Origin: Vulcanisaeta distributa DSM 14429 | Lineage (GTDB): Archaea; Thermoproteota; Thermoprotei; Thermoproteales; Thermocladiaceae | Direction of reading: 5' to 3' | Assembly (NCBI RefSeq): GCF_000148385.1 | Contig: NC_014537.1 | Coordinates: 2,190,001-2,222,000 of the forward strand | Length of the DNA: 32,000 nt | Shown: in pieces, positions 1 to 32,000 of the stretch | Layout: every line of letters starts with the position of its first letter | How positions within the stretch are numbered: position 1 is the first letter of the stretch | Notes under the pieces: generated by a model | Database searches by the model: none | What the model was told of the DNA's origin: nothing | What the model saw: the letters and a program-made list of their open reading frames with translations, nothing else | Position numbers and translations under genes: made by a program

Positions 1-4
1 GAAT

Positions 5-442
5 GTGGAGAAGGTCTTATTTCCTCACGCTATAGCAGCATTACCGATATATGAAAGTAATAAGGTCGTATTACTACGCCAATTTAGGCCTGTCATTAAT
101 GACTACATCCTTGAAATACCAGCTGGCGTTATTGAGGAGGGTGAGAGACCTGAAATGGCATTGATCAGGGAGTTGAATGAGGAAATTGGTGCTGAGGTTG
201 ATTATTTTGAAAAGCTCTTTGAGGGCTTTACGTCACCGGGATATTCCACTGAGTACTTAACGATTTACTACGTAAGCATTAGGAGGTTGGGTGAACCAAA
301 GCCTGAGCCGCATGAGGTTATTGATAGGGTTATCGTTGATTTTAGGGATGCCGTGAATATGGTTCTTAATGGAGGCATTAGGGATGCTAAGTCCGCGCTT
401 GCGATAACGCTATATATGCTTAAGAAGGGTATTAGGGTGTGA
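5..442 (+). CDS. Nudix hydrolase (ADP-ribose pyrophosphatase-like). The frame is open to the window edge, so the true start may lie upstream.
   Basis: Nudix box GVIEEGERPEMALIRELNEEIGA fits the GX5EX7REUXEEXGU pattern. Confidence 0.8.
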   Translation: MEKVLFPHAIAALPIYESNKVVLLRQFRPVINDYILEIPAGVIEEGERPEMALIRELNEEIGAEVDYFEKLFEGFTSPGYSTEYLTIYYVSIRRLGEPKPEPHEVIDRVIVDFRDAVNMVLNGGIRDAKSALAITLYMLKKGIRV

Positions 443-448
443 TTTCGC

Positions 449-1147
449 ATGCAATTAACTGAGGAGTTGGTGCTTAAGGCCCTTGCCAATGTTAAGATAG
501 AGCCTAGGAAGTTCGCGGCATTGTACGTGTTTAGGAGTAGTAATGACATTTTTAAGGCGCTCATTGTAACCATATTGACGCAGAACACTAACGATAGAAA
601 TGCACTTAGGGCTTATGAAAACCTCATTAGGGTTGCCGGTGATATAACGCCGCAGAGGTTAATCGGTATTGGCGAGGATGCCCTTGCCAATGCCATTAAA
701 CCTGCTGGTATGCATAGGATTAGGGCTAGGAAAATCATTGAGTTGTCCAGGGTTATCCTTGAGAGGTATGGTGGTGATTTAACGTGGATCGTAGATTCAC
801 CTTTAGACGAGGCTAGGAAGGCGTTGCTTGAACTTCCAGGTGTTGGTGAGAAGACTGCGGATGTTATCCTGGTTAACCTGGGCAAACCTACGTTTCCTGT
901 TGACACTCACATCACTAGGATATCCATTAGACTTGGCATTGTTAAGTCGAGGAATTACCGCGAGATACAGAAAGCCTGGATGGGCATATTGACCCCAGAC
1001 CCAAGTAGGTACTTGGAGGTTCACCTTAAGCTTATTCAGTTTGGTAGGGATGTATGTAGGGCGAGGAACCCGAGGTGTGATATGTGTGGATTTAAGGAGG
1101 TTTGTAATTACTACATGAGTAATGTTAAGGGGAAGGTCGCTCAATAA
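449..1147 (+). CDS. nth: Endonuclease III (HhH-GPD DNA glycosylase/AP lyase with 4Fe-4S cluster)
   Basis: Helix-hairpin-helix LELPGVGEKTADVIL, a catalytic-region VDTH motif, and a C-terminal Cys cluster CRARNPRCDMCGFKEVC. Confidence 0.9.
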   Translation: MQLTEELVLKALANVKIEPRKFAALYVFRSSNDIFKALIVTILTQNTNDRNALRAYENLIRVAGDITPQRLIGIGEDALANAIKPAGMHRIRARKIIELSRVILERYGGDLTWIVDSPLDEARKALLELPGVGEKTADVILVNLGKPTFPVDTHITRISIRLGIVKSRNYREIQKAWMGILTPDPSRYLEVHLKLIQFGRDVCRARNPRCDMCGFKEVCNYYMSNVKGKVAQ

Positions 1148-1150
1148 CTT

Positions 1151-1801
1151 TTATCGAATCAACTCCTTTAGGTATGGCTCTGAATTAACTTCCTTATAGC
1201 CCTCCTTGGTTATTGTCACGACGTCAATACCCTCGCCACTCCCTGGATCGTGGTAAATGGCTGACCTGACAGCCCTAACCGCAAGTCTAATAGCATCCTC
1301 AATACTCATGTCCCTCCTGTAACCATCTTCGAGAACTCCAAACGCGGTTGGCGAACCACTGCCTGTTGCCATGAATTCCGTCTCTCTAGTCAACGTCCCG
1401 AAGAAGTCAAGCATATATATAACAGGTCCCTCATCGGGATCCCAACCGCCAAATATCATGTGGACCAAATAAATGAAGGGTCTGCTTGAGAACACAATGA
1501 GAGATGCATAGTTGGCTAGGGCCCTTATTGATATTGGCTTACCAGTCTCTATCTTGTACTGTATCGCGGTCGCCGTTAATGCATCAAGAACCTTCTGTAG
1601 ATCTGCAACACCACCGCTCATTGTTGCTGCCACGTGATTGTCGATCTTCCAAATCTTGACGCCCTTCTTCCTATGGGCTATGTAGTAACCAGCGGTTACC
1701 CTCCTATCCGTGGCTAGGACAACGCCGTCATTAACCACTATCCCTACGGTGGTTGTTCCAGTCATTAATCTATTAAGATTCTCATTACCTACTGTGAACA
1801 T
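1151..1801 (-). CDS. psmB: 20S proteasome beta subunit
   Basis: Short propeptide followed by the G|TTTVGIV catalytic-Thr motif, with an Ntn-hydrolase pattern along the ORF. I prefer the ATG at 1801 over the TTG at 1810 listed in the ORF track. Confidence 0.9.
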   Translation of the reverse strand: MFTVGNENLNRLMTGTTTVGIVVNDGVVLATDRRVTAGYYIAHRKKGVKIWKIDNHVAATMSGGVADLQKVLDALTATAIQYKIETGKPISIRALANYASLIVFSSRPFIYLVHMIFGGWDPDEGPVIYMLDFFGTLTRETEFMATGSGSPTAFGVLEDGYRRDMSIEDAIRLAVRAVRSAIYHDPGSGEGIDVVTITKEGYKEVNSEPYLKELIR

Positions 1802-1852
1802 CAATCTCAATGAGAACTGCTTTATTAATAAATCTTAACCTAATCCTCTAAT

Positions 1853-2638
1853 TCACTGAGAGGATTGCTGGGCCTGCTGTGTCTCAGGCTTTGACTCTGC
1901 CTGCTTTTCCTCAGCCTTAGCCTCCGCAGGCTTTGTCTCAGCCTCCCTCTTAATCTCTATTTCGTCAACAAAGACCACCTTATTCACACCCGTGAATCTA
2001 CTCCCAATGTCATCGGCTATCCTAGCCTTTATCGTGCCTATGTTCTCCATGAATAAAGTCTCAATGGGTAGTTTAATCGTCACGATAGAGCCGCCCTCAC
2101 CAAGCTCAACCCTGACCTTATTTATCTCAATCCTCGGTATGTACTGCTTAATTATATACTTAACCTTATCCTCAGTGGTCTCGAGCTTCTTAATTACCTT
2201 AGCCGTGACGATAAGCGTCTTACCAGCCAATGGGTGATTAAAGTCCAGGGTAACCCTACCACCCGTTATACTAACAACCCTGCCCTGTTGATTATTAACC
2301 TCAACAACATCGCCAACCCTAGGTAACTTGCCATACCTATAGAATTCCCTAATGGATATAACCCTGACCTTACTCGGGTCCCTCTGGCCAAAGGCCTTGT
2401 CCGGCGGTATCTCCACGGTTATCTCCTGACCCTCACTCGAATTCATTATTGCCTGCTCCAATGGCTCAAAGAGCTTTGTCTCGCCTATAATTATCAATCG
2501 CGGTTCATAAACCTCATCAGGCCTATAAATACCTGCCTCCTTGGCCTTATCCTCTACCGTGGTCTCCACGACCTTATTATCATCCTTATCAACAACCGTG
2601 TACTCAAGTAGTATGTAATCACCCTTCTGAAATGGCAT
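1853..2638 (-). CDS. Long archaeal FKBP-type peptidyl-prolyl cis-trans isomerase with an acidic, low-complexity C-terminal tail
   Basis: FKBP core with an insert-in-flap segment (PPDKAFGQRDPSKV, DFNHPLAGKTL), about 260 aa as in long archaeal FKBPs. The tail is EAETKPAEAKAEEKQAESKPETQQAQQ. Confidence 0.85.
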   Translation of the reverse strand: MPFQKGDYILLEYTVVDKDDNKVVETTVEDKAKEAGIYRPDEVYEPRLIIIGETKLFEPLEQAIMNSSEGQEITVEIPPDKAFGQRDPSKVRVISIREFYRYGKLPRVGDVVEVNNQQGRVVSITGGRVTLDFNHPLAGKTLIVTAKVIKKLETTEDKVKYIIKQYIPRIEINKVRVELGEGGSIVTIKLPIETLFMENIGTIKARIADDIGSRFTGVNKVVFVDEIEIKREAETKPAEAKAEEKQAESKPETQQAQQSSQ

Positions 2639-2720
2639 CGACTATGAACGATTGACCGCCCCTTTTAAATTTTAAGCTGTAAGAGAATTAGGTTTTAATT
2701 CCCTTTAGGATTAATGTAGT

Positions 2721-3017
2721 GTGATGAATGTAGCCTATGTAATGAGCCTCGCGGTTACATTATCGATAATACTGGCATTATTAGGGATTGTGCTAATAAT
2801 AATCGATATTGTGAGGAGTCACGAGAAGGAGGAGAGGGAAAAAGGGAATGAGGAAGGGAGGGAGGAGAGGAAGTCAGGTGTTGGTGGTGTGGTCCTAATA
2901 GGCCCGGTGCCTATAATCTTTGGTAATGACCCATCCATCATTAGGTGGGCTATAGTACTCACTATAATAATTGTGGTGCTATTCGTAATACTCACGTTAC
3001 TACCTGGCATACTGTGA
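2721..3017 (+). CDS. Small integral membrane protein (two hydrophobic helices flanking a charged loop); possibly the TIGR00304/DUF131-like family
   Basis: Hydrophobic N- and C-terminal helices, an EKEEREKGNEEGREERK loop, and the motif GGVVLIGPVPIIFG shared with the next ORF. Confidence 0.6.
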   Translation: MMNVAYVMSLAVTLSIILALLGIVLIIIDIVRSHEKEEREKGNEEGREERKSGVGGVVLIGPVPIIFGNDPSIIRWAIVLTIIIVVLFVILTLLPGIL

Positions 3018-3018
3018 G

Positions 3019-3354
3019 GTGACCGCCATGAGACTTTACCAACTTGGTATTTTACTAATAATCCTTGCGGTTCTCATACCAATCATAGCCGTTATAATGG
3101 CCATTGCGGTGGGGGTGAGTAATTCATATACATCACCCACATCACCCGCAAATGTGGGTGGTGCCATTGTTATATTCCCAATCGTACCAATACCAATACT
3201 CATAACCTTCGGCAAACCACAGATAACTCAACCCCTGATTTGGTTTACTTACGTAATCTTCCTAATATTCCTAGCCTTAATAATATTCTCGATAGTGCAG
3301 TATTATAGGGCTAGGAGGGAGTTGATGAGGCGTTGGCAGGAAGAGCATAAATAG
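3019..3354 (+). CDS. Small integral membrane protein, tandem paralog of 2721..3017
   Basis: The motif GGAIVIFPIVPIPILITFG parallels GGVVLIGPVPIIFG in the upstream ORF. Its start lies 1 nt after the upstream stop, which suggests translational coupling. Confidence 0.6.
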   Translation: MTAMRLYQLGILLIILAVLIPIIAVIMAIAVGVSNSYTSPTSPANVGGAIVIFPIVPIPILITFGKPQITQPLIWFTYVIFLIFLALIIFSIVQYYRARRELMRRWQEEHK

Positions 3355-3375
3355 GTTAGAGGTTAGTAGGGCTTA

Positions 3376-4503
3376 ATGAAACTATACTGGTCACCTGTTG
3401 AGCTAGCCAGTAGATTAGCGAGAAGGGGCGTTAAGTATAACTTCGCCAGTGGCGCGCCTGACCCGGATTTATTACCATTTGATGAGTTGAGGAAATCCTT
3501 CGAGAGGGTTTATGAGGAGTATGGTAAGGCAATTATTGCGTATCCAGGTGCTGGTGGTTTAAGGGAGTTGAGGGTTGAGCTCTCGAGGTATGTTAATAGG
3601 GTTCTTGGTATAAACGCTAATTGGAGAGATGTAATAGTAACCGCAGGTGCTCAACACGCTATCAAATTATTATCGCAATTATTAATGAGGAGGAGAACCG
3701 TAGTCTATGTCGAAGACCCTACATTCGTTGAGACCGTGGCGCCCATGAAATTTCAGGGTGCTAAATTAATTGGTGTACCCATTGATAATGAGGGTATGAA
3801 CATACATGAATTAGAGAGGCTGGTTAAGATTCATGGACCTGGCATCGTATACACAGTGCCCAATTGCCATAACCCAACGGGTGTATCACTCAGTAGGGAT
3901 AGGAGGAAGCACCTAATCGAAATTGCCAGGGAGCATGAATTAACGATCATCGAGGATGACCCATACACATCACTTCACTCCAATGCGGAGCCTACCCTTA
4001 AATCCATGAGTGATGATGTTGTTTATGTTGGAACATTATCGAAGGTATTAGGTCCAGGCCTAAGGATTGGCTTTGTGATAACCAATGGTGCATTAAGGAA
4101 TAATCTAGAGAAGCTTGAGCAGCACGATTTCGCGGCATCAACACTCAATCAGTACCTGGTTTATGACCTATTAAGGAGGGGTGTTGCCGACGACGTTGTA
4201 AGGAGGGCACGTGAGTTATATCCAAGGAAGCTTAGGGAGCTTATTGAGGCACTGGATGAGTATTTACCTAATGCCTTAATCTATAGGCCCATCTGTGGGT
4301 TTTATGCATTCATAAACACTGGGGTAAATGCTTGGGAGTTGTTGAGGAGGAGTATTAGGCAGGGTGTGGTGTTTGTTCCTGGGGGTAAATTCTTCATTAG
4401 CGGGGCTAAGGAGAACACGGCTAGGCTTAGTATTGGCTCAATACGCATTGACCTAATAAGGGAGGGCGTAAAGACGCTGAGTAGTGTTATTATGGCTACT
4501 TAA
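3376..4503 (+). CDS. PLP-dependent aminotransferase, class I/II (2-aminoadipate/aromatic aminotransferase-like)
   Basis: Fold-type I pattern: PNCHNPTG, IIEDDPY, and the PLP-lysine region GTLSKVLGPGLRIGF. Confidence 0.8.
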   Translation: MKLYWSPVELASRLARRGVKYNFASGAPDPDLLPFDELRKSFERVYEEYGKAIIAYPGAGGLRELRVELSRYVNRVLGINANWRDVIVTAGAQHAIKLLSQLLMRRRTVVYVEDPTFVETVAPMKFQGAKLIGVPIDNEGMNIHELERLVKIHGPGIVYTVPNCHNPTGVSLSRDRRKHLIEIAREHELTIIEDDPYTSLHSNAEPTLKSMSDDVVYVGTLSKVLGPGLRIGFVITNGALRNNLEKLEQHDFAASTLNQYLVYDLLRRGVADDVVRRARELYPRKLRELIEALDEYLPNALIYRPICGFYAFINTGVNAWELLRRSIRQGVVFVPGGKFFISGAKENTARLSIGSIRIDLIREGVKTLSSVIMAT

Positions 4504-6385
4504 TGATTATGTAATCACCACTGCTAGATCCTCTATTACTTAATCCCTTAATTATTGACGCAATTATTATGAGAAGTGTCAACAAGCCAAATATTATCAA
4601 TAATGACTTAATACCCAGTGCCCCAAACGTCCAAACCCTAACATAGATGTTATCACCTGTTATATTTACTACGTAAACGTCACTTCCGTAAATAACCATA
4701 CCAATTGATGAATTAATAGGCACACAGTATTTACCTGGACCTACGTAGTATAAACTGCCAACATTTAATACGGCATTTGGTAATTCATTGTTTAGTAAGT
4801 CAACAGGCATGAAATTGATCATGTGTGGATTAATTACTAGGCTCCCTGGACTACTACCATTTATTGTTACTTCACGTTGATAGAGTAGCGATCCATTGCC
4901 GAGCAACTCCACCTGCACTTGACTGCCAATTATGGCATTGGGTATGCTTACCCACTGGTTATTACCATTTAATGGAATGGCGTATTGATCACCATCATAC
5001 TTAATTAATAATTCAAGATTTAAGTCTGGACATTCATTAGGTATTGATATGTTTAAGACGTAGTTAGAGAATATGGGGACCTTCAACGAGCTACCCTGGT
5101 AAATAGGGTTTGGGCCTAGGTTCATTAATTCACCATTCATTAATGCGTATATGTCGTAAGTACCTGGGTAAATACATGAGTCATTAGTGAATGGTATCAA
5201 CGTTCCATTAATGTTTAAGTATATCAGGGCATCCAATGAATTACCTGCTTCATCAATTATTGATACGTCTGAACGTGGGATTAAGGGGAGACTAACCGTG
5301 ATTTCTGACGTAGGTATTGAATTTAGGTAAATGCCTATGGTCTTTATACCGTTAATGGACACATACAATGCCCTAGTTAGTATGGGGTTTATCGTTAAGT
5401 TACTCGTTAAGCTCATAATTGAACCACTCCCCGTTGTTATGAATATGTTATTACACCTCAGCTCCTGCATTGATGTGCTAATTATGTTCACAGTAACTGG
5501 ATTAACCGACATATTGATCATGCAGTAGGGCGTGTATATTAGGTATGAAGTCCATGGCGTTATTCCTGGGATCCCTGGATTAGCCAATGTGCAGTTACTA
5601 TAGTGGTACTTAATCCATGGCGCGCCGGTGAGCATTATCATGGGATTTGACGAAACAGCTAATACTAGGTTCTGCGTATTGGTTATTGGTGCGTAATAAT
5701 ATGGCGTTATTACTATGTACGTCGTACCGTTAGCCGTAATATCTATATTGCTTGAGTATGTAATATACGTGGTTATTTCGGCATAAGTACTTATCGAGCC
5801 AATATTAACGTTCGAGTATTCCGTGCCTAACTCCGCCGTTAAGTAATTACCGACATTAGCCTCGGCGGGTAATATCGATACTAACTTAATAATTGAGAAC
5901 AGGTAATTTAACCCTGGGATTGATGGTATTGATATGTTCATGGAACCCTGAGTCAACGTATACGTAATACTAGAACCAGGTATTACCAAAGCCTCAAGTG
6001 GGTATGGACCATATGAACCAATACCAAGGTAAACGCCGTATACTGGTAATGAACAATTAACCTCCATACTAACGTACTTAGGACTATAATTAATGACGGG
6101 AACATTCAGTGATGAGCCATTGTACAACACCAAGGATGCAGATACTATTCCTAGGTTTGACAAAGGGTCAAGGTATGCATTAAATAATACGTTACCTCCC
6201 TGCGAGCAGTATTGATACATAGGTATTATTAATTGATTGCTTGTTATATTAATAATCTTAGTGTACGTATGATTATCATAGTAAATGTTAATGCCTATGT
6301 AATTAATGGTTACCTGCGCATAACTGAGAATGGGCAATACCAGGAATGCCGCAATAATAGCTATCCAAAGTACCTGCCTTATCAC
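4496..6385 (-). CDS. Secreted, C-terminally membrane-anchored, Asn/Ser/Thr/Tyr-rich surface (glyco)protein of unknown function
   Basis: N-terminal signal-like helix MIRQVLWIAIIAAFLVLPILSYA and C-terminal TM LLIIFGLLTLLIIIASII followed by a basic tail. I count about 17 N-x-S/T sequons by hand. Confidence 0.6.
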   Translation of the reverse strand: MIRQVLWIAIIAAFLVLPILSYAQVTINYIGINIYYDNHTYTKIINITSNQLIIPMYQYCSQGGNVLFNAYLDPLSNLGIVSASLVLYNGSSLNVPVINYSPKYVSMEVNCSLPVYGVYLGIGSYGPYPLEALVIPGSSITYTLTQGSMNISIPSIPGLNYLFSIIKLVSILPAEANVGNYLTAELGTEYSNVNIGSISTYAEITTYITYSSNIDITANGTTYIVITPYYYAPITNTQNLVLAVSSNPMIMLTGAPWIKYHYSNCTLANPGIPGITPWTSYLIYTPYCMINMSVNPVTVNIISTSMQELRCNNIFITTGSGSIMSLTSNLTINPILTRALYVSINGIKTIGIYLNSIPTSEITVSLPLIPRSDVSIIDEAGNSLDALIYLNINGTLIPFTNDSCIYPGTYDIYALMNGELMNLGPNPIYQGSSLKVPIFSNYVLNISIPNECPDLNLELLIKYDGDQYAIPLNGNNQWVSIPNAIIGSQVQVELLGNGSLLYQREVTINGSSPGSLVINPHMINFMPVDLLNNELPNAVLNVGSLYYVGPGKYCVPINSSIGMVIYGSDVYVVNITGDNIYVRVWTFGALGIKSLLIIFGLLTLLIIIASIIKGLSNRGSSSGDYIIIK

Positions 6386-6435
6386 GGTAAGTAACTAAGA
6401 AGGGATTATAAATAATACAAACACGTAAAATAACC

Positions 6436-6489
6436 AGGTGATGATGCAGTTCGCGGAGGATTGAATGACAGAGCCTTCGAAAACTGATT
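6436..6489 (+). ncRNA. C/D-box sRNA candidate (2'-O-methylation guide)
   Basis: C box GTGATGA 6438-6444, 12-nt spacer, weak D' AGGA 6457-6460, C'-like ATGACAG 6465-6471, 12-nt spacer, D box CTGA 6484-6487. The 7-12-4-4-7-12-4 layout is canonical. Confidence 0.5.
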
Positions 6490-8134
6490 ACGCATATATT
6501 GTGGTATTCACGCTATACGGCGATGGTAACCCATGCTTCCTATTATAGGCAGCCCTTAGGAGTGCCACAAATATTGGATGCGGCCTTAGCGGTCTACTCC
6601 TGAATTCTGGGTGGAATTGAGTCGCCACGAAGAAGTAGTGGTTTGGAAGTTCTATCATCTCAACCCTGGGCACGTCAACCCTCCACGCAGAAAACACGAG
6701 ACCCTTCTCCCTAAGTATATCGAAGAACTTGGGATTAACCTCATACCTATGCCTATGCCTCTCCCTAATCTCCGTGATCCCATAAATGGCATGTGCAATT
6801 GTACCCTTCATAATGTTAATCCTCCTATCACCGAGTATCATCGTACCGCCCAATTCCTCAACATCCTTCTCCTCAGGTGTTATATCAATGACTGGATAAG
6901 GCGTGTTCGGATCAACCTCGGTCGTGTGAGCACCTTTGAGACCTGCCACATTCCTTGCAAACTCAACAACGGCGAGCTGCATTCCATAGCATATGCCTAG
7001 GAATGGAATGTTATTCTCACGTACATACCTAATGGCCTCTATCTTCCCCTCAACACCCCTGGCACCGAATCCCGGTAATACAATCACGGCATCCGCATTA
7101 TTGAGTTCCGTAACCTTAACGTGATCCTTCTCAATCTCCTCAGTATCGCACCAAACAATGTTCGGCTTGAGCCTTAACTTAGCGGCCGCGTGTTTAATGG
7201 CCTCAACAATGCTTATGTAAGAGTCATGGAGCTTAACGTACTTACCGCACATATAAACATTAATCTCCTCCTTCCCATCCTCAAGGGCATTTACAAAGGC
7301 AATCCAGTCATCAAGCTTAGGCTCTACCTGGGCTAAACCAAGCTTATTCAATATATACCTGCCCAGACCCTGCTCCTCAAGTACTAGTGGTACTTTATAA
7401 ATCGTGTCGACGTCGTACGACGTGTAAACGGCGTCGAGAGATACATTAGTGAATAGTGAGATCTTCCTCCTGGTTTGCTCGTCCAATGGCTTAGGTGACC
7501 TAGCGATTATTATGTCTGGTTGAATACCAACCCTCCTAAGCTCAGCGACGCTATGCTGTAATGGCTTTGTCTTAAGCTCGCCTGTTGTCGATAATATGGG
7601 TACCAGGGCAACATGTACGAATAACACGTCATTGGGCATCTCAAGCCTCATCTGTCTCGCAGCCTCAAGGAATGGTAATCCCTCATAATCACCCACGGTA
7701 CCACCAATCTCTATCAATACTATGTCCGGCTTCTCCCTCTTCGTTACAAGTAAAATCCTCCTCTTTACCTCCTCGGTAACATGCGGTATTAACTGAACTG
7801 TTTGGCCGAGATACTTACCCTTACGCTCCCTCCTTATGACCGTGTAATACACCTGCCCACTGGTTATGTTGTGGTATTTCGGGACCTCTATGTCGAGGAA
7901 TCGCTCATAATGCCCAAGGTCCAAGTCCGTCTCACCGCCATCAAAGGTTACGAAGACCTCGCCATGCTGGAATGGATTCATTGTACCGGCATCAACATTT
8001 AAGTATGGGTCTATCTTTATGGCCGTTACTCGATAGCCCCTGGCCTGTAGGATTTTTCCAATTGATGCTGTTGTGATGCCCTTACCTAAGCCTGATAATA
8101 CACCGCCAGTTATAAAGATGTATTTTGTCGTCAT
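6488..8134 (-). CDS. pyrG: CTP synthase
   Basis: N-terminal synthetase motif [16 protein letters not shown] and C-terminal glutamine amidotransferase motifs GICYGMQ and HRHRYE. I prefer the ATG at 8134 over the GTG at 8143. Confidence 0.95.
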
Positions 8135-8187
8135 AATAAGCACGGTACAGCTTAATATTTAATACTTACTCTTATACTGATAGGTCA

Positions 8188-8514
8188 TTACTTAGCCATG
8201 CTCTTCATCAGTTCCTCATACACCCCCATTATTAATTCATGCCTCCTCCTCACCTTTTTCTCCAGGTCATAGAGCTCAGTCCTCATTCTATAAAGCTCAA
8301 TCCTTAATCCATTAACCCTATTGACTATGTCCAACTCACCCGGTGATAATAGGTATTCGAGCTTTGCGTCTGGTTTTAGTGTTCTAAGTATTAGGTATAT
8401 GTCTAGCTTACTGAAACCCTTACTTCTTAACTCATTCACGATACTCCTTATGTCCTTAGCCTGTGAAATTGAAAGCATTAGAAACCACCCTCTGGAGATC
8501 ATTAATGAAACCAC
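8188..8514 (-). CDS. Hypothetical small helical protein. The start is uncertain (internal Met at 8478) and overlaps the 3' end of the upstream pilin-like ORF.
   Basis: ORF only. It has a charged helical C-terminus (ELYRMRTELYDLEKKVRRRHEL) and no motif I recognise. Confidence 0.4.
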   Translation of the reverse strand: MVSLMISRGWFLMLSISQAKDIRSIVNELRSKGFSKLDIYLILRTLKPDAKLEYLLSPGELDIVNRVNGLRIELYRMRTELYDLEKKVRRRHELIMGVYEELMKSMAK

Positions 8515-8692
8515 TCAATGCATTATTGACAGAACCCTGCAAATGCATGATACCCGTCACGGCATTACCAAATAACCCACTTATTAGTGATACCAAGGCC
8601 ACGAGTACGGCCATAGATATTGCTATGAGTAAGACCTCCTCAATGAATATATCCCCCCTATTCCTAACCCTCTCCGTTTTCATGCTCATCAA
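8456..8692 (-). CDS. Small archaeal type IV pilin-like protein with a class III signal peptide
   Basis: Basic N-terminus ending in RG, followed by DIFIEEVLLIAISMAVLVALV. This fits the QxSxExxxL-type class III signal pattern, with Glu at +5 and a hydrophobic helix. Confidence 0.6.
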   Translation of the reverse strand: MMSMKTERVRNRGDIFIEEVLLIAISMAVLVALVSLISGLFGNAVTGIMHLQGSVNNALSGFINDLQRVVSNAFNFTG

Positions 8693-8729
8693 TTAAGTAA
8701 TACTCAACTCGATATATAAGGCACTACGT

Positions 8730-9722
8730 CTATGTGATAACCCTGACACCCCTCCTGAAACCCAGCTTCTTAACTACGTATGGTATTAATATGGGTAGCA
8801 CCACAGTCGCATCCTCAAGAATGAATGCCTGCCTAGCGGTTGGCTTCACCTTACCCCATGTGATGGCCTCCTTCGGGCGAGCACCACTTAATGAACCATC
8901 CCACTCAACGGCCATTGTTATGTAAACCACGTAATCAAGCCCACCGGCAAACTGACTCCACCAAATCACGTGATGCTTAGATATGCCACCGCCAATGATT
9001 AATGCACCCAGGGACTTACTCGAGTAAACGATATCCATTAACTCATGCTCATCCTTAAGAACATCAACCCTAACCTGCCTACCCCCAGTCCTCGTTCTCT
9101 GCATCTCGTTATAAGTGAGTATTGCCGTGCCAAAGGCACCATCCACAAATCCAGGCACATAAATAGGCACCCCAGCCCTTGACGCCGCCCTTAGTATTGA
9201 GTAGTCATCGTCAATCCTCCTGCCCATTTCCCAAAGTAACTCCCTAACACCCCACTCCTCCTTAATTTTTGATAATTCTTCAAGTGAAGAGTGCACGAAC
9301 TTCTCGATTAATGGTCCATAGTGCTCCTTCCTGACAGCTACATTGCCAATCCTGTGAATACCGGCCTTGCTCATCTCGATGTCGTCAACATCAAAGTAAC
9401 TCTGGTAATACTTACCACCCATTGACTTGGCTATGTCATGGTCCAGAGTACCCGCTGTCGTTATTATGACATCCGCAAATCCCCTCTCAATGAACCTGGC
9501 TAACAAACCTCGGAGTCCCGTAGAAATCAGGTTCGCCGTGAATGATAGGAAGACCGTGGTGTTAGGATCATTGTACATGCTTAATAATACGTCTGCTGCC
9601 TCGGCTATGTACCTACCTTGAAACCCGCCGATTCGTTTATAGGCTTCTATCAGATCATCTATTGTGTTTATTCCAACATCTAAATCGTAAACCTCGCTTG
9701 ATATGAACGGTGAATTACTCAT
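8730..9722 (-). CDS. dys: Deoxyhypusine synthase
   Basis: DHS-typical blocks: LSFTANLISTGLRG, TTAGTLDHD, GGGISKHH and ITWGK. I prefer the ATG at 9722 over the TTG at 9734. Confidence 0.9.
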   Translation of the reverse strand: MSNSPFISSEVYDLDVGINTIDDLIEAYKRIGGFQGRYIAEAADVLLSMYNDPNTTVFLSFTANLISTGLRGLLARFIERGFADVIITTAGTLDHDIAKSMGGKYYQSYFDVDDIEMSKAGIHRIGNVAVRKEHYGPLIEKFVHSSLEELSKIKEEWGVRELLWEMGRRIDDDYSILRAASRAGVPIYVPGFVDGAFGTAILTYNEMQRTRTGGRQVRVDVLKDEHELMDIVYSSKSLGALIIGGGISKHHVIWWSQFAGGLDYVVYITMAVEWDGSLSGARPKEAITWGKVKPTARQAFILEDATVVLPILIPYVVKKLGFRRGVRVIT

Positions 9723-9766
9723 TGAGAGATTCAAATTAATTTATTTTTAATGTTTTACGAATTTGA

Positions 9767-10525
9767 TTACTTAACGACCCTTACCTCCTTAATGAACCCC
9801 TGCTTCATTAACTCACCAACTATGTTCCTGATGCTCCTTATCGTTAATTGTGTCTTATTCGATATCTCCTCAATGGATCTATTACCATCAATTAGCTCGA
9901 GAATCTCCAGGTACTTCTCGTTAAGTTGAGTATTCTTCAATTTCTCCTCTAAACCCTCAATGGGTACTGGTATTTCAAGACCAGGTATTTTGTATAGGTA
10001 GATCTTATGGCTTCTCCACTCCTCATAGAGGTCCTCCACAATTAATGGCTTCCAACCAGGCACCTCAAAGTCGTGAGACACAACCCTAGTACTTGGCTTT
10101 AACTCACGTTCAAGCTTAGGCTTTATTCTCTCATTAACGCTTGTGAGTAGGTACATCGTAACCACATCAGCCTCAGATAAGTCCTCCTCGAAGAAGTTCC
10201 CATAAATCACGCGAACCCTATCCTCGAGCCCAAGGTCCCTAACCCTCCTGAGGGTTTGTTCATATAGATCCTTCCTAATTTCAATGCATGCAGCCTGGGC
10301 CCCAAATTCCCTGGCGGCCATTATGACGATCCTACCGTCGCCACAACCAAGGTCATAAACAACCTCATCCCTTTTAACATTAGCCAATTGGAGCATTCTC
10401 CTAACCACGACCTCTGGCGTAGGTACAAATGGGACATCGTAAGGCATATTGAAATACGGGAAGAAATCAGAGCTATAAATATCCTTCTCTAGTGTACTTT
10501 CATAATAATCGTCGAAGTCGCTCAC
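9767..10525 (-). CDS. Class I SAM-dependent methyltransferase resembling the crenarchaeal protein-lysine methyltransferase aKMT, fused to a C-terminal winged-helix domain
   Basis: VPFVPTPEVVVRRML, SAM motif I VYDLGCGDGRI, DVVTMYLL and TRVVSHDF. The C-terminal ~80 aa (LEILELIDGNRSIEEISNKTQLTIRSIRNIVGELMKQGFIKE) look like a wHTH. The GTG start overlaps the upstream stop (GTGA). Confidence 0.8.
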   Translation of the reverse strand: MSDFDDYYESTLEKDIYSSDFFPYFNMPYDVPFVPTPEVVVRRMLQLANVKRDEVVYDLGCGDGRIVIMAAREFGAQAACIEIRKDLYEQTLRRVRDLGLEDRVRVIYGNFFEEDLSEADVVTMYLLTSVNERIKPKLERELKPSTRVVSHDFEVPGWKPLIVEDLYEEWRSHKIYLYKIPGLEIPVPIEGLEEKLKNTQLNEKYLEILELIDGNRSIEEISNKTQLTIRSIRNIVGELMKQGFIKEVRVVK

Positions 10526-10983
10526 GAACCCTCATTACCAATCCTACTTATTATTTTTACCCTGATTCCGTCACTGCCATAATCAAGGTCGAGGTCAACA
10601 AAACCCCTCTTCTTGAGGATCTTAATCGTATCAATGAGTAATTGCCTTTCCTGGGGTGTTACTTTGGCTAGGGCATCGTTTAAGTCCTCAGAACTACTGA
10701 TTATACTAAGGTACTTCCTTATTAATACCGAGTTTAGATTCATTAGTGCTGGGTTACCCTCAAGTATTAACTCGCGAATTGCGGAATCCGTAATCGAGTA
10801 TATGCCCATTAATACGTCTGATAACGATACGCATTTAGTAATTACGTCATTTATCAATGACGATAATTCCGATAATTCAGGGTACTTAGTCTCCAGCCTA
10901 CTAATTAACATCCTTAATTCACTCATTTTTTCAATTAAGTCCATGTATACGCCGTGACTAGGAACAAAAATTAAACTAACCAC
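10522..10983 (-). CDS. Hypothetical helical protein, translationally coupled to the methyltransferase gene
   Basis: ORF only, with a 4-nt overlap onto the downstream gene. An internal Met near 10944 is an alternative start. Confidence 0.5.
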   Translation of the reverse strand: MVSLIFVPSHGVYMDLIEKMSELRMLISRLETKYPELSELSSLINDVITKCVSLSDVLMGIYSITDSAIRELILEGNPALMNLNSVLIRKYLSIISSSEDLNDALAKVTPQERQLLIDTIKILKKRGFVDLDLDYGSDGIRVKIISRIGNEGS

Positions 10984-11007
10984 TAAATAACAACGAAATA
11001 TAGCAAG

Positions 11008-12255
11008 TCACTGCAGAATCCTGACCAACCTACTTGATACCGATGGGTGTGAGGCGAAGACGCTCAACCTCCTACGCACTAATTCGTTGTGTAATTCCTT
11101 CCAGGTGACTCTAATTAACGCCATGGCAAGGCTTCTCCTAGGTACGAACTTAAGTGCATACTTATCCGCTGAGTACTCACTTAGCTTCATTACAGAGACT
11201 ATGCCGAATACTTCAAGGAGGATTGCGATTATGAGGATTGGTATTGCTGGTAGGCTCATTAATGGTATTATGTATGTTATTAACGCAATATTCACCAACT
11301 GAGCCAGTGATATTAGGAAGAGCGTTTTCGCGGAATCGCCGTGGATTATGTGACCAACCTCGTGCATTATTACGGCGGCTAATTCATCAGTATTTAAGCA
11401 CGATACAAGTCTTGAGGTTAAGATTATGTAATTGATGCCAGGTAATCCTATGGATGCGGCATTACATTGATTCACATTAACTAGGTAAATACCATAATTA
11501 CCCTTAATACCCAATTTCTTAATTAATGAGTTAACATCAATCTCCTCCTCATAGAAACTTTGCGGTCTCGTCCTAGCATCATTAACCAACGAAATTAGGA
11601 ACCTCCTGATCTCATTTAATGACCTCGTGTTTTCAATCCTAGATAAAAACCGCAGAGCCTCATTGAACCTCCTCTCCTCAAAATCACTATACTCTAAAAC
11701 GAACTTTATGATTCGTGAATCCCTTAAATCACCATGCCTTACCCTTAACTGAAGGATGTATGAGTAAATTATTGGTATGAGAAGTGGCGAGAGGAGCAGT
11801 ATTATTATTAGGTGTATTGATGGTATTACATTAATGATTCTCAACACGGCAACAACTATTGATAATGCCATGATTGAGATTAACATAAGCCCTATTAAAC
11901 CAATTGATGGTGAGTAGGACCTTGGCAGATCATTGACCCTATAAACCCTATTACCCCTCTGCAACAGAAGTATTGTTATTCTACGCATGCCGTCAGTACC
12001 CAGGTACCTTAGGACCAACGCATTTACGAGGTCCCTCATCTTACCGTGACCCTTAACCCTAACCTCATGGTTAATACTTAATTCTGCATCCCCATTACTC
12101 CCATGAACCATTAACCTGGCAACCTCGCCATTGATTTCCTTAGCCGCGTATGTTAACCCAGCAATCCTCAATAAATAATCCTCTACGTAATTAATTAGGG
12201 ATTGAGGATCTTTAATTAAATCACGGATTACCCGATATGTTTTTATTCCCACCAT
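11008..12255 (-). CDS. Membrane zinc metalloprotease, M48 (HtpX/Ste24-like) or M56-like family
   Basis: HEXXH motif in AAVIMHEVGHIIHGD flanked by several hydrophobic helices, plus an N-terminal ~120-aa soluble domain. Confidence 0.75.
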   Translation of the reverse strand: MVGIKTYRVIRDLIKDPQSLINYVEDYLLRIAGLTYAAKEINGEVARLMVHGSNGDAELSINHEVRVKGHGKMRDLVNALVLRYLGTDGMRRITILLLQRGNRVYRVNDLPRSYSPSIGLIGLMLISIMALSIVVAVLRIINVIPSIHLIIILLLSPLLIPIIYSYILQLRVRHGDLRDSRIIKFVLEYSDFEERRFNEALRFLSRIENTRSLNEIRRFLISLVNDARTRPQSFYEEEIDVNSLIKKLGIKGNYGIYLVNVNQCNAASIGLPGINYIILTSRLVSCLNTDELAAVIMHEVGHIIHGDSAKTLFLISLAQLVNIALITYIIPLMSLPAIPILIIAILLEVFGIVSVMKLSEYSADKYALKFVPRRSLAMALIRVTWKELHNELVRRRLSVFASHPSVSSRLVRILQ

Positions 12256-12679
12256 TCGTGGCTGTCTGTGCTAGGTTTATTTTTTGGGCATTAGCTAATT
12301 CCCTCAACATATTTATACTTGTATTACTCCTCCTCGCTGACTTATAACCATCAATGAAGGAGAGTATTTCATGGACATTATTATGCTCAAGAATTAACCA
12401 GAACTCCGTATTCCTCATTATACCGTAAACCTTACCCCTGGCGCTCCTCTTAATAACCCTAATGAGACCAAGCTCAACGAGTTCCTCAAGGAAGTTCCTA
12501 ACTATTACCGACTCTGAGCGTGGACTCTTCCTAGTCCAGATTGATATGTCCTGGGCAACCTTTGCAGGTCTAAAGGTTATTAATTGACCCTTTGCGTTGA
12601 GGACCATGTCCTTTAACATTTGGAGTATTAGGATTTTTACCTTCTTTGTGTCCACCATTAAATTTTCCGAGGCTGTCAT
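12221..12679 (-). CDS. Winged-helix DNA-binding protein (putative transcriptional regulator)
   Basis: wHTH-like segment AKVAQDISIWTRKSPRSESVIVRNFLEELVELGLIRVIKRSARGKVYGI. Its 3' end overlaps the protease gene start by 35 nt. Confidence 0.55.
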   Translation of the reverse strand: MTASENLMVDTKKVKILILQMLKDMVLNAKGQLITFRPAKVAQDISIWTRKSPRSESVIVRNFLEELVELGLIRVIKRSARGKVYGIMRNTEFWLILEHNNVHEILSFIDGYKSARRSNTSINMLRELANAQKINLAQTATNGGNKNISGNP

Positions 12680-12784
12680 CAGGGCACCAGGGTTCCCGTA
12701 TATATCTGCTTAAATAAATAAATTGAGAATTGGAGACACTTCCGTAATTAATAAACGTTAGAGTTTCATGGAATCTCTTTATAA

Positions 12785-14200
12785 TTAAACGTGTGAGTTA
12801 TTTTTCAATTTACCATCAAGCTCCAGTATCTTTTCAATGAGTTTCTCATCTGCATCTAATATTCTTTCTATTTCATTGATCTTATCACGTAAATTAGCAA
12901 CCTCCCTTTCCAACTCCATTATCTGCTTCCTAAATATGGAATCGCCATTATTAATTACTGAACCATTAATTAATACGGCGTCATTAACGGGATTAACCTG
13001 CTTCATAGGTGCTCTACCGTCCTCTTCATCCCTACTATTTAAGTCCTCACTCACCTTAGTATTAACGGTCTTAGTCTCATTACCATTCACTCCATCGTTC
13101 AACCTTTCATTAAATCCATTATTACCCACTGAGGAAGTGACCTCCTGAGACGAAGCATTTCTAAGGTCATTGTGCCCTCTAATTATTACATGGGTTGGCT
13201 CAATAACTGCCTTTAACGGTCTCACCTTAGTAATGCCCTTACTTGTTATTACTAATGCCTCCTCCGTAGATATCTCGCTCAACTTATTAATTAAGTTCCT
13301 GGAAAACGCCACCCCTTCATCCAGGAGATCAGGATTTATCTTAAACAGCACTATATTGCAATGCTTTAATATTGATGATTTAGGAACGGCATTACTAACT
13401 AGGATTGTCCTCAACCCATACTTCGCCAACTCCATTATTATATGATCAATGATTGAGTAAGTGGGGCCGCCCATATCGAGTATGTTCTGAGCCTCCTCAA
13501 TAATCAATACATGCCTAACGCCCTTCTCAATCAAGCCCCTCCTCATATAATGCATGTATAGTGCAGCTAATATTAGCGATGAGACGAGCCTCTTCTCCTC
13601 AATAATTGTTAAGTCACTGAGATCTATAACCGCGTCACCCTCCATGAGCGATTCAATGCTCACAATACCCTTGCCGATATTCATAGCCGAGTACTCAAGC
13701 CTCCTAAGTATGGCAGCCTTCATCTCAGCCTCCGTCCTCGTGCTAACGAGATAATTATCTATCTTGCTTATTAGGTCACTGAAACTCGTGTAATTTCCGT
13801 CACGAATCATCCTATAAAGCATGTACATACTCGGCTCATTAAGTCCCAAGCCAAAACCCAGTATCTCGGTTAGCAACTTCGGCGGTATCTTCTCAAGGTC
13901 TATGTTAATTGCTGAAGTGGGTAACGTTGGTAATAGGCCTGCGTATTCACCGTGCCAGTCCAATACGGTGACCACATACTTTCGATGAAGCTCCCTAATC
14001 ATGGCCTTAACAAGCGATGACTTACCACCCCTAGTAGGGCCCAATATACAGAGGTGTTTATCAAGTGGCACTTTATAGGGTATCATGAAGCGCGTGCCTA
14101 CTGTAACGTTATCGCCAAGGAACTCCTTTGCTAATGATGCAACAACTAATGAGGCAGGTATTGCTATTGCACTAATGCTTAATATGTCCATAGGCTTCAT
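12785..14200 (-). CDS. HerA/FtsK-superfamily P-loop ATPase (DUF87-like) with an N-terminal hydrophobic anchor and a C-terminal Asn-rich linker plus coiled coil
   Basis: Walker A LGPTRGGKSS followed by VLDWHGEY, and Walker B HVLIIEEAQ. N-terminus ILSISAIAIPASLVVASLA. C-terminus IMELEREVANLRDKINEIERILDADEKLIEKILEL. Confidence 0.75.
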   Translation of the reverse strand: MKPMDILSISAIAIPASLVVASLAKEFLGDNVTVGTRFMIPYKVPLDKHLCILGPTRGGKSSLVKAMIRELHRKYVVTVLDWHGEYAGLLPTLPTSAINIDLEKIPPKLLTEILGFGLGLNEPSMYMLYRMIRDGNYTSFSDLISKIDNYLVSTRTEAEMKAAILRRLEYSAMNIGKGIVSIESLMEGDAVIDLSDLTIIEEKRLVSSLILAALYMHYMRRGLIEKGVRHVLIIEEAQNILDMGGPTYSIIDHIIMELAKYGLRTILVSNAVPKSSILKHCNIVLFKINPDLLDEGVAFSRNLINKLSEISTEEALVITSKGITKVRPLKAVIEPTHVIIRGHNDLRNASSQEVTSSVGNNGFNERLNDGVNGNETKTVNTKVSEDLNSRDEEDGRAPMKQVNPVNDAVLINGSVINNGDSIFRKQIMELEREVANLRDKINEIERILDADEKLIEKILELDGKLKNNSHV

Positions 14201-14245
14201 TATGAAGATCCCAGCAGGACTTATAAGGCACTATGAGGATCTCAT

Positions 14246-15841
14246 TCATCGCCATAATGAGGCTTTTAGGAATTGAAGCAGCTTCATAGGCCTCATCCTA
14301 GACATAAGCCACTTAGGCATGTACCTTCTATAACGGTAAAACCTCCCATCGAGTAGAACCGCGACCTTCTTATGCCTATCTAAATCCCTCAGCAATCTAC
14401 CGATTATTTGCGTTGTCGTTGATATTGCTGGGAATAGGTACGTGGTCGTAAATCCATTAATCCCAAGCCTTTTATAATAATGAGACTTTAGGAAACCCCA
14501 CTGACTATATTGAGGGAGTGGAAACCCAATGATCATGACCCCGACCAACTCCTGCTCAAGAAAGTTCACACCTTCACCAATTGGGTTTTGGGCATATGTT
14601 ATTACTAATGACTTGGTAACCCTGGCGCTCTCCTTAAATGTCCCAATGGCATTTACAGCCTCAGAGCTATTCCTAAGCACGAAGGTTGGTACTCCCCAAA
14701 CAGGTGGTGCGTATTGATTAACGTAGGAATCCAGATACTCAATACTTGGAAAGAAGATGGCTAAGCCACCGGTTGGTGGTGATGACTCAATGAAGACCTT
14801 AATACTTCTATTAACGATGTCCAGGTACTCCCTTAACAACCTATTTCTATGCGTGAACTCTACATCAACTATGGATAGAACGCTAAGGTTTTCTCGGTAT
14901 TCCCTTGGTAGGGAATCCACCGCCACGTAGTATGAAGGCTTAGAGTAAATACTCATGATGTAGGAAAACCTCCTACCAATAGATGCCGTCAGAAAAAGAG
15001 CTCTTTGTGACCTCATTATTAAGTCATGAATAGGTTTAAGCGAGAGACACCTCAGCCTAACAAGCTTACCATCATACGTGAATGCGCACAGGTCATTTCC
15101 AAAGTGCGTCAGTATTTCAATGACCTTATCATTAATTAATTCCGACCCCTTTAACAAATCATCAATATCAAATCTCCTCAAAACCACAACCTCCCTCTGC
15201 GGTGTATAATTACCCACCCTATCAAGTAACTTATTGGCTATGTCATTACCATGCGATGCCCATTGTCTCAACTCATCAATGCTTATACTCACTGACTCCT
15301 CAAGACCCGCAGCAACGTTGTGGAATTCGTCAATTATCACGAGAGGTTTGTTCCAGGTATTGATTATGTTCATTAACTTACCGTAAAGTTCGGGGCTCGA
15401 TAGGTATGCGTGGGTTGATATTACTATGGGTAGTTGATAGGCAAGAGCCTCATTAACCTCGTATGGGCATAAACCATCATTAAATAGGTCAAGGGAATTA
15501 CAGGTCATCACAGACGACGATACCTCAGTCTTCCTAACCCTACACTTACCACTCAACCTATATAGAAGACATTGCTTCGAGTTACGTGCATTAAATGGGC
15601 ACATTGATTCCCTGCCAAGGAATAATGATACCCTATCCCTAATACCAACTTGTCTCGTGAATTCACAAAGCTGTAGCGCCTCTGCTCTAGACCTAGTTAT
15701 TATTAGTGCCTGGCCGCCATCGTTGATCCACCTCTTGGCTATCGTCACTGCTATCCTGGATTTACCAAAACCGGGGTATGCATTTAGTAGGATTACGTCT
15801 TTTTCCCTCAGCATTGAGTATACGTAATCGGCAATATCCAT
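14246..15841 (-). CDS. XPD/Rad3-family (DinG-like) superfamily-2 helicase with an FeS-cluster domain; divergent paralog
   Basis: Walker A AYPGFGKS, DEAH-like box IIDEFHN, and Cys-rich insert CPF..QCLL..GKCRV..TCNS..GLCPYE between motifs I and II. C-terminal motifs FFPS, GEGVNF, IIGFPLPQ and QIIGRLLRD parallel archaeal XPD. Confidence 0.8.
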   Translation of the reverse strand: MDIADYVYSMLREKDVILLNAYPGFGKSRIAVTIAKRWINDGGQALIITRSRAEALQLCEFTRQVGIRDRVSLFLGRESMCPFNARNSKQCLLYRLSGKCRVRKTEVSSSVMTCNSLDLFNDGLCPYEVNEALAYQLPIVISTHAYLSSPELYGKLMNIINTWNKPLVIIDEFHNVAAGLEESVSISIDELRQWASHGNDIANKLLDRVGNYTPQREVVVLRRFDIDDLLKGSELINDKVIEILTHFGNDLCAFTYDGKLVRLRCLSLKPIHDLIMRSQRALFLTASIGRRFSYIMSIYSKPSYYVAVDSLPREYRENLSVLSIVDVEFTHRNRLLREYLDIVNRSIKVFIESSPPTGGLAIFFPSIEYLDSYVNQYAPPVWGVPTFVLRNSSEAVNAIGTFKESARVTKSLVITYAQNPIGEGVNFLEQELVGVMIIGFPLPQYSQWGFLKSHYYKRLGINGFTTTYLFPAISTTTQIIGRLLRDLDRHKKVAVLLDGRFYRYRRYMPKWLMSRMRPMKLLQFLKASLWR

Positions 15842-15883
15842 TATCCAATAAGATGTTGCCCAAGCAAGTTAATTAGGCACTAA

Positions 15884-16306
15884 TTATGCGGAGGGTTCGT
15901 AAATCCGCGTCTTAGAACCCTCAAGGAACTTCTTCTTTATATTCTTCATGTTCTCGAGAGCGCTGTTAATTGCATTAAGTACCTTCGGGTCTGTATTGAC
16001 CTCATCAAGGTCCTTACAATTGTTTAGTACCTTCTCGAATAAATCATCGACTATCTTATCAGGGAGCCTTTCAAGAGCCTCACCATAGATCTTTGGTAAT
16101 TCATTGCTTATGAATTCCACAACGTCATTGACATCCTTCCAATTATCCTCAGCCTGCCTAATTATTGACAGTATGGTCTCTAGACTATACCTCTCATCAG
16201 CCGATAATTTAGAGTCATCAAGCTCAAGGTAAGCCCTATTTAGGCAGTACCTAACGAACCTATAGATTAATGGGTTAATACTGAGTGCCGACATCGAGTT
16301 ACGCAA
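15884..16306 (-). CDS. Hypothetical acidic helical protein
   Basis: ORF only. It is co-directional with the XPD-like gene and sits 42 nt upstream of it. Confidence 0.5.
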   Translation of the reverse strand: MRNSMSALSINPLIYRFVRYCLNRAYLELDDSKLSADERYSLETILSIIRQAEDNWKDVNDVVEFISNELPKIYGEALERLPDKIVDDLFEKVLNNCKDLDEVNTDPKVLNAINSALENMKNIKKKFLEGSKTRIYEPSA

Positions 16307-16399
16307 TAATGGCTCTTTAAAAACCTATACTTAACGCCCAGCCCCATTAAATTAAATAAATTAATTTATAGGGGTGGTTAATCATGAGGTTGGGAAGCC

Positions 16400-17158
16400 T
16401 TGATCGACACGCATGCGCATTTAAGTAGGTGGGATGTGTATGATCATGCGGATGAGTTGGTAAGGGAGGCTCGTAGGGAGGGATTATTGGCCATAATTAA
16501 TGTGACCATGAGACTCAATGAGGTAGGGAATGCACTTAGTTTAGTGAGTAGGTATGGTGGGTTTGTTTATACTGCGTTGGGTTATGATTATGGCGGCTTC
16601 GATATTAGGGAGGTTCAGGAAATCATGAGGGTTATTAATGAGAGGAGGAACTTGATTGTTGGTATTGGTGAGGTTGGGCTTGACTATAGTGTTGTTAGGG
16701 ATAGAATGCTTAGGGAGATTTCACGACACATATTCACTAAGTGGATAATGCTTGCCAGGGACCTTGATTTACCACTGATAATTCATTCGAGGGACGCTGA
16801 AGACGATGTTATCAAGTTATTGAGTAGGTATGGGCCGGTTAAATGCGTAATGCACGCATTCAATGGCAGTAAAGAGCAGGTAATGAAATTACTTGAGCTT
16901 GGTTGTTACTTCTCAATACCACCAACCATAACCAGGTCTAGGCAGAAGAGGGATTTGGCCATGATGCTGCCTCTAAATAGGATACTCCTTGAGAGCGATA
17001 CACCTGAGCTTGGGCCTAGTCCTGGTGAGGTGTCGAGACCAGTACACATTAAGGTAACTCTGACGGAGCTCTCAAGTATTCTAAATATTAATGTAACAGA
17101 GCTGAGTAATATCATTGTTGAGAACACATTATCGGTCTTTCAACTCGGTAAGAGGTGA
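16400..17158 (+). CDS. TatD-family metal-dependent hydrolase/deoxyribonuclease
   Basis: N-terminal IDTHAHL metal-binding motif, then GEVGLDY, IIHSRDA, MHAF and ESDTP blocks. TTG start. Confidence 0.85.
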   Translation: MIDTHAHLSRWDVYDHADELVREARREGLLAIINVTMRLNEVGNALSLVSRYGGFVYTALGYDYGGFDIREVQEIMRVINERRNLIVGIGEVGLDYSVVRDRMLREISRHIFTKWIMLARDLDLPLIIHSRDAEDDVIKLLSRYGPVKCVMHAFNGSKEQVMKLLELGCYFSIPPTITRSRQKRDLAMMLPLNRILLESDTPELGPSPGEVSRPVHIKVTLTELSSILNINVTELSNIIVENTLSVFQLGKR

Positions 17159-17210
17159 GTCAGTCCTGCGTGGTCTCTTCATGATTCATCTCTCCGGTCC
17201 TCATCACCCA
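17158..17210 (-). ncRNA. C/D-box sRNA candidate
   Basis: Read on the minus strand: C box GTGATGA (17207-17201), 12 nt, D'-like TGAA, 2-nt linker, C' ATGAAGA, 12 nt, D box CTGA (17163-17160). It abuts the tatD-like stop codon. Confidence 0.55.
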
Positions 17211-17282
17211 TTTAATAGTTTCCTGGAGGGAGGTAATAAATAATTTATTAATTCTATCATGGTTATTAGCTGAGGAATTGTC

Positions 17283-17825
17283 ATGAGGATTATTGATAAG
17301 GTCATTGAGGTATTGAGGAATAGGGGGTTTAAGATTAGGGTTGTTCGTGATGACTCAATAAAGGCTGACCTCAATAGGTTAAGGGCTAAGGTTTGGGTTG
17401 TTCCCGGGGATTACTTTCCATGGTGGTCTAACCCACTCGACATGATTGAGGAGCTGGATCTTAATGATATTAATGCATTATTTGTTATTTCTGAGAGGCC
17501 TTATGTAATTAGTGATTATATCATGAATAATTTATCTAGGGCTCGTTATTGGTTTAATAAGGAGTTGAATATTAAGGTATACGCAATAAATATCGATAGG
17601 CTTGAGGAGGACTTGGAGGATGGTATTAACCTTGCAATAACGAACTTTTACAGGGAGGTCAGTAACGTAATGCTGAGGGGAAATGCCTGCCCTAGCTGCG
17701 GTTCACCAATGGCCCTAATGTACTCCTCAAGATATTACTCACGCAGGTGGAGGACATGGGTTAATGAGTATGTTGAGGTTTGTGAGAAGTGCAAGGTAAT
17801 TTCCCATAGATTAACCCTTTCATGA
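17283..17825 (+). CDS. Hypothetical protein with a C-terminal zinc ribbon
   Basis: CPSCGS ... CEKCK four-Cys ribbon at the C-terminus. I do not recognise the N-terminal ~120-aa domain. Confidence 0.5.
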   Translation: MRIIDKVIEVLRNRGFKIRVVRDDSIKADLNRLRAKVWVVPGDYFPWWSNPLDMIEELDLNDINALFVISERPYVISDYIMNNLSRARYWFNKELNIKVYAINIDRLEEDLEDGINLAITNFYREVSNVMLRGNACPSCGSPMALMYSSRYYSRRWRTWVNEYVEVCEKCKVISHRLTLS

Positions 17826-17896
17826 TTATAACAGTGGATTTTACCCAAAATAATACTTATTAACCACTAAGGTGATAACCTATAGAAGCAGGTTTT

Positions 17897-18382
17897 ATGC
17901 CTGGTTTACCATTTATGCCGTTAGATGCAAGGTTCGCAGATGTGCTTGGATTAATAGATACGCTCGCCAATGAGTTTAAGGGACAAGCCGACATATTCAT
18001 GATCGCGAAGGAGATGGAGTCGGATATTGATGATTTAATTCCGGCACTTAATGCCGCCGTTTACCTTGGGTTTGTCGAGGTTAAGGGTGGTGATGTTAAG
18101 ATTACGAATGAGGGTAAGGAATTCCTCAATGCCAAGATTAGTGATAGGAAGAAGATACTTCGGCAAAAGTTGCTTAATCTTGAGCCGTTTCACACAGCCT
18201 ATAACCTGGGGTTACGTAAGCCCTTCACCATCGATGATCTTATCGAGGAATTGAATGAGAAGGGCTACGTAGAGGCCAGGGAGCCAGGCATTAGACATTT
18301 ACTCGAAATATTGCTGGCTGAGTGGGGCGTATTCGCCGGCATGCTTAAGAGGAGGGGTGATGTGTACATTGCAATACCATGA
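17897..18382 (+). CDS. Stand-alone protein resembling the C-terminal AAA-associated domain of NitT/TauT-type ABC ATPases
   Basis: The pattern DVLGLIDTLA...ADIFMIAKEMESDIDDLIPALNAAVYLGFVEVKGGDVKITNEGKEFL...RKKIL matches that domain as I remember it. Confidence 0.45.
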   Translation: MPGLPFMPLDARFADVLGLIDTLANEFKGQADIFMIAKEMESDIDDLIPALNAAVYLGFVEVKGGDVKITNEGKEFLNAKISDRKKILRQKLLNLEPFHTAYNLGLRKPFTIDDLIEELNEKGYVEAREPGIRHLLEILLAEWGVFAGMLKRRGDVYIAIP

Positions 18383-18388
18383 ATTAAA

Positions 18389-18868
18389 TCATTTGTTGAC
18401 CTTTACAAAAACCATTCCCGAGACGATCACCTCCTCAATAACACCATCATTTAGTAATTGATTATAGATTAATCGCCAATTATCAGAAACATTACTACTG
18501 AGCCACTCCTCAAATTGGGGCTTTGGTATCATTCCCTGAATCTCACTCTTCATTTTATCCACAAGTCTCTGAAGATTCAATTTATTACCTCTACCATTAC
18601 CCGAATCGTTAATACCATTCCTGGCATTATCAGCCACGGAATTCTCAATAACCCTCCTCTTTATATAAAACGTGCCATCTAACGTACTATACATTACCTC
18701 AAAGAAGCCAGACCTACTCAATTTATTTATTAAATCAATATTCATCTTTATACCCAGTAAGTGCTCCACCTCTTCAATACTAACCCACCTATCATCAATA
18801 ACCCCCATCAACCTTTTTATCAAATCGTCACTTACTACCAATGTCATGCGTGAAGTGTTGCGTACCAA
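18389..18868 (-). CDS. Hypothetical protein, possibly wHTH-containing, with a central Asn/Gly-rich linker
   Basis: ORF only. The segments VSIEEVEHLLGIKMNIDLINKLSRSGFFEV and NARNGINDSGNGRGN are the basis for the description. Confidence 0.45.
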   Translation of the reverse strand: MVRNTSRMTLVVSDDLIKRLMGVIDDRWVSIEEVEHLLGIKMNIDLINKLSRSGFFEVMYSTLDGTFYIKRRVIENSVADNARNGINDSGNGRGNKLNLQRLVDKMKSEIQGMIPKPQFEEWLSSNVSDNWRLIYNQLLNDGVIEEVIVSGMVFVKVNK

Positions 18869-18905
18869 TATAAATCTTAAATAATTAATTTAAAAAGAAC
18901 AATCA

Positions 18906-19625
18906 ATGATTACCTCCTACAAGGTACCCACCGTACTAGTGATTGGTAGAGTGGGTAAGGAATTAGCCGTGTGGAGCATTGATGGGACCACCACGACTCT
19001 AGGCAACATTAACGGTATTGAGTTAGTTAATGAACTTAAGGTGGATAGGCAGGTGACGGGTCACGTGGCCATTGCATCCTTTGGGCAATACGTGATTAAG
19101 GCCATGGACATGGGTAGTAGGTACGGCTCATACACATTAAGTGAGGATTCGCTTGTTAGGATACCCAGTAGGGGTGGTGTTGACCTTAGGAAGTACAATG
19201 ATTGGGTCACGATAAGGAATGCCTTCATACTAATTGGGGATCCAAATTCCGGTTATTCTGATTATTACCCATTAATATGTCCTTATAGGGTTGGTGATAC
19301 GTTATTCATAAACGCTGGATATGCGGGTTCAGGGAGTGTAAGGACTGTACTAACCATACTTGGGATACTGCGTAATTACGCTAGCATTGGTCGGGTAAAC
19401 ACATCCTGCATGTGCAGAATACCGTCGATGCCCCTGGAAATAGCCTTAATAAGTGGTGATAAGTACCTGCTGGTCAGGACGTACATGAATGATGGGCAAG
19501 CAGTAATGGGTAGTAAGTACCTAATCCTATTGACCAGGGGTGGTAATGTCATTAGCAAGTACTCAACAAATAATGACCCAATAGACGTAGTTGTTAAGAT
19601 GCTTAATGAAATGAGGAGTGCCTAG
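18906..19625 (+). CDS. Hypothetical protein
   Basis: ORF only, with no motif I recognise. Confidence 0.45.
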   Translation: MITSYKVPTVLVIGRVGKELAVWSIDGTTTTLGNINGIELVNELKVDRQVTGHVAIASFGQYVIKAMDMGSRYGSYTLSEDSLVRIPSRGGVDLRKYNDWVTIRNAFILIGDPNSGYSDYYPLICPYRVGDTLFINAGYAGSGSVRTVLTILGILRNYASIGRVNTSCMCRIPSMPLEIALISGDKYLLVRTYMNDGQAVMGSKYLILLTRGGNVISKYSTNNDPIDVVVKMLNEMRSA

Positions 19626-19673
19626 GAGAGTGTAAAAGTAAGGATTAATAGTGACAATGCGCCTTATTAAGTC

Positions 19674-20600
19674 GTGAGCATAAGCACAGGGCTTGAATTT
19701 GCAGCTGAGAATGTACTACCAATAATAAGGAGCTTAATTGCCAAGAGATTACTCGAGAGTGGGTATAGCCAACTCAGGGTGGCTAAGATACTCGGTGTAA
19801 CACAGCCGGCGGTTAATAGGTACGTGAGTAGGGATTACGATGAATTACTCAGTAAGGCCGAGTCACTGGGTATAAACAGGGATTGGGTGCTCGAGGTTGT
19901 CAAAAACGTTGTAGAGCTGGTGTTAAGTAGTAGGGAGTATGAGGCCCTCGAATACTTAACCAATGCCGTAATAATGGAGCTGGGCTCCTTAAGGCTATGC
20001 GATGCCCATAGAAGGCTCGTCCCATCATTACCCACGAATTGTAACGTATGCTCAGTGCTGATTACGGGCATTTCAGATTCAATAATTAAGAATGTGGAGA
20101 GGGCATTATCGATCCTTGAGGCTCATCCCGAAATTCAGGTTGTAATACCGAGGGTATTAATGAACATTGTTGAGGCAAAGCCCGGCGCGGTAACGGAGGA
20201 TGACGTTGTTGGCGTTCCTGGCAGGATTGACGCCCATGACGGGAGGGTCATCGTAGGCTCAAGACCAACCTATGGTGGGAGTAAGCACCTGGGCAGGTTA
20301 ATTATTAAGTGCATGAACGTGAACCCGAGGTATAGGTCCGTGGCGAGCATTAAGTACGATGAGAAGGTGGAGAATGCGCTTAGGGGGTTGGGAATTCATT
20401 ACGTGAAGGTGGGTCCTCATGAAAGTCCCAATGAGGATGAGGTCATTAGTGCTGTGGCTAATTCACTAATTAAAGACCCAACGCTCGAGGTTGTGATTGA
20501 CCTGGGTGGCTATGCCCTGGAGCCCGTCACCTACGTGTTTGGTCTTGACGCAATGGATGTGGCATTGAAGATTGTGAGGATAGCCTCAAGGATAACCTAA
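19674..20600 (+). CDS. HTH plus ThiN-like domain protein (ThiR-type thiamine-responsive regulator candidate, or thiamine-phosphate synthase ThiN fusion)
   Basis: N-terminal HTH ESGYSQLRVAKILGVTQPAVNRYV. The C-terminal ThiN-like blocks are MNIVEA, VVGVPGRI, YGGSKHLGR, RSVASIKYDE, and VIDLGGYALEPVTYVFG. Confidence 0.65.
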   Translation: MSISTGLEFAAENVLPIIRSLIAKRLLESGYSQLRVAKILGVTQPAVNRYVSRDYDELLSKAESLGINRDWVLEVVKNVVELVLSSREYEALEYLTNAVIMELGSLRLCDAHRRLVPSLPTNCNVCSVLITGISDSIIKNVERALSILEAHPEIQVVIPRVLMNIVEAKPGAVTEDDVVGVPGRIDAHDGRVIVGSRPTYGGSKHLGRLIIKCMNVNPRYRSVASIKYDEKVENALRGLGIHYVKVGPHESPNEDEVISAVANSLIKDPTLEVVIDLGGYALEPVTYVFGLDAMDVALKIVRIASRIT

Positions 20601-21514
20601 GCCTTCACCTTACTAATTAGGTAATTCACGATGTACTTGGCGGGGTTAATACCCGTGGCCCTCTTGAACCCCTGCCAGGACATTGTTGGATTAACCTCAA
20701 GTATGAAGTACCCATCCCTGGTCTCGGCGATGTCAACACCCCCATAATCAAGCCCAAGGACCTCAATGGCCTTTAATGCGAGCTCGCTTAATTCATTCGT
20801 GACCTTAGCAGGCTCGGGCCTAGCGCCCTGAGCCACATTACTCTTCCACGTAACGCCCCTCCTAAACTCGGCGCCTATTACCTCATTACCAACAACCACA
20901 ACCCTATAATCGCCATTGCCAACCTTATCAAGGAACCTCTGCACATACATCGGCTTATTCAGGTTTGTTAAGTAGCTGAATATGTGCATGGCAACATCAG
21001 CATCATCGACTTGAAAGACTCCAAAGCCCATGGCGCCCCTGATCTGCTTAATCACTGATTTACCGAACTCCTTAACCGTGTTATAGGCAACGAACATGTT
21101 CTCACTAACCACGGTATCTGGGACTGGCAACCCATGCTTAGCCAATAGCATTAACGATATGAACTTATCACCGGCCATCATCCAATTCAGGACTGGGTTC
21201 ATTACATAAATGCCATTAAGCTCGAAAGCCCTGACAACCCATAACCTATGCACAAACTGCTCAAAGTCCCTTATCACCCCTATATGCCTAAGTATTGCAC
21301 CTGATACGTTTAACTCCTCATAATTAGACCTACCAATTAATTGATAATAATCAATGCGACCCCTACCAAACCTGACACCAACCATGTCTATGTAAATCCT
21401 CCTAACCCTATGACCTAAGGACCTAATGGCATCCTCTAAATCAACCACATCCTCAGGGTTATACTCAACCTCATACGGCCTAATGATGCCAATATCCACA
21501 GCACGCCACCTCAA
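20597..21514 (-). CDS. RimK/LysX-family ATP-grasp ligase
   Basis: ATP-grasp blocks: KFISLMLLAKHGLPVPDT, SVIKQIRGAMGFGV, DYRVVVVG, and GLDYGGVDIAETRDGYFILEVNPTMSW. Confidence 0.8.
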   Translation of the reverse strand: MRWRAVDIGIIRPYEVEYNPEDVVDLEDAIRSLGHRVRRIYIDMVGVRFGRGRIDYYQLIGRSNYEELNVSGAILRHIGVIRDFEQFVHRLWVVRAFELNGIYVMNPVLNWMMAGDKFISLMLLAKHGLPVPDTVVSENMFVAYNTVKEFGKSVIKQIRGAMGFGVFQVDDADVAMHIFSYLTNLNKPMYVQRFLDKVGNGDYRVVVVGNEVIGAEFRRGVTWKSNVAQGARPEPAKVTNELSELALKAIEVLGLDYGGVDIAETRDGYFILEVNPTMSWQGFKRATGINPAKYIVNYLISKVKA

Positions 21515-21589
21515 AACCTCCTTTTATTAATTAGCCCAGGTAATAATCACTAAATATGGGAGAAATGTATACGTGAAGTAAACGTATAC

Positions 21590-22933
21590 TCACCTAAACT
21601 TAATTTTACTAAGATCGATAGAGGCAGGAATAACCCCCTTCCTAAACCTACTCGCGTCAGAATTAAGGGGTCTCGTTGCATCAATACCAACCTTAGTGGT
21701 TATGCCCTGCACAGGGTCGATGGCCACGGGATCTAACGTCGAACCCCTGGCATACTTAATGAGTACTAAATCCTCATCAGCCCTAAACCTAGTCGCTATC
21801 GCCCACTCAACCTCACTTGGGTCATCAATGTTTATATCATCATCCACGATAATCACGTGTTTAAGGCTTGGATGCGCCGCGAAGGCTGCCATGATTGCGT
21901 TCTTGGGGTCACCATCACTCTGCTTCCTAATGGCAACAACCGCGTGTAGCCATCCACAACCACCGTCAGTGAGCCTCACTGCCTTAACCTCAGGGACTAC
22001 GTTACTAACAAACTGCCAAATCTTAGCCTCCTTCTCAATACCCATCAGTAGTTTATGCTCAGAATAACCGGCCACGAGCGCTTGGGCGATTAATGGGTTA
22101 TCTCTCCTGATATAAACCCTCGTGATTCTAACGATGGGTTGCTCCCTAACCTCGTCATACGTACCCAATACGTCCATGCACGGCCCCTCCCTAGCCGTCT
22201 CCCTAGCCGATATGTAGCCCTCCATCACGACCTCCGCATACACGGGCGCAGGTACTCCATTGTCCAGGACCTTAACCTTAAGTGACCCGTCAAGCAGGGC
22301 ATTGGCCATGTTTAACTCGAAGACGCCGAAGGGTGGTGATGAGGCTGCGGCAACCAGGATGGCTGGGTGTAGGCCCCATGAAATGGATATGGGCGTGTCC
22401 TTACCAATTTCCCTATTTCTCACGTAAATCCTATATAAATGCCTGGGCACAAGTCTAATGACGAATTTATCAGGGCCTATTGGGGTTAGCCTATGGATAC
22501 TCGCGTTTAATATGCCATCCCTAACATCCATCCCAACCACAACGGCACTCGTTAAGCAGGGTCCCGGCTCGAGTTCGAAGTACCTGGGTATGGGCATTCT
22601 TGTTAGGTCAACGTTAGGCAGTGGTTCGTAAACGGCATTATTCGTTTCTGAAGGCTTATAGGATGGTGCGACATCCTCAGCCCAAAGAAGCTTCCTGTAA
22701 AACTCAATATCACTCCTTACATTGAGTGCCCTGTATACCTTATCCCTGGTGTTAACGACATTACCAACCACGTGGACCTCCTTAAACTCACGCACATTTG
22801 TGAACTCCAGGGCTGGTCCTTTATCGAACCGCGTGATTACGTACGGTATTTCATAGTTAATACTCAATTCCTCATCAACGAACTTCAAAATGCCCTCATT
22901 CCTCAGGTCCATTAGGAATTTCCTTAGATCCAT
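21590..22933 (-). CDS. UbiD-family (prenyl-FMN dependent) decarboxylase
   Basis: UbiD-like length and blocks: NASIHRL, ISISWGLHP, LLDGSLKV, EGPCMDVLGTYD, and VVAIRKQ. Confidence 0.85.
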   Translation of the reverse strand: MDLRKFLMDLRNEGILKFVDEELSINYEIPYVITRFDKGPALEFTNVREFKEVHVVGNVVNTRDKVYRALNVRSDIEFYRKLLWAEDVAPSYKPSETNNAVYEPLPNVDLTRMPIPRYFELEPGPCLTSAVVVGMDVRDGILNASIHRLTPIGPDKFVIRLVPRHLYRIYVRNREIGKDTPISISWGLHPAILVAAASSPPFGVFELNMANALLDGSLKVKVLDNGVPAPVYAEVVMEGYISARETAREGPCMDVLGTYDEVREQPIVRITRVYIRRDNPLIAQALVAGYSEHKLLMGIEKEAKIWQFVSNVVPEVKAVRLTDGGCGWLHAVVAIRKQSDGDPKNAIMAAFAAHPSLKHVIIVDDDINIDDPSEVEWAIATRFRADEDLVLIKYARGSTLDPVAIDPVQGITTKVGIDATRPLNSDASRFRKGVIPASIDLSKIKFR

Positions 22934-22976
22934 CAATTCTGCGTTAATTTTGAAGTAAAATAGTTTTTCCGTGTTG

Positions 22977-23954
22977 TTAGAATTGGTGTTGTGGTTTTAG
23001 TTTTATGCCTATGCCCGGTGTTTCTGGTACGTAGACCTTACCATTCTTGGCATACATTATTGACTTTGGCTCATCGAATACATCGAATATTGCACTCCTC
23101 AGTGGGTTGTCTGGTGCCGTGTACTCAATCCATAGGGTGCCTGGCTTTGCGGCAACCAGGTGTGCACTGACTATTGGCATTAGGTGTGGTGAGACTGGTA
23201 TCCCATAGGCCCTAGCCAACGCCCAAACCCTAAGCCACTCCGTAATACCACCAACATGACCAACATCAGGCTGGACAAAATCCACAGCCTCACTCTCGAG
23301 GAGTAATTTAAAGTCATAGACCGTGTGATGCTGCTCACCGGCGGCAATGGGTATTCCACAAACCCTCCTCAACCTCCTGTAACCCTCCAGGTTGTCTGGG
23401 TGCACGGGCTCCTCAATCCAGAATAATTCATACCTCTCCCACCTCCTGCACATCCTGGTTGCTAGGTTTAGGTCGTAGGTGCCGTTTAGGTCAACCATCA
23501 ACTTAACATCAGGCCCAACGGCCTCCCTAACGGCTTTAATACGCTCGGTAGCCTCCTCAGGACTAACCGCCGTTAAGGAGCCCCTAATCTTAACAGCATC
23601 AAAGCCTTGTTTAACATACTCAAGGGCCTTGGCCGCAAGCTCCCTAGGTGGTAGTTGATGGGCTGTGTTTGCGTATGTCGGGACCTCACTCCTATAACCA
23701 CCGAGTAATCTCCAAAGGGGCTTATTAACCTCCTTAGCCAGTAGGTCCCAAATGGCTATGTCAACACCACTAATTGCGTGAATCACAAAACCCCTCCTAC
23801 CCCACCTCGTGAGTCTTTGGAATAACTCATCCCAAATCGCCTCGTACTCCGTGGTATCCCTACCAACAACAAACCTGGCAATAACCCTCCTAATGAACTC
23901 AGCGAGTAGGTCTGAGAAGTACACACCCTCCTTAATGTGGTGGTAATCAGTCAC
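22977..23954 (-). CDS. Enolase-superfamily enzyme (mandelate racemase/muconate lactonizing, sugar-acid dehydratase-like). The N-terminal capping domain looks truncated or frameshifted, so this is a likely pseudogene.
   Basis: AISGVDIAIWDLLAKEVNKPLWRLLGG, metal ligands in MVDLNG, FWIEEP and AAGEQ. The listed ORF begins with GTG about 40 aa short of typical family members. The upstream sequence continues in-frame only to the TAA at 23985-23987, then resumes in another frame up to the ATG at 24046. Confidence 0.75.
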   Translation of the reverse strand: MTDYHHIKEGVYFSDLLAEFIRRVIARFVVGRDTTEYEAIWDELFQRLTRWGRRGFVIHAISGVDIAIWDLLAKEVNKPLWRLLGGYRSEVPTYANTAHQLPPRELAAKALEYVKQGFDAVKIRGSLTAVSPEEATERIKAVREAVGPDVKLMVDLNGTYDLNLATRMCRRWERYELFWIEEPVHPDNLEGYRRLRRVCGIPIAAGEQHHTVYDFKLLLESEAVDFVQPDVGHVGGITEWLRVWALARAYGIPVSPHLMPIVSAHLVAAKPGTLWIEYTAPDNPLRSAIFDVFDEPKSIMYAKNGKVYVPETPGIGIKLKPQHQF

Positions 23955-23993
23955 ATAACCAATACCCTCACTACTCTCGGTACATTAATCTCT

Positions 23994-24010
23994 CTAGTGA
24001 CGGTCACTAG
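23994..24010. repeat. Perfect 17-bp palindrome CTAGTGAC-G-GTCACTAG
   Basis: Read directly: 8-bp arms with a 1-nt centre, overlapping the left 15-nt boundary repeat. Confidence 0.9.
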
Positions 24011-24106
24011 CACCGGCAATTGAGCCTCAACGGTTTGCATCGCCATAGTGGTGCAATAGGTGCTGTGGAGTGGTTTTTGAAGGTTTGTCCATTGAGGTGG
24101 AAGCCA

Positions 24107-24188
24107 TTTTAATCATTGTAATTATTAATTGAACATTGTTTCGTTGTGCCTAGGTTTGGGAGAATTTTGTTCTATGTTTGTTTCGTTG
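24107..24188 (+). repeat. Copy 1 of an 82-bp G+T-rich direct repeat beginning with the TATA-like TTTTAATC
   Basis: Manual alignment with 24239-24320 gives roughly 80 percent identity and a 132-bp period. Confidence 0.8.
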
Positions 24189-24238
24189 TTTGTGTGTATG
24201 CGTTGTGTTTCTTCCTGAATCCCAATTTTTCACAATCT

Positions 24239-24320
24239 TTTTAATCACTGTGATTATTTATTGGGTGTTGTTTTGTTGCGCCTGGGTTTGGGGAATTTTG
24301 TTTATTGGTTTTGTTTGCTG
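24239..24320 (+). repeat. Copy 2 of the 82-bp G+T-rich direct repeat; contains the palindrome AATCAC-T-GTGATT (24243-24255)
   Basis: Manual alignment with 24107-24188. Confidence 0.8.
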
Positions 24321-24523
24321 TAGGTGGCGAGGTACTGCGCCGGCTCCTTGAGGAGTTTGCCAGCCTCGCTACTCAGTGTGTCGGAGACCCTCATGTTCCT
24401 CGACCTCGATGCGACGTAGGTCATCGCCTGGAACAGCGCCTCCGCATTCATTCCAAACTCCTCGACGTAGTCACTGAGCGCGGCATCCAGCTTTAAGGCA
24501 TACTTAAGACCAACCTTCCCCCA
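24302..24523 (-). pseudogene. Decayed small ribbon-helix-helix (CopG-like) ORF
   Basis: The stop-to-stop frame reads GLKYALKLDAALSDYVEEFGMNAEALFQAMTYVASRS..., a strand-helix-helix pattern. No canonical start precedes the strand. An ATGATG sits one frame off at 24527-24522, and the first in-frame ATG is at 24451. Confidence 0.35.
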
Positions 24524-24536
24524 TCATCGCCCCTAG

Positions 24537-24824
24537 CCAGTTCCTGACCATCGCTTTGGGACGTTTGGAGGGAACTGGTTAAGAGGGAAAAATGCTGTCG
24601 CGTGCAGGGACGAGGATGGTGCAAGATACCGCATTATTAAGTCGAGGGACAACGAGGGGAACATAGCATACGCATTGATCGACCATGACGACGAGGTCGC
24701 AGTCGTATGTAGGTATTACCCCGACGAGTTACAACTCCTCTACTGCGGCTATGCACTGAGGGCCGCGGTTCACTTCATGAACATTAATGGCGAGGTCATT
24801 GAAGAGGACCAAGCACACCGCTGA
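24537..24824 (+). pseudogene. Start-less 95-codon ORF of unknown function (possible gene remnant)
   Basis: The stop-to-stop frame reads ...NAVACRDEDGARYRIIKSRDNEGNIAYALIDHDDEVAVVCRYYPDELQLLYCGYALRAAVHFMNINGEVIEEDQAHR. The first ATG/GTG/TTG in frame is the TTG at 24675. Confidence 0.3.
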
Positions 24825-24859
24825 ACCCCACTTTCCAATGCCCTATTAAAATTACCGCA

Positions 24860-24868
24860 TTTTTAAAG
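24860..24868 (+). promoter_or_regulatory. TATA-like box TTTTTAAAG centred about 26 nt upstream of the 24890 ATG (leaderless-type promoter)
   Basis: The sequence and its spacing are typical of crenarchaeal leaderless promoters. Confidence 0.45.
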
Positions 24869-24889
24869 ACATGCGCTGGGAAAGTATCG

Positions 24890-26443
24890 ATGAGCGAGAA
24901 GGACCTGGTAATGGAGTCGGAAATCAAGTCCGTGGGCCCTGGGCAATTGAAAGTATGCTGGGGCGTCAAGGTCGAGGGCGGTAAGCGATTAGGGTGCGGT
25001 GAGGAGGTCAGTGATCCGAAAATAATCGGGGAAGTGATGAAGTTGATTAACGAGTTCATGAGGAGGGTCGAGAGACGCAAGGATGTATTGTTGAGTGAGT
25101 CGAACACACCATTCGACAGGGCAATCAACGAACTAAGCAGCTGGCTGACGCTGGTGGAAACGAAGGTTAAGGAGATCAACGATGAAAACATCGTAAAGAT
25201 GAGGAGGGCAATGATAAACATTGGCGAGAAAATGCTCACGTTAGCAAAACAAGCTCGCGAGAAATGGCTGAAAACATACCGAAGAGAACTCGAGAAATTA
25301 ATCGAAAAGTTAAGGAGAAATGAAACGACAATAATTATAACAGGAGAACCTTCCAATAAAAACAAGAGCTTTACGGCACATCTGTATACGAAGCACCTAT
25401 CAATCAAAATAACTAGGGTCAGAGGAAGTAGCGTAACAATAAACATATCATTGGTTGGCTCTAGGGGTATTAGCGTCGTAACTCCCAGGTTGTTTGGTGA
25501 TGACGTGCTCAAGCCCATGCGTTATGGTTTGATCATGACCGATGGATCGATTGATAAAAGGGGCTACTTAGTGATGAACACCAACCAGCTTTGGCAGTCT
25601 GTGATGTGGATACTGACATGGCCTGGGAGAAATGGTATGCGTATACATGCCGTGGGTCTCAATGAGGCTGGTATCAATGTCATGTGGTCCTTAATGGCCG
25701 TCGACCATAGGAGTGAGTTCGTGAGTAAGGCTAAGGTCGCCGAGGAGGTTTCTAAGCTTAGTGATGAGGAGAAATTTCTAACGTTCCTATTGACTGCTAT
25801 TCTTGGAGATGGTAATATCGATATCATTAATAAGACAGTCAGGCTCGTGATTGGCGGTTCAAAGCATGAGTTGTGGAGGGGCATTATCGATAGGATGAGG
25901 GCCCTCGGCTTCAGGGATATTGATCAGAAAGTCGTTAAACACTATAGTATTAATAGCTCGAAGGCCGTCGAGCTCGCTAGGAAGTGGCTTAGCAACCCGA
26001 TGATTAAGGCTTTGGTTGAGGACTTGGCCCTGTTACCTGACGCCGAAAAACTCAGAAACATAATTGCACTGGCTAGTGCGAAGGTTAAGCCGATAGGTAG
26101 GTCGTCAGTTGAGGTCGCCGGCGTTAGGATGAGCGTGCACATTAATAATGAAGGATACGTGGAGTTAAGAATCAGGCGTAAAAGGCTTGAGGATGCCAGG
26201 GCAGTCCTGGAAAGACTAAGGAATGCGGGTTACAATGCCGAGTTGAGGGAGTATGGTGGGAGGTTCGAGGTCCACATAAGCCAGGACGAAATCAAGAGAC
26301 ACCTGGAGTTAGTTGTTAAGGTCTGTGAGGTGCTTAGGAGGATGCATGAGGAGGCAGTAGGTGAGGGCAACACCGAGAGAGCTTGGGCAACAGCCAAGGC
26401 AATGGCAAACCTAAACTGCCCCACCCAGGACCCACGGGCCTAA
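24890..26443 (+). CDS. 517-aa protein with a central two-motif LAGLIDADG-type (homing-endonuclease-like) core, an N-terminal charged coiled-coil region and a C-terminal extension
   Basis: Motif 1 [14 protein letters not shown] (aa 209-222, nt 25514-25555). Motif 2 [17 protein letters not shown] (aa 296-312, nt 25775-25825). D218 and D307 are 89 residues apart. Confidence 0.6.
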
Positions 26444-26484
26444 AATCCCTCTTTCCCAATTTTAATCTCGCTAGTGGGCCATAC

Positions 26485-26895
26485 TTGAGTGCCGTTATTA
26501 CGCGGACCCTACCACCAACCTTCTCCTTAATTCTAACGGCCCGTGGCTTTGGTGGGCCTGGTGTTGAGCATGCCGTTGATGGTATCATTAGAGTGGACCT
26601 TGATGAGATAGATGGTAAGTTGTATAGGTCAATAATTGTTTGGAAGATGAGGGATACTAAGATCTCGATGGTTAGGCATCCAATGGATATAACCGATGAG
26701 GGTGTCGTTATTTACTGGGACAAGTACCTAAAGTTAACAGCAACCTCAGCATCAATACAGCCGTTACCCAAGGAGGAAGTTGATGAAATGAGGAAGGCTA
26801 TTGAGGAAACGGAGAAAGCAACCAAAGAAGTTAAGGCCATAACGCGTGAAACTCATTTGCAGAACCAAAATCCGGAATCTCAAGACCAGCCCTAA
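26485..26895 (+). pseudogene. C-terminal remnant of a KaiC/RecA-superfamily ATPase (P-loop half missing)
   Basis: [65 protein letters not shown] matches only the C-terminal third of archaeal KaiC-like ATPases. No Walker A or B is present upstream. There is a possible TTG start at 26485. Confidence 0.6.
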
Positions 26896-26983
26896 AAACC
26901 CCAACCCTAACCTCCCTAATCCTCATAATTGATGCAATCCTTTCCCTCACTTATAAATAATATGAATATAACTTGTTCAACGC

Positions 26984-27172
26984 TTATCGGGCCCTAACCT
27001 GCTCAAATATCGTATAGCCGCACTTGCCACAAGCCCATCTAGGCACAGGGACTTTGTGATATGCCATTACCGAGCCACATCTTGGGCAGATCCTCCTTAG
27101 AAACTTTATTGTACCCTTTTCATAATCAACCTCATACCACGTATGCGCCCGTGCTTTCACTTCCTTGGGCAT
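26984..27172 (-). CDS. rps27ae: Ribosomal protein S27ae (eS31)
   Basis: 62 aa with the zinc ribbon CPRCGS...CGKCGYT. Confidence 0.9.
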   Translation of the reverse strand: MPKEVKARAHTWYEVDYEKGTIKFLRRICPRCGSVMAYHKVPVPRWACGKCGYTIFEQVRAR

Positions 27173-27263
27173 TCAGGCATGGTCCTAACACATCCCTTAT
27201 AAGATTTTTCCTTCGTAGGTCATGAACCATAAACACTTATAAGGGCTCGATGAATCATTACTT

Positions 27264-27318
27264 ACGATGATTGATGTGGCCAGGGCTGAGAGGTGATGTA
27301 AGGTCTCCCTTCCTGATA
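27264..27318 (+). ncRNA. C/D-box sRNA candidate
   Basis: C-like box ATGATTG 27267-27273, 12 nt, D' CTGA 27286-27289, linker, C' GTGATGT(A) 27293-27300, 12-13 nt, D box CTGA 27313-27316. Confidence 0.6.
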
Positions 27319-27322
27319 ATCA

Positions 27323-28525
27323 TCACCACATCGATACCCACCTCGCATTTTCATACTCCTCAAGCACGTCCTGGTAAACCTTCTTCGTCCAACGGGCAAT
27401 TCTATCCCAGGTATACCACCTGAGCACGGAGTCCCTAGCATTCCTTGCTATGCCCCTCCTCAACTCATCATTGCTGAGTAGTATCTTGGCCACGTTTATT
27501 ATCTCATCAACGTTATTAGGAGATACCTTAACCCCATTGTACCAATCACGCACAATCTCATCAGGCCCGCCAACCCTAGTCGTGATTACAGCGAGGCCTG
27601 CGGCCATGGCCTCGAGTATTGTTATTCCAAAGGGCTCATACCTACTGGGTAGTATTGCCAGGTCTGAGACCTTAAGTATTGAGTATAGTGTTTCATCATT
27701 AACCCTACCCGTGAAGTACACCTTGTTCCAAATGCCCCAATCATGGGCGAGACCCATTAGGTACTCCCTCATTGGCCCATCACCAATAACCAGGAGCTTC
27801 AGGTTCCAATCCCACTTCAATAACTCCCTGAATGCCGCCAGTACTAGGTCGGGCCCCTTCTCATGAACGAGCCTACCAACGAAGACTATAATCTTCTCAC
27901 TGGGCATTGCATATAGGTCCCTGAAGCCGGGCTTCACGCTTACGGAGTCTATGTAGGATACGTCGATTCCATTGGGAATCATTATTAATTTATCCTTTGG
28001 GACTCCGTGCACTGCCGAGACCTCGTTCATCATGTAGTTACTACAAACAATGACCTTCCACGCTTCGTAGGTCGTCCTCCACTCCCACGAATGTATTACG
28101 AGTTGCTCCTCATTGTGAATACCACCGCGCCTACCGGCCTCAGTGGCGTGTATAGTGGCAACCAGGGGTTTGTGAAGCAGGTGCTTAAGTGCGATACCTG
28201 CGGGTCCCGTTAGCCAATCATGGACGTGAATCAGGTCAAAATCCCACTTATCATAAAGCCTGAGGGCCTCCTCAATCATTTCCTCGTTGAAGTTCAGGAC
28301 CCATGTGATGAAACCCGTTGACCTAAACCTGAATGGGTCAACCCTCCTAACATGAACCCCCTCGACCTCCTCAGAGGGTGGTGAGCCAGGTAGCGCTATG
28401 CTCATCACCGTTGTATCAACACCATCCTTGACTAAATGTCTCGTAATGTGATAAACATGCCTTCCTAACCCACCGACCATGTGGGGTGGGTATTCCCAGG
28501 ACAGGTGGAGAACGCGGATTACCAC
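27323..28525 (-). CDS. GT-B fold glycosyltransferase, family 4 (group 1)
   Basis: N-terminal LSWEYPPHMVGGLGRHV and C-terminal EPFGITILEAMAAG (E-x7-E region). Confidence 0.85.
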   Translation of the reverse strand: MVIRVLHLSWEYPPHMVGGLGRHVYHITRHLVKDGVDTTVMSIALPGSPPSEEVEGVHVRRVDPFRFRSTGFITWVLNFNEEMIEEALRLYDKWDFDLIHVHDWLTGPAGIALKHLLHKPLVATIHATEAGRRGGIHNEEQLVIHSWEWRTTYEAWKVIVCSNYMMNEVSAVHGVPKDKLIMIPNGIDVSYIDSVSVKPGFRDLYAMPSEKIIVFVGRLVHEKGPDLVLAAFRELLKWDWNLKLLVIGDGPMREYLMGLAHDWGIWNKVYFTGRVNDETLYSILKVSDLAILPSRYEPFGITILEAMAAGLAVITTRVGGPDEIVRDWYNGVKVSPNNVDEIINVAKILLSNDELRRGIARNARDSVLRWYTWDRIARWTKKVYQDVLEEYENARWVSMW

Positions 28526-28628
28526 GAATATGAATTCCCATACTTATTTAAAAGTAAGATTCTACGATGAATAAGCGGTAGGGAGACCGTGTAATAAAAT
28601 TTAAAATTTATGCGAAGCGCCTTATCGC

Positions 28629-29228
28629 GTGAAGATTGTACTTGTTGCTGTACCGGGTAGTGGTAAGTCAACGACTTTGAAGTTTGTTAAGGAGATGTTA
28701 CCTGACGTGACCATTGTTAACTACGGCGATTACATGCTTGAGATAGCCAAGAGACAGTATGGAATTACCAATAGGGATGATATGAGGAAGAAACTGCCGG
28801 TTGAGGAGTATAGGAAGGTTCAGGAACTCGCGGCTGAGGAGATCGCAAAATTGCCCGGCGACGTTATTATAGACACCCACGCAAGTATTAGGGTTCAAGG
28901 TGGTTTCTACCCAGGCCTTCCCGACAGGATAATAACGAAGCTTAGACCCGACGCCATAGTACTCATGGAGTTCGACCCAAAGGACATACTTGAGAGGAGG
29001 GCTAAGGATGTGGGTCTCAGGGATAGGGAGCAGGAGTCGCCTGAGGACATAGAAATGCATCAATTAGCCAATAGGTATTATGCATTTGCAGCGGCAAACG
29101 CCGGTGAGTGCTCGGTGTACATCCTGGACTTCAGGAGGAGGCCTCAATCAAGGCCCTTTGAGCATGCCGAGATAGCCGCGAAGTTCATTGTTGACTTAAT
29201 AATGAGGAGTAGGGGTACGAAGCAGTAG
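28629..29228 (+). CDS. adkA: Archaeal-type adenylate kinase
   Basis: P-loop VAVPGSGKSTT, the IIDTHASIRVQGGFYPGLP block, and about 195 aa as in archaeal AdkA. GTG start. Confidence 0.85.
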   Translation: MKIVLVAVPGSGKSTTLKFVKEMLPDVTIVNYGDYMLEIAKRQYGITNRDDMRKKLPVEEYRKVQELAAEEIAKLPGDVIIDTHASIRVQGGFYPGLPDRIITKLRPDAIVLMEFDPKDILERRAKDVGLRDREQESPEDIEMHQLANRYYAFAAANAGECSVYILDFRRRPQSRPFEHAEIAAKFIVDLIMRSRGTKQ

Positions 29229-29287
29229 GTGGTTTCGTTATTGAGGTGCGAAATGCTTAAAATTTAACATGGAACCTTCGAAGGCGT

Positions 29288-29812
29288 ATGAAGGCATTAG
29301 TAATTGTCGCTGACATGTCGTATGAAGGGGAATACTCAATGGCAGTACAGGCACTTAGGCAGCTGGGTATGGAGGTTAATTCAGGACTAATTAGTAAGAA
29401 TGCGAATGTTAACTTCGACATTGATCTAACGGATAAATTGGGCGAGGATGTTCTTGGTGGTTATGATGTTGTGATCTTCATAGGTGGTTACTGGGCCTAC
29501 TACGCCGTTACTGGTAAGGAAATGCCAGGTAGGGTTAAGCCCATGGTTAATAGGGAGGCCTTCGAGAAGTTACTTACCCAGTCAGTAAGTGGTGGTAAGA
29601 AGACAATACTGCCCCTTGCAACTCCAGCTTACGCCGCTAAGCTTGGTCTATTAAGGGGTAAGAGGGCTACGGTTTATCCAACCACGGACTTAATAGGCAT
29701 CTTAAGGGGTAATGGTGTTGATTATGTTAATGAGGATTTCGTAATCGATGGTAACGTTATAACCCTTAAGAGGATTACCGTGGAATTCCTTACCAAGGCC
29801 CTTAATAAGTAA
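29288..29812 (+). CDS. DJ-1/PfpI-superfamily-like protein lacking the nucleophile Cys
   Basis: Flavodoxin-like layout (DVVIFIGG). The nucleophile-elbow position reads PLATPAY rather than the usual Cys-His. Confidence 0.5.
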   Translation: MKALVIVADMSYEGEYSMAVQALRQLGMEVNSGLISKNANVNFDIDLTDKLGEDVLGGYDVVIFIGGYWAYYAVTGKEMPGRVKPMVNREAFEKLLTQSVSGGKKTILPLATPAYAAKLGLLRGKRATVYPTTDLIGILRGNGVDYVNEDFVIDGNVITLKRITVEFLTKALNK

Positions 29813-29897
29813 CGATCTTAATAATTTGATTAATTAATAATGAGAGTGGAGTAAAGAAATAGTTTAAATTTACCCGTATGCCCTGCCTAAATTAATA

Positions 29898-30968
29898 ATG
29901 GCCTCAGTGCAGCGTAAGTCATTGGAGATGTATGAGATTCCTCGTGTCGTGGTATTTGGACCCAACGCCATTAGTAAGGTACCCGAAATACTGAGTAAGA
30001 TAGGGCTTGATGGATTAAGGGGTTTGATCCTCATCGGCCCTCACTTCGGTAAGCACTTAATTGAGAAGATTGAATGCAGGATTTGCGATGTTGAGGAGGT
30101 TGATGAAATAAGTCCTGAGAGAATTATCGAATTATCGAATAGGTACGCCCACGTCACTGATTACATAATAGCCCTTGGTGGTGGTAGGATAATTGATTTC
30201 GGTAAGGCCATGGCTTACATGATGAATGTACCCTACGTATCAATACCAACGATAGCGTCTCACGACGGTATAGCAAGCCCGTACGTATCACACGTACTTC
30301 AACTTGACCTTAATAAGCATGGGGTTGGTAAGGTTCAGAGGTCTCCAATAGCCATCATTGCTGACACGTCGATAATACTCGAGGCGCCAAGGAGGTACTT
30401 ACTAGCCGGTATTGGTGAGTTAGTTGGTAAGTTAATAGCTGTTAAGGATTGGGAATTAGCCGTCAGGGTTAAGGGTGAGGAGTTCAGTGAGTATGCGGCG
30501 GCCCTCGCCAAGGATAGCGCATTGATAGTCCTTAGGAATAGGGATAGGTTGAAGGTTCATAATGAGGAGAGCGTTAGGATAGTAGTAAAGGCGTTGCTGG
30601 GTTGTGGAGTCGCTATGGCCATTGCCGGTAGCTCAAGGCCATGTAGCGGTTCCGAGCATTTATTTAGCCACGCGATAGACCTGTTGGCGAGGGAAAGGGG
30701 GTTCAGACCTGCACTGCATGGTGAGCAGGTGGCGCTCGGCGCGATAATGATGGCTTACCTACACGGCATGAGGTGGAGGAGGATAAGGTCATTCCTTCAG
30801 AGCCTGAACATTCCAGTCACGGCTAAGGAACTCGGTCTCGATAGGGAAATAATAATTGAGGCGTTGACAATAGCGCATAATGTTAGGCCCGATAGATTCA
30901 CCATATTGGGGGCTGGCTTAACGCGTAAGGCTGCTGAAAACCTCGTTGAGATTACGGGCGTTGCCTAA
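29898..30968 (+). CDS. egsA: sn-Glycerol-1-phosphate dehydrogenase (archaeal lipid backbone synthesis)
   Basis: Fe-ADH/DHQS-like fold: GGGRIIDFGK, SIPTIASHDGIASP, SGSEHLFSHA, LHGEQVALG. About 350 aa. Confidence 0.85.
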   Translation: MASVQRKSLEMYEIPRVVVFGPNAISKVPEILSKIGLDGLRGLILIGPHFGKHLIEKIECRICDVEEVDEISPERIIELSNRYAHVTDYIIALGGGRIIDFGKAMAYMMNVPYVSIPTIASHDGIASPYVSHVLQLDLNKHGVGKVQRSPIAIIADTSIILEAPRRYLLAGIGELVGKLIAVKDWELAVRVKGEEFSEYAAALAKDSALIVLRNRDRLKVHNEESVRIVVKALLGCGVAMAIAGSSRPCSGSEHLFSHAIDLLARERGFRPALHGEQVALGAIMMAYLHGMRWRRIRSFLQSLNIPVTAKELGLDREIIIEALTIAHNVRPDRFTILGAGLTRKAAENLVEITGVA

Positions 30969-30974
30969 TGCGGA

Positions 30975-31904
30975 CTAAATGACCCTAATTAATACGTAGC
31001 CAAACACGAGGCCGATAATTATCGATACTATGAAGCCAAGTATTAACTCATTGAAGTACTTCAGGTTTATTATCCTAAACCTATGCGCTGCCCCGACACC
31101 CACTAGACCGAAGGACGTGGTTACCGTGACGGGCATCGGCACCGAGTATATGGTCCCGATCTCCATGGCAATGAACGAGAATAGCTGAACGGTGAAGCTG
31201 GTTAACGGCCCCAACGTGAATAGACCAGTGCTGAGTCTATACAGTGTTCTCCAACCAATTAGTAATACGCCAAGTATTGAACTAATGATTATTAGCAACA
31301 GCCCCTTATAACTAAAGTTTAGTAGTGCCCATAGTAATCCAAGGTTATTTGCACCGAAGGAGAAGGATAGCAGGAAGACTGTGAGTATGGATAATACGCG
31401 GTAAATGCCCACGTACCTAAACGACAACCTCGAAAGGGCACCCAAGGATTTATAGAGAATGTATGAAAGTAACATTACGATTATGGGCAGGGACAACCAG
31501 TAACCAAGTACGAAGACCGCATTCCCCATCATGCGCCCCAACGCCAGTGAAGCGCCAACCAGGCTTGCGTATAGGGAGCCTGTTAGTGACATTGGAACCC
31601 TCATGCTCTCGCCAACTATGAATATCACTATGGTAACAGCCATGGCCACCATGGCAACGTCACCACTCACCACATTAGCCCTCATGTAAGTACCCTGCAG
31701 CCATAACCCAAGTATATAACCAAGTAATGCAATTATTACGGCATATTTATAATCAATTGACCTGGAGCCAACGGCAGCGCCAGCGTTAGCTGATAGGTTA
31801 TTCCCAGAGACTAGGAATGACAATAAAAATGCCAGCGCGTAATTTATGACCAGGGTATACGCCATATTAGGCAGGTGTGATAATTTAATAACTTTTAAAC
31901 CCAA
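30975..31904 (-). CDS. Polytopic membrane protein distantly resembling PiT/PHO4 phosphate permeases, with altered signatures
   Basis: Two signature-like segments, SGNNLSANAGAAVGS and FGANNLGLLWA, correspond to the GANDVAN repeats of PiT. There are about 8-9 hydrophobic helices. Confidence 0.6.
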   Translation of the reverse strand: MGLKVIKLSHLPNMAYTLVINYALAFLLSFLVSGNNLSANAGAAVGSRSIDYKYAVIIALLGYILGLWLQGTYMRANVVSGDVAMVAMAVTIVIFIVGESMRVPMSLTGSLYASLVGASLALGRMMGNAVFVLGYWLSLPIIVMLLSYILYKSLGALSRLSFRYVGIYRVLSILTVFLLSFSFGANNLGLLWALLNFSYKGLLLIIISSILGVLLIGWRTLYRLSTGLFTLGPLTSFTVQLFSFIAMEIGTIYSVPMPVTVTTSFGLVGVGAAHRFRIINLKYFNELILGFIVSIIIGLVFGYVLIRVI

Positions 31905-31916
31905 CCCACGTATTTA

Positions 31917-32000
31917 TCATCGCCTCAAATCATTAATTATTAACTCAGCAACCCTCTTACCACTCATTATCATTGAACCGAATATAGGCCCCATCCTCGG
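31917..32000 (-). CDS. thi4: Thiazole synthase Thi4, C-terminal end only (gene continues beyond the window)
   Basis: My minus-strand translation is PRMGPIFGSMIMSGKRVAELIINDLRR-stop, which matches the conserved Thi4 C-terminus (RMGP.FG.M.LSG). Confidence 0.7.
   Translation of the reverse strand, partial: PRMGPIFGSMIMSGKRVAELIINDLRR

Follow-up and report, generated by a model that had tools for sequence, protein, structure and literature searches.

An insertion of about 2.87 kb carrying a gene for a predicted LAGLIDADG-fold protein splits a dehydratase-type gene in Vulcanisaeta distributa

We show here that ~2.87 kb of DNA (~23979-26851) in a 32-kb window of Vulcanisaeta distributa, the window being the whole stretch analysed, is an insertion that splits an enolase-superfamily gene of the sugar-acid-dehydratase type between codons 25 and ~34. 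The insertion was called by comparison with a contig of a related Vulcanisaeta (L021), which is collinear with the window over more than 10 kb and contains an intact 367-aa enolase-superfamily gene (P0177) immediately 3′ of the gene for ribosomal protein S27ae, and thus represents the empty site. By blastn, positions 18926-23974 and 26853-27302 of the window match neighbouring parts of this contig, the second interval corresponding to its positions 907-470. The gene is intact in L021 and in two pieces in the window, and the ~2.87 kb is therefore an insertion. The original prediction that something had been inserted here, with an empty site in a relative as its check, was borne out in this respect; of the two flanking genes that it expected to be intact in such a relative, the enolase-family gene is so in L021 and the KaiC-like gene is absent. 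The features of the locus are collected in Table 1.

Table 1. Features of the split dehydratase locus and of the insertion (window coordinates)
Feature	Position	Strand	Basis
Enolase-superfamily (MR/MLE, sugar-acid dehydratase-like) gene, 3′ part from ~codon 34	22977-23978	-	Pfam, NCBIfam, alignment with P0177
Left segment of insert	23979-24113		Absent from empty site L021; in no paralog locus
Left repeat copy, TTAATCTCTCTAGTG	23985-23999	+	~6 nt inside left junction
Two tandem copies of T/G-rich unit, each starting TTTTAATCA	24107-24326	+	Repeat alignment
Small ORF without in-frame start	24302-24523	-	Sequence and translation
Small ORF without start codon in window	24537-24824	+	Alignment with L004, L025
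TATA-box-like element, TTTTTAAAGA	24860-24869	+	Read from sequence
Intact 517-aa ORF	24890-26443	+	Homologs, AF2 model, Foldseek
94-nt trailer of 517-aa ORF, ending ...CTCCTTAATTCTAAC; holds right repeat copy	26444-26537	+	Homology with L024
Right repeat copy, TTAATCTCGCTAGTG	26462-26476	+	18 nt past stop codon; 376 nt inside insertion
Captured 3′ fragment of KaiC/RadA-like ATPase gene	26538-26851	+	Pfam; homology to full-length KaiC-like genes
Same enolase-superfamily gene, 5′ end, 25 codons; true right flank of insertion	26852-26926	-	Blastn, junction read-out, protein alignment with L021
Ribosomal protein S27ae gene	26984-27172	-	Pfam Ribosomal_S27; synteny with L021

The 3′ part of the dehydratase gene aligns with residues 34-367 of its intact ortholog at 95-96% amino acid identity. 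Its frame is open as far as 23984, ending, as had been read earlier, at an in-frame TAA (23985-23987), and its first possible start is a GTG at 23954. Pfam MR_MLE_C is matched in full and MR_MLE_N from profile position 41 only; the best NCBIfam match, to archaeal arabinonate dehydratase, falls under its cut-off. The dN/dS ratio of this part is 0.03 against L021 and 0.11 against the orthologous, insertion-bearing locus L004. Filled and empty alleles alike have the S27ae gene as a resident neighbour upstream of the dehydratase gene. Approximately eight codons (~24 nt) of the target were lost at insertion, and no target-site duplication was found at the real junctions. In genome annotation it is best entered as an insertion within a single, split dehydratase gene rather than as an island between two truncated ones.

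Comparison with paralogous loci shows that the insert is a mosaic of four pieces, comprising a left segment, a module bearing the ORFs, a trailer and the 3′ end of a KaiC-like gene. The 135-nt left segment has no match among the paralog loci. This segment holds, besides the left repeat copy, a perfect palindrome, CTAGTGAC-G-GTCACTAG (23992-24008), and the RNA fold of its plus strand has a z-score of only -1.7. The second piece is a 2.3-kb module of two 132-nt repeats, two small decayed ORFs and the intact 517-aa ORF. It is also present at a V. souniana locus adjoining ThiC (L025), where positions 5214-7558 match 24116-26439 of the window, the left end of the common module lying at ~24114. The T/G-rich units of this module have a period of 132 nt, with 88 nt aligned at 73%; L004 has one copy, and L025, nearly identical to the window in this part, has both. 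The word TTTTAATC has only three occurrences in the window, each within the insert. TTAATC had been reported in four copies (23985, 24109, 24241 and 26462), all of which are present, together with a fifth at 25298.

Both small ORFs of the module are kept in L025 and L004. The minus-strand ORF, with 86-97% amino acid identity, has two ATG codons just upstream that are one base out of frame. It had been described as RHH-like, a label for which no RHH profile in Pfam (E up to 5), PHROGs or NCBIfam gives support; a beta-alpha-alpha pattern in this ORF is an impression only. The counterparts of the plus-strand ORF, with 91-94% identity, encode 83 aa from a TTG start; the window has CTG (24575-24577) at this codon and an A-run of five rather than four, and the earlier description of the ORF as start-less was correct. 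Neither ORF has a family in Pfam, PHROGs, NCBIfam or PADLOC. The TATA-box-like element is centred ~26 nt 5′ of the ATG of the 517-aa ORF and, judging from the usual archaeal TATA-to-start spacing, is its putative promoter.

The third piece, the trailer, is also found behind a second V. souniana paralog (L024 7498-7583), within a longer match between positions 24960-26537 of the window and 6008-7583 of that locus; homology stops at the same last base in both and is followed by unrelated DNA. The trailer has no Rfam match and no significant fold (z of +0.5 to +0.7), results on which its interpretation as a small RNA target was rejected. It was also considered as a PaREP1 remnant, an idea dropped when tblastn gave no similarity with the neighbouring PaREP1 genes.

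The last piece consists of 314 nt from the 3′ end of a KaiC-like gene and stops a few codons at most from where the protein naturally ends. An ORF of 136 aa can be called over it, from a TTG at 26485 to 26895; this ORF runs into the antisense of the dehydratase 5′ end and matches the Pfam KaiC profile over positions 167-231 of 231 only. While the earlier observation that only a C-terminal piece remains is thus correct, homology with full-length KaiC-like genes begins at 26533-26544 and not at the repeat. The fragment was not found in the empty site L021 and is therefore inserted DNA, that is, cargo rather than a resident neighbour damaged by the event, as had been supposed. The remainder of the KaiC gene is nowhere within the window, and no fetched locus has a KaiC 5′ part adjoining a copy of the 517-aa family. 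Because the peptide LISLVTVTSTG resembles FISQVSVTERG, the left segment was considered as a source of the 5′ side that is missing at the KaiC breakpoint; it has only ~46% identity, and no local alignment, with the DNA of the closest KaiC homolog (L028), and the idea was therefore rejected. The dN/dS of the fragment is 0.035 against L028 and 0.55, on 12 substitutions, against L004.

The product of the 517-aa ORF was modelled, and the model (AF2, pLDDT 87.9) shows a double-LAGLIDADG homing-endonuclease fold in which both predicted metal-binding acidic residues are conserved. Over residues 204-366 the secondary structure is as expected for an alpha-beta-beta-alpha-beta-beta-alpha core duplicated in one chain, with motif 1 around D218 and motif 2 around D307. 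Double-motif enzymes have two LAGLIDADG helices ~90-100 residues apart, each ending in an acidic residue followed by G, and the protein conforms to this; among full-length family members D218 is at least 90% conserved and D307 (D307-G308) is invariant. The remainder of the protein comprises an N-terminal beta-hairpin, a ~100-residue helical stalk, a beta domain and C-terminal alpha/beta domains. The top Foldseek matches in PDB and BFVD are LAGLIDADG endonucleases, WhiA and inteins, those in PDB including I-DmoI, I-Tsp061I and I-SceI (target-normalised TM of 0.5-0.57 over ~190 residues for these three), I-AniI and E-DreI, at probability 1.0; those in BFVD are LAGLIDADG endonucleases and inteins, among them phage and archaeal-virus LAGLIDADG genes. 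In hhalign, motif 2 is paired with the motif-1 GDG of I-DmoI, with weak statistics and an approximate I-DmoI sequence. No LAGLIDADG family was matched at E <= 0.1 in Pfam, NCBIfam or PHROGs, nor any PDB sequence, so that recognition, which agrees with the original assignment of this ORF, is by fold and motif only. The dN/dS of the ORF is 0.27-0.33, and it is under purifying selection.

We show further that the 517-aa family is restricted to Vulcanisaeta, with at least 6-7 copies per genome, and that these copies differ in location between strains, swap sequence through gene conversion and cause breaks in draft assemblies. All 27 close homologs are from this genus, a profile search for the family gave 199 cluster representatives, and every named member is 'hypothetical'. 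Family loci lie at contig ends in 9-10 of 16 genome loci. For most copies DNA homology is limited to the ORF, with 46-68% amino acid identity, and many are truncated or decayed. Taken per 100 nt, identity between the window and L025 lies anywhere between 59% and 100%, and the alignment with L004, otherwise 1-2% divergent, contains a 600-nt tract that is 20-23% divergent. A second pair of filled and empty alleles (L006 4550-6519 versus L004 16387-16516) is found at the 3′ end of a tRNA-Asp gene, where the insertion carries scraps of an earlier location, namely a remnant of a family C-terminus and a truncated tRNA-Phe-like gene. In L006 and L013 a distance of 9-30 nt separates the end of the family ORF from the 3′ end of a tRNA. 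At L015 a 2.76-kb unit, in which the family ORF is the only recognisable gene, lies between direct repeats that correspond to the 3′-terminal ~35 nt of a tRNA, as in att-type elements with direct repeats at both ends, and the right-hand repeat touches the stop of the ORF. Searches for a hidden integrase in this unit found no Pfam domain in its stop-to-stop segments. A viral or plasmid origin of the ORF was rejected on the lack of relatives in IMG/VR, INPHARED and PLSDB.

The inserted DNA does not stand out in composition. The counts of 36, 32 and 20 G+C of 60 from which foreignness was originally argued are exact, but the 20-of-60 line taken as ordinary lies in the low 9% tail of 60-nt lines. 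The island has 47.6% GC against 44.2% for the window, which is the 87th percentile of equal-sized windows; the adjoining host genes (21.6-24 kb) are just as rich in GC, and the tetranucleotide distance of the island is no higher than theirs. Compositional foreignness was therefore rejected, since all three measures (sliding GC, equal-size percentiles and tetranucleotide distance) fall within the local range. Neither the ends of the insert nor those of the repeat-to-repeat unit have terminal inverted repeats beyond chance. No transposase domain was found in the insert (Pfam, NCBIfam), and neither the insert nor the L015 unit contains a tyrosine or serine recombinase (Pfam, PHROGs, NCBIfam).

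The 15-nt direct repeat is as first described (14/15 identical, same orientation, 2477 nt apart), although it does not bound the insertion: direct att repeats are lacking at the host junctions, the left copy lying ~6 nt inside and the right copy being internal, within the trailer of the 517-aa ORF, with the insertion continuing 376 nt past it. No further copy with up to two mismatches occurs in the 32-kb window. Among 25 fetched loci the 15-mer was found only in the orthologous locus L004 (TTAATCTCCCTAGTG at the position of the left copy) and the homologous trailer of L024 (TTAATTTCACTAGCG in place of the right copy); it is therefore not a common promoter word, an alternative that had been raised at the outset. 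The match between the two copies is limited to the 15-mer, with no extended homology around it. A 14/15 match between the 40-nt left-junction zone and the rest of the insert was reached in 0 of 300 shuffles, and in 2 of 40 when the comparison was widened to the 160 nt that follow the ORF and the 3 kb upstream. The repeat is thus unusual, but it was found post hoc. Unusual flanking repeats were likewise detected at L001 and L016 (19/21 and 18/21 nt, each reached by 0 of 40 shuffles); only 4 of 13 family copies show one and 9 of 13 do not, and the idea of universal flanking repeats was rejected.

The explanation that we favour, and hold to be on balance probable, is that a free-standing, selfish cassette of homing-endonuclease type was brought in by break repair with earlier flanks still attached. 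Repair of a chromosomal double-strand break in the dehydratase gene would have copied, or captured, DNA of another locus that bore the cassette. At this donor the cassette is proposed to have lain inside a KaiC-like gene, so that the copy, having run past the 3′ end of the cassette, would have taken the KaiC tail along. The 15-nt repeat would then be a motif of the cassette's trailer that is present too at the extreme left end of the captured DNA, and would mark the cassette, in which it may be a site of cleavage or recombination or a promoter, rather than the edges of the insertion in the window. That the cassette is a free-standing, selfish gene of this type is suggested by the LAGLIDADG fold with its acidic residues, by the two filled/empty pairs, the mosaic structure and the KaiC cargo, by a multi-copy, genus-restricted family with gene-conversion mosaics and purifying selection on the ORF, and by the absence of terminal inverted repeats and of integrase or transposase domains in the insert and the L015 unit. 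Several observations run against it. No sequence profile (Pfam, NCBIfam, PHROGs, PDB) recognises the protein, the donor, with the cassette inside a KaiC gene, is not among the fetched loci, and unusual flanking repeats are confined to 4 of 13 copies. The dN/dS of 0.11 for the dehydratase 3′ part between two insertion-bearing strains is not what simple inactivation predicts. Classical homing requires long flanking homology and leaves no scraps; the event in the window was ectopic and imprecise, unlike classical homing, and the role of the endonuclease is therefore conjecture. Finally, the left end of the insert within 6 nt of a repeat copy, and the L015 copy between 35-nt tRNA-derived repeats, fit a site-specific, att-type mechanism better.

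Such a mechanism is the basis of a corrected form of the original prediction, which we consider unlikely. The mobile unit would be the 2.48 kb between the 15-nt repeats (attL and attR), integrating at a short shared core by means of a recombinase supplied in trans or of an endonuclease-stimulated single crossover of a circular form. It would first have stood in another target, beside a KaiC gene; a break at the left att copy would then have moved it, with 376 nt of its old right flank, to its place within the dehydratase gene. This account draws on the architecture of L015, the family ORFs that end close to tRNA 3′ ends in L006 and L013, the right repeat 18 nt past the stop and the left one near the left junction, the 0 of 300 shuffles that reproduced the match there, and the flanking repeats of L001 and L016. 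It is weakened by the failure of the 15-nt repeats to bound the insertion relative to the empty site, by L024, in which the right repeat and 61 nt on its right travel with the ORF without an upstream partner, by the 9 of 13 copies without an unusual repeat and by the lack of an integrase in the insert and the L015 unit. We know of no circular or excised form of the unit.

Alternatively, the 517-aa family may be an ordinary, expanded host family of LAGLIDADG-derived DNA-binding proteins like WhiA, with the insertion a one-off illegitimate recombination or segmental duplication that moved one paralog together with bits of its neighbourhood. The presence of WhiA among the best structural matches, the large extra domains, purifying selection, the lack of any match to a homing-endonuclease sequence profile, the absence of copies from IMG/VR, INPHARED and PLSDB and junctions resembling imprecise break repair are consistent with this. 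It nevertheless appears rather unlikely, as both LAGLIDADG acidic residues, which WhiA is not known to retain, are kept, two independent filled/empty polymorphisms occur in a small sample, many copies are truncated or decayed, copies adjoin tRNA 3′ ends and tRNA fragments, and gene conversion is rampant. A more speculative suggestion, which we regard as doubtful and quite improbable, is that the family is a new kind of minimal archaeal mobile element, a 2-3-kb cassette whose sole enzyme, a multi-domain LAGLIDADG protein, is its own integration nuclease. Cleavage by the enzyme would be directed at a short specific site, namely the 3′ end of a tRNA for some subfamilies and TTAATCTCNCTAGTG for that of the window. 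Entry by recombination at a short copy of the site carried by the cassette would produce direct repeats, the right-hand one always adjoined by the endonuclease gene. The literal form of the original prediction, in which the upstream region common to divergent enolase-family and KaiC genes was replaced by a foreign island of 2.5 kb, accounts for two gene pieces that face the island without their 5′ parts but is refuted by the empty-site comparison with L021 and retains virtually no probability: what truly borders the insertion on its right is the 5′ end (26852-26926) of the enolase-superfamily gene that borders it on its left, so that one gene was split and there was no shared upstream region and no replacement, the empty allele has no KaiC gene at the locus, and the composition is within the local range.

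If the cassette reading is correct, there is in hyperthermophilic Thermoproteales a lineage of free-standing LAGLIDADG genes, not described before, whose members spread inside the chromosome, disrupt genes of metabolism, are shuffled by gene conversion and move gene fragments about. A way of life known chiefly from phages and organelles would thereby gain an example from archaeal chromosomes, and at least one of the families of repeated 'hypothetical protein' genes in the genomes of Vulcanisaeta would be explained. Thermostable meganuclease scaffolds with novel accessory domains would also become available. The filled/empty pairs give concrete candidate target sites.

Papers naming both Vulcanisaeta and LAGLIDADG concern rRNA introns only (PMC2602781, PMC4496867). 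The 517-aa protein, as modelled, shares with archaeal LAGLIDADG homing endonucleases (intron-encoded I-DmoI, I-Tsp061I and I-Vdi141I; intein-borne PI-type) the monomeric, double-motif core and the single conserved acidic residue ending each LAGLIDADG helix, and both groups of genes behave as selfish, patchily distributed DNA. Unlike the intron and intein endonucleases, its ORF is free-standing, with its own promoter-like element, start and stop, and lies in neither an rRNA or tRNA intron nor an intein; the protein has ~200 N-terminal and ~150 C-terminal extra residues and matches no LAGLIDADG sequence profile, and the insertion was imprecise and ectopic, as opposed to homing into a cognate allele. 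WhiA likewise fuses a LAGLIDADG scaffold with extra domains and is among the top structural matches (3hyi, 8dy9). It is generally single-copy and conserved in position and is not known to retain the catalytic acidic residues, whereas the 517-aa family keeps both residues, is multi-copy and varies in position.

Crenarchaeal tRNA-targeting integrative elements (with SSV-type and pNOB8-type integrases) resemble those family copies that lie at tRNA 3′ ends, and the L015 repeats resemble attL/attR; the 1.9-2.9-kb family units differ in having no tyrosine recombinase or other recognisable gene, and the window copy in lying in a protein-coding gene, with a 15-nt repeat that does not bound the insertion. 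Insertion sequences and MITEs are also multi-copy, interrupt genes and break assemblies, but the window insert has no transposase domain, terminal inverted repeats or target-site duplication, and family copies share the ORF only. Finally, the free-standing homing endonuclease genes of phages and organelles stand alone between or within host genes, as the cassette does, vary in presence among close relatives and spread by break repair. The cassette differs from them in that it resides in an archaeal chromosome and has numerous diverged paralogs in each genome, in that family copies were not found in viral or plasmid collections, and in that it carries captured fragments of its earlier flanks.

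In Vulcanisaeta distributa DSM 14429 a dehydratase-type gene is split by an insertion polymorphism, which carries a maintained gene of the LAGLIDADG fold, a member of a multi-copy, recombining and positionally variable family. The feature is a ~2.87-kb insertion (23979-26851) into one gene, an enolase-superfamily (MR/MLE) gene whose remaining 3' piece has as its closest homologue the intact protein P0177 (367 aa, 96% identity). The original prediction had described an insertion or replacement in an upstream region shared by two divergent resident genes, each deprived of its 5' end, and had proposed to look in relatives for an empty site with both genes intact. An empty site was found in L021, a contig of the Logan assembly of SRR6311221, and its MR/MLE gene is intact, but it has no KaiC fragment. 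The absence of this fragment from the empty allele indicates that KaiC belongs to the inserted DNA, so that the notion of two truncated residents was wrong and the replacement model is refuted. The description of the two gene pieces themselves was accurate: the MR/MLE frame stops at the TAA at 23985-23987 with ~40 N-terminal profile positions missing, and of the 231 positions of the KaiC profile the KaiC-like ORF covers just the final 65.

Over more than 10 kb (MR/MLE, UbiD, RimK-like, ThiN and onward) L021 is collinear with the window at ~80% DNA identity, its MR/MLE gene starting 56 nt after the S27ae gene. Window positions 18926-23974 align with L021 6000-940 and 26853-27302 with L021 907-470. 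Residues 1-25 of the dehydratase-like protein are encoded to the right of the insertion (26926-26852, minus strand) and the 3' piece picks up at about residue 34, leaving residues 26-33 (MVVVKVIG in P0177) unmatched. The insertion cost ~24 nt of target and produced no target duplication; its left junction is placed only to within ~6 nt because the empty allele is ~20% divergent. L004 (GCA_001316145.1), a close relative with 92-97% identity, has this insertion too, and its junctions are identical. At the end of the L021 contig (113-310), ~160 nt past the S27ae upstream region, lies a remnant of the C-terminus of the long-ORF family (87.5% over 40 nt to window 26396-26435), indicating that this lineage has, or had, a family copy at a neighbouring site. 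Separately, the interval between the S27ae and glycosyltransferase genes (27244-27300) contains C/D-box-like elements (GATGATTGA … CTGA … GTGATG … CTGA); it is nearly invariant against the ~80%-identical L021, and Rfam returned a weak sR4 C/D-box match only (18 bits, E 0.6).

Features of the locus in window coordinates
Feature	Position	Strand	Remark
UbiD-family gene	21590-22936	-	
Enolase-superfamily MR/MLE gene piece	22977-23984	-	
15-nt repeat, left copy	23985-23999		
Long ORF (517 aa)	24890-26443	+	
KaiC-like ORF	26383-26895	+	
15-nt repeat, right copy	26462-26476		
Ribosomal S27ae gene	26984-27172	-	
Glycosyltransferase gene	right of S27ae		C/D-box-like stretch 27244-27300 lies between it and S27ae

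The claim that the island is compositionally foreign did not hold. The three 60-nt G+C counts on which it was based are exact, but the inference is unsound: at 47.6% GC against 44.2% for the window, the island lies at the 87th percentile among windows of equal size, and the line taken as ordinary is in the bottom 9% of window lines. Host genes immediately to the left have a GC content just as high, and their tetranucleotide distance to the window average equals that of the island. The pair of 15-nt direct repeats was correctly located and is 14/15 identical, with no further copies at up to two mismatches in the 32-kb window. When sequences were shuffled, none of 300 trials gave a 14/15 match between the 40-nt left-junction zone and the remainder of the insert, while 2 of 40 did so under a wider, less tailored test. 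Across ~230 kb of related loci the 15-mer was confined to the orthologous locus and a single homologous trailer, and so is no widespread promoter word.

Comparison with two V. souniana loci demonstrated that the insert is composed of segments of separate ancestry. One of these, L025, shares window 24116-26439, comprising the repeats, both small ORFs and the long ORF; there the module adjoins ThiC, another genomic context, and homology stops at the stop codon. The other, L024, shares window 24960-26537, comprising the long ORF and 94 nt past its stop. This trailer ends on the same final base in the window and in L024 (...TTCTAAC), followed by unrelated DNA, and contains the right 15-mer, of which the L024 version matches 12/15. 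KaiC homology begins directly after the trailer (26533-26544) and extends nearly to the natural C-terminus; the window has no other part of the KaiC gene. At the left end of the insert, 135 nt (23979-24113) matched none of the loci compared; in this segment lie the left 15-mer and also a perfect palindrome, CTAGTGAC-G-GTCACTAG. A 132-nt tandem duplication (24107-24326) is present in two copies in the window and in L025 and in one in L004, and TTTTAATC occurs three times in the 32-kb window, always within the insert (24107, 24239 and 26460). The two small ORFs are 86-97% conserved at the amino acid level in L004 and L025 and matched no family in Pfam, PHROGs or NCBIfam; the plus-strand one is indeed start-less, with CTG in the window for the TTG of relatives and an A-run one base longer. 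Searches of the insert for tRNAs, Rfam families and inverted terminal repeats were negative. The JCM draft assemblies (L004, L025 and others) differ in C/G homopolymer length, e.g. CCCCC vs CCCCCCCC, and have many split gene calls; homopolymer errors mean that apparent frameshifts in these drafts cannot be read as pseudogenisation.

The truncated dehydratase piece differs between the window and L004 by 18.5 synonymous and 7.5 non-synonymous changes, a dN/dS of 0.11 that is similar to that of intact neighbours, and the substitutions are concentrated near the junction (23300-24100). This pattern may have arisen because the truncated gene is still in use, or because a patch was imported by recombination from a still-intact allele. 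The insert could possibly supply a promoter for the shortened gene: the self-complementary ATTAAT (23984-23989) in the left 15-mer lies ~30 nt upstream, on the minus strand, of the first in-frame start (GTG 23954), from which a truncated dehydratase of 325 aa would be made.

Relatives of the long ORF numbered 27 in a word-indexed search and 199 cluster representatives, many of them fragments, in a full profile search. The named members are all 'hypothetical proteins' of Vulcanisaeta, apart from a single MAG fragment that was binned as Infirmifilum; viral and plasmid collections yielded no copies. At least six copies are present in V. distributa, and at least seven in strain JCM 16161. Among representative genomes 16 loci were recovered, 9-10 of them at contig ends, as expected of repeated DNA, and for most copies DNA similarity is limited to the ORF. 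Identity between the window and L025 within the long ORF ranges from 59% to 100% per 100 nt, and the near-identical L004 differs by 20-23% over 24900-25500 and by 1-2% elsewhere in the alignment; these divergent stretches are gene-conversion tracts from paralogs. At L001:5959-8509 the V. distributa paralog P0010, flanked by a 19/21 direct repeat (4827 / 7605), is followed 40 nt on by a same-strand 307-aa ORF. The sole match of this ORF is to the C-terminal MoCoBD_2 domain, starting at profile position 24, and it may be a further gene tail that was captured or truncated. In the complete genome of JCM 16161 (L031:5001-8428) a convergent 512-aa ORF lacking any Pfam domain comes after the copy P0007 (505 aa), and a short creatininase-family ORF (173 aa) comes before it; these may be a second member of the family and a further truncated neighbour.

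Another filled/empty pair was detected at a tRNA gene. In strain JCM 16159 (L006:4550-6519) an insert of 1.97 kb with a family copy directly abuts the tRNA-Asp 3' end; at the corresponding place the V. distributa-like L004 shows a spacer of just 130 nt (16387-16516). This insert includes the C-terminal remnant of another family copy (…QGPRAQ…) and then a 5'-truncated tRNA-Phe-like gene (4663-4720). These remnants are scraps of an earlier location and mirror the intact ORF-then-tRNA-Phe order of another locus, L013.

We propose that break repair brought DNA into the dehydratase gene, by copying or capture, from a different locus that bore the cassette: the junctions are imprecise, with part of the target deleted, none of it duplicated and no inverted ends, and a KaiC tail was captured. 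The L006 insert bears a like signature in that old flanks were brought along. An unlikely alternative is that the repeats are att-like sites of the cassette. The architecture of L015:3768-6643 keeps it in play: a 2.76-kb unit, with the family ORF as its sole recognisable gene, has on either side a direct repeat of the 3'-most ~35 nt of a tRNA (19 nt perfect plus 15/16). The right-hand tRNA is complete, with anticodon loop CTGTTAA (Asn, judged by eye), and has a 39-nt insertion in its T-arm that the left partial copy lacks; no integrase or other Pfam domain was found in the unit. In the window the 15-mer, which is only partly explained, marks the cassette (its trailer and extreme left end) and not the edges of the insertion. 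Transposition or clean site-specific integration is not indicated by the junctions and KaiC tail.

As for the source of the break, it is reasonable to suppose that the 517-aa protein itself cuts the DNA, because its catalytic residues are conserved; a passive, domesticated-gene reading of the family seems unlikely. The long ORF has a dN/dS of 0.27-0.33, indicating that the protein is kept by selection, and is preceded by a putative TATA box, TTTTTAAAGA, 26 nt 5' of its ATG, the usual archaeal TATA-box-to-start spacing. It is 100% identical to a V. distributa hypothetical protein and had no match in Pfam, NCBIfam, PHROGs, PADLOC or PDB sequences. In the literature searched, two papers name both Vulcanisaeta and LAGLIDADG, and they concern rRNA-intron enzymes and not this family (PMC2602781, PMC4496867). 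The family alignment shows conservation of D218 and D307 in a pair of LAGLIDADG-like motifs, and gave a confident AlphaFold model (pLDDT 87.9, pTM 0.73) in which the core is flanked by an N-terminal beta-hairpin, a ~100-residue helical stalk, a beta domain, and C-terminal alpha/beta and helical domains. The assignment to the LAGLIDADG type in the original prediction is borne out by the top matches of this model among PDB and viral predicted structures, which are LAGLIDADG homing endonucleases (I-DmoI, I-Tsp061I, I-SceI and I-AniI), inteins carrying LAGLIDADG domains, and WhiA.

What the first reader, a model, noticed from the sequence alone, without database searches (positions are those of the whole stretch)
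24890..26443. Free-standing 517-aa protein with a two-motif LAGLIDADG core outside any intron or intein
The translation contains [14 protein letters not shown] (aa 209-222) and [17 protein letters not shown] (aa 296-312). The two motif aspartates (D218, nt 25541-25543; D307, nt 25808-25810) are 89 residues apart, which is the spacing expected for a single-chain LAGLIDADG endonuclease. Known crenarchaeal LAGLIDADG enzymes sit in rRNA/tRNA introns or in inteins. This one has its own TATA-like box (24860-24868) and about 200 extra N-terminal residues (K/E/R-rich, coiled-coil-like). It also has about 130 extra C-terminal residues and is the only intact gene in a decaying island. The overall layout is a ~2.5-kb unit with small ORFs plus one ~500-aa ORF. 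From memory it resembles the paREP2 (a/b) repeat family of Pyrobaculum aerophilum, whose function is unknown. If that link holds, the family could be a homing-endonuclease-driven selfish element or a domesticated derivative.
Basis: partly seen in the sequence, partly recalled or inferred. Interest (0 to 1): 0.8.

Follow-up and report, generated by a model that had tools for sequence, protein, structure and literature searches.

The report
Mobile free-standing LAGLIDADG nuclease gene
This Vulcanisaeta gene encodes a homing-endonuclease-type (LAGLIDADG) protein that lies outside any intron or intein, inside a 2.9-kb insertion that split a host enzyme gene; it belongs to a large, undescribed multi-copy family in hot-spring archaea that appears to be a new kind of selfish DNA and a possible source of heat-stable DNA-cutting enzymes.

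Summary
ORF 24890-26443 (+) encodes 517 aa with both motifs at the stated positions.

Supported parts of the interpretation:
- The AlphaFold2 model (pLDDT 87.7) has a two-lobed alpha-beta-beta-alpha-beta-beta-alpha core (residues ~200-369), and all 50 listed PDB matches are LAGLIDADG proteins.
- D218, Q236, D307 and G308 are 99-100% conserved across 156 relatives at ~21% identity.
- The gene is free-standing, with no tRNA, rRNA or intein host.
- It has at least 8 copies in its own genome and at least 1,472 clusters in Pyrobaculum/Thermoproteus.

The selfish-element idea gains direct support. The gene sits in a 2,878-bp insertion (23975-26852) that splits a mandelate-racemase-family gene. That gene is intact, with an "empty site", in five related Vulcanisaeta populations. 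Another copy splits a pirin gene, and several lie just past tRNA 3' ends. There is no transposase, integrase, terminal repeat or target duplication. All copies are under purifying selection (dN/dS 0.2-0.3), and the N-terminal module has been swapped between paralogs.

The PaREP2 link is not supported: no Pfam PaRep2 match anywhere in the family.

New findings are an N-terminal module and a probable third, motif-less LAGLIDADG-like half-domain. Nuclease activity and nuclease-driven mobility are inferred, not shown.

The parts
23975..26852 (.). 2,878-bp inserted block that interrupts the host MR_MLE (enolase-superfamily) gene; it replaces 32 nt of the intact allele
   Evidence: Five syntenic Vulcanisaeta loci (L025, L026, L027, L029, L030) have rpS27ae and an intact 367-aa MR_MLE only 173-182 bp apart. 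Nucleotide homology to L025 stops at window 26853 and resumes at 23974. The same block is present in the syntenic ortholog L021.
24890..26443 (+). Free-standing LAGLIDADG family gene (517 aa)
   Evidence: ORF and translation. 100% match to a V. distributa hypothetical protein. Model pLDDT 87.7. All 50 listed PDB matches are LAGLIDADG proteins. dN/dS 0.22-0.32.
24860..24867 (+). TATA-like box TTTTTAAA, 22 nt upstream of the ATG (putative promoter of a leaderless mRNA)
   Evidence: Sequence read directly. The motif TACCGCATT(A/T)TTAA is duplicated at 24627 and 24853. Promoter function is inferred.
24890..25486 (+). N-terminal module (residues 1-199): beta-hairpin 21-39, long helices 43-142, five-stranded sheet 147-198; fold not identified
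   Evidence: Secondary structure of the model. Part of it aligns between the Vulcanisaeta and Pyrobaculum clades. No Pfam, PDB or NCBIfam match.
24840..25480 (+). Gene-conversion patch: promoter plus codons 1 to ~197 are only 64-86% identical to the syntenic ortholog, while the rest of the block is 95-100% identical
   Evidence: Windowed identity between the window and L021. 34 of 41 amino-acid differences fall in residues 86-203. The N patch is closer to paralog P0008 (75%) than to ortholog P0002 (71%).
25487..25996 (+). Two-lobed LAGLIDADG core (residues 200-369): two alpha-beta-beta-alpha-beta-beta-alpha units
   Evidence: Model. Foldseek: WhiA 5e-5; I-DmoI TM 0.55 over ~190 columns; I-SceI, I-AniI, I-Tsp061I all at probability 1.00. 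The family profile hits I-Tsp061I at E=0.0015. Member P0090 passes the Pfam LAGLIDADG_3 cut-off.
25499..25543 (+). Motif-1 helix (residues 204-218) ending in D218 (25541-25543)
   Evidence: Helix 204-216 in the model. D218 is 100% conserved in 156 relatives.
25766..25810 (+). Motif-2 helix (residues 293-307) ending in D307 (25808-25810)
   Evidence: Helix 293-307 in the model. D307 is 99% and G308 100% conserved.
26090..26299 (+). Probable third, motif-less LAGLIDADG-like half-domain (residues 401-470, beta-beta-beta-alpha-beta-beta-alpha), followed by a helical tail to residue 507
   Evidence: Separate model of residues 367-517, pLDDT 80.9. Foldseek: I-CreI probability 0.90-0.98 and I-Tsp061I 0.99, but E ~1e-2 and TM ~0.34, with ribosome-recycling-factor hits interleaved. 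hhalign of core half 2 against this domain gives probability 33-38%.
26444..26535 (+). ~95-nt 3' tail shared with paralog L022 and ortholog L021
   Evidence: Pairwise blastn extents and alignment of 3' ends.
26536..26724 (+). Remnant of a KaiC-type ATPase gene (only Pfam PF06745 positions 167-230 of 231), carried inside the insertion
   Evidence: Pfam scan. The remnant occurs only here and in ortholog L021. dN/dS 0.60.
26849..26926 (-). Severed 5' end of the host MR_MLE gene (codons 1-26: [25 protein letters not shown]...)
   Evidence: tblastn of intact L025 MR_MLE against the window, plus nucleotide alignment.
22980..23978 (-). Remainder of the host MR_MLE gene (codons 35-367); the open ORF 22977-23954 starts at an internal GTG
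   Evidence: tblastn, 95.8% identity over 333 aa. Pfam MR_MLE_N covers only positions 59-117 of 117 here, against 26-117 in the intact L025 gene.
24107..24326 (+). Two 88-nt direct repeats (73% identical, 132-nt spacing) in the gene-free 5' part of the insertion
   Evidence: the repeat finder. A 132-nt indel relative to L021 lies here. Function unknown.

Best explanation
The gene encodes a single-chain, two-motif LAGLIDADG endonuclease-type protein of a new architecture: an N-terminal helical and beta-sheet module, the two catalytic lobes, and a probable third LAGLIDADG-like lobe without a motif. It belongs to a large multi-copy family of free-standing genes in Thermoproteales (Vulcanisaeta, Pyrobaculum, Thermoproteus) that behaves as selfish mobile DNA.

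Most likely mechanism: the protein binds a long DNA site with its beta-sheet saddles and cuts it using the two conserved aspartates. Repair of the break from a copy that carries the gene then installs the gene, together with whatever DNA flanks it in the donor. This is homing-like spread between genomes at an occupied locus, with occasional ectopic capture at new sites. The window copy arose from such an event, which split the MR_MLE gene.

Shown: the fold, the conserved active-site-type residues, copy number, the occupied versus empty site, host-gene disruption, the absence of any other mobility gene or terminal repeats, purifying selection, and exchange of the N-terminal module between paralogs.

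Inferred: that the protein cleaves DNA, what its target is, and that its own cleavage drives the mobility.
For: Fold:
- The model has pLDDT 87.7 with two alpha-beta-beta-alpha-beta-beta-alpha units that start with the motif helices.
- All 50 listed PDB hits are LAGLIDADG proteins; I-DmoI aligns over ~190 columns at TM 0.55.
- The family profile hits I-Tsp061I at E=0.0015, and member P0090 exceeds the Pfam LAGLIDADG_3 cut-off.

Active site kept:
- D218 100%, D307 99%, Q236 100%, G308 100%, K280 92% and K387 99% conserved in 156 relatives with median 21% identity.

One superfamily:
- hhalign of the Vulcanisaeta against the Pyrobaculum-type clade gives 99.85%, E=7e-31.

Copy number:
- 20 loci in three genomes, many at contig ends.
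- At least 8 copies on the source chromosome.
- At least 1,472 clusters in Thermoproteaceae.

Mobility:
- The 2,878-bp block splits MR_MLE here and in L021, while five related populations have the intact gene.
- A 2.45-kb block with another copy splits a pirin gene between its two complete domains.
- Broken host genes lie beside other copies.
- Four copies have a convergent tRNA gene downstream: three different Vulcanisaeta tRNAs (Asp, Asn, Ser) 30-40 nt past the stop, and one Thermoproteaceae-type tRNA 128 nt past it.

No other mobility machinery:
- No transposase or integrase domain, terminal inverted repeat or target duplication.
- Homology between copies ends at the ORF plus or minus ~100 nt.

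Functional gene:
- dN/dS is 0.22-0.32 for both ortholog and paralog comparisons.
Against: - No cleavage activity or target site is known. The window protein itself matches no LAGLIDADG sequence profile, so the assignment rests on structure prediction, conserved residues and transitive hits.
- Classical homing leaves a precise insertion. Here the inserted blocks have ragged content (a KaiC fragment, a tRNA-like fragment, ~0.9 kb of unrelated 5' DNA) and a 32-nt deletion, so another process such as general recombination or uptake of foreign DNA could have moved them.
- This copy is stably inherited in two strains.
- Every paralog examined is under purifying selection. That is unusual for purely selfish endonuclease genes and would also fit a host function.
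- Only two clean gene-splitting insertions were documented.
- I could not inspect model coordinates to verify the packing of the two motif helices.
Confidence: 0.6

Rival explanations
1. A domesticated LAGLIDADG protein family with a cellular role, such as a sequence-specific DNA-binding regulator like WhiA or a repair, recombination or defence nuclease. Its genes would be gained, lost and shuffled passively by ordinary recombination and horizontal transfer, not by their own activity.
For: - All paralogs are under purifying selection (dN/dS 0.2-0.3).
- The protein has large extra domains.
- The best single PDB hit is WhiA.
- A ~100-nt leader is strongly conserved upstream of 14 paralogs, which suggests regulated expression.
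- The locus is stable between two strains.
- The N-terminal module is exchanged between paralogs, as in diversifying host families.
Against: - Both catalytic-type aspartates are essentially invariant across the superfamily. From general knowledge, WhiA has lost them.
- No helix-turn-helix domain was found.
- The family is restricted to one archaeal order, has many copies, and shows presence/absence at a locus where it destroys a host gene.
- There is no match to defence-system models.
Confidence: 0.25
2. A passenger gene in a different mobile element, such as an integrative element, provirus or non-autonomous transposon mobilised in trans. The LAGLIDADG protein would play no part in the movement.
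For: - Several copies lie next to tRNA 3' ends, a classic integration target.
- The inserted blocks carry unrelated DNA.
- A resolvase gene and PaREP1 genes lie near one copy.
Against: - The 2.45-2.9-kb blocks contain no integrase, transposase or att-like direct repeats.
- The only sequence shared by copies is the gene itself.
- No relatives were found on IMG/VR viral contigs.
Confidence: 0.1
3. A member of the PaREP2 (a/b) repeat family of Pyrobaculum.
For: Similar size (~500 aa), multi-copy, found in Thermoproteales and associated with variable regions. PaREP2b has been called a putative transposon (PMC3558965). The superfamily does have many Pyrobaculum members.
Against: - No PaRep2a/b Pfam match for 47 aligned family members or for 10 more distant relatives, including Pyrobaculum and Thermoproteaceae proteins.
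- The precomputed Pfam column is empty for all proteins listed by the homolog searches.
- PaREP1 is detected by the same pipeline on neighbouring genes.
Confidence: 0.03
4. The motifs are a chance resemblance and the protein does not have a LAGLIDADG fold.
For: No significant Pfam, NCBIfam or PDB sequence match for the window protein alone. hhalign against a single I-DmoI sequence fails.
Against: A confident model with the canonical topology, exclusively LAGLIDADG structural hits, invariant motif residues, and profile-level and Pfam-threshold hits through family members.
Confidence: 0.01

Closest known systems
Crenarchaeal rRNA-intron single-chain LAGLIDADG homing endonucleases (I-DmoI, I-Tsp061I, I-Vdi141I)
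   Same: Monomeric two-motif LAGLIDADG fold, an acidic residue ending each motif helix, and a Gln after beta-2 of lobe 1 (Q236 here; Q42 in I-DmoI by my manual comparison). The hosts are hyperthermophilic Thermoproteales and Desulfurococcales. I-DmoI aligns at TM 0.55 and I-Tsp061I is hit by the sequence profile.
   Different: Those enzymes are ~180-220 aa, sit inside rRNA introns and occur once per site. This protein is 517 aa with an N-terminal module and a probable third lobe. It is free-standing with its own promoter, lies antisense inside a protein-coding gene, and belongs to a family with 8 or more copies per genome.
Free-standing homing endonuclease genes (phage T4 seg/mob genes; yeast HO as a free-standing LAGLIDADG derivative)
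   Same: The endonuclease gene is not embedded in a self-splicing element and has its own expression signals. From general knowledge, mobility of such genes drags flanking DNA along (co-conversion), which would explain the KaiC and tRNA-like fragments carried here.
   Different: The T4 genes use GIY-YIG or HNH nucleases and live in phage genomes. HO is single-copy, intein-derived and domesticated. No multi-copy chromosomal family of free-standing LAGLIDADG genes in archaea turned up in my literature searches.
WhiA (bacterial LAGLIDADG-derived transcription factor)
   Same: Free-standing two-lobed LAGLIDADG scaffold fused to an extra domain. It is the best single Foldseek hit (3hyi, E=5e-5), and weak LAGLIDADG_WhiA Pfam hits occur in a few members.
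   Different: From general knowledge, WhiA lacks the catalytic acidic residues, carries a C-terminal helix-turn-helix and is a conserved single-copy gene. Here the aspartates are invariant, no HTH was found, and the genes are multi-copy and polymorphic.
PaREP2a/PaREP2b repeat families of Pyrobaculum
   Same: Multi-copy genes of ~500 aa of unknown function in Thermoproteales genomes, associated with variable regions (PMC3558965).
   Different: No Pfam PaRep2 match for any member tested, so I do not file this family there.

Membership tests
LAGLIDADG endonuclease superfamily (single-chain type) | Two LAGLIDADG-like motifs, each at the C-terminal end of a helix, about 90-120 residues apart | tested here: met
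   Motifs at residues 209-222 and 296-312, with helices 204-216 and 293-307. The aspartates are 89 residues apart.
LAGLIDADG endonuclease superfamily (single-chain type) | Two alpha-beta-beta-alpha-beta-beta-alpha lobes arranged as a pseudo-dimer | tested here: met
   The topology is in the model. Both lobes superpose together on I-DmoI (188-193 columns, TM 0.52-0.57), I-SceI and I-AniI at probability 1.00. Direct inspection of helix packing was not possible because no coordinates were available.
LAGLIDADG endonuclease superfamily (single-chain type) | Conserved acidic residue at the end of each motif (metal ligands) | tested here: met
   D218 is 100% and D307 99% conserved in 156 relatives; both are invariant in alignments A1, A2 and A3.
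LAGLIDADG endonuclease superfamily (single-chain type) | Significant match to curated LAGLIDADG sequence profiles | tested here: inconclusive
   The window protein has no hit. Family member P0090 scores 27.9 bits against the 22.5-bit cut-off for LAGLIDADG_3 and 23.2 against 23.2 for LAGLIDADG_WhiA. The family profile hits I-Tsp061I at E=0.0015.
LAGLIDADG endonuclease superfamily (single-chain type) | Site-specific DNA cleavage leaving 4-nt 3' overhangs | not testable with these tools
   Requires biochemistry. The candidate substrate is the intact MR_MLE site of L025.
Intron- or intein-encoded homing endonuclease | Gene embedded in a self-splicing intron, an archaeal tRNA/rRNA intron or an intein | tested here: not met
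   No tRNA or Rfam family in the window. The gene is on the strand opposite the interrupted MR_MLE gene, and 8 host codons are lost, so neither RNA nor protein splicing could restore the host.
PaREP2 (PaRep2a / PaRep2b) | Match to the Pfam PaRep2a or PaRep2b model | tested here: not met
   No match for the window protein, for 46 aligned relatives, or for 10 more distant relatives including Pyrobaculum/Thermoproteaceae proteins. Precomputed Pfam is empty for all listed homologs. PaREP1 is detected on neighbouring genes, which serves as a control.
WhiA-like domesticated LAGLIDADG regulator | Loss of catalytic acidic residues, a C-terminal HTH domain, and single-copy conserved synteny | tested here: not met
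   The aspartates are invariant. The C-terminal region resembles a LAGLIDADG half-domain plus helices, not an HTH. The family is multi-copy and polymorphic.
Insertion sequence / DNA transposon | Transposase or integrase gene, terminal inverted repeats, and target-site duplication | tested here: not met
   No such Pfam domain in the block. No flanking inverted or direct repeats. The junction shows a 32-nt deletion rather than a duplication.

The most novel reading that the evidence does not exclude
The family is a new class of autonomous archaeal mobile element whose only gene is a three-lobed LAGLIDADG nuclease, with no intron, intein, transposase or terminal repeats. It would spread by break-and-copy into protein-coding genes and into sites just past tRNA 3' ends, carrying donor flanks along. 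It would diversify its targeting by swapping the N-terminal module between paralogs through gene conversion. In effect this is a 'homing gene' living as a chromosomal multi-copy parasite.
Probability: 0.35. Interest if true: 0.85.

Novelty: new variant of a known kind. Interest (0 to 1): 0.72.

Why it matters
- It would give a first functional hypothesis to more than a thousand 'hypothetical proteins' of hyperthermophilic archaea.
- It would show that LAGLIDADG endonuclease genes can persist as multi-copy, free-standing chromosomal elements without the intron or intein that normally shields the host. That bears on the long-standing question of how homing endonuclease genes survive after fixation.
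- It would identify an agent of gene disruption and genome plasticity in Thermoproteales.
- Practically, a diverse set of naturally heat-stable monomeric LAGLIDADG scaffolds, possibly with an extra DNA-binding lobe and an exchangeable N-terminal module, is of interest for meganuclease engineering.
- The idea is directly testable, because an occupied and an empty allele of the same site are now in hand.

Tried and rejected
- hhalign of the family against a single I-DmoI sequence (verified identical to PDB 1b24_A) did not recover the core (probability 4.6%). Residue equivalences to I-DmoI (Q236~Q42) are therefore manual inferences.
- I considered the KaiC remnant as a recurrent insertion target and rejected it. 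It occurs only at this locus and its ortholog, and no KaiC 5' part lies upstream.
- A four-cysteine zinc site (C23, C36, C478, C509) is conserved only in Vulcanisaeta, not in the superfamily, so it is not essential.
- There are no terminal inverted repeats or target-site duplications.
- Viral origin: no relatives on IMG/VR contigs. Defence system: no PADLOC match. NCBIfam: nothing.
- The tRNA-like 36-mer beside the L024 copy is not recognised by ARAGORN or Rfam. I kept it as an unexplained fragment.
- The second variable segment between GT and rpS27ae in L026-L029 holds ordinary genes, not a family member.
- My first whole-gene dN/dS (0.29) was confounded by the mosaic and was recomputed by segment.
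- Many draft-genome copies are split across frames. Housekeeping genes in the same drafts are split too, so I did not count these copies as pseudogenes.
Full report
**1. The observation**

ORF 24890..26443 (+) is real and is the longest ORF at this place. Its translation contains [14 protein letters not shown] at residues 209-222 and [17 protein letters not shown] at residues 296-312. D218 is nt 25541-25543 and D307 is nt 25808-25810, 89 residues apart. TTTTTAAA at 24860-24867 lies 22 nt before the ATG. The protein is 100% identical to a 'hypothetical protein' of Vulcanisaeta distributa encoded on a 2,374,137-bp contig, so the window comes from that chromosome.

**2. Is it a LAGLIDADG protein?**

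By single-sequence search, no. Pfam, NCBIfam and PDB sequences give nothing significant. The other evidence converges on yes:
- In 21 close relatives, the most conserved columns include G213, T217, D218, F296, F299, D307 and G308. In relatives at 20-27% identity, the only invariant positions besides the start Met are D218, Q236, D307 and G308.
- An AlphaFold2 model built on the family alignment is confident (mean pLDDT 87.7, pTM 0.72). Residues 204-366 form two consecutive alpha-beta-beta-alpha-beta-beta-alpha units, each beginning with one of the motif helices.
- Foldseek against the PDB returns only LAGLIDADG proteins among the 50 matches listed: WhiA (E=5e-5), the Tli VMA intein endonuclease, E-DreI, I-AniI, bI3 maturase, I-SceI, I-Tsp061I and many I-DmoI entries. 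I-DmoI aligns over 188-193 columns with TM 0.52-0.57 normalised to I-DmoI and probability 1.00. Because I-DmoI is a two-lobed monomer of about that length, both lobes must superpose together.
- The broader family profile hits I-Tsp061I (PDB 2dch) by sequence at E=0.0015, with GDG aligned on GDG. Family member P0090 scores above the Pfam gathering cut-off for LAGLIDADG_3 (27.9 against 22.5 bits) and at the cut-off for LAGLIDADG_WhiA.
- hhalign against I-DmoI alone failed.

**3. Architecture beyond the core**

Residues 1-199 form a beta-hairpin, three long helices and a five-stranded sheet. I could not identify this module.

Residues 401-470 have the order beta-beta-beta-alpha-beta-beta-alpha:
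- Modelled on its own (pLDDT 80.9), the C-terminal region hits I-CreI monomers (probability 0.90-0.98) and I-Tsp061I (0.99).
- The E-values are weak (~1e-2) and TM is ~0.34, and ribosome recycling factor appears among the hits.
- hhalign between core half 2 and this domain gives 33-38% probability.

I therefore call it a probable third, motif-less LAGLIDADG-like half-domain.

**4. The family**

All 27 first-pass homologs are from Vulcanisaeta, and none has a Pfam domain.
- A genome scan found 20 loci in three species representatives (8, 9 and 3 copies), many at contig ends.
- The source chromosome carries at least five close paralogs and three divergent ones at 20-25% identity.
- The exhaustive profile search found 197 representatives at E<1e-3. 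The weakest come from Pyrobaculum and Thermoproteaceae MAGs.
- Seeding a search with those returned at least 1,472 clusters from Pyrobaculum, Thermoproteus and Thermoproteaceae. The 120 listed are 349-599 aa (most ~400-530), and every one that carries a name is called 'hypothetical protein'.
- The two clades are one superfamily. hhalign gives 99.85%, E=6.8e-31, over 310 columns spanning the N-terminal sheet, the core and the C-terminal domain.
- Across 156 full-length members (median 21% identity to the window protein), the near-invariant positions include D218 (100%), Q236 (100%), D307 (99%), G308 (100%), K280 (92%) and K387 (99%). This acid/Gln/Lys pattern is what characterised LAGLIDADG active sites look like (general knowledge). 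It argues that catalysis, not just the scaffold, is retained.

**5. PaREP2**

No PaRep2a/b match was found for the window protein, for 46 aligned relatives, or for 10 more distant relatives including Pyrobaculum and Thermoproteaceae proteins. No precomputed Pfam domain is listed for any homolog. PaREP1 is reported on neighbouring genes by the same annotation. The link is not supported. A direct profile-profile test could not be run.

**6. Genomic anatomy: the gene sits in an insertion that split a host gene**

There is no tRNA or Rfam family anywhere in the window. The closest relative (91%) lies in a fully syntenic locus, L021, in another strain.

Anchoring a metagenome scan on the neighbouring glycosyltransferase retrieved five further syntenic Vulcanisaeta loci, with flanking proteins 70-98% identical. 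In all five, rpS27ae and the mandelate-racemase-family gene (MR_MLE) are 173-182 bp apart, and in L025 MR_MLE was verified intact at 367 aa. In the window they are 3 kb apart.
- MR_MLE codons 1-26 lie at 26926->26849 and codons 35-367 at 23978->22980, both on the minus strand. Nucleotide homology to the intact allele stops at 26853 and resumes at 23974.
- So a 2,878-bp block (23975-26852) replaced 32 nt of the gene. There is no target duplication and there are no terminal repeats.
- The block contains ~915 bp without genes (including two 88-nt direct repeats), the family gene on the strand opposite MR_MLE, a ~95-nt tail shared with paralog L022, and the last 64 of 231 Pfam positions of a KaiC-type ATPase.
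- The intact state is ancestral. It is present in five populations and encodes the complete N-terminal domain.

**7. The behaviour recurs**

- On a Thermoproteaceae-type contig (L024), a second family gene lies in a ~2.45-kb insertion. That insertion separates a complete Pirin domain from a complete Pirin_C domain of one gene, again in antisense orientation.
- Other copies abut a helicase C-terminal remnant (L080) and a chimeric ATPase_2/PPS_PS fragment (L081).
- Four copies have a convergent tRNA gene just downstream. In L002, L019 and L013 they are Asp-GTC, Asn-GTT and Ser-CGA, 30-40 nt past the stop codon, with unrelated outer flanks. In L080 the distance is 128 nt.
- With ~50 tRNA genes in ~2.3 Mb, this adjacency is far more frequent than chance (my rough estimate).
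- The L024 copy carries a tRNA-3'-like 36-mer in the same relative position, although ARAGORN and Rfam do not call it.
- Moved blocks therefore seem to take donor-flank DNA with them.

**8. What is conserved between copies**

DNA homology ends within 0-95 nt of the stop codon, at a conserved GC-rich terminus (...CTAAACTGCCCCGCCCAGGGCCCACGGGC), and ~40-100 nt upstream of the start. Fourteen Vulcanisaeta copies share a sharply bounded ~95-nt leader (TTTCAAT..TGCTTAAGCC..TTCAGCACT..AGTGAYTTATTAG). The window copy and L021 lack it.

**9. Selection and recombination**

dN/dS is 0.22-0.32 for ortholog and paralog comparisons in both halves of the gene. Neighbouring genes give 0.02-0.22, and the KaiC remnant gives 0.60. 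So the copies are maintained as functional proteins.

The window and L021 are 95-100% identical across the block except for one patch (~24840-25480, 64-86% identity) that covers the promoter and codons 1 to ~197.
- 34 of the 41 amino-acid differences fall in residues 86-203.
- In that patch the window protein is closer to paralog P0008 than to its own ortholog.
- The N-terminal module has therefore been exchanged between paralogs by gene conversion.

**10. Interpretation**

The simplest reading that covers the evidence is a selfish, free-standing LAGLIDADG endonuclease gene spreading by break-and-copy. The observations it accounts for are:
- fold and retained active-site residues;
- many copies;
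- an occupied versus empty site, and host-gene disruption;
- absence of any other mobility gene;
- ragged co-transferred flanks;
- purifying selection and recombination between paralogs.

Activity, target and causality are inferred. The main rival is a host-function family that is merely mobile by other means.

I found no description of such a family in the searchable literature. The known Vulcanisaeta LAGLIDADG enzyme, I-Vdi141I, is rRNA-intron-encoded (PMC2602781).

I rate it a new variant of a known kind.

Noticed in passing
window 22977-23954 (-): The 5'-truncated MR_MLE gene (missing its first 34 codons, now starting at an internal GTG) still shows strong purifying selection between the two strains that carry the insertion (dN/dS 0.049). 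It may still be expressed, presumably from a promoter inside the inserted DNA.
   Followed up: partly
window 24107-24194 and 24239-24326: Two 88-nt T/G-rich direct repeats (73% identical, 132-nt spacing) in the gene-free 5' part of the insertion. The ortholog L021 differs here by a 132-nt indel, that is, one repeat unit.
   Followed up: partly
window 24627-24640 and 24853-24866; small ORF 24675-24824 (+): The promoter-like motif TACCGCATT(A/T)TTAA occurs twice: once before the family gene and once ~35 nt before a 49-aa ORF with no database match. This could be a small co-expressed gene or a duplicated promoter.
   Followed up: no
window 19674-30968 versus L021: Synonymous divergence between the two strains steps from ~0-0.03 (ThiN, RimK, UbiD) on one side of the insertion to 0.10-0.29 (rpS27ae to Fe-ADH) on the other. 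This suggests a recombination breakpoint near the element.
   Followed up: no
L005 309-581, L012 3623-3853, L013 3412-3864, L017 3490-3903 (all minus strand); remnants in L003, L015, L018: A small divergent ORF 98-148 bp upstream of seven Vulcanisaeta copies. It carries a CxC...CxH (SWIM-like) pattern, and its C-terminus weakly resembles the family protein's own N-terminal hairpin. It is absent from the window copy.
   Followed up: partly
L002, L003, L005, L009, L011-L019, L022: ~95 nt upstream of the start codon: A sharply bounded, strongly conserved non-coding leader (TTTCAAT..TGCTTAAGCC..TTCAGCACT..AGTGAYTTATTAG) is shared by paralogs that are only ~50% identical as proteins. It could be a promoter plus regulator site, or an element end.
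   Followed up: partly
L002 5518-5591, L019 5530-5642, L013 5546-5648, L080 5607-5697 (all minus strand); L017 5685-5783 (+); L014 3655-3778 (-): tRNA genes lie immediately next to family genes. Four are convergent, 30-128 nt past the stop. Several are 99-124 nt long and so probably contain introns.
   Followed up: partly
L024 ~14520-14556 (minus strand): A 36-nt sequence resembling a tRNA T-arm, acceptor strand and CCA lies at the junction between the inserted block and the pirin N-terminal fragment. ARAGORN and Rfam do not call it.
   Followed up: yes
L024 8314-9021 (-) and 10001-11374 (+); L003 209-1615 and 4001-5492: Family genes cluster. L024 has a truncated head-to-head paralog ~1 kb upstream of copy 1. 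L003 has two copies 2.4 kb apart, one of which is only 25% identical to the window protein.
   Followed up: partly
L025 8438-8476: In a population whose MR_MLE site is empty, a 40-nt match (87.5%) to the 3' end of the family gene (window 26396-26435) lies between the glycosyltransferase and rpS27ae. It may be the footprint of a lost copy at a neighbouring site.
   Followed up: no
L029 463-1716 (+): An ORF of ~418 aa with GLRASD and GEIDGDGSV motifs matches the superfamily HMM only weakly (E=1.8e-6 in a small search). This hints at still more distant branches of the family.
   Followed up: no
L026 6358-9047, L027 7892-10506, L029 8197-10812, L028 900-3708: A ~2.6-kb segment is present between the glycosyltransferase and rpS27ae in some Vulcanisaeta populations but absent from the window. 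It encodes a ~600-aa membrane-anchored protein, an ArsR-type HTH protein and a small membrane protein, and is unrelated to the family.
   Followed up: yes
L022 7702-7983, 12421-12930, 12964-13497; L081 7778-8119: PaREP1-family genes (PF05942) and a resolvase gene lie near some family copies, so different repeat families co-locate in variable regions.
   Followed up: no
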